Positions 1 to 64,000 of a DNA stretch of 64,000 nt are shown piece by piece (the stretch's first letter is position 1; each line of letters opens with the position of its first letter). The notes under the pieces were generated by a model that worked only from the letters and a program-made list of their open reading frames with translations, did not search any database and was not told where the DNA came from. A program made the position numbers and the translations under genes. This stretch comes from Eledone cirrhosa (taxonomy: Eukaryota). Location of the stretch: NCBI GenBank assembly GCA_964016885.1, contig OZ024743.1:237088001-237152000 (forward strand), written 5' to 3'.

Positions 1-104
1 ACGTTTCAAGTAAAGGCGGTCTATGTCACTGTTGATGTGGAAGTTTCCGGTGTTGTTCAGTATTTTTCGAGTTCCAGTATTTTTCGAGTTCATACATACA
101 TACT

Positions 105-163
105 GTATGTATGTATGTATGTATGTATGTATGTATGTATGTATGTATGTATGTATGTATGTA
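105..163. repeat. (TATG)n microsatellite
   Basis: Near-perfect run of TATG/GTAT tetramers. Confidence 0.95.
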
Positions 164-164
164 T

Positions 165-330
165 CCGTGGTTGATTTGACAGAGTCGTTGAAGTTGGATA
201 TTTGTTCCACCTCTCTGTGTTCTGAATTCAAATCCTGTCGAAGTCTACTTTACCTTTCGTCCTTCCATGGTCTGTAAAAAAATATCAGTGAAGTACTGGG
301 GGTGATTCTTTCTCTATATCTCTTTCTCAC

Positions 331-334
<4 letters not shown>
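165..334 (+). mobile_element. Degenerate SINE copy (same family as 19628-19765 and 3601-3720)
   Basis: gaagtctactttacctttcgtcc...cagtgaagtactgggggtgattctt aligns by eye with gaggtcaactttgcctttcatc...cagtcaactactggggtcgattctt at ~19668-19739. A B-box-like gaattcaaatcc lies at ~224-235. Resembles an octopus tRNA-SINE from memory. Confidence 0.6.
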
Positions 335-406
<72 letters not shown>

Positions 407-407
407 C

Positions 408-438
<31 letters not shown>

Positions 439-650
439 CCCCTCCCTCTCTCCCTCTCTCTCTCTCTCTCTTTCTCTCTCTCCCTCTCTCCGTCTCTCTC
501 TCTCCCTCTCTCTCCCCCTCCCCCTCTCTCTCCCCCTCTCTCTCTCTCTTCCTCTCTCCCTCTCTTTCTCTGTCTCTCTGTCTCTCTGTTTCTCTTTCTC
601 TCCCTCTCTCTCTCCCCCTCTCACTCTCTTTCCCTCTCTCTCTCCGTCTG
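335..650. repeat. (CT)n / polypyrimidine microsatellite
   Basis: Long CT dinucleotide tract with CC interruptions. Confidence 0.95.
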
Positions 651-784
651 TCCTTCTCTGGAAGAAATCAGCTTTGTGTACACCTGAATTGGCGTTGGAC
701 TCAGCCAGGTTTAAATTTTAAAAATACCCAAGACCCACCATCTGTCACAACACCCCTACGACTTCATCAGGAGTTATGGATCCA

Positions 785-889
<105 letters not shown>

Positions 890-1117
890 TTATTAAAATA
901 ACAGATTAAAGCTTAAGCAAAGAATCGCTGCTTTCACCCTTAACGGGATCTTCTGAAACTGACAAAGTCAATCTGTAAACGCAGAAGTGAATATTTCAAA
1001 AAACGTTACAGCCGGAGGAAGACAGGAAGACGATACTTTAGTTCGTGGAAACGTTCCCTGGCAAAGAACGGGAAAAACGAATATAATACGTCATTATTTG
1101 GAGCGGTGAGAAACAAT

Positions 1118-1171
1118 TATGTATATATATATATGTATGTATGTATGTATGTTTGTATGTATATATATATA
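1118..1171. repeat. (TA)n/(TATG)n compound microsatellite
   Basis: Short TA and TATG runs. Confidence 0.85.
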
Positions 1172-1252
1172 GCCGAAGAACCTCACTACAAATTCCATAT
1201 AACCACAACCTCTAGAAATATATTCTTAGTATCTCACAACACACTCTATATA

Positions 1253-1437
1253 CAAGGGTTGGCTAAAAAGTTCATAGGCTGACCAAGATACTCTCATGGA
1301 ATGACCAAATGAGGTTTATTTTTCAACATAATCCCCGGAAAGAAACAATAAGAATATTTGAAATTAATGCATGCCAGATTTCACAACTCCAGCATCAATC
1401 CTTCATAATCAGCCATGAACTTTTCAGCAGAGCCTTG
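1253..1437 (+). mobile_element. Tc1/Mariner-type MITE (~185 bp) with TA target-site duplication
   Basis: Left end TA|CAAGGGTTGGCTAAAAAGTTCATAGGCTGA and right end TCAGCCATGAACTTTTCAGCAGAGCCTTG|TA are imperfect inverted repeats. Both are flanked by TA, the Tc1/Mariner target. Confidence 0.8.
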
Positions 1438-1736
1438 TATTCACCATCTCCATCTATTTATAATTTCATGCTCAAATAAGCATCAATGTCTGTTCAGTTC
1501 CAAATAAACATTGTTCTTTTTTTTTTAAGTGTGAGAATTTTATTCTATACGCTACCGCCATAAATGAAACTTAAGGGCCATTCCGGCTTACTCCGGATGT
1601 GGCGAGGGAGACATGCTGCTAGATCCACTCCACCTCGCGGGACTCGCACTCGTCGGTAGCTAACCGTTTCTATAGTCTTGTCCGAGCTATTTTCAATGTA
1701 AAAATAACAACCCTACATTGAAGCAGCATATTTTAA

Positions 1737-1951
1737 CCCTTTACCATTTAAACCGGCCATATCCGGCCAGAATTCTCTCACCACCTTCAAACCGGCCGTA
1801 ATTGACTGCTCATCCAACATTAAGGTATTATTCTCAAAATAAATAATATCAACATCTCGCAGATAAGATATTATGTGAGATAATTATGTGAGGTAAAGCC
1901 TTTACCGCAAAAATACAATAGTAAATATAGAGTAATGTAAATGATAAAGGG
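1737..1951. mobile_element. TTAA-flanked MITE, piggyBac-like termini
   Basis: TTAA|CCCTTTACCATTTA ... TAAATGATAAAGGG|TTAA: 14-bp TIR with 13/14 match, CCC...GGG ends and TTAA on both sides (1733-1736, 1952-1955). Internal direct repeat aaaccggcc. Confidence 0.8.
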
Positions 1952-2029
1952 TTAAAGTCCAAAGGCTGGCTTTGAATGAGTGATGCTAGAGCTGTGAAAT
2001 GTTATATGTATTAATATTGTAGTGACCTA

Positions 2030-2250
2030 CATTCCGCGGGCTCACATACATTCTCTGTGCGTGATTTGGCTCAGCCCAGCCAATCAGCGCCAGTAGAAGA
2101 GGATGTATCCCTACGCGTCCTGAGGGAGAAATTCCCCGCGAAGATTTGAAGAATCTTCCTCTCGCACCAGGAACTTCGAACCAGCAACACGTACATGTGA
2201 CGGTGAGATTTTGCACCTTGGCCTGCCGGCTTTCCGGCGCAATGGCACAT
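2030..2250. promoter_or_regulatory. CpG/GC-rich block with CCAAT box and NF-kB-like motif (possible enhancer/promoter)
   Basis: GC-rich relative to flanks. AGCCAATCAG at 2078-2087 (NF-Y type) and GGGAGAAATTCCCC at 2124-2137. No recognisable coding frame. Function is inferred only. Confidence 0.25.
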
Positions 2251-2462
2251 TCCCTTTTGTAACCTCATTTTATGTGTAACTTCAACCATACAAGTTAACC
2301 AACATTATTTGTGCTACAACAAAAATAAACATACATTTCATCTCTAATTTCTGCTGTTGAGGTCATTATTATGTTACTCGTGTCTCAATAACATTTATAA
2401 ATCCATGCTGCTAAAATATCAACTCTTCTTATTAATAACTGCATTGTTTCTTTCCAGTCACA

Positions 2463-2555
2463 ATGTTGAAAAATAAACCTGATTTGGTCATTCCATGAGA
2501 GTATCTTGGTCAGCCTATGAAACTTTTAGCCTATGAACTTTTCTGCAGACCCTCG
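2463..2555 (-). mobile_element. Truncated second copy of the Mariner-type MITE (one end only)
   Basis: tgttgaaaaataaacctgatttggtcattccatgagagtatcttggtcagcctatga is the near-perfect reverse complement of ~1272-1329. It ends ...gaccctcg|TA and carries a small internal duplication (agcctatgaa twice). Confidence 0.85.
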
Positions 2556-2770
2556 TACTTTCAAGATTAAAAATTTGCTCAACGCTTCTTAAGTATGATT
2601 ATACGTGACTGGCGTTATTAGCTACCAACGTTTATTTAGTACCAAATGACACATCAGTTTCATTGTAGACAGTATTAAATATATAAATATGTAGATACAT
2701 CTGATGAACATTTGCTGATACAAAACTTTGAATTTTTTAATTCAATTTCTATCAGGTTTGATATAGAGAG

Positions 2771-2930
2771 TTCTCCGTCGGTTTCAAAGATGAGTTTTAC
2801 AGTTATTCATCCAAAGGAGCAGCCTACTTGTTAAATTAATGTGTTAGTGGCTGAGTATTCCACAGACATCCGCATCCTTTGTGTAATTCTCAACGAGATT
2901 CAGTGTGATATAGTGTGCGAGATTAGCTTT
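2771..2930 (-). mobile_element. Dispersed repeat fragment (probable retroposon 3' tail), inverted homolog of 19790-19915
   Basis: gcagcctacttgttaaattaatgtgttagtggctgagtattcc is the approximate reverse complement of ggaatactcagccacttacacgttaatttcacaagcaggttg at ~19820-19861. Confidence 0.65.
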
Positions 2931-2954
2931 TAAAATTAAAAAAACTACAGTCCA

Positions 2955-3075
2955 TCCAACGGGCTTTCAAACAGCCTCCGTCTACCCAGTTTCATACACA
3001 AGGCTTGGGTCGATCTGAGTTTATGGCAACTGATACACGATGTAGATAGCATGCAGGGAGTTCGAACCCGAGACC
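2955..3075 (-). mobile_element. Degenerate tRNA-derived SINE fragment
   Basis: B-box-like GGTTCGAACTCC on the minus strand (~3057-3068), followed by ...ccaagccttgtgtatgaaactgggtagacggaggctgtttgaaagcccg, which resembles an octopus SINE body from memory. Confidence 0.45.
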
Positions 3076-3280
3076 TTAAATATTCTGCCATTTAACACTC
3101 TCTAAGTCTTCTTAAAGACGCACAAATGTGGCGGGGTTTTACAAATAGAATTAACTTTCATTGATTTTGTTTGGATGTTGTAAATTATATTTGAATGCTG
3201 AGGAAAATAAAACAAGGATGATGTAGATTTTTTGTTTGAGAATACGTTTATCAATGATATAAAATATCCGAATGACTTAC

Positions 3281-3328
3281 GGAAATTGATATAATGTGAT
3301 TTAGTGAGGAAAGAGAAAACATTTTCAG
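3281..3328 (-). CDS. Candidate 48-nt internal exon of an unidentified host gene
   Basis: Minus strand: ctttctattttatatcttatAG|ctgaaaatg...caatttcc|GTAAGT, a strong acceptor and a perfect donor. Open in phase 1 (xENVFSFLTKSHYINF) and phase 0 (LKMFSLSSLNHIISIS). Product not recognised. Confidence 0.45.
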
Positions 3329-3600
3329 CTATAAGATATAAAATAGAAAGATTTATATCTAGTTTGGGAAATAGCTGGCAATAATATTTCAGATAAGAAA
3401 CCCATAAAGATACAAATGTTTTCTCCATGGAATATTTGGAGATGTTGATACTGGAGATATTAAAATGGAATAGTCAAAGAAATTGTAAGTAGAGCGCCTT
3501 TCCTAATAGTTTCTTCATCTGTTAGTTTCATCTGTAGAGTGTCTCTTCCATCTGTAATTGTTACACACTGGCCACATATTGTGTGTGTATATGAAGAGGG

Positions 3601-3720
3601 TGGGGTTACAGTCGATGGTTGAGGGACATTTGGTAAGTACTGTTAATTTATCGACTCCAGGTGGATAAAAGCTAGAGTTGGACTTGGTGGAATTTGGACT
3701 TGGAAAGTAAAGAGACAGGA
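3601..3720 (-). mobile_element. Degenerate SINE 3' part (family of 165-334 / 19628-19765)
   Basis: Minus strand agtccaaattccaccaagtccaactctagcttttatccacctggagtcgataaattaacagtac resembles the other two copies. The head may continue at ~4105-4152 beyond an insertion. Confidence 0.5.
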
Positions 3721-4100
3721 TTGATTTATTTATAAATTTACTTTAGTGAAAAACTACATCTAGACCAGTGTGAGTATGTCTGTGAAACATACATATACAC
3801 CAGGTCCGAACACAAAGGAACCAGACTCCTACTACCACTGTCTCAGTCTCTTTCGCTCTCCTCATCTCTCACTATTATAAACAAATGGGGGGCACGCTGG
3901 TCGTCCCGTGGACAGAATAGAGAAGGTTTGCCCCCGGAAGATGGTGAGGGAAACGCGCTGGAAGTTCCATTCAAAATCACGAAGCTCACACCTTCAGGTA
4001 GCCAACTCTGTGTCGATTGTAGTGAGTAGGGAGGTGACCATAGGGTCAAGGAGACCAGAAGCTGATGGTGGTGAGTAGGGAGGTGGCCCTAGGGCCAAGA
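3721..4100 (-). mobile_element. Probable retroelement 3' fragment inserted in the SINE
   Basis: GC-richer block ending in AATAAATCAA on the minus strand at 3721-3730. Internal 29-bp direct repeat gtgagtagggaggtg(a/g)cc(a/c)taggg(t/c)caag at 4022 and 4071. No clear TSD. Confidence 0.3.
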
Positions 4101-4220
4101 ACATTGTAATGTACTGAAATGCATACTTCTGGTGTTCTACCAACCCGCCTCCGTTCTTCAGTAGACTTGAAAGATTACTGCTACATTAATAGTGGTTTGC
4201 TTTAATATTATACTGTATTG

Positions 4221-4545
4221 TGAAGGTGCGTGGTTTAGTGGTTAGAGCGTTGAACTCACAATCGTAAGATCGTGAGTTCGAATCCCGGATCGAGCGATAC
4301 GTTGTGTTCTTGAGCAATACACTATATTTCCCATTGTTTCAGTTTACTCACCTGTAGAAGTAAATTGCGATGTCGTTGGTGCCGAGTTTTATTGACCATT
4401 GCCTTTCGCTAGGACAACATCGGTGGTGGAGAGGGGGGACAGGTATCCATGGGTTAACTACTGGTCGTCCACAAACACACCTTGCCCAGTCTTGTGCCGC
4501 GGAAGGGAACTTTCCAAGTGCAAAAGTATGGTCATTCGTGGGCTA
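4221..4545 (+). mobile_element. tRNA-derived SINE (~320 bp) with Pol III A/B boxes and CORE-like domain
   Basis: A box TGGTTTAGTGG 4231-4241 and B box GAGTTCGAATCCC 4274-4286, followed by gttgtgttcttgagcaatacact (resembles the CORE-SINE-type motif tgtgtccttgggcaagacact). No intact acceptor stem. Confidence 0.8.
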
Positions 4546-4669
4546 AATAGGCCTAAACATACTGTACTATAAAATATATCCGTAGGCCTGGTTGCAGGTC
4601 TCCATTCACCACGCCACCAATGTTATCGAAGAACAAAAGCAAACGCCGATACTGCTTGGTATAAATAAA

Positions 4670-4745
4670 GTACAACATGCCAAGCGGTCTGGGAATCGAA
4701 CACACAACTTCACAATTGTGAACCCAACACATGACTAAGTGTGGC
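4670..4745 (-). mobile_element. Degenerate SINE tRNA-like head
   Basis: Minus strand ttcacaattgtgaagttgtgtgttcgattcccagaccg parallels ctcacaatcgtaagatcgtgagttcgaatcccggatcg of the SINE at 4221. Confidence 0.55.
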
Positions 4746-4772
4746 AGAACCAGAAATGATTCGGTTACGAAG

Positions 4773-7700
4773 CAGACACCCATAACCATACAACATACCT
4801 AGGTCTATATTAGAGATAACAGACTGTCTTGACCATACAACATTCCTAGGATTATATTACAGACAACAGACGTGACCATACAACATACCTAGGTCTATAT
4901 TAGAGATAACAGACTTGACCATACAACATACCTAGGACTATGTTAGCGACAACAGACACCCTTGACCACACAACATACCTAGGTCTATATTACACACAAC
5001 AGACTTGACCATACAACACACCTAGGATTATATTAGAGACAACAGACATGACCATACAGCATACCTAGGACTGTATTAGAGACAACAGACTTGACGATAC
5101 AACATACCTAGGACTATATTAGAGACAAAAGACTTGACCATACAACATACCTAGGACTGTATTAGAGACAACAGATTTGACCATACAACATACCTAGGAT
5201 TATATTAGAGACAACAGACTTCACCATACGACATACCTAGAACTATATTATAGACAACAGACTTGACCATACAACATACCTAGGACTAAATTACAGACAA
5301 CAGACTGTCTTTACCATAGAACATACATAGGACTATATTACAGACAGCAGAGTTGACCATACAACATACCTAGGACTATATTACAGACAACAGATTTTAC
5401 CATACAACATACCTAGGTCTATATTAAAGACAACAGACTTGACCATACAACATACCTAGGACTATATTACAGACAACAGACTTGACAAAACAACATACCT
5501 AGGACAATATTACAGACAACAGACTTGACCATACAACATACCTAGGACTATATTACAGACAACAGACATGACCATACAACATACCTAGGACTATATTACA
5601 GACAACAGACAGTCTTGACCATACAACATACCTACGTCTATATTACAGACAACAGATTTTACCATACAACATACCTAGGTCTATATTAAAGACAAAAGAC
5701 TTGACCACACACATACCTAGGATTATATTAGAGACAACAGACTTGACCACACAACATACCTAAAACTATTTTACAGACAACAGACTTGACCATACAACAT
5801 ACCTAGGACTATATTACAGACAACAGACTTGACCATACAACATACCTAGGACTATATTGGAGACAACAAACTGTCTTGACCATACAACATACCTAGGACT
5901 ATATTACAGACAACAGATTTGACCACACAACAGACCTAAGATTATATTGGAGACAACAGACTTGACCATACACCATACCTAGGTCTATATTACAGACAAC
6001 AAACTGGACCATACAACATACCTAGGATTATATTATAGACAACAGACTTGACCATACATCATACCTAGGACTATATTACAGACAGCAGACTTGACCATAC
6101 AACATACCTAGGACTATATTAGAGACAACAGACTTGACCATACAACATACCTAGGACTATATTACAGACAGCAGACTTGACCATACAACATACCTAGGAC
6201 TATATTAGAGACAACAGACTTGACCATACAACATTCCTAGGACTATATTACAGACAGCAGACTTGACCATACAACATACCTAGGACTATATTAGAGACAA
6301 CAGACTTGACCATACAACATACCTAGGACTATATTAGAGACAACAGACTTGACCATACAACATACCTAGGACTATATTACAGACAGCAGACTTGACCATA
6401 CAACATACCTAGGTCTATATTACAGACAGCAGAGTTGACCATACAACCATACCTAGGATTATATTAGAGACAACAGACATGACCACACAACATACCTAGG
6501 ACAATATTACAGACAACAGACTTTACCATACAACATACCTAGGACTATATTAGAGATAACAGACTGTCTTGACCATACAACATACCTAGGATTATATTAC
6601 AGACAACAGACGTGACCATCCAACATACCTAGGACTATATTAGAGTCAACAGACACCCTTTGCCATACAACATACCTATGTCTATATTACAGACCACAGA
6701 CTTGACCATACAACATATCTAGGTCTATATTACAGACAACAGACTTGACCATACAATATACCTAGGATTATATTAGAGACAACAGACTTGACCATACAGC
6801 ATACCAAGGACTGAATTAGAGACAACAGACTTGACCATACAACATACCTAGGATTGTATTAGAGACAACAGATTTGACCATACAACATACCTAGGACTAT
6901 ATTAGAGACAACAGGCTTGACCATACAACATACCTAGGTCTATATTAGAGACAACAGACTTGACCATACAACATACCTAGGACTGTATTAGAGACAAAAG
7001 ATTTAACCATACAACATACCTAGGATTATATTAGAGACAACAGACTTGACCATACAACATACCTAGGTCTATATTACAGACAACAGACTGTGTTGACCAT
7101 ACAACATACCTAGGTCTATATTACAGACAACAGACTTGACCATACAACATACCCAGGATTATATTAGAGACAACAAACTTGACCATACAACATACCTAGG
7201 ATTATATTTCAGACAACAGACTTGACCATACAACATACCTAGGACTATATTACAGACAGCAGACTTGAACATACGACATACCTAGGTCTATATTACAGAC
7301 AACAGACTTGACCATACAACATACCTAGGACTATATTAGAGACAACAGACTTGATCACACAACATACCTAGGACTATATTAGAGACAACAGACTTGACCA
7401 TACAACATACCAAGCTCTATATTACAGACAAGAGACTGTCTTGACCATACAACATACCTAGGACTATATTACAGACAACAGACTTGACCATACAACATAC
7501 CTAGTTCTATATTACAGACAAGAGACTGTCTTGACCATACAACATACCTAGGACTATATTACAGACAACAGACGTGACCATACAACCATACCTAGGATTA
7601 TATTAGAGACAACAGACTTGACCACACAACATACCTAGGACTATATTACAGACAACAGACTTGACCATACAACATACCTAGGACTATATTAGAGACAACA

Positions 7701-10700
7701 GACTTGACCACACAACATACCTAGGACTATATTAGAGACAACAGACTTGACCATACAACATACCAAGGTCTATATTACAGACAAGAGACTGTCTTGACCA
7801 TACAACATACCTAGGACTATATTACAGACAACAGACTTGACCATACAACATACCTAGGTCTATATTACAGACAAGAGACTGTCTTGACCATACAACATAC
7901 CTTGGACTATATTACAGACAACAGACGTGACCATACAACCATACCTAGGATTATATTAGAGACAACAGACTTGACCACACAACATACCTAGGACTATATT
8001 ACAGACAACAGACTTGCCCATACAACATACCTAGGTCTATATTACAGACAACAGACTGTCTTGACCGTACAACATACCTAGGACTGTATTGCAGACAACA
8101 GACTTGACCATACAACATACCTAGGTCTATATTACAGACAACAGACTTGACCATACAACATACCTAGGACTATATTAGAGACAACAGACTTGACCACACA
8201 ACATACCTGGGACTATATTAGAGACAACAGACTTGACCATACAACATACCAAGGTCTATATTACAGACAAGAGACTTGACCATACAATATACCTAGGACT
8301 ATATTAGAGACAACAGACTTGACCATACAACATACCTAGGATTATATTACAGACAACAGACTGTCTTGACCATACAGCATACCTAGGACTATATTACAGA
8401 CAACAGCTTGACCATACAACATACCTAGGTCTATATTAGTGACAACAGACTTGACCATACAACATACCTAGGACTATATTACAGACAACAGCTTGACCAT
8501 ACAACATACCTAGGTCTATATGACAGACAACAGACTTGACCATACAGCATACCTAGGTCTATATTAGTGACAACAGACTTGACCATACAACATACCTAGG
8601 ACTATATTACAGACAACAGACTTGACCATACAACATACCTAGGACTATATAACAGACAACAGACTTGACCATACTACATTTCTAGGACTATATTACAGAC
8701 AACAGACCTGACCATACAACATACCTAGGACTATATTACAAACAACAGACTTGACCATACATCATACCAAGGACTATATTACAGACAACAGACTTGACCA
8801 TACAACATACCTAGGACTATATTACAGACAACAGACTTGACCATACATCATACCAAGGACTATATTACCGACAGCAGACTTGACCATACAACATATCTAG
8901 GACTATATTACAGACAACAGACTTGACCATACAACATACCTAGGACTATATTACAGACAACAGACCTGACCATACAACATACCTAGGACTATATTACAGA
9001 CAACAGACTTGACCATACATCATACAAAGGACTATATTACAGACAACAGACTTGACCATACAACATATCTAGGACTATATTACAGACAACAGACTTGACC
9101 ATACAACATACCTAGGACTATATTACAGACAACAGACCTGACCATACAACATACCTAGGACTATATTACAGACAACAGACTTGACCATACATCATACCAA
9201 GGACTATATTACAGACAACAGACCTGACCATACAACATACCTAGGACTATATTACAGACAACAGACTTGACCATACAACATACCTAGGATTATATTACAG
9301 ACAACAGACTTGACCATACATCATACCAAGGACTATATTACAGACAACAGACTTGACAATACAACATATCTAGGACTATATTACAGACAACAGACTTGAA
9401 CATACAACATACCTAGGACTATATTAAAGACAACAGACTTGACCATACAACATATCTAGGACTATATTACAGACAACAGACTTGACCATACAACATATCT
9501 GGGACTATATTAAAGACAACAGACTTTACCATACAACATACCTAGGACTATATTACAGACAACAGACTTGACCATACAACATATCTAGGTCTATATTACA
9601 GACAACAGACTTGACCATACAACATATCTAGGACTATATTAAAGACAACAGACTTGACCATACAACATATTTAGGTCTATATTACAGACAACAGACTTGA
9701 CCATACAACATACCTAGGACTATATTACAGACAACAGACTTGACCATACAACATATCTAGGACTATATTATAGACAACAGACTTGACCATACAACATACC
9801 TAGGACTATATTTCAGACAACAGACTTGACCATACAACATACCTAGGTCTATATTACAGAAAACAGACTTGACCATACACCATACCTAGGTCTATATTAC
9901 AGAAAACAGACTTGACCATACAACATATCTAGGACTATATTACAGACAACAGACTTGACCATACAACATATCTAGGTCTATATCACAGACAACAGACTTG
10001 ACCATACAACATACCTAGGAATATATTTCAGACAACAGACTTGACCATACAACATACCTAGGTCTATATTACAGAAAACAGACTTGACCATACAACATAT
10101 CTAGGACTATATTACAGACAACAGACTTGACCATACAACATATCTAGGTCTATATTACGGACAACACACTTGACCATACAACATACCTAGGACTATATTA
10201 CAGACAACAGACTTGACCATACAACATATCTAGGTCTATATTACAGACAAAAGACTTGACCATACAACATACCAAGGTCTATATTACAGACGACAGACTG
10301 TCTTGACCATACAACATATCTAGGTGTATATTACAGACAACAGACTTGACCATACAACATACCTAGGACTATATTACAGACAACAGACTTGAACACACAA
10401 CATAGCTAGGATTATATTACAGACAACAGACTTGACCATACAACATACCTAGGTCTATATTACAGACAACAGACTTGACCATACAACATATCTATGACTA
10501 TATTACAGACAACAGACTTGCCCATACAACATACCTAGGACTATATTATAGACAACAGACTTGACCATACAACATACCAAGGTCTATATTACAGACAACA
10601 GACTTGACCATACAACATCCCTAGGACTATATTACAGACAACAGACTTGACCATACAACATCCCTAGGACTATATTACAGACAACAGACTGTCTTGACCA

Positions 10701-13700
10701 TACAACATACCTAGGACTATATTACAGACAACAGACTTGAACACACAACATACCTAGGACTATATTAGAGACAACAGACTTGACCATACAACATACCTAG
10801 GTCTATATTACAGAGAACAGACTTGACCATACAACATATCTAGGACTATATTACAGACAACAGACTTGACTATACAACATATCTAGGTCTATATTACAGA
10901 CAACAGAGTTGACCATACAACATACCAAGGTCAATATTACAGACAACAGACTGTCTTGACCATACAACATACCTAGGACTATATTACAGACAACAGAATT
11001 GACCACACAGCATACCTAGGTCTATATTACTGACAACAGACTTGACCATACAAGATACCTAGGATTATATTACAGACAACAGACTGTCTTGACCATACAA
11101 CATACCTAGGACTATATTACAGACAACAGACTTGACCATACAACATACCTAGGTCTATATGACAGACAACAGACTTGACCATACAACATACCTAGGTTTA
11201 TATTAGTGACAACAGACTTGAACACACAACATACCTAGGACTATATTAGAGACAACAGACTTGACCATACAACATACCTAGGTCTATATTACAGAGAACA
11301 GACTTGACCATACAACATATCTAGGACTATATTACAGACAACAGACTTGCCCATACAACGTACCTAGGACTATATTATAGACAACAGACTTGACCATACA
11401 ACATACCTAGGACTATATTATAGACAACAGACTTGACCATAAAACATACCTAGGTCTATATTACAGACAACAGACTTGACCATACAACATCCCTAGGACT
11501 ATATTACAGACAACAGACTTGACCATACAACATACCTAGGACTATATTGCAGACAACAGACTTGACCATACAACATATCTAGGACTATATTACAGACAAC
11601 AGACTTGCCCATACAACGTACCTAGGACTATATTATAGACAACAGACTTGACCATACAACATACCTAGGTCTATATTACAGACAACAGACTTGACCATAC
11701 AACATCCCTAGGACTATATTACAGACAACAGACTTGACCATACAACATACCTAGGACTATATTACAGACAACAGACTTGACCATACAACATACCTAGGAC
11801 TATATTACAGACAACAGACTTGACCATACAACATACCTAGGACTATATTACAGACAACAGACTTGACCATACAACATATCTAGGACTATATTACAAACAG
11901 ACTTGACCATACAACATATCTGGGACTATATTAAAGACAACAGACTTGACCATACAACATACCTAGGACTATATTACAGACAACAGACTTGACCATACAA
12001 CATATCTAGGACTATATTACAAACAGACTTGACCATACAACATATCTGGGACTATATTAAAGACAAAAGACTTGACCATACAACATACCTAGGACTATAT
12101 TACAGACAACAGACTTGACCATACAATATATCTAGGTCTTTATTACAGACAACAGACTTGACCATACAACATATCTAGGTCTATATTACAGACAACAGAC
12201 TTGACCATACAACATACCAAGGATTATATTACAGACAACAGACTTGACCATACAACATATCTAGGACTATATTAAAGACAACAGACTTGACCATACAACA
12301 TATCTAGGTCTATATTACAGACAACAGACTTGACCATACAACATACCTAGGTCTATATTACAGACAACAGATTTGACCATACAACATACCTAGGACTATA
12401 TTACAGACAACAGACTTGACCATACAACATACCTAAGACTATATTACAGACAACAGACTTGACCATACAACATATCTAGGTCTATATTTCAGACAACAAA
12501 CTTAACCATACAACATATCTAGGACTATATTAGAGACAACAGACTTGACCATACAACATACCTAGGTCTATATTACAGACAACAGACTTGACCATACAAC
12601 ATATCTAGGTCTATATTACAGACAACAGACTTGACCATACAACATACCTAGGACTATATTACAGACAACAGACTTGACCATACAGCATATCTAGGTGTAT
12701 ATTACAGACAACAGACTTGACCATACAACATATCTAGGTCTATATTACAGACAACAGACTGTCTTGACCATACAACATACCTAGGTCTATATTACAGACA
12801 ACAGACTGTCTTGACCATACAACATACCTAGGACTATATTACAGACAACAGACTGTCTTGACCATACAACATACCTAGGACTATATTACAGACAACAGAC
12901 TGTCTTGACCATACAACATACCTAGGACTATATTACAGACAACAGACTGTCTTGACCACACAACATACCTAGGACTATATTACAGACAACAGACTTGACC
13001 ATACAACATACCTAGGTCTATATTACAGAAAACAGACTTGACCATACAACATATCTAGGACTATATTACAGACAACAGACTTGACCATACAACATATCTA
13101 GGTCTATATTACAGACTAAAGACTTGACCATACAACATACCTAGGACTATTTTACAGACAACAGACTTGATCATACAACATACCTAGGTCTATATTACAG
13201 ACAACAGACTTGACCATACAACATATCTAGGACTATATTACAGACAACTGACTTGACCACACAACATACCTAGGACTATATTACAGACAACAGACTTGAA
13301 CACACAACATACCTAGTATTATATTACAGACAACAGACTTGACCATACAACATATCTAGGTGTATATTACAGACAACAGACTTGACCATACAACATACCT
13401 AGGACTATATTACAGACAACAGACTTGACCATACAGCATATCTAGGTGTATATTACAGACAACAGACTTGACCATACAACATATCTAGGTCTATATTACA
13501 GATCACTGACTTGACCATACAACATATCTAGTTCTATATTACAGACAACAGACTTGACCATACAACATACCTAGGACTATATTACAGACAACAGACTTGA
13601 CCATACAACATACCTAGGACTATATTTCAGACAACAGACTTGACCATACAACATACCTAGGTCTATATTACTGACAACAGACTTGACCATACAACATATC

Positions 13701-14105
13701 TAGGACTATATTACAGACAACAGACTTTCCCATACAACATATCTAGGACTATATTACAGACAACAGACTTGACCATACAACATACCTAGGACTATATTAT
13801 AGACAACAGACTTGACCATACAACATACCTAGGTGTATATTACAGACAACAGACTTGACCATACAACATCCCTAGGACTATATTACAGACATCAGACTTG
13901 ACCATACAACATACCTAGGACTATATTACAGACAACAGACTGTCTTGACCATACAACATACCTAGGACTATATTACAGACAACAGACTTGAACACACAAC
14001 ATACCTAGGTCTATATTACAGACAACAGATTTGACCATACAACCATACCTAGGTCTATATTACAGACAACAGACTTGACCATACAACCATACCTAGGACT
14101 ATATT
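4773..14105. repeat. 43-bp tandem satellite, ~215 copies
   Basis: Unit CTTGACCATACAACATACCTAGGACTATATTACAGACAACAGA (period 43, e.g. 6091 to 6134). 47-bp variants carry an extra CTGT. No spacers. Confidence 0.98.
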
Positions 14106-14431
14106 TAATGTAGGAATCATTAGAGACAGTAGACACAAATTCGGTGAAATAAGAAAATTATATTATGTTATTTGAAAACTATTTTTGATTTGTCGTCAGA
14201 ATGACAAGCCAATAGTTCTTGCTGGAAGACATGTTTAAGATATTTGTTCACATTTTTAACATCTAAACTCACTGCTTTCGGTTTTAACTCAGAAACTACA
14301 TTTTTTTATGAATTTAGTTTTATTTTCACTTCAGATTTAAAACTTTGATTTAAAAGTTTGTATTATATTGTAAATTTATTTCACGTTTCCTTTATTTCTC
14401 CCCCCCCTATCTATCTCTCTCTCTCCATCTC

Positions 14432-14435
<4 letters not shown>

Positions 14436-14505
<70 letters not shown>

Positions 14506-14526
14506 TATATATATACATATATATAT

Positions 14527-14603
<77 letters not shown>

Positions 14604-14611
14604 TAGATATA
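14436..14611. repeat. (TA)n microsatellite (Helitron insertion site)
   Basis: Long TA run directly preceding the Helitron 5' TC. Confidence 0.95.
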
Positions 14612-15858
14612 TCTTATATATAAAGTGAAGATGGGCATTGTTTGGTGTTCCGAACTTGCAAAATTCGGTAAGTTATTGTAATCATATTTCCAAACCTTCC
14701 CATTCACCAGTAACCATGCCAACGAATCTGGTGTCATCTCTCTCTGTATTTAATCACCTCTCTCTCTAACCTAACAGCTTCATTACACGTCGTTATGCCC
14801 ACACGGAAACGTTCAAGACTTACCTCCAAAAAAGGTACAACTACTGCTTTGAGACAACGAATTAGGCGTTCTCAGGTATGAGTTCATTCACAATTGATTA
14901 ATCCTTTATGCAATATTCTCCCTTAATGTTAGCAAGTACTGCGTTTATCCTAACTGTCACCACTTTTAAGTAACTACAACATTCTAATCGTAGTTATATT
15001 AATTTTATTGTCTTACCTTGATTCCCTTTTGTTCATGTTAGACTTTTCTCATTTACTATTGACACTGCCATTGGCTTAGCTAACCAGTAGAACTAATTCA
15101 TTTTCTCTAGGAAACACCTGCTGAGCGCGAATCTCGACTCGCTGATAGACGTCTTTCCCGGCTGGTTGAGTCACCAACATCACGTACGACAAGGCTTGCT
15201 GATGTTCGCCTTCGTCGCCAACAAGCGCTGACGGAGGAATCACCAACATCCCGTCAGACGAGGCTTGAGGCTGTGGCAAAGGGCAATAACCCTAGATACA
15301 ATTTTGATCAACTCCTTTTCACCTATAGCAAATTTACCGGGACAGGTTTTTAGCTACTCAAATCTACTTCAGAGATCACGCATTGATGTAAAAAATCAAT
15401 AAAACTGAAGCGGGGCTCGACTTTGCGCAAAAAAACAAGGCAAAGTTACACATGGGAAAACTTTTTACAGGAACGTCCTATATTCTTGAAAACTGTCACA
15501 AAAGACTCGCCATTATGCCGCGGTTAAGATAAAGGCCCTTTTAATTCTTCTTCTGCACATGTGAGCGCAAAAATTGTAAAAAAAAAAGAACCCTGAAAGT
15601 AATCGACATTTTCACCCTGCTTTAAATTAACTGAACATTCAATATCAAGCGATTTTGACTTCCGTCAGTCGTGCAGAGAACAATTTCAACGATACACCGT
15701 GTAACTACAATTAATAAATTACACACCTGTGTCTACTAACCTATTTTTTTTCATTGAAGTTCGAAGTTTTGAACCTGTGATGCGCGGGAAGTAACTTTCA
15801 CACATTCTAACAGACCAAAGGTCGACTTACACCCGGGCAACGCCGGGTACTTCTGCTA

Positions 15859-15859
<1 letters not shown>
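14612..15859 (+). mobile_element. Non-autonomous Helitron, copy 1 (internally deleted derivative)
   Basis: A|TCTTATATATAAAG 5' end, subterminal hairpin ACCCGG-GCAACG-CCGGGT (15831-15848) and CTAG|T 3' end, inserted between A and T with no TSD. Both termini are shared with copy 2. Confidence 0.92.
14795..15353 (+). CDS. Spliced 107-aa ORF with STPR-like repeats (Helitron Rep/Hel N-terminus remnant); exons 14795-14875 and 15111-15353
   Basis: ATG...CAG|GTATGA intron 14876-15110 with branch-like ACTAAT and ttttctctAG, phase 0. Joined protein: MPTRKRSRLTSKKGTTTALRQRIRRSQ/ETPAERESRLADRRLSRLVESPTSRTTRLADVRLRRQQALTEESPTSRQTRLEAVAKGNNPRYNFDQLLFTYSKFTGTGF*. Three E(T/S)PxxRxxRL motifs spaced 19 and 23 aa. 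Confidence 0.7.

Positions 15860-15903
<44 letters not shown>
15860..15903. repeat. (TA)n spacer between the two Helitrons
   Basis: Perfect TA run from CTAG|T to A|TC. Confidence 0.95.
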
Positions 15904-15906
<3 letters not shown>

Positions 15907-17114
15907 TATATATAAAGTGAAGATGGGCATTGTTTGGTGTTCCCAACTTGCATGCTACACCGTTCATCCAATTTTCATGAAACCTCACACATATATAAAA
16001 CTCAACGCGTAGAGTGGAATAGGCTACTTGAACATTTCGAAAAATCGATAATCGGGACCACAGAAGCCAAAAATCGATATTTTCAAAAATCGATGAAACT
16101 CGACGCAAGTGTGTATTTTGATTCGGGGATAAACGTGCGCTACATTAAATTTTCGAAAAATCGATAATTGGATCACCAGAGGCGAAAATCGATATTTACG
16201 AAATTTGTCCGATTCCAATGAAATTTGCCGTAGGTATGTATTTTGATGCGGGGATTAACGTGGGATACTTGAAATTGTAAAAAGAAAATCGATAATCGGA
16301 CCCCCAGAGGCAAAAATCCGGCAACCGAAAAACGCCATTCTTCTTGCTTACATTTGTCGCGACTCCCGCCATGCAAAAAATGTTCAATCTATCAGGATTA
16401 TCTAATTAACGCTCACCATATTCAGCAAACCTTTTATGCCGATTCTTCCATTTCTTATATAAGGACTATCAACACTATACCGCCGCGCATCATCCTGTAT
16501 TGCACCCAGTCTTCTCAAACGATCATCGAGCCTCCATGCGCTCCCTTCATTCCCGTGGTCCCACTGCCGTAGCATAATGAGGCATCCGTCAAAATCTGCC
16601 CTCTCCCATCCCTGCACGCCGTCGACCTACTGCATCGTTGTGCATCACCATGCGCATCTCTGCATTGTCAGCTGCAATTCATTCCCCGGCCCTTTCCATT
16701 GCCTGCCCTCCGTGGTCCCTAAGGACTGCCACGGCTCAACATGCCGAATCCCTGCCACCGTCCACCCCTGCCCATTTCCATTGCCTACACTCCGGGAGAG
16801 CTCAAGACTTCCAGGCCTGACCAAGCCGCATCCCTGCCACCGTCAACCCCTGCCCTCTCCCTTTCCTGCACGCCGTCATCCCACTGCATCGTCATGCCTC
16901 ACCATGCCGCATTACTGCCCTGTCGGTCACCATCTGAACCTACAATTGATCCATTATTTATGCTCAATTACACACCTGCGTATACTAACCTATGTTTTTT
17001 TTCCTGAGGTTCGAAGGTTTTTGCACCTGTGATGCGCGGAAAGTAACTTTCAAACATTTTAACAACAGACCAAAGGTCGACTTACACCCGGGCAACGCCG
17101 GGTACTTCTGCTAG
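15904..17114 (+). mobile_element. Non-autonomous Helitron, copy 2 (different internal sequence)
   Basis: Same 5' end TCTTATATATAAAGTGAAGATGGGCATTGTTTGGTGTTCC, same hairpin and ...GGTACTTCTGCTAG|T end. About 145 bp of 3' homology with copy 1. Internal degenerate repeats (aaatcgataat at 16042, 16158, 16286). Confidence 0.92.
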
Positions 17115-17127
17115 TATATATATATAC

Positions 17128-17159
17128 AGAGGGAGAAAGAATGAGAGACAGAGAGACAC

Positions 17160-17213
<54 letters not shown>
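17128..17213. repeat. (GA)n microsatellite
   Basis: GA/GACA runs. Confidence 0.9.
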
Positions 17214-17340
17214 TGTGTGACGGGAAGAAATCATTAAATATATTTCAATTATAAAATAAAATTTCAAATTGATCAAGTGTTAATGAAGGGTAAATATAAT
17301 TGGTTTAGTTTCCTGGGTGGCAGAGTTTTCATGCACATAG

Positions 17341-18165
17341 ATACACATGAAGTCACGTATATACACATACACATGTAGACCTATATATACATACACATGT
17401 AGCCCTACATATACATACACATGTAGACGTACATACACATACACATGTAGACCTACATATACATACACATGTAGACGTACATACACATACACATGTAGAC
17501 CTACATATACATACACATGTAGACGTATATACACATACACATGTAGACCTACATATACATACACATGTAGACGTATATACACATACACATGGAGACCTAC
17601 ATATACATACACATGTAGACCTATATATACATACACATGGAGACCTACATATACATACAGATGTAGCCGTACATACACATACACATGGAGACCTACATAT
17701 ACATACACATAAACACCCGTATACGCACATACACATGGATACAGATGAAGACATACATACACATATATACATGGAGACATACATACACATGTAGCCGTAC
17801 ATACACATATACATGGAGACCTACATACACATACACATGTAGCCACACATACACATGTAGCTCTACATTCACATGTAGCTGTACATACACATACACATGT
17901 GTACGTACACACACATACACATGTAGACCTACATACACATATATACACGGAGACCTACATACACATACACAAGGATACACATGGAGACATACATACATAT
18001 GTAGCCGTACATCCACTTATATACATGAAGACGTACATACACATGTAAACCTACATGCACATACACATGTAGACATACATACACATACACATGTAGACCT
18101 ACATACACATATAGACGTACATACACACATTTACATGGAGACATACATACATGCTCATGTAAATA
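17341..18165. repeat. 24-bp degenerate minisatellite
   Basis: Unit ACATGTAGAC(C/G)TACATA(T/C)ACATAC (period 24, 17371 to 17395). CCT/CGT variants alternate at the left and the array decays rightwards. Confidence 0.9.
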
Positions 18166-18190
18166 CCCACAAAGAAACACACACACACAA

Positions 18191-18230
18191 ACACACAGTT
18201 GTGCGTGTGTGAACACGCACAACTGTGTGT
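18191..18230. repeat. Perfect 18-bp inverted repeat with 4-nt loop
   Basis: ACACACAGTTGTGCGTGT-gtga-ACACGCACAACTGTGTGT. Confidence 0.9.
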
Positions 18231-19620
18231 GTGTGTACAGTTATATATTTGTGTGTATAGATATATATTTGTGTGTATAGATATATATTTGTGTTCATAG
18301 ATATATATTTGTGTGTACAGATATATATTTGTGTGTATAGATATATATTTGTGTGTATAGATATATATTTGTGTGCATAGATATATATTTGTGTGTATAG
18401 ATATATATTTGTGTGTATAGATATATATTTGTGTGTATAGATATATATTTGTGTGTACAGATATATATTTGTGTGTATAGATATATATTTGTGTGTATAG
18501 ATATATATTTGTGTGTATAGATATATATTTGTGTGTATAGATATATATTTGTGTTCATAGATATATATTTGTGTGTACAGATATATATTTGTGAGTATAG
18601 ATATATATTTGTGTGTATAGATATATATTTGTGTGCATAGATATATATTTGTGTGCATAGATATATATTTGTGTGTATAGATATATATTTGTGTGTACAG
18701 ATATATATTTGTGTGTATAGATATATATTTGTGTGTATAGATATATATTTGTGTTCATAGATATATATTTGTGTGTACAGATATATATTTGTGTGTATAG
18801 ATATATATTTGTGTGTATAGATATATATTTGTGTGCATAGATATATATTTGTGTGTATAGATATATATATTTGTGTTCATAGATATATATTTGTGTGTAC
18901 AGATATATATTTGTGTGTATAGATATATGTTTGTGTGTATAGATATATATTTGTGTGCATAGATATATATTTGTGTGCATAGATATATATTTGTGTGTAT
19001 AGATATATATTTGTGTGTACAGATATATATTTGTGTGTATAGATATATATTTGTGTGTACAGATATATATTTGTGTGTATAGATATATATTTGTGTGTAT
19101 AGATATATATTTGTGTGCATAGATATATATTTGTGTGCATAGATATATATTTGTGTGTATAGATATATATTTGTGTGTATAGATATATATTTGTGTGCAT
19201 AGATATATATTTGTGTGTATAGATATATATATTTGTGTGCATAGATATATATTTGTGTGTATAGATATATATATTTGTGTGTATAGATATATATTTGTGT
19301 GTATAGATATATATATTTGTGTGTATAGATATATATTTGTGTGTATAGATAGATATATTTGTGTGTATAGATAGATATTTGTGTGTATAGATATATATTT
19401 GTGTGTATAGATATATATATTTGTGTGTATAGATATATATATTTGTGTGTATAGATAGATATATTTGTGTGTATAGATAGATATTTGTGTGTATAGATAT
19501 ATATTTGTGTGTATAGATATATATATTTGTGTGTATAGATATATATTTGTGTGTATAGATATATATTTGTGTGTATAGATATATATTTGTGTGTATAGAT
19601 ATATATATTTGTGTGTATAT
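18231..19620. repeat. 20-bp minisatellite, ~68 copies
   Basis: Unit ATATATATTTGTGTGTATAG, with 22-bp (+AT) variants more frequent at the right. Confidence 0.97.
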
Positions 19621-19627
19621 AAACTTT

Positions 19628-19765
19628 AGGCGGCGAATTGGCAGTCCTTCTAGTTCTCTGCTCCCTGAGGTCAACTTTGCCTTTCATCATTTCCAGGTCG
19701 ACAAAAAGAAGTACCAGTCAACTACTGGGGTCGATTCTTCATCTATATCTCTTTCTCACTTCCAT
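19628..19765 (+). mobile_element. Internally deleted SINE copy
   Basis: aggcggcgaattggcag head then gaggtcaactttgcctttcatcatttccaggtcgacaaaaagaagtaccagtcaactactggggtcgat. Homologous to 240-334. Confidence 0.7.
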
Positions 19766-19789
19766 TCTCTCACTCTGGATATATCTGCT

Positions 19790-19915
19790 GTAGATCCCAC
19801 CCTACACACAAGTCTCTTAGGAATACTCAGCCACTTACACGTTAATTTCACAAGCAGGTTGTTCAGTCGACCGCATCAATTGGGAACACTCGTCGTCTAA
19901 ACTGACGAAGATCCA
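19790..19915 (+). mobile_element. Dispersed repeat fragment (probable retroposon 3' tail)
   Basis: Inverted homolog of 2771-2930. Its end runs into the 56-bp tandem array. Confidence 0.65.
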
Positions 19916-20264
19916 TTGTTGCAACATCGTATCAATTGGGAACACTCGTCGTCTAAACTGACGGAGATCCATTGTTGCAACATCGTATCAATTGGGAACA
20001 CTCGTCGTCTAAACTGACCGAGATCCAAATTTGCAACATCGTATCAATTGGGAACGCTCGTCGTCTAAACTGACGGAGATCCAATGTTGCAAAATCGTAT
20101 CAATTGGGAACACTCGTCGTCTAAACTGACGGAGATCCAATGTTGCAACATTGTATCAATTGGGAACACTCGTCGTCTAAACTGACGGAGATCCAATGTT
20201 GCAACATCGTATCAATTGGGAACACTCGTCGTCTAAACTGACGGAGATCCAATATTGCAACACG
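19875..20264. repeat. 56-bp tandem repeat, 7 copies
   Basis: Unit ATCAATTGGGAACACTCGTCGTCTAAACTGACGGAGATCCAATGTTGCAACATCGT starting at 19875, 19931, 19987, 20043, 20099, 20155, 20211. Confidence 0.97.
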
Positions 20265-20323
20265 ATCTTTGATTCATTTGAAACATTTCATTTATGTTAA
20301 GATGTCAAGTATATATTCTGTTG

Positions 20324-20392
20324 TCTCTCTCTCCATCTCTCTTCCCTCTCTCTCTCCCCTCCCTTTACCTCTATCCCCCATCCCTCTCCCTG

Positions 20393-20435
<43 letters not shown>

Positions 20436-20496
20436 CTCCCTTCCCTTTACCTCACCGCTCACCCCATCTCCCCATCTCCCTCTCCCTCTCTCTCCC
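20324..20496. repeat. (CT)n / polypyrimidine tract
   Basis: Degenerate CT/CCT run. Confidence 0.9.
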
Positions 20497-20589
20497 AATG
20501 TTATAATAGTTTAACAATGTTGTTTGTTATTCATATATTTGTTGATATCCACAATTAAAGGTCGTCAACGTCTGTTGTTCTATCAGAAT

Positions 20590-20592
20590 ATC

Positions 20593-20663
<71 letters not shown>

Positions 20664-23600
20664 AACACCACCACAGTCTCCCTATCTCCTTCTCTCTCTC
20701 ACTCACTATCACACAACCACAGTCTCTCTCTCTATAACACCACCACAGTCTCTCTCTATCACACCACCACAGTCTCTCTATCACACCACCACAGTCTCTC
20801 TATCACACCACCGCATTCTCTCTATAACACCACCACAGTCTCTCTATCACACCACCGCATTCTCTCTATAACACCACCGCATTCTCTCTATAACACCACC
20901 ACAGTCTCTCTATAACAACACCACAGTCTCTCTATACACCACCACAGTCTCTCTCTCAATAACACCACCACAGTCTCTCTCTATAACACCACCAGAGTCT
21001 TTCTATAACACCACCACAGTCTCTCTCTCTATAACACCACCACATTCTCTCTCTATAACACCACCACAGTCTCTCTCTATAACACCACCACATTCTCTCT
21101 CTATAACACCACCACAGTCTCTCTCTATTACACCACCACAGTCTGTCTATAACACCACCACAGTTGCTCTCTCTGTAACACCGCCACAGTCTCTCTATAA
21201 CGCCACCACAGTCTCTCTCTCTATAACACCACCCCAGTCTCTCTCTATAGCACCGCCACAGTCTCTCTATAACACCACCACAGTCTTTATATAACACCAC
21301 CACAGTCGCTCTCTCTATAACACCACCACAGTCTCTCTCTATAACACCACCACAGTCTCTCTATAACACCACCACAGCCTCTCTCTCTATAACACCACCA
21401 CAGTCTCTCTCTATAACACCACTACAGTCTCCCTATAACACCACCACATTCTCTCTATCACTCCACCACAGTCTCTCTATAACACCACCACAGTCTCTCT
21501 ATCACCACACCACAGTCTCTCTATAACACCACCACAGTCTCTCTCTATAACACCACCACAGTCTCTCTATCACACCAACACAGTCTCTCTATAACACCAC
21601 CAGAGTCTCTCTATCACCCCACCACAGGCTCTCTATAATACCACCACAGTCTCTCTCTATAACACCACCACAGTCTCTCTATCACACCACCATATTCTCT
21701 CTATAACACCACCACAGTCTCTCTCTCTATAACATCACCACAGTCTCTCTCTATAGCACCACCACAGTCTTTCTATAACACCACCACAGTCTTTATATAA
21801 TACCACCACAGTCGGTCTCTCTATAACACCACCACAGTCTCTCTATAACACCACCAGAGTCTTTCTCTCTATAACACCACCAAAGTCTCTCTCTATAACA
21901 CCACCACAGTCTCTCTATAACACCACCACAGTCTCTCTATCACACCACCACAATCTCTCTATCACTCCACCACAGTCTCTCTATAACACCACCACATTCT
22001 CTCTATCACACCACCACAGTCTCTCTATAACACCACCACAGTCTCTCTCCATAACACCACCACAGTCTCTCTATCACACCACCATATTCTCTCTATGACA
22101 CCACCACAGTCTCTCTATAACACCACCACAGTCTCTCTCTATAACACCACCACAGTCTATCTATCACACCACCACAGTCTCTCTATAACACCACCACAGT
22201 CTCTCTATGACCCCACGACAGTCTCTCTATAATACAACCACCGTCTCTCTCTATCACACCACCACAGTCTCTCTATCACCCCATCACAGTCTCTCTATCA
22301 CACCACCACATTATCTCTATAACACCACCACAGTCTCTCTATAACACCACCAGAGTCTCTCTCTATAACACCACCACAGTCTCTCTATAACACCACCACA
22401 GTCTCTCTCTATCACACCACCACAGTCTCTCTATCACCCCATCACAGTCTCTCTATCACACCACCACATTATCTCTATAACACCACCACAGTCTCTCTAT
22501 CACACCACCACAGTCTCTCTATAACACCACCACAGTCTCTCTATAACACCACCACAGTCTCTCTATCACACCACCACAGGCTCTCTATCACACCACCACA
22601 GTCACGCTATCACACCACCATATTCTCTCTATAACACCAACACAGTCTCTCTCTATAAAACCACCACAGTCTCTCTATCACCCCACCACAGTCTCTCTAT
22701 CACACCAACACAGATTCTCTATAACACACCCACAGTCTCGCTCACTATAACACCACCACAGTCTCTCTCTATAATACCACCACAGTCTCTCTATAACACC
22801 ACCACAGTCTCTCTCTATAACCCCACCACAGTCTCTCTATAACACCACCACAGTCTCTCTCTATAACGCCAGCACAGTCTCTCTATAACACTACCACAGT
22901 CTCTCTATCACACCACCACAGTCTCTCTATCACCCCACCACAGTCTCTCTATAACACCACCACAGTCTCTCTATAACACCACCACTGTCTCTCTATAACA
23001 ACACCACAGTCTCTCTCTCTATAACACCACCACAGTCTCTCTCTATAACACCACCACAGTCTTTCTATAACAACACCACAGTCTCTCTCTATATATATAA
23101 CAACACCACAGTCTCTCTCTATAACACCACCACAGTCTCTCTCTATAACACCACGACAGTCTCTCTCTATAACACCACCACAGTCTCTCTATAACACCAC
23201 CACAGTTGCTCTCTCTATAAGACCACCACAGTCTCTCTCTATAACACCACGACAGTCTCTCTCTATAACACCACCACAGTCTCTCTATAACACCACCACA
23301 GTTGCTCTCTCTATAACACCACCACAGTCTCTATCTATAACACAACCACAGTCTCTCTCTCTATAGCACCACCACAGTCTTTCTATAACATTACCACAGT
23401 CTGTCTCTCTATAACACCACCACAGACTCTCTCTCTATAACATCACCACAGTCTCTCTCTATAGCACCACCACAGTCTTTCTATAACACCACCACCGTCT
23501 TTATATAATACCACCACAGTCACTCTCTCTATAACACCACCACAGTCTCTCTCTATAACACCACCACAGTCTCTCTATAACACCGCCCAGGGTCTTTCTC

Positions 23601-26600
23601 TCTATAACACCACCAAAGTCTCTCTCTATATCACCACCACACTCTCTCTATAACACCACCACAGTCTCTCCATAACACCACCACAGTCTCTCTATCACAC
23701 CACCATATTCTCTCTATAATACCACCACAGTCTCACTATAACACCACCACAGTCTCTCTCTAAAACACCACCACAGTCTCTCTATCACACCACCACAGTC
23801 TCTCTATAACACCACCACAGTCTCTCTGTATAACCCCACCAGAGTCTCTCTATAACACCACCACAGTCTCTCTCTATAACACCTCCACAGTCTCTCTATA
23901 ACACCACCACAGTCTCTCTATAACGCCACCATAGTCTCTCTCTCTCTATCACCCCACCACAGTCTCTCTATAAAACCACCATAGACTCTCTCTCTATCAC
24001 CCCACCACAGTCTCTCTATAACACCAACACAGTCTCTCTATAACACCACCACAGTTTCTCTCTCTATAACAGCACGACAGTCTCTCCATAACACCACCAC
24101 AGTTTCTATATAACACCACCACAGTCTCTCTCTATAACGCCAGCACAGTCTCTCTATAACACTACCACAGTCTCTCTATCTCACCACCACAGTCTCTCTA
24201 TTACCCCACCACAGTCTCTCTATAACACCACCACAGTCTCTCTATAACACCACCACAGTCTCTCTATAACAACACCACAGTCTCCCTCTCTCTATAATGC
24301 CACCACAGTCTCTCTCTATAACACCACCACAGTCTTTATATAACAACACCACAGTCTCTCTCTCTATATAACAACACCAGAGTCTCTCTCTATAACACCA
24401 CCACAGTCTCTCTCTCTATAACACCACCACAGTCTCTCTATAACTCCACCACAGTTGCTCTCTCTATAACACCACCACAGTCTCTCCATCACACCACCAT
24501 ATTCTCTCTATAATACCACCACAGTCTCTCTATAACACCACCACAGTCTCTCTCTAATCCACCACCACAGTCTCTCTATCACCCCACCACAGTCCCTCTA
24601 TAACACCACCACAGTCTCTCTATCACCCCACCACAGTCTCCCTATAACAACACCACAGTCTCTCTATAACACCACCACAGTGTCTCTCTCTATAACATCA
24701 CCACAGTCTCTTTCTATAACACCACACAGTCTCACTATAACACCACCACAGTCTCTCTCTCTATAACCCCCACCACAGTCTCTCTCTATAACACCACCAC
24801 AGTCTCTCTATAACACCACCACAGTCTCTCTATCACACTACCACAGTCTCTGTATCACTCCACCACAGTCTCTCTATAACACCACCACAGTCTCTCTATA
24901 ACACGACTACAGTCTCTCTCTATCACACCACCACAGTCTCTCTATCACCCCACCACAGTCTCTCTATCACACCACCACAGTCTCTCTATCACACCACCAC
25001 AGTCTCTCTATAACACCACCACAGTCTCTCTCTATAACACCACCACAGTCTCTCTCTATAACACCACCACAGTCTTTCTATAACACCACCACAGTCTCTC
25101 CCTCTATAACACCACCACAGTCTCTCTATCACACCACCACAATCTCTCTATCACACCATCACAGTCTCTCTATCACACCACCACAGTCTCTCTATCACAC
25201 CATCACAGTCTCTCTATCACCCCACCACAGTCCCTCTATAACACCACCACAGTCTCTCTATAACACCACCACAGTCTCTCTATAACACCACCACAGTCTC
25301 TCTCTATATAACATCACCACAGTCTCTCTCTATAGCACCGCCACAGTCTCTCTATAACACCACAACAGTCTTTATATAACACCACCAGAGTCGCTCTCTC
25401 TATAACACCACCACAGTCTCTCTCTATAACACCACCACAGTCTCACTATAACACCACCACAGTCTCTCTCTCTATAACATCACCACAGTCTCTCTCTATA
25501 GCACCACCACAGTCTTTCTATAACACCACACAGTCTTTATATAATACCACCACGGTCGCTCTCTCTATAACACCACCACAGACTCTCTCTATAACACCAC
25601 CACAGTCTCTCTATAACACCACCAGAGTCTTTCTCTCTATAACACCACCAAAGTCTCTCTCTATAACACCACCACAGTCTCTCTATAACACCACCACAGT
25701 CTCTCTATCACACCACCACAATCTCTCTATCACTCCACCACAGTCTCTCCATAACACCACCACAGTGTCTCTCTCTATAACATCACGACAGTCTCTCTCT
25801 ATAGCACCGCCACAGTCTCTCTATAACACCACCACAGTCTCTCTCTCTATAACATCACCACAGTCTCTCTCTATAGCACCGCCACAGTCTCTCTATAACA
25901 CCACCACAGTCTTTATATAACACCACCACAGTCGCTCTCTCTATAACACCACCACAGTCTCTCTCTATAACACCACCACAGTCTCTCTATCACCCCACCA
26001 CAGTCTCTCTATCACACCACCACAGTCTCTCTATCACACCACCACAGTCTCTCTATCACTCCACCACAGTCTCTCCATAACACCACCACAGTGTCTCTCT
26101 CTATAACATCACGACAGTCTCTCTCTATAGCACCACCACAGTCTCTCTATAACAACACCACAGTCTCTCTCTCTATAACACCACCACAGTCTCTCTCTAT
26201 AACACCACTACAGTCTCTCTCTATAACACTACCACAGTCTCTCTATAACACCACCACAGTGTCTCTCTCTATAACATCACCACAGTCTCTCTCTATAGCA
26301 CCGTCAGAGTCTCTCTATAACACCACCACAGTCTCTTTCTATAACACCACCACAGTCTCACTATAACACCACCACAGTCTCTCTCTCTATAACCCCCACC
26401 ACAGTCTCTCTCTATAACACCACCACAGTCTCTCTATAACACCACCACAGTCTCTCTATCACACTACCACAGTCTCTGTATCACTCCACCACAGTCTCTG
26501 TATAACACCACCACAGTCTCTCTATAACACGACTACAGTCACTCTCTATCACACCACCACAGTCTCTCTATCACCCCACCACAGTCTCTCTATCACACCA

Positions 26601-29600
26601 CCACAGTCTCTCTATCACACCACCACAGTCTCTCTATAACACCACCACAGTCTCTCTCTATAACACCACCACAGTCTCTCTCTATAACACCACCACAGTC
26701 TTTCTATAACACCACCACAGTCTCTCCCTCTATAACACCACCACAGTCTCTCTATCACACCACCACAATCTCTCTATCACACCATCACAGTCTCTCTATC
26801 ACACCACCACAGTCTCTCTATCACACCACCACAGTCTCTCTATCACCCCACCACAGTCCCTCTATAACACCACCACAGTCTCTCTATAACACCACCACAG
26901 TCTCTCTATAACACCACCACAGTCTCTCTCTATATAACATCACCACAGTCTCTCTCTATAGCACCGCCACAGTCTCTCTATAACACCACAACAGTCTTTA
27001 TATAACACCACCAGAGTCGCTCTCCCTATAACACCACCACAGTCTCTCTCTATAACACCACCACAGTCTCACTATAACACCACCACAGTCTCTCTCTCTA
27101 TAACATCACCACAGTCTCTCTCTATAGCACCACCACAGTCTTTCTATAACACCACACAGTCTTTATATAATACCACCACAGTCGCTCTCTCTATAACACC
27201 ACCACAGACTCTCTCTATAACACCACCACAGTCTCTCTATAACACCACCAGAGTCTTTCTCTCTATAACACCACCAAAGTCTCTCTCTATAACACCACCA
27301 CAGTCTCTCTATAACACCACCACAGTCTCTCTATCACACCACCACAATCTCTCTATCACTCCACCACAGTCTCTCCATAACACCACCACAGTGTCTCTCT
27401 CTATAACATCACGACAGTCTCTCTCTATAGCACCGCCACAGTCTCTCTATAACACCACCACAGTCTCTCTCTCTATAACATCACCACAGTCTCTCTCTAT
27501 AGCACCGCCACAGTCTCTCTATAACACCACCACAGTCTCTCTATAACACCACCACAGTCGCTCTCTCTATAACACCACCACAGTCTCTCTCTATAACACC
27601 ACCACAGTCTCTCTATCACCCCACCACAGTCTCTCTATCACACCACCACAGTCTCTCTATCACACCACCACAGTCTCTCTATCACTCCACCACAGTCTCT
27701 CCATAACACCACCACAGTGTCTCTCTCTATAACATCACGACAGTCTCTCTCTATAGCACCGCCACAGTCTCTCTATAACACCACCACAGTCTCTCTCTCT
27801 ATAACATCACCACAGTCTCTCTCTATAGCACCGCCACAGTCTCTCTATAACACCACCACAGTCTCTCTATAACACCACCACAGTCGCTCTCTCTATAACA
27901 CCACCACAGTCTCTCTCTATAACACCACCACAGTCTCTCTATCACCCCACCACAGTCTCTCTATCACACCACCACAGTCTCTCTATCACACCACCACAGT
28001 CTCTCTATCACTCCACCACAGTCTCTCCATAACACCACCACAGTGTCTCTCTCTATAACATCACGACAGTCTCTCTCTATAGCACCACCACAGTCTCTCT
28101 ATAACAACACCACAGTCTCTCTCTCTATAACACCACCACAGTCTCTCTCTATAACACCACTACAGTCTCTCTCTATAACACTACCACAGTCTCTCTATAA
28201 CACCACCACAGTTGCTCTCTCTATAACACCACCACAGTCTCTATCTATAACACAACCACAGTCTCTCTCTCTATAGCACCACCACCGTCTTTCTATAACA
28301 TCACCACAGTCTCTCTCTCTATAACACCACCACAGTCTCTCTCTCTCTATAACACCACCACAGACTCTCTCTCTCTCTATAACATCACCACAGTCTCTCT
28401 CTATAGCACCACCACAGTCTTTCTATAACACCACACAGTCTTTATATAATACCACCACAGTCGCTCTCTCTATAACACCACCAGAGTCTCTCTCTATAAC
28501 ACCACCACAGTCTCTCTATAACACCACCAGAGTCTTTCTCTCTATAACACCACCAAAGTCTCTCTCTATAACACCACCACAGTCTCTCTATAACACCACC
28601 ACAGTCTCTCTATCACACCACCACAATCTCTCTATCACTCCACCACAGTCTCTCCATAACACCAACACAGTCTCTCTATCACACCACCATATTCTCTCTA
28701 TAATACCACCAGAGTCTCTCTATAACACCACCACAGTCTCTATCTAAAACACCACCATAGTCTCTCTATCACACCACCACAGTCTCTCTATAACACCACC
28801 ACAGTCTCTCTATAACACCACCACAGTCTCTCTATGATACCTACGACAGTCTCTCTATAATACCACCACAGTCTCTCTCTATCACACCACCACAGTCTCT
28901 CTATCACCCCATCACAGTCTCTCTATCACACCACCACATTATCTCTATAACACCACCACAGTCTCTCTATCACTCCACCACAGTCTCTCTATAACACCAC
29001 CACAGTCTCTCTCTCACACCATCACAGTCGCTCTATCACATCACCACAGTCTCTCTATCACACCATCACAGTCTCTCTATCATACCACCACAGTCTCTCT
29101 ATCACACCACCACAGTCTCTCTATCACACTACACAGTCTCTCTATCAAACCACCACAGTCTTTCTATCACACCACACAGTCTCTCTATAACACCACCACA
29201 GTCGCTCTCTCTATAACACCACCACAGTCTCACTATAACACCACCACAGGCTCTCTCTATATAACACCACCACAGTCTCACTCTATAACACCACCACAGT
29301 CTCTCTATAACACCACCACAGTCTCTCTCTCTATAACATCACCACAGTCTCTCTCTATAGCACCGCCACAGTCTCTCTATAACACCACCACACTCTTTAT
29401 ATAACACCACCACAGTCGCTCTCTCTATAACACCACCACAGTCTCTCTCTATAACACCACCACAGTCTCACTATAACAACACCACAGTCTCTCTTTCTAT
29501 AACACCACCACAGTCTCTCTCTATAACACCATCACAGTCTCTCTATAACACCACCACAGTCTCTCTATCACACCACCACAGTCACTCTATCACCCCAACA

Positions 29601-32600
29601 CAGTCCCTCTATAACACCACTACAGTCTCTCTATAACACCACCACAGTCTCTCTCTATCACACCACCACAGTCTCTCTATCACCCCACCACAGTCTCGCT
29701 ATCACACCACCACAGTCTCTCTATAACACCACCACAGTCTCTCTCTATAACACCACCACAGTCTCTCTATAACTCCACCACAGTTGCTCTCTCTATAACA
29801 CCACCACAGTCTCTATCTATAACACATCCACAGTCTCTCTCTCTATAGCACCACCACAGTCTTTCTATAACATCACCACAGTCTCTCTCTCTATAACACC
29901 ACCACAGTCTCTCTCTATAGCACCACCACAGTCTTTCTATAACACCACCACAGTCTATATATAATACCACCACAGTCGCTCTCTCTATAACACCACCACA
30001 GTCTCTCTCTATAACACCACCACAGTCTCTCTATAACACCACCAGAGTCTTTCTCTCTATAACACCACCAAAGTCTCTCTCTATAACACCACCACAGTCT
30101 CTCTATAACACCAACACAGTCTCTCTATCACACCACCACAATCTCTCTATCACTCCACCACAGTCTCTCCATAACACCACCACAGTCTCTCTATCACACC
30201 ACCATATTCTCTCTATAATACCACCACAGTCTCTCTATAACACCACCACAGTCTCTCTCTAAAACACCACCACAGTCTCTCTATCACACCACCACAGTCT
30301 CTCTATCACACCACCACAGTCTCTCTATGACCCCACGACAGTCTCTCTATAATACCACCACAGTCTCTCTCTATCACACCACCACAGTCTCTCTATCACC
30401 CCACAACAGTACCTCTATAACACCACCACAGTCTCTCTATCACCCCACCACAGTCCCTCTATAACACCACCACAGTCTCTCTATCACCCCACCACAGTCT
30501 CCCTATAACCCCACCACAGTCTCTCTATAACACCACCACAGTGTCTCTCTCTATAACATCACCACAGTCTCTCTCTATAGCACCGCCACAGTCTCTCTAT
30601 AACACAACCAGTCTTTATATAACACCACAACAGTCGCTCTCTCTATAACACCACCACAGTCTCTCTCTATAACACCGCCACAGTTTCACTATAACACCAC
30701 CACAGTCTCTCTCTCTATAACACCACCACAGTCTCTCTCTATAACACCACCACAGTCTCTCTATAACACCACCACAGTCTCTCTATCACACTACCACAGT
30801 CTCTCTATCACTCCACCACAGTCACTCTATAACACCACCACAGTCTCTCTGTAACACCACTACGGTCTCTCTCTATCACCCCACCACAGTCTCTCTATCA
30901 CACCACAACAGTCTCTCTATCACACTACCACAGTCTCTCTATAACACCACCACAGTCTCTCTCTATAACACCACTACAGTCTCTCTCTATAACACCACCA
31001 CAGTCACTCTCTATAACACCACCACAGTCTTTCTATAACACCACCACAGTCTCTCCATCTATAACCCCACCACAGTCTCTCTATCACAGCACCACAATCT
31101 CTCTATCACACCATCACAGTCTCTCTATCACACCACCACAGTCTCTCTATCACACCACCACAGTCTCTCTATCACCCCACAGACTCACTATAACACCACC
31201 ACAATCACTCTATCACCCCACCACAGTCTCTCTATAACACCACCACAGTCTCTCTATCACACCACCACAGTCTCTCTATCACCCCACCACAGTCCCTCTA
31301 TAACACCACCACAGTCTCTCAATAACACCACCACAGTCTCTCTATAACACCACCACAGTCTCTCTATAACACCACCACAGTCTCTCTCTCTATAACATCA
31401 CCACAGTCTCTCTCTATAGCACCGCCACAGTCTCTCTATAACACCACCACAGTCTTTATATAACACCACCACAGTCGCTCTCTCTATAACACCACCACAG
31501 TCTCTCTCTATAGCACCACCACAGTCTCACTATAACACCACCACAGTCTCTCTCTCTATAACACCACCACAGTCTCTCTCTATAACACCACAACAGTCTC
31601 TCTATAACACCACCACAGTCTCTCTATCACACCACCACAGTCTCTCTATCACTCCACCACAGTCTCTCTATAACACCACCACAGTCTCTCTATAACACCA
31701 CCACAGTCTCTCTCTATCACACCACCACAGTCTCTCTATCACCCCACCACAGTCTCTCTATCACACCACCACAGTCTCTCTATCACACCACCACAGTCTC
31801 TCTATAACACCACCACAGTCTCTCTATAACAACACCACAGTCTCTCTCTCTATAACACCACCACAGTCTCTCTCTATAACACCACTACAGTCTCTCTCTA
31901 TAACACTACCACAGTCTCTCTATAACACCACCACAGTTGCTCTCTCTATAACACCACCACAGTCTCTATCTATAACACAACCACAGTCTCTCTCTCTATA
32001 GCACCACCACAGTCTTTCTATAACATAACCACAGTCTCTCTCTCTATAACACCACCACAGTCTCTCTCTATAGCACCACCACAGTCTTTCTATAACACCA
32101 CCACAGTCTATATATAATACCACCACAGTCGCTCTCTCTATAACACCACCACAGTCTCTCTCTATAACACCACCACAGTCTCTCTATAACACCACCAGAG
32201 TCTTTCTCTCTATAACACCACCAAAGTCTCTCTCTATAACACCACCACAGTCTCTCTATAACACCAACACAGTCTCTCTATCACACCACCACAATCTCTC
32301 TATCACTCCACCACAGTCTCTCCATAACACCACCACAGTCTCTCTATCACACCACCATATTCTCTCTATAATACCACCACAGTCTCTCTATAACACCACC
32401 ACAGTCTCTCTCTAAAACACCACCACAGTCTCTCTATCACACCACCACAGTCTCTCTATCACACCACCACAGTCTCTCTATGACCCCACGACAGTCTCTC
32501 TATAATACCACCACAGTCTCTCTCTATCACACCACCACAGTCTCTCTATCACCCCACAACAGTACCTCTATAACACCACCACAGTCTCTCTATCACCCCA

Positions 32601-35600
32601 CCACAGTCCCTCTATAACACCACCACAGTCTCTCTATCACCCCACCACAGTCTCCCTATAACCCCACCACAGTCTCTCTATAACACCACCACAGTTTCTC
32701 TCTCTATAACATCACCACAGTCTCTCTCTATAGCACCGCCACAGTCTCTCTATAACACCACCAGTCTTTATATAACACCACAACAGTCGCTCTCTCTATA
32801 ACACCACCACAGTCTTTATATAACACCACCACAGTCGCTCTCTCTATAAGACCACCACAGTCTCTCTCTATAACACCGCCACAGTTTCACTATAACACCA
32901 CCACAGTCTCTCTCTCTATAACACCACCACAGTCTCTCTCTATAACACCACCACAGTCTCTCTATAACACCACCACAGTCTCTCTATCACACTACCACAG
33001 TCTCTCTATCACTCCACCACAGTCACTCTATAACACCACCACAGTCTCTCTATAACACCACTACGGTCTCTCTCTATCACCCCACCACAGTCTCTCTATC
33101 ACACCACAACAGTCTCTCTATCACACTACCACAGTCTCTCTATAACACCACCACAGTCTCTCTCTATAACACCACTACAGTCTCTCTCTATAACACCACC
33201 ACAGTCACTCTCTATAACACCACCACAGTCTTTCTATAACACCACCACAGTCTCTCCATCTATAACCCCACCACAGTCTCTCTATCACAGCACCACAATC
33301 TCTCTATCACACCATCACAGTCTCTCTATCACACCACCACAGTCTCTCTATCACACCACCACAGTCTCTCTATCACCCCACAGACTCACTATAACACCAC
33401 CACAATCACTCTATCACCCCACCACAGTCTCTCTATAACACCACCACAGTCTCTCTATCACACCACCACAGTCTCTCTATCACCCCACCACAGTCCCTCT
33501 ATAACACCACCACAGTCTCTCTATAACACCACCACAGTCTCTCTATAACACCACCACAGTCTCTCTATAACACCACCACAGTCTCTCTCTCTATAACATC
33601 ACCACAGTCTCTCTCTATAGCACCGCCACAGTCTCTCTATAACACCACCACAGTCTTTATATAACACCACCACAGTCGCTCTCTCTATAACACCACCACA
33701 GTCTCTCTCTATAGCACCACCACAGTCTCACTATAACACCACCACAGTCTCTCTCTCTATAACACCACCACAGTCTCTCTCTATAACACCACAACAGTCT
33801 CTCTATAACACCACCACAGTCTCTCTATCACACCACCACAGTCTCTCTATCACTCCACCACAGTCTCTCTATAACACCACCACAGTCTCTCTATAACACC
33901 ACCACAGTCTCTCTCTATCACACCACCACAGTCTCTCTATCACCCCATCACAGTCTCTCTATCACACCACCACAGTCTCTCTATCACACCACCACAGTCT
34001 CTCTATAACACCACCACAGTCTCTCTATAACACCACCACAGTCTCTCTCTATAACACCACTACAGTCTCTCTCTATAACACTACCACAGTCTCTCTATAA
34101 CACCACCACAGTTGCTCTCTCTATAACACCACCACAGTCTCTATCTATAACACAACCACAGTCTCTCTCTCTATAGCACCACCACAGTTTTTCTATAACA
34201 TCACACAGTCTCTCTCTCTATAACACCACCACAGTCTATCTCTCTCTATAACACCACCACAGACTCTCTCTCTATAACATCACCACAGTCTCTCTCTATA
34301 GCACCACCACAGTCTTTCTATAACACCACACAGTCTTTATATAATACCACCACAGTCGCTCTCTCTATAACACCACCACAGTCTCTCTCTATAACACCAC
34401 CACAGTCTCTCTATAACACCACCAGAGTCTTTCTCTCTATAACACCACCAAAGTCTCTCTCTATAGCACCACCACAGTCTCTCTATAACACCACCACAGT
34501 CTCTCTATCACGCCACCACAATCTCTCTATCACTCCACCACAGTCTCTCCATAACACCACCACAGTGTCTCTCTCTATAACATCACCACAGTCTCTCTCT
34601 ATAGCACCGCCACAGTCTCTCTATAACACCACCAGTCTTTATATAACACCACAACAGTCGCTCTCTCTATAACACCACCACAGTCTTTATATAACACCAC
34701 CACAGTCGCTCTCTCTATAACACCACCATAGTCTCTCGCTATAACACCACCACAGTTTCACTATAACACCACCACAGTCTCTCTCTCTATAACACCACCA
34801 CAGTCTCTCTCTATAACACCACCACAGTCTCTCTATAACACCACCACAGTCTCTCTATCACACTACCACAGTCTCTCTATCACTCCACCACAGTCACTCT
34901 ATAACACCACCACAGTCTCTCTATAACACCACTACAGTCTCTCTCTATCACCCCACCACAGTCTCTCTATCACACCACCACAGTCTCTCTATCACACCAT
35001 CACAGTCTCTCTATAACACCACCACAGTCTCTCTCTCTATAACACCACCACAGTCTCTCTCTATAACACCACCACAGTCTCTCTCTATAACACCACCACA
35101 GTCTTTCTATAACACCACCACAGTCTCTCCATCTATAACCCCACCACAGTCTCTCTATCACACCACCACAATCTCTCTATCACACCATCACAGTCTCTCT
35201 ATCACACCACTACAGTCTCTCTATCACACCACCACAGTCTCTCTATCACCCCCCCACAGACTCACTATAACACCACCACAATCATTCTATCACCCCACCA
35301 CAGTCTCTCTATAACACCACCACAGTCTCTCTATCACACCACCACAGTCTCTCTATAACACCACCACAGTCTCTCTCTCTATAACATCACCACAGTCTCT
35401 CTCTATAGCACCGCCACAGTCTCTCTATAACACCACCACAGTCTTTATATAACACCACCACAGTCGCTCTCTCTATAACACCACCACAGTCTCTCTCTAT
35501 AACACCAGCACAGTCTCACTATAACACTACCACAGTCTCTCTCTATATAACACCACCACAGTCTCTCTCTATAACACCACCACAGTCTCTCTATAACACC

Positions 35601-38600
35601 ACCACAGTCTCTCTATCACACCACCACAGTCTCTCTATCACTCCACCACAGTCTATCTATAACAACACCACAGTCTCTCTATAACACCACCACAGTCTCT
35701 CTCTATCACACCACCACAGTCTCTCTATCACCCCACCACAGTCTCTCTATCACACCACCACAGTCTCTCTATCACACCACCACAGTCTCTCTATAACACC
35801 ACCACAGTCTCTCTATAACAACACCACAGTCTCTCTCTCTATAACACCACCACAGTCTCTCTCTATAACACCACTACAGTCTCTCTCTATAACACTACCA
35901 CAGTCTCTCTATAACACCACCACAGTTGCTCTCTCTATAACACCACCACAGTCTCTATCTATAACACAACCACAGTCTCTCTCTCTATAGCACCACCACA
36001 GTCTTTCTATAACATCACCACAGTCTCTCTCTCTATAACACCACCACAGTCTCTCTCTCTATAACACCACCACAGACTCTCTCTCTATAACATCACCACA
36101 GTCTCTCTCTATAGCACCACCACAGTCTCTCTCTATAACACCACCACAGTCTCTCTCTATAACACTACCACAGTCTTTCTATAACACCACCACAGTCTCT
36201 CCATCTATAACCCCACCACAGTCTCTCTATCACACCACCACAATCTCTCTATCACACCATCACAGTCTCTCTATCACACCACCACAGTCTCTCTATCACA
36301 CCACCACAGTCTCTCTATCACCCCCCACAGACTCACTATAACACCACCACAATCATTCTATCACCCCACCACAGTCTCTCTATAACACCACCACAGTCTC
36401 TCTATCACACCACCACAGTCTCTCTATCACCCCACCACAGTCCCTCTATAACACCACCACAGTCTCTCTATAACACCACCACAGTCTCTCTATAACACCA
36501 CCACAGTCTCTCTCTCTATAACATCACCACAGTCTCTCTCTATAGCACCGCCACAGTCTCTCTATAACACCACCACAGTCTCTCTATCACACCACCACAG
36601 TCTCTCTATCACTCCACCACAGTCTTTATATAACACCACCACAGTCGCTCTCTCTATAACACCACCACAGTCTCTCTCTATAACACCACCACAGTCTCAC
36701 TATTACACTACCACAGTCTCTCTCTCTATAACACCACCACAGTCTCTCTCTATAACACCACCACAGTCTCTCTATAACACCACCACAGTCTCTCTATCAC
36801 ACCACCACAGTCTCTCTATCACTCCACCACCGTCTATCTATAACACCACCACAGTCTCTCTATAACACCACCACAGTCTCTCTCTATCACACCACCACAG
36901 TCTCTCTATCACCCCACCACAGTCTCTCTATCACACCACCACAGTCTCTCTATCACACCACCACAGTCTCTCTATAACACCACTACAGTCTCTCTATAAC
37001 AACACCACAGTCTCTCTCTCTATAACACCACCACAGTCTCTCTCTATAACACCACTACAGTCTCTCTCTATAACACTACCACAGTCTCTCTATAACACCA
37101 CCACAGTTGCTCTCTCTATAACACCACCACAGTCTCTATCTATAACACAACCACAGTCTCTCTCTCTATAGCACCACCACAGTCTTTCTATAACATCACC
37201 ACAGTCTCTCTCTCTATAACACCACCACAGTCTCTCTCTCTATAACACCACCACAGACTCTCTCTCTATAACATCACCACAGTCTCTCTCTATAGCACCA
37301 CCACAGTCTTTCTATAACACCACACAGTATTTATATAATACCACCACAGTCGCTCTCTCTATAACACCACCACAGTCTCTCTCTATAACACCACCACAGT
37401 CTCTCTATAACACCACCAGAGTATTTCTCTCTATAACACCACCAAAGTCTCTCTCTATAACACCACCACAGTCTCTCTATAACACCACCACAGTCTCTCT
37501 ATCACACCACCACAATCTCTCTATCACTCCACCACAGTCTCTCCATAACACCACCACAGTCTCTCTATCACACCACCATATTCTCTCTATAATACCACCA
37601 GAGTCTCTCTATAACACCACCACAGTCTCTATCTAAAACACCACCACAGTCTCTCTATCACACCACCACAGTCTCTCAATCACCCCACCACAGTCTCTCT
37701 ATCACACCACCACAGTCTCTCTATCACACCACCACAGTCTCTCTATCACACCATCACAGTCTCTCTATCACACCACCACAGTCTCTCTATCACCCCACCA
37801 CAGTCTCTCTATCACACCACACAGTCTCTCTCTATAACACCACCACAGTCTCTCTATCACTCCACCACAGTCTCTCTATAACACCACCACAGTCTCTCTC
37901 TCACACCATCACAGTCGCTCTATCACATCACCACAGTCTCTCTATCACACCATCACAGTCTCTCTATCATACCACCACAGTCTCTCTATCACACCACCAC
38001 AGTCTCTCTATCACACTACACAGTCTCTCTATCACACCACCACAGTCTTTCTATCACACCACACAGTCTCTCTATAACACCACCACAGTCGCTCTCTCTA
38101 TAACACCACCACAGTCTCTCTCTATAACACCACCACAGTCACACTATAACACCACCACAGTCTCTCTCTCTATAACACCACCACAGTCTCACTCTATAAC
38201 ACCACCACAGTCTCTCTATAACACCACCACAGTCTCTCTCTCTATAACATCACCACAGTCTCTCTCTATAGCACCGCCACAGTCTCTCTATAACACCACC
38301 ACAGTCTTTATATAACACCACCACAGTCGCTCTCTCTATAACACCACCACAGTCTCTCTCTATAACACCACCACAGTCTCACTATAACAACACCACAGTC
38401 TCTCTCTCTATAACACCACCACAGTCTCTCTCTATAACACCATCACAGTCTCTCTATAACACCACCACAGTCTCTCTATCACACCACCACAGTCACTCTA
38501 TCACCCCAACACAGTCCCTCTATAACACCACTACAGTCTCTCTATAACACCACCACAGTCTCTCTCTATCACACCACCACAGTCTCTCTATCACCCCACC

Positions 38601-41600
38601 ACAGTCTCTCTATCACACCACCACAGTCTCTCTATAACACCACCACAGTCTCTCTATAACACCACCACAGTCTCTCTCTATAACACCACCACAGTCTCTC
38701 TCTATAACACCACCACAGTCTCTCTCTATAACACCACCACAGTCTTTCTATAACACCACCACAGTCTCTCCCTCTATAACACCACCACAGTCCCTCTATC
38801 ACACCACCACAATCTCTCTATCACATCATCACAGTCTCTCTATCACACCACCACAGTCTCTCTATCACACCACCATAGTCTCTCTATAACACCACCACAG
38901 TCTCTCTATCACACCATCACAGTCTCTCTATCACACCACCACAGTCTCTCTATCACTCCACCACAGTCTCTCTATAACACCACCACAGTCTCTCTCTCAC
39001 ACCATCACAGTCGCTCTATCACATCACCACAGTCTCTCTATCACACCATCACAGTCTCTCTATCATACGACCACAGTCTCTCTATCACACCACCACAGTC
39101 TCTCTATCACACTACACAGTCTCTCTATCACACCACCACAGTCTCTCTATCACACCACACAGTCTCTCTATAACACCACCACAGTCTCTCTCTATAACAC
39201 CACCACAGTCTCTCTATCACGCCACTACAGTCTCTCTATGACACCACCACAGTCTCTCTCTAAAACACCACCACAGTCTCTCTATAACACCACCACAGTC
39301 TCTCTATAACGCCACCTCAGTCTCTCTATAACACCACCACAGTCTCTCTATAACACCACCACAGTCTCTCTATAACACCACCACAATCTCTCTATCACAC
39401 AATCACAGTCTCTCTATCACACCACCACAGTCTCTCTATCACACCACCACAGTCTCTCTATCACACCATCACAGTCTCTCTATCACACCACCACAGTCTC
39501 TCTATCACCCCACCACAGTCTCTCTATCACACCACACAGTCTCTCTCTATAACACCACCACAGTCTCTCTATCACTCCACCACAGTCTCTCTATAACACC
39601 ACCACAGTCTCTCTCTCACACCATCACAGTCGCTCTATCACATCACCACAGTCTCTCTATCACACCATCACAGTCTCTCTATCATACCACCACAGTCTCT
39701 CTATCACACCACCACAGTCTCTCTATCACACTACACAGTCTCTCTATCACACCACCACAGTCTTTCTATCACACCACACAGTCTCTCTATAACACCACCA
39801 CAGTCGCTCTCTCTATAACACCACCACAGTCTCTCTCTATAACACCACCACAGTCACACTATAACACCACCACAGTCTCTCTCTATATAACACCACCACA
39901 GTCTCACTCTATAACACCACCACAGTCTCTCTATAACACCACCACAGTCTCTCTCTCTATAACATCACCACAGTCTCTCTCTATAGCACCGCCACAGTCT
40001 CTCTATAACACCACCACAGTCTTTATATAACACCACCACAGTCGCTCTCTCTATAACACCACCACAGTCTCTCTCTATAACACCACCACAGTCTCACTAT
40101 AACAACACCACAGTCTCTCTCTCTATAACACCACCACAGTCTCTCTCTATAACACCATCACAGTCTCTCTATAACACCACCACAGTCTCTCTATCACACC
40201 ACCACAGTCACTCTATCACCCCAACACAGTCCCTCTATAACACCACTACAGTCTCTCTATAACACCACCACAGTCTCTCTCTATCACACCACCACAGTCT
40301 CTCTATCACCCCACCACAGTCTCTCTATCACACCACCACAGTCTCTCTATAACACCACCACAGTCTCTCTATAACACCACCACAGTCTCTCTCTATAACA
40401 CCACCACAGTCTCTCTCTATAACACCACCACAGTCTCTCTCTATAACACCACCACAGTCTTTCTATAACACCACCACAGTCTCTCCCTCTATAACACCAC
40501 CACAGTCCCTCTATCACACCACCACAATCTCTCTATCACATCATCACAGTCTCTCTATCACACCACCACAGTCTCTCTATCACACCACCATAGTCTCTCT
40601 ATAACACCACCACAGTCTCTCTATCACACCATCACAGTCTCTCTATCACACCACCACAGTCTCTCTATCACTCCACCACAGTCTCTCTATAACACCACCA
40701 CAGTCTCTCTCTCACACCATCACAGTCGCTCTATCACATCACCACAGTCTCTCTATCACACCATCACAGTCTCTCTATCATACGACCACAGTCTCTCTAT
40801 CACACCACCACAGTCTCTCTATCACACTACACAGTCTCTCTATCACACCACCACAGTCTCTCTATCACACCACACAATCTCTCTATAACACCACCACAGT
40901 CTCTCTCTATAACACCACCACAGTCTCTCTATCACGCCACTACAGTCTCTCTATAACACCACCACAGTCTCTCTCTATAACACCACTACAGTCTCTCTCT
41001 ATAACACCACCACAGTCACTCTCTATAACACCACCACAGTCTTTCTATAACACCACCACAGTCTCTCCATCTATAACCCCACCACAGTCTCTCTATCACA
41101 GCACCACAATCTCTCTATCACACCATCACAGTCTCTCTATCACACCACCACAGTCTCTCTATCACACCACCACAGTCTCTCTATCACCCCACAGACTCAC
41201 TATAACACCACCACAATCACTCTATCACCCCACCACAGTCTCTCTATAACACCACCACAGTCTCTCTATCACACCACCACAGTCTCTCTATCACCCCACC
41301 ACAGTCCCTCTATAACACCACCACAGTCTCTCAATAACACCACCACAGTCTCTCTATAACACCACCACAGTCTCTCTATAACACCACCACAGTCTCTCTC
41401 TCTATAACATCACCACAGTCTCTCTCTATAGCACCGCCACAGTCTCTCTATAACACCACCACAGTCTTTATATAACACCACCACAGTCGCTCTCTCTATA
41501 ACACCACCACAGTCTCTCTCTATAGCACCACCACAGTCTCACTATAACACCACCACAGTCTCTCTCTCTATAACACCACCACAGTCTCTCTCTATAACAC

Positions 41601-44600
41601 CACAACAGTCTCTCTATAACACCACCACAGTCTCTCTATCACACCACCACAGTCTCTCTATCACTCCACCACAGTCTCTCTATAACACCACCACAGTCTC
41701 TCTATAACACCACCACAGTCTCTCTCTATCACACCACCACAGTCTCTCTATCACCCCACCACAGTCTCTCTATCACACCACCACAGTCTCTCTATCACAC
41801 CACCACAGTCTCTCTATAACACCACCACAGTCTCTCTATAACAACACCACAGTCTCTCTCTCTATAACACCACCACAGTCTCTCTCTATAACACCACTAC
41901 AGTCTCTCTCTATAACACTACCACAGTCTCTCTATAACACCACCACAGTTGCTCTCTCTATAACACCACCACAGTCTCTATCTATAACACAACCACAGTC
42001 TCTCTCTCTATAGCACCACCACAGTCTTTCTATAACATCACCACAGTCTCTCTCTCTATAACACCACCACAGTCTCTCTCTATAGCACCACCACAGTCTT
42101 TCTATAACACCACCACAGTCTATATATAATACCACCACAGTCGCTCTCTCTATAACACCACCACAGTCTCTCTCTATAACACCACCACAGTCTCTCTATA
42201 ACACCACCAGAGTCTTTCTCTCTATAACACCACCAAAGTCTCTCTCTATAACACCACCACAGTCTCTCTATAACACCAACACAGTCTCTCTATCACACCA
42301 CCACAATCTCTCTATCACTCCACCACAGTCTCTCCATAACACCACCACAGTCTCTCTATCACACCACCATATTCTCTCTATAATACCACCACAGTCTCTC
42401 TATAACACCACCACAGTCTCTCTCTAAAACACCACCACAGTCTCTCTATCACACCACCACAGTCTCTCTATCACACCACCACAGTCTCTCTATGACCCCA
42501 CGACAGTCTCTCTATAATACCACCACAGTCTCTCTCTATCACACCACCACAGTCTCTCTATCACCCCACAACAGTACCTCTATAACACCACCACAGTCTC
42601 TCTATCACCCCACCACAGTCCCTCTATAACACCACCACAGTCTCTCTATCACCCCACCACAGTCTCCCTATAACCCCACCACAGTCTCTCTATAACACCA
42701 CCACAGTTTCTCTCTCTATAACATCACCACAGTCTCTCTCTATAGCACCGCCACAGTCTCTCTATAACACCACCAGTCTTTATATAACACCACAACAGTC
42801 GCTCTCTCTATAACACCACCACAGTCTTTATATAACACCACCACAGTCGCTCTCTCTATAAGACCACCACAGTCTCTCTCTATAACACCGCCACAGTTTC
42901 ACTATAACACCACCACAGTCTCTCTCTCTATAACACCACCACAGTCTCTCTCTATAACACCACCACAGTCTCTCTATAACACCACCACAGTCTCTCTATC
43001 ACACTACCACAGTCTCTCTATCACTCCACCACAGTCACTCTATAACACCACCACAGTCTCTCTATAACACCACTACGGTCTCTCTCTATCACCCCACCAC
43101 AGTCTCTCTATCACACCACAACAGTCTCTCTATCACACTACCACAGTCTCTCTATAACACCACCACAGTCTCTCTCTATAACACCACTACAGTCTCTCTC
43201 TATAACACCACCACAGTCACTCTCTATAACACCACCACAGTCTTTCTATAACACCACCACAGTCTCTCCATCTATAACCCCACCACAGTCTCTCTATCAC
43301 AGCACCACAATCTCTCTATCACACCATCACAGTCTCTCTATCACACCACCACAGTCTCTCTATCACACCACCACAGTCTCTCTATCACCCCACAGACTCA
43401 CTATAACACCACCACAATCACTCTATCACCCCACCACAGTCTCTCTATAACACCACCACAGTCTCTCTATCACACCACCACAGTCTCTCTATCACCCCAC
43501 CACAGTCCCTCTATAACACCACCACAGTCTCTCTATAACACCACCACAGTCTCTCTATAACACCACCACAGTCTCTCTATAACACCACCACAGTCTCTCT
43601 CTCTATAACATCACCACAGTCTCTCTCTATAGCACCGCCACAGTCTCTCTATAACACCACCACAGTCTTTATATAACACCACCACAGTCGCTCTCTCTAT
43701 AACACCACCACAGTCTCTCTCTATAGCACCACCACAGTCTCACTATAACACCACCACAGTCTCTCTCTCTATAACACCACCACAGTCTCTCTCTATAACA
43801 CCACAACAGTCTCTCTATAACACCACCACAGTCTCTCTATCACACCACCACAGTCTCTCTATCACTCCACCACAGTCTCTCTATAACACCACCACAGTCT
43901 CTCTATAACACCACCACAGTCTCTCTCTATCACACCACCACAGTCTCTCTATCACCCCATCACAGTCTCTCTATCACACCACCACAGTCTCTCTATCACA
44001 CCACCACAGTCTCTCTATAACACCACCACAGTCTCTCTATAACACCACCACAGTCTCTCTCTATAACACCACTACAGTCTCTCTCTATAACACTACCACA
44101 GTCTCTCTATAACACCACCACAGTTGCTCTCTCTATAACACCACCACAGTCTCTATCTATAACACAACCACAGTCTCTCTCTCTATAGCACCACCACAGT
44201 TTTTCTATAACATCACCACAGTCTCTCTCTCTATAACACCACCACAGTCTATCTCTCTCTATAACACCACCACAGACTCTCTCTCTATAACATCACCACA
44301 GTCTCTCTCTATAGCACCACCACAGTCTTTCTATAACACCACACAGTCTTTATATAATACCACCACAGTCGCTCTCTCTATAACACCACCACAGTCTCTC
44401 TCTATAACACCACCACAGTCTCTCTATAACACCACCAGAGTCTTTCTCTCTATAACACCACCAAAGTCTCTCTCTATAGCACCACCACAGTCTCTCTATA
44501 ACACCACCACAGTCTCTCTATCACGCCACCACAATCTCTCTATCACTCCACCACAGTCTCTCCATAACACCACCACAGTGTCTCTCTCTATAACATCACC

Positions 44601-47600
44601 ACAGTCTCTCTCTATAGCACCGCCACAGTCTCTCTATAACACCACCAGTCTTTATATAACACCACAACAGTCGCTCTCTCTATAACACCACCACAGTCTT
44701 TATATAACACCACCACAGTCGCTCTCTCTATAACACCACCATAGTCTCTCGCTATAACACCACCACAGTTTCACTATAACACCACCACAGTCTCTCTCTC
44801 TATAACACCACCACAGTCTCTCTCTATAACACCACCACAGTCTCTCTATAACACCACCACAGTCTCTCTATCACACTACCACAGTCTCTCTATCACTCCA
44901 CCACAGTCACTCTATAACACCACCACAGTCTCTCTATAACACCACTACAGTCTCTCTCTATCACCCCACCACAGTCTCTCTATCACACCACCACAGTCTC
45001 TCTATCACACCATCACAGTCTCTCTATAACACCACCACAGTCTCTCTCTCTATAACACCACCACAGTCTCTCTCTATAACACCACCACAGTCTCTCTCTA
45101 TAACACCACCACAGTCTTTCTATAACACCACCACAGTCTCTCCATCTATAACCCCACCACAGTCTCTCTATCACACCACCACAATCTCTCTATCACACCA
45201 TCACAGTCTCTCTATCACACCACTACAGTCTCTCTATCACACCACCACAGTCTCTCTATCACCCCCCACAGACTCACTATAACACCACCACAATCATTCT
45301 ATCACCCCACCACAGTCTCTCTATAACACCACCACAGTCTCTCTATCACACCACCACAGTCTCTCTATAACACCACCACAGTCTCTCTCTCTATAACATC
45401 ACCACAGTCTCTCTCTATAGCACCGCCACAGTCTCTCTATAACACCACCACAGTCTTTATATAACACCACCACAGTCGCTCTCTCTATAACACCACCACA
45501 GTCTCTCTCTATAACACCAGCACAGTCTCACTATAACACTACCACAGTCTCTCTCTATATAACACCACCACAGTCTCTCTCTATAACACCACCACAGTCT
45601 CTCTATAACACCACCACAGTCTCTCTATCACACCACCACAGTCTCTCTATCACTCCACCACAGTCTATCTATAACAACACCACAGTCTCTCTATAACACC
45701 ACCACAGTCTCTCTCTATCACACCACCACAGTCTCTCTATCACCCCACCACAGTCTCTCTATCACACCACCACAGTCTCTCTATCACACCACCACAGTCT
45801 CTCTATAACACCACCACAGTCTCTCTATAACAACACCACAGTCTCTCTCTCTATAACACCACCACAGTCTCTCTCTATAACACCACTACAGTCTCTCTCT
45901 ATAACACTACCACAGTCTCTCTATAACACCACCACAGTTGCTCTCTCTATAACACCACCACAGTCTCTATCTATAACACAACCGCAGTCTCTCTCTCTAT
46001 AGCACCACCACAGTCTTTCTATAACATCACCACAGTCTCTCTCTCTATAACACCACCACAGTCTCTCTCTCTATAACACCACCACAGACTCTCTCTCTAT
46101 AACATCACCACAGTCTCTCTCTATAGCACCACCACAGTCTCTCTCTATAACACCACCACAGTCTCTCTCTATAACACTACCACAGTCTTTCTATAACACC
46201 ACCACAGTCTCTCCATCTATAACCCCACCACAGTCTCTCTATCACACCACCACAATCTCTCTATCACACCATCACAGTCTCTCTATCACACCACCACAGT
46301 CTCTCTATCACACCACCACAGTCTCTCTATCACCCCCCACAGACTCACTATAACACCACCACAATCATTCTATCACCCCACCACAGTCTCTCTATAACAC
46401 CACCACAGTCTCTCTATCACACCACCACAGTCTCTCTATCACCCCACCACAGTCCCTCTATAACACCACCACAGTCTCTCTATAACACCACCACAGTCTC
46501 TCTATAACACCACCACAGTCTCTCTCTCTATAACATCACCACAGTCTCTCTCTATAGCACCGCCACAGTCTCTCTATAACACCACCACAGTCTCTCTATC
46601 ACACCACCACAGTCTCTCTATCACTCCACCACAGTCTTTATATAACACCACCACAGTCGCTCTCTCTATAACACCACCACAGTCTCTCTCTATAACACCA
46701 CCACAGTCTCACTATAACACTACCACAGTCTCTCTCTCTATAACACCACCACAGTCTCTCTCTATAACACCACCACAGTCTCTCTATAACACCACCACAG
46801 TCTCTCTATCACACCACCACAGTCTCTCTATCACTCCACCACCGTCTATCTATAACACCACCACAGTCTCTCTATAACACCACCACAGTCTCTCTCTATC
46901 ACACCACCACAGTCTCTCTATCGCCCCACCACAGTCTCTCTATCACACCACCACAGTCTCTCTATCACACCACCACAGTCTCTCTATAACACCACCACAG
47001 TCTCTCTATAACAACACCACAGTCTCACTCTCTATAACACCACCACAGTCTCTCTCTATAACACCACTACAGTCTCTCTCTATAACACTACCACAGTCTC
47101 TCTATAACACCACCACAGTTGCTCTCTCTATAACACCACCACAGTCTCTATCTATAACACAACCACAGTCTCTCTCTCTATAGCACCACCACAGTCTTTC
47201 TATAACATCACCACAGTCTCTCTCTCTATAACACCACCACAGTCTCTCTCTCTATAACACCACCACAGACTCTCTCTCTATAACATCACCACAGTCTCTC
47301 TCTATAGCACCACCACAGTCTTTCTATAACACCACACAGTATTTATATAATACCACCACAGTCGCTCTCTCTATAACACCACCACAGTCTCTCTCTATAA
47401 CACCACCACAGTCTCTCTATAACACCACCAGAGTATTTCTCTCTATAACACCACCAAAGTCTCTCTCTATAACACCACCACAGTCTCTCTATAACACCAC
47501 CACAGTCTCTCTATCACACCACCACAATCTCTCTATCACTCCACCACAGTCTCTCCATAACACCACCACAGTCTCTCTATCACACCACCATATTCTCTCT

Positions 47601-50600
47601 ATAATACCACCAGAGTCTCTCTATAACACCACCACAGTCTCTATCTAAAACACCACCACAGTCTCTCTATCACACCACCACAGTCTCTCAATCACCCCAC
47701 CACAGTCTCTCTATCACACCACCACAGTCTCTCTATCACACCACCACAGTCTCTCTATCACACCATCACAGTCTCTCTATCACACCACCACAGTCTCTCT
47801 ATCACCCCACCAGAGTCTCTCTATCACACCACACAGTCTCTCTCTATAACACCACCACAGTCTCTCTATCACTCCACCACAGTCTCTCTATAACACCACC
47901 ACAGTCTCTCTCTCACACCATCACAGTCGCTCTATCACATCACCACAGTCTCTCTATCACACCATCACAGTCTCTCTATCATACCACCACAGTCTCTCTA
48001 TCACACCACCACAGTCTCTCTATCACACTACACAGTCTCTCTATCACACCACCACAGTCTTTCTATCACACCACACAGTCTCTCTATAACACCACCACAG
48101 TCGCTCTCTCTATAACACCACCACAGTCTCTCTCTATAACACCACCACAGTCACACTATAACACCACCACAGTCTCTCTCTCTATAACACCACCACAGTC
48201 TCACTCTATAACACCACCACAGTCTCTCTATAACACCACCACAGTCTCTCTCTCTATAACATCACCACAGTCTCTCTCTATAGCACCGCCACAGTCTCTC
48301 TATAACACCACCACAGTCTTTATATAACACCACCACAGTCGCTCTCTCTATAACACCACCACAGTCTCTCTCTATAACACCACCACAGTCTCACTATAAC
48401 AACACCACAGTCTCTCTCTCTATAACACCACCACAGTCTCTCTCTATAACACCATCACAGTCTCTCTATAACACCACCACAGTCTCTCTATCACACCACC
48501 ACAGTCACTCTATCACCCCAACACAGTCCCTCTATAACACCACTACAGTCTCTCTATAACACCACCACAGTCTCTCTCTATCACACCACCACAGTCTCTC
48601 TATCACCCCACCACAGTCTCTCTATCACACCACCACAGTCTCTCTATAACACCACCACAGTCTCTCTATAACACCACCACAGTCTCTCTCTATAACACCA
48701 CCACAGTCTCTCTCTATAACACCACCACAGTCTCTCTCTATAACACCACCACAGTCTTTCTATAACACCACCACAGTCTCTCCCTCTATAACACCACCAC
48801 AGTCCCTCTATCACACCACCACAATCTCTCTATCACATCATCACAGTCTCTCTATCACACCACCACAGTCTCTCTATCACACCACCATAGTCTCTCTATA
48901 ACACCACCACAGTCTCTCTATCACACCATCACAGTCTCTCTATCACACCACCACAGTCTCTCTATCACTCCACCACAGTCTCTCTATAACACCACCACAG
49001 TCTCTCTCTCACACCATCACAGTCGCTCTATCACATCACCACAGTCTCTCTATCACACCATCACAGTCTCTCTATCATACGACCACAGTCTCTCTATCAC
49101 ACCACCACAGTCTCTCTATCACACTACACAGTCTCTCTATCACACCACCACAGTCTCTCTATCACACCACACAGTCTCTCTATAACACCACCACAGTCTC
49201 TCTCTATAACACCACCACAGTCTCTCTATCACGCCACTACAGTCTCTCTATGACACCACCACAGTCTCTCTCTAAAACACCACCACAGTCTCTCTATAAC
49301 ACCACCACAGTCTCTCTATAACGCCACCTCAGTCTCTCTATAACACCACCACAGTCTCTCTATAACACCACCACAGTCTCTCTATAACACCACCACAATC
49401 TCTCTATCACACAATCACAGTCTCTCTATCACACCACCACAGTCTCTCTATCACACCACCACAGTCTCTCTATCACACCATCACAGTCTCTCTATCACAC
49501 CACCACAGTCTCTCTATCACCCCACCACAGTCTCTCTATCACACCACACAGTCTCTCTCTATAACACCACCACAGTCTCTCTATCACTCCACCACAGTCT
49601 CTCTATAACACCACCACAGTCTCTCTCTCACACCATCACAGTCGCTCTATCACATCACCACAGTCTCTCTATCACACCATCACAGTACCTCTATCATACC
49701 ACCACAGTCTCTCTATCACACCACCACAGTCTCTCTATCACACTACACAGTCTCTCTATCACACCACCACAGTCTTTCTATCACACCACACAGTCTCTCT
49801 ATAACACCACCACAGTCGCTCTCTCTATAACACCACCACAGTCTCTCTCTATAACACCACCACAGTCACACTATAACACCACCACAGTCTCTCTCTATAT
49901 AACACCACCACAGTCTCACTCTATAACACCACCACAGTCTCTCTATAACACCACCACAGTCTCTCTCTCTATAACATCACCACAGTCTCTCTCTATAGCA
50001 CCGCCACAGTCTCTCTATAACACCACCACAGTCTTTATATAACACCACCACAGTCGCTCTCTCTATAACACCACCACAGTCTCTCTCTATAACACCACCA
50101 CAGTCTCACTATAACAACACCACAGTCTCTCTCTCTATAACACCACCACAGTCTCTCTCTATAACACCATCACAGTCTCTCTATAACACCACCACAGTCT
50201 CTCTATCACACCACCACAGTCACTCTATCACCCCAACACAGTCCCTCTATAACACCACTACAGTCTCTCTATAACACCACCACAGTCTCTCTCTATCACA
50301 CCACCACAGTCTCTCTATCACCCCACCACAGTCTCTCTATCACACCACCACAGTCTCTCTATAACACCACCACAGTCTCTCTATAACACCACCACAGTCT
50401 CTCTCTATAACACCACCACAGTCTCTCTCTATAACACCACCACAGTCTCTCTCTATAACACCACCACAGTCTTTCTATAACACCACCACAGTCTCTCCCT
50501 CTATAACACCACCACAGTCCCTCTATCACACCACCACAATCTCTCTATCACATCATCACAGTCTCTCTATCACACCACCACAGTCTCTCTATCACACCAC

Positions 50601-53600
50601 CATAGTCTCTCTATAACACCACCACAGTCTCTCTATCACACCATCACAGTCTCTCTATCACACCACCACAGTCTCTCTATCACTCCACCACAGTCTCTCT
50701 ATAACACCACCACAGTCTCTCTCTCACACCATCACAGTCGCTCTATCACATCACCACAGTCTCTCTATCACACCATCACAGTCTCTCTATCATACGACCA
50801 CAGTCTCTCTATCACACCACCACAGTCTCTCTATCACACTACACAGTCTCTCTATCACACCACCACAGTCTCTCTATCACACCACACAGTCTCTCTATAA
50901 CACCACCACAGTCTCTCTCTATAACACCACCACAGTCTCTCTATCACGCCACTACAGTCTCTCTATGACACCACCACAGTCTCTCTCTAAAACACCACCA
51001 CAGTCTCTCTATAACACCACCACAGTCTCTCTATAACGCCACCTCAGTCTCTCTATAACACCACCACAGTCTCTCTATAACACCACCACAGTCTCTCTAT
51101 AACACCACCACAATCTCTCTATCACACAATCACAGTCTCTCTATAACACCACCACAATCTCTCTATCACACAATCACAGTCTCTCTATCACACCACCACA
51201 GTCTCTCTATAACACCACCACAGTCTCTCTATTACCCCACCACATTCTCTCTATAATACCACCATAGTCTCTCTCTATAACACCAACACAGTCTCTCTAT
51301 AACACCACCACAGTCTCTCTCACTATAACACCACCAGAGTCTCTCTCTATAACACTACCACAGTCTCTCTACAACACCACTACAGTCTCTCTATAACACC
51401 ACCACAGTCTCTCTATAACGCCACTAGAGCCTCACTCTCTATCACCCCACCACAGTCTCTCTATAACACCACCACAGTCTCTCTCTCTATAACACCACCA
51501 CAGTCTCTCTATAACACCACCACAGTCGGTCTCTATAACACCACCACAGTCTCTCTCTCTCTCACCCCACCACAGTCTCTCTATAACACCACCACAGTCT
51601 CTCTCTATCACACCACCACAGTCTCTCTATCACCCCACCGCAGTCTCTCTATCACCCCACCACAGTCTCTCTATCACACCACCACAGTCTCTCTATAACA
51701 CCACCACAGTCTCTCTATAACACCACCACAGTCTCTCTATCACACCACCACAGTCTCTCTATCACACCACCACAGTCTCTCTCTATAACACCACCACAGT
51801 CTCTCTATAACATCACCACAGTCTCTCTATCACCCCCACAGTCTCACTATAACACCACCACAATCACTCTATCACCCCACCACAGTCTCTCTATAACACC
51901 ACCACAGTCTCTCTATCACACCACCACAGTCCCTCTATAACACCACCACAGTCTCTCTGTAACACCACCAGAGTCTCTCTATAACACCACCACAGTCTCT
52001 CTCTCTATAACATCACCACAGTCTCTCTCTATAGCACCGCCACAGTCTCTCTATAACACCACCACAGTCTCTCTATAACACCACCACAGTCTCTCTATAA
52101 CACCACCACAGTCTCTCTCTATCACACCACCACAATCTCTCTATCACCCCACCACAGTCTCTCTATCACACCACCACAGTCTCTCTATCACACCACCACA
52201 GTCTCTCTATAACACCACCACAGTCTCTCTCTCTATAACACCACCACAGTCTCTCTCTATAGCACCGCCACAGTCTCTCTATAACACCACCACAGTCTCT
52301 CTATAACACCACCACAGTCTCTCTATAACACCACCACAGTCTCTCTCTATCACACCAACACAATCTCTCTATCACCCCACCACAGTCTCTCTATCACACC
52401 ACCACAGTCTCTCTATCACACCACCACAGTCTCTCTATAACACCACCACAGTCTCTCTCTCTATAACACCACCACAGTCTCTCTCTATAGCACCGCCACA
52501 GTCTCTCTATCACACCACCACAGTCTCTCTATAACACCACCACAGTCTCTCTCTCTATAACACCACCACAGTCTCTCTCTATAGCACCGCCACAGTCTCT
52601 CTATAACACCACCACAGTCTCTCTATAACGCCACCACAGTCTCTCTCTCTATAACACCACCACAGTCTCTCTCTATAACACCACCACAGTCTCTCTATAA
52701 CGCCACCTCAGTCTCTCTATAACACCACCACAGTCTCTCTCTATCACACCACCACAGTCTCTCTATCACACCACCACAATCTCTCTATCACACAATCACA
52801 GTCTCTCTATCACACCACCATAATCTCTCTATCACACCACCACAGTCTCCCTCTATAACACCATCACAGTCTCTCTATCACACCACCACAGTCTCTCTAT
52901 CACACCACCACAGTCTCTCTATCACCCCACCACAGTCTCTCTATCACACCACCACAGTCTCTCAATCACCCCACCACAGTCTCTCTATCACACCACCACA
53001 GTCTCTCTATCACACCACCACAGTCTCTCTATCACACCATCACAGTCTCTCTATCACACCACCACAGTCTCTCTATCACCCCACCACCGTCTCTCTATCA
53101 CACCACACAGTCTCCCTCTATAACACCACCACAGTCTCTCTATGACCCCACCACAGTCTCTCTATCACACCACCACAGTCTCTCTATCACACCATCACAG
53201 TCTCTCTATCACACCACCACAGTCTCTCTATAACACCACCAAAGTCTCTCTCTATAACACCACCACAGTCTCTCTATCACACCACACAGTCTCTCTATCA
53301 CACTACACAGTCTCTCTATCATACCACCACAGTCTCTCTATCACACCACCACAGTCTCTCTATCACACCACCACAGTCTCTCTATCACACCACCACAGTC
53401 TCTCTATCACACCACCACAGTCTCTCTATCATACCACCACAGTCTCTCTATCACACCACCACAGTCTCTCCATAACACCACCACTGTCACTCTATCACAC
53501 CACCACAGTCTCTCTATAACACCACCACAGTCTCTCTATCACACCACACAGTCTCTCTATCACACTACACAGTCTCTCTATCATACCACCACAGTCTCTC

Positions 53601-53998
53601 TATCACACCACACAGTCTCTCTATCACACCACCACAGTCTCTCTATCACACCACCACAGTCTCTCTATCACACCACCACAGTCTCTCTCTCTATCACACC
53701 ACCACAGTCTCTCTATCACACGACCAGTCTCTCTATCACACCACCACAGTCTCTCTATCACCCCACCACAGTCTCTCTATCACACCACCACAGTCTCTCT
53801 ATCACACCACCACAGTCTCTCTGACACCACCACAGTCTCTCTATCACACCACACAGTCTCTCTATCACCACACCACAGTCTCTCTATCACACCACCACAG
53901 TCACTCTATCACACCACAGTCTCTCTATCACACCACCACAGTCTCTCTCTATCACACTACCACAGTCTCTCTATCACACCACACAGTCTCTCTCTATA
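20590..53998. repeat. ~33-kb satellite, 22-26-bp unit with higher-order duplications
   Basis: Unit AT(A/C)ACACCACCACAGT(CT)3-5, base period 22 (20761 to 20783). Roughly 1400-1500 copies estimated from length. Confidence 0.98.
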
Positions 53999-54021
53999 AG
54001 AGACATCATATATATACATAC

Positions 54022-54064
54022 AATGGGAATCTACCAACTGAAGATGTTGACTAGCGACATAAGT
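54022..54064 (-). CDS. Candidate 43-nt internal microexon (TYVASQHLQLVDSH+1 nt) of an unidentified host gene
   Basis: Minus strand: branch-like TTTAAC, then ccttcaacatttctctgtggtAG|acttatgtcgctagtcaacatcttcagttggtagattcccatt|GTATGT. Only one of three frames is open. It lies in the only unique island within ~43 kb of satellite. Confidence 0.5.
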
Positions 54065-54138
54065 CTACCACAGAGAAATGTTGAAGGTTGGAAATATGGA
54101 ATGTTAAATGATTCTGTTACACGGTATCTTATATTGAA

Positions 54139-57100
54139 GTGACACTGGTGGTCTAGTGTAGGAGAGGGTGGTGGGTGACACTGTTGGTCTAGTGTAGGAG
54201 AGGGTGGTGGGTGACACTGTTGGTTTAGTGTAGGAGAGGGTGGTGGATGACACTGTTGGTTTAGTGTAGGAGAGGGTGGTGGGTGACACTGGTGGTCTAG
54301 TGTAGGAGAGGGTGGTGGGTGACACTGTTGGTCTAGTGTAGGAGAGGGTGGTGGATGACACTGTTGGTTTAGTGTAGGAGAGGGTGGTGGGTGACACTGT
54401 TGGTCTAGTGTAGGAGAGGGTGGTGGATGACACTGTTGGTTTAGTGTAGGAGAGGGTGGTGGGTGACACTGTTGGTCTAGTTTAGGAGAGGGTGGTGGGT
54501 GACACTGTTGGTTTAGTGTAGGAGAGGGTGGTGGGTGACACTGTTGGTCTAGTGTAGGAGAGGGTGGTGGGTGACACTGTTGGTCTAGTGTAGGAGAGGG
54601 TGGTGGGTGACACTGTTGGTCTAGTGTAGGAGAGGGTGGTGGGTGACACTGTTGGTTTAGTGTAGGAGAGGGTGGTGGGTGACACTGTTGGTCTAGTTTA
54701 GGAGAGGGTGGTGGGTGACACTGTTGGTCTAGTGTAGGAGAGGGTGGTGGGTGACACTGTTGCTCTAGTGTAGGAGATGGTGGTGGGTGACACTGTTGGC
54801 TTAGTGTAGGAGAGGGTGGTGAGTGACACTGTTGGTCTAGTGTAGGAGATGGTGGTGGGTGACACTGTTGGCTTAGTGTAGGAGAGGGTGGTGGGTGACA
54901 CTGTTGGTCTAGTGTAGGAGATGGTGGTGGGTGACACTGTTGGCTTAGTGTAGGAGAGGGTGGTGGGTGACACTGTTGGTCTAGTGTAGGAAAGGGTGGT
55001 GGGTGACACTGTTGGTTTAGTGTAGGAGAGGGTGGTGGATGACACTGTTGGTTTAGTGTAGGAGAGGGTGGTGGGTGACACTGTTGGTTTAGTGTAGGTG
55101 AGGGTGGTGGGTGACACTGTTGGTTTAGTGTAGGAGAGGGTGGTGGGTGACACTGTTGGTCTAGTGTAGGAGAGGGTGGTGAGTGACACTGTTGGTCTTG
55201 TGTAGGAGAGGGCGGTGGGTGACACTGTTGGTCTAGTGAAGGAGAGGCTGGTGGGTGACACTGTTGGTCTAGTGAAGGAGAGGGTGGTGGGTGACACTGT
55301 TGGTCTAGTGTAGGAGAGGGTGGTGAGTGACACTGTTGGTCTTGTGTAGGAGAGGGCGGTGGGTGACACTGTTGGTCTAGTGTAGGAGAGGGTGGTGGGT
55401 GACACTGTTGGTTTAGTGTAGGAGAGGGTGGTGGGTGACACTGTTGGTCTAGTGTAGGAGATGGTGGTGGGTGACACTGTTGGCTTAGTGTAGGAGAGGG
55501 TGGTGGGTGACACTGTTGGTCTAGTGTAGGAAAGGGTGGTGGGTGACACTGTTGGTTTAGTGTAGGAGAGGGCGGTGGGTGACACTCTTGGTTTAGTGTA
55601 GGAGAGGGTGGTGGATGACACTGTTGGTTTAGTGTAGGAGAAGGTGGTGGGTGACACTGTTGGTCTAGTGTAGGAGAGGGTGGTGAGTGACACTGTTGGT
55701 CTTGTGTAGGAGAGGGCGGTGGGTGACACTGTTGGTCTAGTGAAGGAGAGGCTGGTGGGTGACACTGTTGGTCTAGTGAAGGAGAGGGTGGTGGGTGACA
55801 CTGTTGGTCTAGTGTAGGAGAGGGTGGTGGATGACACTGTTGGTTTAGTGTAGGAGAGGGTGGTGGGTGACACTGTTGGTCTAGTGTAGGAGAGGGTGGT
55901 GGGTGACACTGTTGGTCTAGTGTAGGAGAGGGTGGTGGGTGACACTGTTGGTGTAGTGTAGGAGAGGGTGGTGGATGACACTGTTGGTTTAGTGTAGGAG
56001 AGGGTGGTGGGTGACACTGTTGGTCTAGTGTAGGAGAGGGTGGTGGGTGACACTGTTGGTCTAGTGTAGGAGAGGGTGGTGGGTGACACTGTTGGGTAGT
56101 GTAGGAGAGGGTGGTGGATGACACTGTTGGTCTAGTGTAGGAGAGGGCGGTGAGTGACACTGTTGGTCTAGTGTAGGAGAGGGTGGTGGGTGACACTGTT
56201 GGTTTAGTGTAGGAGAGGGTGGTGGGTGACACTGTTGGTCTAGTGTAGGAGAGGGTGGTGGGTGACACTGTTGGTCTAGTGTAGGAGAGGGTGGTGGGTG
56301 ACACTGTTGGTTTAGTGTAGGAGAGGGTGGTGGATGACACTGTTGGTTTAGTGTAGGAGAGGGTGGTGGGTGACACTGTTGGTCTAGTGTAGGAGAGGGC
56401 GGTGGGTGACACTGTTGGTCTAGTGTAGGAGAGGGTGGTGGATGACACTGTTGGTTTAGTGTAGGAGAGGGTGGTGGGTGACACTGTTGGTCTAGTGAAG
56501 GAGAGGGCGGTGGGTGACACTGTTGGTCTAGTGTAAGAGAGGGTGGTGGGTGACACTGTTGGTCTAGTGTAGAAGAGGGTGGTGGGTGACACTGTTGGTC
56601 TAGTGTAGGAGAGGGTGGTGGATGACACTGTTGGTTTAGTGTAGGAGAGGGTGGTGGGTGACACTGTTGGTCTAGTGTAGGAGAGGGTGGTGGATGACAC
56701 TGTTGGTTTAGTGTAGGAGAGGGTGGTGGATGACACTGTTGGTTTAGTGTAGGAGAGGGTGGTGGGTGACACTGTTGGTCTAGTGTAGGAGAGGGCGGTG
56801 GGTGACACTGTTGGTCTAGTGTAGGAGAGGGTGGTGGGTGACACTGTTGGTCTAGTGTAGGAGAGGGTGGTGGGTGACACTGTTGGTCTAGTGTAGGAGA
56901 GGGTGGTGGGTGACACTGTTGGTCTAGTGTAGGAGAGGGTGGTGGGTGACACTGTTGGTCTAGTGTAGGAGAGGGTGGTGGATGACACTGTTGGTTTAGT
57001 GTAGGAGAGGGTGGTGGGGTGACACTGTTGGTCTAGTGTAGGAGAGGGTGGTGGGTGACACTGTTGGTCTAGTATAGGAGAGGGTGGTGGGTGGCACTGT

Positions 57101-60100
57101 TGGTCTAGTGTAGGAGAGGGTGGTGGGTGGCACTGTTGGTCTAGTGTAGGAGAGGGTGGTGGGTGACACTGTTGGTCTAGTGTAGGAGAGGGTGGTGGGT
57201 GACACTGTTGGTCTAGTGTAGGAGAGGGTGGTGGGTGACACTGTTGGTCTAGTGTAGGAGAGGGTGGTGGGTGACACTGTTGGTCTAGTGTAGGAGAGGG
57301 TGGTGGGTGACACTGTTGGTCTAGTGTAGGAGAGGGTGGTGGGTGACACTGTTGGTCTAGTGTAGGAGAGGGTGGTGGGTGACACTGTTGGTCTAGTGTA
57401 GGAGATGGTGGTGGGTGACACTGTTGGTCTAGTGTAGGAGAGGGTGGTGGGTGACACTGTTGGTCTGGTGTAGGAGAGGGTGGTGGGTGACACTGTTGGT
57501 CTAGTGTAGGAGATGGTGGTGGGTGACACTGTTGGTCTAGTGTAGGAGAGGGTGGTGGGTGACACTGTTGGTCTAGTGTAGGAGAGGGTGGTGGGTGACA
57601 CTGTTGGTCTAGTGTAAGAGAGGGTGGTGGGTGACACTGTTGGTATAGTGTAGGTGAGGGTGGTGGGTGACACTGTTGGTCTAGTGTAGGAGAGGGTGGT
57701 GGGTGACACTGTTGGTCTAGTGTAGGAGAGGGTGGTGGGTGACACTGTTGGTCTAGTGTAGGAGAGGGTTGTGGGTGACACTGTTGGTCTAGTGTAAGAG
57801 AGGGTGGTGGGTGACACTGTTGGTCTAGTGTAGGAGAGGGTGGTGGGTGACACTGTTGGTCTAGTGTAGGAGAGGGTGGTGGGTGACACTGTTGGTCTAG
57901 TGTAGGAGAGGGTTGTGGGTGACACTGTTGGTCTAGTGTAGGAGAGGGTTGTGGGTGACACTGTTGGTCTAGTGTAGGAGATGGTGGTGGGTGACACTGT
58001 TGGTCTAGTGTAGGAGAGGGTGGTGGGTGACACTGTTGGTCTAGTGTAGGAGAGGGTGGTGGGTGACACTGTTGGTCTAGTGTAAGAGAGGGTGGTGGGT
58101 GACACTGTTGGTCTAGTGTAGGTGAGGGTGGTGGGTGACACTGTTGGTCTAGTGTAAGAGAGGGCGGTGGGTGACACTGTTGGTCTAGTGTAGGAGAGGG
58201 TGGTGGGTGACACTGTTGGTCTAGTGTAGGAGAGGGTGGTGGGTGACACTGTTGGTCTAGTGTAGAAGAGGGCGGTGGGTGACACTGTTGGTCTAGTGTA
58301 AGAGAGGGCGGTGGGTGACACTGTTGGTCTAGTGTAGGAGAGGGTGGTGGGTGACACTGTTGGTCTAGTGTAGGAGAGGGTGGTGGGTGACACTGTTGGT
58401 CTAGTGTAGGAGAGGGTGGTGGGTGACACTGTTGGTGTAGTGTAGGAGAGGGTGGTGGGTGACACTGTTGGTCTACTGTAGGAGAGGGTGGTGGGTGACA
58501 CTGTTGTTCTAGTGTAAGAGAGGGCGGTGGGTGACACTGTTGGTCTAGTGTATGAGAGGGTGATGGGTGACACTGTTGGTCTAGTGTAGGAGAGGGCGGT
58601 GGGTGACACTGTTGGTCTAGTGTAAGAGAGGGCGGTGGGTGACACTGTTGGTCTAGTGTAGGAGAGGGTGGTGGGTGACACTGTTGGTCTAGTGTAGGAG
58701 AGGGTGGTGGGTGACACTGTTGGTCTAGTGTAGGAGAGGGTGGTGGGTGACACTGTTGGTCTAGTGTAAGAGAGGGCGGTGGGTAACACTGTTGGTCTAG
58801 TGTAGGAGAGGGCGGTGGGTGACACTGTTGGTCTAGTGTAGGAGAGGGTGGTGGGTGACACTGTTGGTCTAGTGTAGGAGATGGCGGTGGGTGACACTGT
58901 TGGTCTAGTGTAGGAGAGGGTGGTGGGTGACACTGTTGGTCTAGTGTAGGAGAGGGTTGTGGGTGACACTGTTGGTCTAGTGTAGGAGATGGTGGTGGGT
59001 GACACTGTTGGTCTAGTGTAGGAGAGGGTGGTGGGTGACACTGTTGGTTTAGTGTAGGAAAGGGTGGCGGGTGACACTGTTGGTCTAGTGTAGGAGAGGG
59101 CGGTGGGTGACACTGTTGGTCTAGTGTAGGAGAGGGCGGTGGGTGACACTGTTGGTCTAGTGTAGGAGAGGGCGGTGGGTGACACTGTTGGTCTAGTGTA
59201 GGAGAGGGTGGTGGATGACACTGTTGGTTTAGTGTAGGAGAGGGTGGTGGGTGACACTGTTGGTCTAGTGTAGGAGAGGGTGGTGGATGACACTGTTGGT
59301 TTAGTGTAGGAGAGGGTGGTGGATGACACTGTTGGTTTAGTGTAGGAGAGGGTGGTGGGTGACACTGTTGGTCTAGTGTAGGAGAGGGCGGTGGGTGACA
59401 CTGTTGGTCTAGTGTAGGAGAGGGTGGTGGGTGACACTGTTGGTCTAGTGTAGGAGAGGGTGGTGGGTGACACTGTTGGTCTAGTGTAGGAGAGGGTGGT
59501 GGGTGACACTGTTGGTCTAGTGTAGGAGAGGGTGGTGGGTGACACTGTTGGTCTAGTGTAGGAGAGGGTGGTGGATGACACTGTTGGTTTAGTGTAGGAG
59601 AGGGTGGTGGGTGACACTGTTGGTCTAGTGTAGGAGAGGGTGGTGGGTGACACTGTTGGTCTAGTATAGGAGAGGGTGGTGGGTGGCACTGTTGGTCTAG
59701 TGTAGGAGAGGGTGGTGGGTGGCACTGTTGGTCTAGTGTAGGAGAGGGTGGTGGGTGACACTGTTGGTCTAGTGTAGGAGAGGGTGGTGGGTGACACTGT
59801 TGGTCTAGTGTAGGAGAGGGTGGTGGGTGACACTGTTGGTCTAGTGTAGGAGAGGGTGGTGGGTGACACTGTTGGTCTAGTGTAGGAGAGGGTGGTGGGT
59901 GACACTGTTGGTCTAGTGTAGGAGAGGGTGGTGGGTGACACTGTTGGTCTAGTGTAGGAGAGGGTGGTGGGTGACACTGTTGGTCTAGTGTAGGAGAGGG
60001 CGGTGGGTGACACTGTTGGTCTAGTGTAGGAGAGGGTGGTGGGTGACACTGTTGGTCTAGTGTAGGAGAGGGTGGTGGGTGACACTGTTGGTCTAGTGTA

Positions 60101-63100
60101 GGAGAGGGTGGTGGGTGACACTGTTGGTCTAGTGTAGGAGAGGGTTGTGGGTGACACTGTTGGTCTAGTGTAGGAGATGGTGGTGGGTGACACTGTTGGT
60201 CTAGTGTAGGAGAGGGTGGTGGGTGACACTGTTGGTCTAGTGTAGGAGAGGGTGGTGGGTGACACTGTTGGTCTAGTGTAGGAGATGGTGGTGGGTGACA
60301 CTGTTGGTCTAGTGTAGGAGAGGGTGGTGGGTGACACTGTTGGTCTAGTGTAGGAGAGGGTGGTGGGTGACACTGTTGGTCTAGTGTAGGAGAGGGTGGT
60401 GGGTGACACTGTTGGTCTAGTGTAGGAGATGGTGGTGGGTGACACTGTTGGTCTAGTGTAGGAGAGGGTGGTGGGTGACACTGTTGGTCTAGTGTAGGAG
60501 AGGGTGGTGGGTGACACTGTTGGTCTAGTGTAAGAGAGGGTGGTGGGTGACACTGTTGGTCTAGTGTAGGTGAGGGTGGTGGGTGACACTGTTGGTCTAG
60601 TGTAGGAGAGGGTGGTGGGTGACACTGTTGGTCTAGTGTAGGAGAGGGTGGTGGGTGACACTGTTGGTCTAGTGTAGGAGAGGGTTGTGGGTGACACTGT
60701 TGGTCTAGTGTAGGAGAGGGTGGTGGGTGACACTGTTGGTCTAGTGTAGGAGAGGGTGGTGGGTGACACTGTTGGTCTAGTGTAAGAGAGGGTGGTGGGT
60801 GACACTGTTGGTCTAGTGTAGGTGAGGGTGGTGGGTGACACTGTTGGTCTAGTGTAAGAGAGGGCGGTGGGTGACACTGTTGGTCTAGTGTAGGAGAGGG
60901 TGGTGGGTGACACTGTTGGTCTAGTGTAGGAGAGGGTGGTGGGTGACACTGTTGGTCTAGTGTAGAAGAGGGCGGTGGGTGACACTGTTGGTCTAGTGTA
61001 AGAGAGGGCGGTGGGTGACACTGTTGGTCTAGTGTAGGAGAGGGTGGTGGGTGACACTGTTGGTCTAGTGTAGGAGAGGGTGGTGGGTGACACTGTTGGT
61101 CTAGTGTAGGAGAGGGTGGTGGGTGACACTGTTGGTGTAGTGTAGGAGAGGGTGGTGGGTGACACTGTTGGTCTACTGTAGGAGAGGGTGGTGGGTGACA
61201 CTGTTGTTCTAGTGTAAGAGAGGGCGGTGGGTGACACTGTTGGTCTAGTGTATGAGAGGGTGATGGGTGACACTGTTGGTCTAGTGTAGGAGAGGGCGGT
61301 GGGTGACACTGTTGGTCTAGTGTAAGAGAGGGCGGTGGGTGACACTGTTGGTCTAGTGTAGGAGAGGGTGGTGGGTGACACTGTTGGTCTAGTGTAGGAG
61401 AGGGTGGTGGGTGACACTGTTGGTCTAGTGTAGGAGAGGGTGGTGGGTGACACTGTTGGTCTAGTGTAAGAGAGGGCGGTGGGTAACACTGTTGGTCTAG
61501 TGTAGGAGAGGGCGGTGGGTGACACTGTTGGTCTAGTGTAGGAGAGGGTGGTGGGTGACACTGTTGGTCTAGTGTAGGAGATGGCGGTGGGTGACACTGT
61601 TGGTCTAGTGTAAGAGAGGGCGGTGGGTGACACTGTTGGTCTAGTGTAGGAGAGGGTGGTGGGTGACACTGTTGGTCTAGTGTAGGAGAGAGTGGTGGGT
61701 GACACTGTTGGTCTAGTGTAGGAGAGGGCGGTGGGTGACACTGTTGGTCTAGTGTAGGAGAGGGCGGTGGGTGACACTGTTGGTCTAGTGTAGGAGAGGG
61801 TGGTGGGTGACACTGTTGGTCTAGTGTAGGAGAGGGTGGTGGGTCACACTGTTGGTCTAGTGTAGGAGAGGGTGGTGGGTGACACTGTTGGTCTAGTGTA
61901 GGAGAGGGTGGTGGGTGACACTGTTGGTCTAGTGTAGGAGAGGGTGGTGGGTGACACTGTTGGTCTAGTGTAGGAGAGGGTTGTGGGTGACACTGTTGGT
62001 CTAGTGTAGGAGATGGTGGTGGGTGACACTGTTGGTCTAGTGTAGGAGAGGGTGGTGGGTGACACTGTTGGTTTAGTGTAGGAAAGGGTGGCGGGTGACA
62101 CTGTTGGTCTAGTGTAGGAGAGGGCGGTGGGTGACACTGTTGGTCTAGTGTAGGAGAGGGCGGTGGGTGACACTGTTGGTCTAGTGTAGGTGAGGGTGGT
62201 GGGTGACACTGTTGGTCTAGTGTAAGAGAGGGCGGTGGGTGACACTGTTGGTCTAGTGTAGGAGAGGGTGGTGGGTGACACTGTTGGTCTAGTGTAGGAG
62301 AGGGTGGTGGGTGACACTGTTGGTCTAGTGTAGAAGAGGGCGGTGGGTGACACTGTTGGTCTAGTGTAAGAGAGGGCGGTGGGTGACACTGTTGGTCTAG
62401 TGTAGGAGAGGGTGGTGGGTGACACTGTTGGTCTAGTGTAGGAGAGGGTGGTGGGTGACACTGTTGGTCTAGTGTAGGAGAGGGTGGTGGGTGACACTGT
62501 TGGTGTAGTGTAGGAGAGGGTGGTGGGTGACACTGTTGGTCTACTGTAGGAGAGGGTGGTGGGTGACACTGTTGTTCTAGTGTAAGAGAGGGCGGTGGGT
62601 GACACTGTTGGTCTAGTGTATGAGAGGGTGGTGGGTGACACTGTTGGTCTAGTGTAGGAGAGGGCGGTGGGTGACACTGTTGGTCTAGTGTAAGAGAGGG
62701 CGGTGGGTGACACTGTTGGTCTAGTGTAGGAGAGGGTGGTGGGTGACACTGTTGGTCTAGTGTAGGAGAGGGTGGTGGGTGACACTGTTGGTCTAGTGTA
62801 GGAGAGGGTGGTGGGTGACACTGTTGGTCTAGTGTAAGAGAGGGCGGTGGGTAACACTGTTGGTCTAGTGTAGGAGAGGGCGGTGGGTGACACTGTTGGT
62901 CTAGTGTAGGAGAGGGTGGTGGGTGACACTGTTGGTCTAGTGTAGGAGAGGGCGGTGGGTGACACTGTTGGTCTAGTGTAAGAGAGGGCGGTGGGTGACA
63001 CTGTTGGTCTAGTGTAGGAGAGGGTGGTGGGTGACACTGTTGGTCTAGTGTAGGAGAGAGTGGTGGGTGACACAGTTGGTCTAGTGTAGGAGAGGGCGGT

Positions 63101-64000
63101 GGGTGACACTGTTGGTCTAGTGTAGGAGAGGGCGGTGGGTGACACTGTTGGTCTAGTGTAGGAGAGGGTGGTGGGTGACACTGTTGGTCTAGTGTAGGAG
63201 AGGGTGGTGGGTGACACTGTTGGTCTAGTGTAGGAGAGGGTTGTGGGTGACACTGTTGGTCTAGTGTAGGAGATGGTGGTGGGTGACACTGTTGGTCTAG
63301 TGTAGGTGAGGGTGGTGGGTGACACTGTTGGTCTAGTGTAAGAGAGGGCGGTGGGTGACACTGTTGGTCTAGTGTAGGAGAGGGTGGTGGGTGACACTGT
63401 TGGTCTAGTGTAGGAGAGGGTGGTGGGTGACACTGTTGGTCTAGTGTAGAAGAGGGTGGTGGGTGACACTGTTGGTCTAGTGTAAGAGAGGGCGGTGGGT
63501 GACACTGTTGGTCTAGTGTAGGAGAGGGTGGTGGGTGACACTGTTGGTCTAGTGTAGGAGAGGGTGGTGGGTGACACTGTTGGTTTAGTGTAGGAGAGGG
63601 TGGTGGGTGACACTGTTGGTCTAGTGTAGGAGAGGGTGGTGGGTGACACTGTTGGCTTAGTGTAGGAGAGGGTGGTGGGTGACACTGTTGGTCTAGTGTA
63701 GGAGAGGTTGGTGGGTGACACTGTTGGTTTAGTGTAGGAGAGGGTGGTGGATGACACTGTTGGTTTAGTGTAGGAGAGGGTGGTGGGTGACACTGTTGGT
63801 CTAGTGTAGGAGAGGGCGGTGGGTGACACTGTTGGTCTAGTGTAGGAGAGGGTGGTGGATGACACTGTTGGTTTAGTGTAGGAGAGGGTGGTGGGTGACA
63901 CTGTTGGTCTAGTGAAGGAGAGGGCGGTGGGTGACACTGTTGGTCTAGTGTAAGAGAGGGTGGTGGGTGACACTGTTGGTCTAGTGTAGGAGAGGGTGGT
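54139..64000. repeat. G-rich 36-bp satellite, ~274 copies, runs off window end
   Basis: Unit GTGACACTGTTGGTCTAGTGTAGGAGAGGGTGGTGG. Highly homogeneous, with single-base indels near 56095 and 57018. Confidence 0.98.

What the first reader, a model, noticed from the sequence alone, without database searches (positions are those of the whole stretch)
14612..15859. 1.25-kb Helitron retaining an intact spliced STPR-repeat mini-gene
Seen: canonical Helitron ends enclose an ORF split by a phase-0 GT-AG intron (14876-15110). It gives 107 aa with no stops or frameshifts: a basic NLS-like leader (RKRSR, RQRIRRSQ) and three E(T/S)PxxRxxRL motifs, the last two 23 aa apart. A possible 5'-UTR intron (GTAAGT at 14668, ctaacAG ending 14777) precedes the ATG. 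Known: STPR is a 23-residue-repeat DNA-binding domain (silkworm FMBP-1) that binds AT-rich DNA, and similar repeats occur at the N-terminus of animal Helitron Rep/Hel proteins. Inference: this is a deletion derivative that lost HUH-Rep and PIF1 helicase but could still express a small DNA-binding protein, e.g. a repressor analogous to the P-element KP protein or a factor binding (TA)n sites. The ORF track misses it because it is spliced.
Basis: partly seen in the sequence, partly recalled or inferred. Interest (0 to 1): 0.75.

Follow-up and report, generated by a model that had tools for sequence, protein, structure and literature searches.

The report
Helitron remnant keeping transposase's first exons
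This is a one-off, twice-shortened copy of an abundant rolling-circle transposon; its apparent mini-gene is the cut-off front of the transposase gene joined to non-coding DNA, and because sister copies decay like unselected DNA it is likely a passenger, not a working regulator.

Summary
The sequence is as described: Helitron ends, a GT-AG intron and a 107-codon spliced frame. It is not an intact STPR gene. An 8.2-kb parent Helitron in the same genome carries the same exon, intron and repeats in frame with Rep, followed by PIF1. One internal deletion made a 2.5-kb family (194 exact-junction copies). That cut falls ten residues into repeat 3, leaving one full 23-aa repeat. The last 28 codons come from non-coding DNA 1.4 kb past the helicase stop. 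In 100 position-ordered copies the frame evolves neutrally: dN/dS 1.13 (0.85-1.50), 16 stops against 15.4 expected, 36 of 97 broken. The window's 1.25-kb form occurs once: a sibling family's 5' end is joined to the body, and the family's upstream TATA region is gone. No RNA run was available. A KP-like repressor from other copies is not excluded (37 of 67 keep TATA, splice sites, frame and AATAAA). The scan reported this kind of element before in other genomes. Ordinary: a new member of a known kind.

The parts
14436..14611 (.). (TA)n array, left flank and insertion site
   Evidence: array 14436-14622, which includes the TA-rich start of the element
14612..14660 (+). 5' terminus (TC...) of the sibling B-family type, not of the 2.5-kb family; joined at 14660 to the body of the 2.5-kb family, replacing about 1.29 kb
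   Evidence: 48 of 49 nt identical to neighbour B against about 91% to its own family; 26 of 27 loci with this exact 28-mer continue into a B-type body; the junction 21-mer occurs once in the genome
14617..14625 (+). TATA-like word within the 5' terminus (TATAAAG at 14619, 49 nt before the UTR donor); function untested
14668..14777 (+). Predicted 5'-UTR intron, inherited from the parent
   Evidence: sequence; same region in parent copies; donor kept in nearly all family copies; splicing inferred
14795..14875 (+). Exon 1 = first 27 codons of the parent RepHel, a basic NLS-like leader
   Evidence: intronless relatives start MP..[KR]..R and reach the first E(T/S) after 24-25 aa
14876..15110 (+). 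Phase-0 GT-AG intron of the parent transposase gene
   Evidence: present in the parent; in-frame stops make splicing necessary for the parent frame; no transcript seen
15111..15267 (+). Exon 2, parent-derived part: STPR-like repeat 1 (19 aa, 15111-15167), repeat 2 (23 aa, 15168-15236) and the first 10 aa of repeat 3 (15237-15266); deletion junction with a 3-nt microhomology at 15265-15267
15268..15353 (+). Fortuitous 28-codon tail and stop, from the parent's non-coding 3' region about 1.4 kb after the helicase stop
   Evidence: in 4 of 4 parent copies this frame has a stop 2 codons before the junction
15398..15403 (+). AATAAA, possible polyadenylation signal; untested
15831..15859 (+). 3' terminus: 6-bp stem-loop (15831-15848) and CTAG
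   Evidence: CTAG at 59 of 66 resolved family ends
15860..15903 (.). (TA)n spacer between the two elements
15904..17114 (+). Neighbour B: a complete non-autonomous sibling Helitron with related ends and no STPR exon

Best explanation
This is a non-autonomous canonical Helitron (HLE1) copy whose spliced frame is the first 79 codons of the parent Rep/helicase gene joined by a deletion to non-coding DNA, likely carried as a passenger and decaying neutrally. Step 1 (shown): an 8.2-kb autonomous-type element encodes leader, intron, four STPR-like repeats, a Cys-rich motif and Rep in one frame, followed by PIF1. Step 2 (shown): one internal deletion of about 5.65 kb at a 3-nt microhomology gave a 2.5-kb element. 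Step 3 (inferred from HLE1 biology): transposase supplied in trans amplified it recently to at least 194 copies about 1% from their majority sequence, mostly into (TA)n. Step 4 (shown as structure, mechanism inferred): at this locus a B-family 5' end became joined to the last 1.2 kb of one copy, probably by a deletion across a tandem B + 2.5-kb pair. The product has both ends but was found only once. The frame is open because the copy is young, not because it is selected.
For: Parent: 4 of 20 fetched loci (of 37 pattern matches) match the 2.5-kb element over bases 1-1926 and again 1924-2518, up to about 5.7 kb apart. Its exon-2 frame carries Helitron_like_N at E 1.8e-58, and PIF1 follows at 4.2e-57. 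The tail frame is closed in 4 of 4 parent copies. Neutrality in 100 of the 194 junction copies, taken in genome order: 217 non-synonymous, 66 synonymous and 16 nonsense changes against 245.3, 83.2 and 15.4 expected from the element's own non-coding spectrum, omega 1.13 (0.85-1.50); exon 1 plus the STPR part alone gives 1.13 (0.81-1.61); 61 of 97 covered copies are intact. In the first 70, 40 of 67 were intact against 61-62% expected (P 0.7-0.9). The window copy is 1.09% from the majority and the family median is 1.07%. A second, older derivative family keeps the same exons and has only 3 of 16 frames open to the family stop. The window form is unique.
Against: Frameshifts in exon 1 plus the STPR part were fewer than expected in the first 70 copies (5 against 12.4, one-sided P 0.015). 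This did not replicate in the next 30 (4 against 5.0). Pooled it is 9 against 17.7 (P 0.018), or against 14.3 (P 0.097) with introns as the control, and the exon is GC-richer than the control (52% against 36%). 37 of 67 copies keep TATAAAG, all splice sites, the frame and AATAAA, so expression is structurally possible. The window copy has a TATAAAG in its own 5' terminus at a plausible distance, so loss of the upstream region does not prove silence. Neutral decay of most copies cannot exclude a few selected or expressed ones. The sample needed an exact 22-nt junction match and so favours younger copies.
Confidence: 0.86

Rival explanations
1. KP-like repressor at family level: the 2.5-kb copies transcribe the cassette from the parent promoter, and the leader-plus-repeat fragment competes with full transposase for the AT-rich ends. 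No copy-level selection is needed, because the fragment acts in trans from many loci.
For: 37 of 67 copies keep a complete-looking cassette with the stop in the last exon. P-element repressors need interrupted translation plus the DNA-binding domain (PMC12393704, passages). The Helraiser N-terminal 489 aa are needed for ssDNA binding (PMC4778049, passages). BmSTPR binds (atat)n and (tata)n at 97-340 nM (PMC4856987, Table 1), and the 5' terminus is TA-rich. Weak frameshift deficit.
Against: Only one complete repeat is left, whereas the BmSTPR structures and binding data use three or four. The Cys-rich motif is deleted. Omega is 1.13 and nonsense changes occur at the neutral rate. The older family, which keeps more repeats and the Cys motif, is mostly broken (3 of 16 open).
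Confidence: 0.08
2. This particular copy is a host-used mini-gene, driven by the TATA word in its swapped 5' end and the adjoining (TA)n array.
For: Open frame, intact splice sites, TATAAAG 49 nt before the UTR donor, no upstream ATG after splicing, AATAAA after the stop.
Against: Divergence is the family median. Of its five changes from the family majority inside the coding exons, two adjacent ones lie in exon 1, one in exon 2 and two in the tail, with no deficit against the rest of the element (13 changes in 1198 nt). It lies between a 9.3-kb and a 33-kb satellite array. No protein of 44-140 aa scored E <= 0.001 among 17 candidates.
Confidence: 0.02
3. The 1.25-kb form is an assembly join and not a real allele; the real object is an ordinary 2.5-kb copy next to B elements.
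For: The junction is unique and lies in a satellite- and microsatellite-rich region.
Against: The join is clean, with one shared base and no N. Other family copies show comparable private internal deletions (L138, L154), and tandem end-to-start arrays exist (L008, L010, L216).
Confidence: 0.04

Closest known systems
Non-autonomous HLE1 (canonical Helitron) deletion derivatives, e.g. HelibatN1-N3 with Helibat1/Helraiser (PMC4778049, passages; PMC11417382, passages and section 22)
   Same: 5'-TC, 3' hairpin 11 nt before CTAG, A|T site, no RepHel core, ends shared with an autonomous partner, high copy number.
   Different: It keeps its own transposase leader, intron and 2.5 repeats rather than a captured host promoter; this copy has a swapped 5' end.
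STPR-bearing HLE1 RepHel proteins (HELIANO, PMC11417382 section 22; P0004 annotated in Centruroides vittatus, P0002 in Aedes albopictus)
   Same: Basic MP..KR leader of 24-27 aa, then 23-aa E(T/S)xxxRxxRL repeats, a Cys-rich motif and Rep.
   Different: The parent here has an intron just before repeat 1. HELIANO counts STPRs among domains in separate ORFs, but here and in P0002/P0004 they share the Rep frame.
STPR domain of Bombyx FMBP-1 (PDB 5d23; PMC4856987, parts 1-3 of 5)
   Same: 23-residue period; Glu1, Arg6, Arg9 and Leu10 are kept in all three motif heads. Sole PDB hit for exon 2 (E 0.75); best hit at E 6e-4 for an eight-repeat sister.
   Different: One full repeat instead of four; Met13, Ser14, Tyr16, Ala17 and Arg20 are not kept in it; below the Pfam cut-off.
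P-element KP repressor (as described in PMC12393704, passages; the primary papers were seen only as reference lines)
   Same: Internally deleted, abundant element whose remaining frame is the transposase's N-terminal part with a short foreign tail (the KP tail is recalled, from no call).
   Different: KP keeps its whole DNA-binding domain and has shown repressor activity; here the repeat array is cut, and neither expression nor repression is shown.

Membership tests
Non-autonomous HLE1 Helitron | 5'-TC and 3'-CTRR with a subterminal hairpin | tested here: met
   CTAG at 59 of 66 resolved ends of 70 examined
Non-autonomous HLE1 Helitron | Insertion between A and T without target duplication | tested here: inconclusive
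   A|T at this locus; T follows 64 of 66 resolved 3' ends. No empty site was examined, and a short duplication cannot be seen inside (TA)n.
Non-autonomous HLE1 Helitron | Autonomous RepHel partner with the same ends | tested here: met
   L108 417-8590 and L126 423-8236 share both ends and carry Helitron_like_N and PIF1 frames; all four parent copies read are broken into several frames
Non-autonomous HLE1 Helitron | Dispersed multiple copies with sharp ends | tested here: met
   194 exact-junction copies of the 2.5-kb family; the window's own 1.25-kb form occurs once
STPR domain (PF21107) | Pfam gathering score of 27 bits | tested here: not met
   exon 2: 16 bits, E 0.017; parent frame 19.4 bits; eight-repeat sisters 60.4 and 36.5 bits
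STPR domain (PF21107) | Three to four tandem complete 23-aa repeats | tested here: not met
   19 aa + 23 aa + 10 aa
STPR domain (PF21107) | Conserved DNA-contact residues (R6, R9, L10, M13, S14, Y16, A17, R20, L21) | tested here: inconclusive
   R6, R9, L10 and L21 are kept in the full repeat; positions 13, 14, 16, 17 and 20 differ
STPR domain (PF21107) | Binds AT-rich DNA in the major groove | not testable with these tools
   needs a binding assay
KP-type truncated-transposase repressor | Transposase translation interrupted | tested here: met
KP-type truncated-transposase repressor | DNA-binding domain retained whole | tested here: not met
   2.5 of 4 repeats kept and the Cys-rich motif lost
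KP-type truncated-transposase repressor | Expressed, and represses transposition | not testable with these tools
   no RNA run was offered
Host-domesticated transposon gene | Purifying selection on the frame | tested here: not met
   omega 1.13 (0.85-1.50), 16 stops against 15.4 expected; family level only, orthologous copies in other individuals not tested

The most novel reading that the evidence does not exclude
The 2.5-kb family, with about half its copies keeping promoter, both introns, frame and poly(A) signal, mass-produces a leader-plus-STPR fragment. The fragment occupies the TA-rich Helitron 5' ends and (TA)n target arrays and damps transposition: a KP-type self-repressor for a rolling-circle transposon. 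It would also imply that the STPR repeats of RepHel are what steer these elements into (TA)n microsatellites.
Probability: 0.08. Interest if true: 0.65.

Novelty: new member of a known kind. Interest (0 to 1): 0.17.

Why it matters
As it stands it is a clean worked example, not a discovery: parent, dated deletion family, exact junction and a powered neutrality test show how a spliced 'mini-gene' can be a by-product of keeping a Helitron's 5' end. It warns against annotating such frames as genes. If the novel reading held, it would give Helitrons a truncated-transposase repressor and a testable role for the STPR repeats in end recognition and (TA)n targeting. Paper searches listed no paper on either point by title or abstract start; the library lacks most subscription journals.

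Tried and rejected
RNA evidence: no RNA holder listed. The four listed runs (kind not on record, one study) were laid twice. They cover introns and exons alike and show no joint at either intron, and no listed contig bridged the window's private junction (61 records not shown). Neither blank counts for or against. The loose ends at 15265 first suggested that the 3' part came from an unrelated repeat; one search showed it is the parent's own 3' region. I first read the window copy as a plain deletion of a 2.5-kb copy; two searches showed its 5' end is of the B type. The frameshift deficit failed to replicate. A test of STPR against (TA)n targeting, using Helitron families without repeats, was inconclusive: in 20 long-frame Rep loci, ends flanked by (TA)n were seen in families with clear repeats and in the most divergent family, which itself has 23-residue-like repeats, so there was no repeat-free control. 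Region-level figures for the older family were dropped because my classifier mixed parent copies in; only the 16-locus frame count is used. The first flank count resolved 49 of 70 ends and was redone (66 of 70). No similarity between exon 1 and exon 2. No short protein relative (0 of 17 candidates). Internalin hits are chance matches of leucine periodicity. No look-alike by sequence among earlier findings. HELIANO Supplementary Table S11, which may list the species with STPR-bearing HLE1, was not read.

Full report
Observation. Every coordinate in the finding holds: TC at 14612, CTAG at 15856-15859, a stem-loop at 15831-15848, (TA)n on both sides, a GT-AG intron at 14876-15110 in phase 0, and a spliced frame of 107 codons. 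Exon 2 matches Pfam STPRs weakly (16 bits, cut-off 27), and its only PDB hit is FMBP-1 at E 0.75. A second element with related ends and a different middle, here called B, follows at 15904-17114.

Family. The element had 932 DNA and 799 protein candidates in the 3.0-Gb genome (candidates, not copy numbers). The 29 other top copies fetched align only from base 49. In 25 of them a 5' end was found about 1.3 kb further upstream, giving about 2.5 kb. That extra stretch ends in a TATAAAG 70 nt before the UTR donor. An exact 22-mer across the internal junction has 194 matches. The window's own junction has one. Its first 49 nt are 48/49 identical to B and about 91% to its own family, and 26 of 27 loci with that exact terminus continue into a B-type body. 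The window copy is therefore a chimera: B-type start, family body. Base 41 resembles a minority variant of the 2.5-kb family, so the switch point inside the shared terminus is not resolved. The mechanism, a deletion across a tandem pair, is inferred from tandem arrays seen elsewhere.

Parent. A pattern asking for a different base after repeat 3 gave 37 matches; I fetched 20. Four are parent-type and match the 2.5-kb element over bases 1-1926 and again 1924-2518; the fullest spans 8.17 kb. Their exon 2 continues through a fourth repeat and a Cys-rich motif into Helitron_like_N (E 1.8e-58), and PIF1 follows (E 4.2e-57). All four are broken into several frames. The deletion joins at a 3-nt microhomology. 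The right side lies about 1.4 kb after the helicase stop, and in all four parents the tail's frame is closed two codons before the junction. The last 28 codons are thus accidental. The other 16 loci form an older derivative family of about 2.9 kb that keeps the same exons with more repeats and the Cys motif; 3 of 16 are open to the family stop.

Is the intron real? No transcript was seen. Indirect support is good. The parent's exon-2 frame begins right at the acceptor and needs exon 1 for an ATG. Intronless Helitron families in the same genome, and annotated RepHel proteins of a mosquito and a scorpion, start with MP and a basic patch and reach the first repeat after 24-25 residues, against 27 here after splicing. 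So the intron most likely belongs to the parent transposase gene and was inherited.

Selection. I took the first 100 of the 194 junction matches in genome order, mapped them to their majority sequence, and derived expected changes from the element's own non-coding DNA, with CpG handled apart. The 22-nt pattern, sites next to indels and variants shared by many copies were left out. Result: 217 non-synonymous, 66 synonymous and 16 nonsense changes against 245.3, 83.2 and 15.4 expected; omega 1.13 (0.85-1.50). 61 of 97 covered copies are intact; the 36 broken ones show 20 frameshifts, 10 stops, 4 splice-site and 2 start-codon losses. In the first 70 the intact share, 40 of 67, matched the neutral 61-62%. 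The window copy sits at the median divergence (1.09% against 1.07%), so an open frame is the expected state. Against neutrality: a frameshift deficit in exon 1 plus the repeats in the first 70 (5 against 12.4). It did not replicate in the next 30 (4 against 5.0); pooled P is 0.018, or 0.097 with introns as the control, and GC content confounds it.

The protein. BmSTPR wraps DNA with three or four 23-residue helices, each covering 4 bp, and prefers AT-rich units including (atat)n and (tata)n (PMC4856987, parts 1-3 of 5 read). The fragment has repeats of 19, 23 and 10 residues. Its one full repeat keeps E1, R6, R9, L10 and L21 but not positions 13, 14, 16, 17 and 20. It descends from an STPR-like array but fails the domain's membership tests.

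What remains open. 37 of 67 family copies keep TATAAAG, four splice sites, the frame and AATAAA. P-element repressors are defined by interrupted translation plus a kept DNA-binding domain (PMC12393704, passages), and the Helraiser N-terminus is needed for ssDNA binding (PMC4778049, passages). A trans-acting fragment need not show copy-level selection, so the repressor reading stays at about 8%. The window copy has lost the upstream region but has a TATAAAG in its own terminus, so it is not provably silent. The family is strongly tied to (TA)n: 51 of 66 resolved 3' ends (70 examined) are followed at once by four TA units, against 3% and 15% of AT sites in two backgrounds. Whether STPR repeats cause this could not be tested, for lack of a repeat-free family and of empty sites.

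Prior knowledge. HELIANO lists STPRs as a domain stably carried almost only by HLE1 (PMC11417382, passages and section 22 read; supplement not read). Searches were seen as listings; PMC4821344 was seen as a listing only. None listed a Helitron KP-like repressor. Earlier notes of this scan describe STPR-retaining mini-Helitrons in at least three other genomes with the same passenger reading. I read them after forming my view (stated) and did not test them.

Verdict. New member of a known kind; interest 0.17.

Noticed in passing
window 15904-17114: Neighbour B is a complete non-autonomous sibling Helitron with internal ~116-bp and ~81-bp repeats. Loci with its exact 5' terminus (27) vary in length and interior, and several carry the parent's 3' region from the same point as the 2.5-kb family.
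   Followed up: partly
L110-L119, L121-L125, L127 (e.g. L113:1893-2864): An older ~2.9-kb derivative family keeps exon 1, the intron, a variable number of 69-bp repeats (up to eight) and the Cys-rich motif; the frame ends inside the 3' terminus. It is a better repressor candidate by anatomy, but only 3 of 16 copies are open.
   Followed up: partly
family 3' ends, L128-L198: 51 of 66 resolved ends are followed at once by (TA)4, far above background; the other Helitron families sampled here also end in (TA)n. STPR-guided targeting is an untested idea.
   Followed up: partly
L226 (G000:C2:315523800-315533700): A different Helitron family with one 1718-codon open frame that holds about a dozen near-identical STPR repeats fused to Rep. 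This shows STPRs in the RepHel frame itself, unlike the HELIANO wording.
   Followed up: partly
L088 (G000:C8:40278164-40278385), L089, L096, L107: The best STPR profile hits in the genome (up to 63 bits) have frames unlike the Helitron families and no family hairpin nearby; possibly host or domesticated STPR genes.
   Followed up: no
table (e.g. L101, G000:C4:215784432): Many STPR hits have open frames of about 260 codons; those read belong to an intronless Helitron family and stop just after the Cys-rich motif. Possibly another derivative family, or a shared stop.
   Followed up: no
G000:C20:3.5-5.2 Mb, C27:13.0-15.5 Mb, C19:35-40 Mb, C16:0.5-0.8 Mb (L043-L057): Near-identical Rep-domain hits recur about every 100-170 kb on C20 and C27, suggesting a Helitron inside a very large tandem or segmental repeat unit.
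   Followed up: no
window 4785-14105, 20727-53993, 54139-64000: Three long satellite arrays (43-bp x 215, 22-bp x 1450, 36-bp x 274) with strong strand skew make up most of the window.
   Followed up: no
L006, element positions ~1060-1240: The family's presumed promoter region holds two similar AAGGCTCACC...TATAA modules about 150 nt apart; both are absent from the window copy.
   Followed up: no
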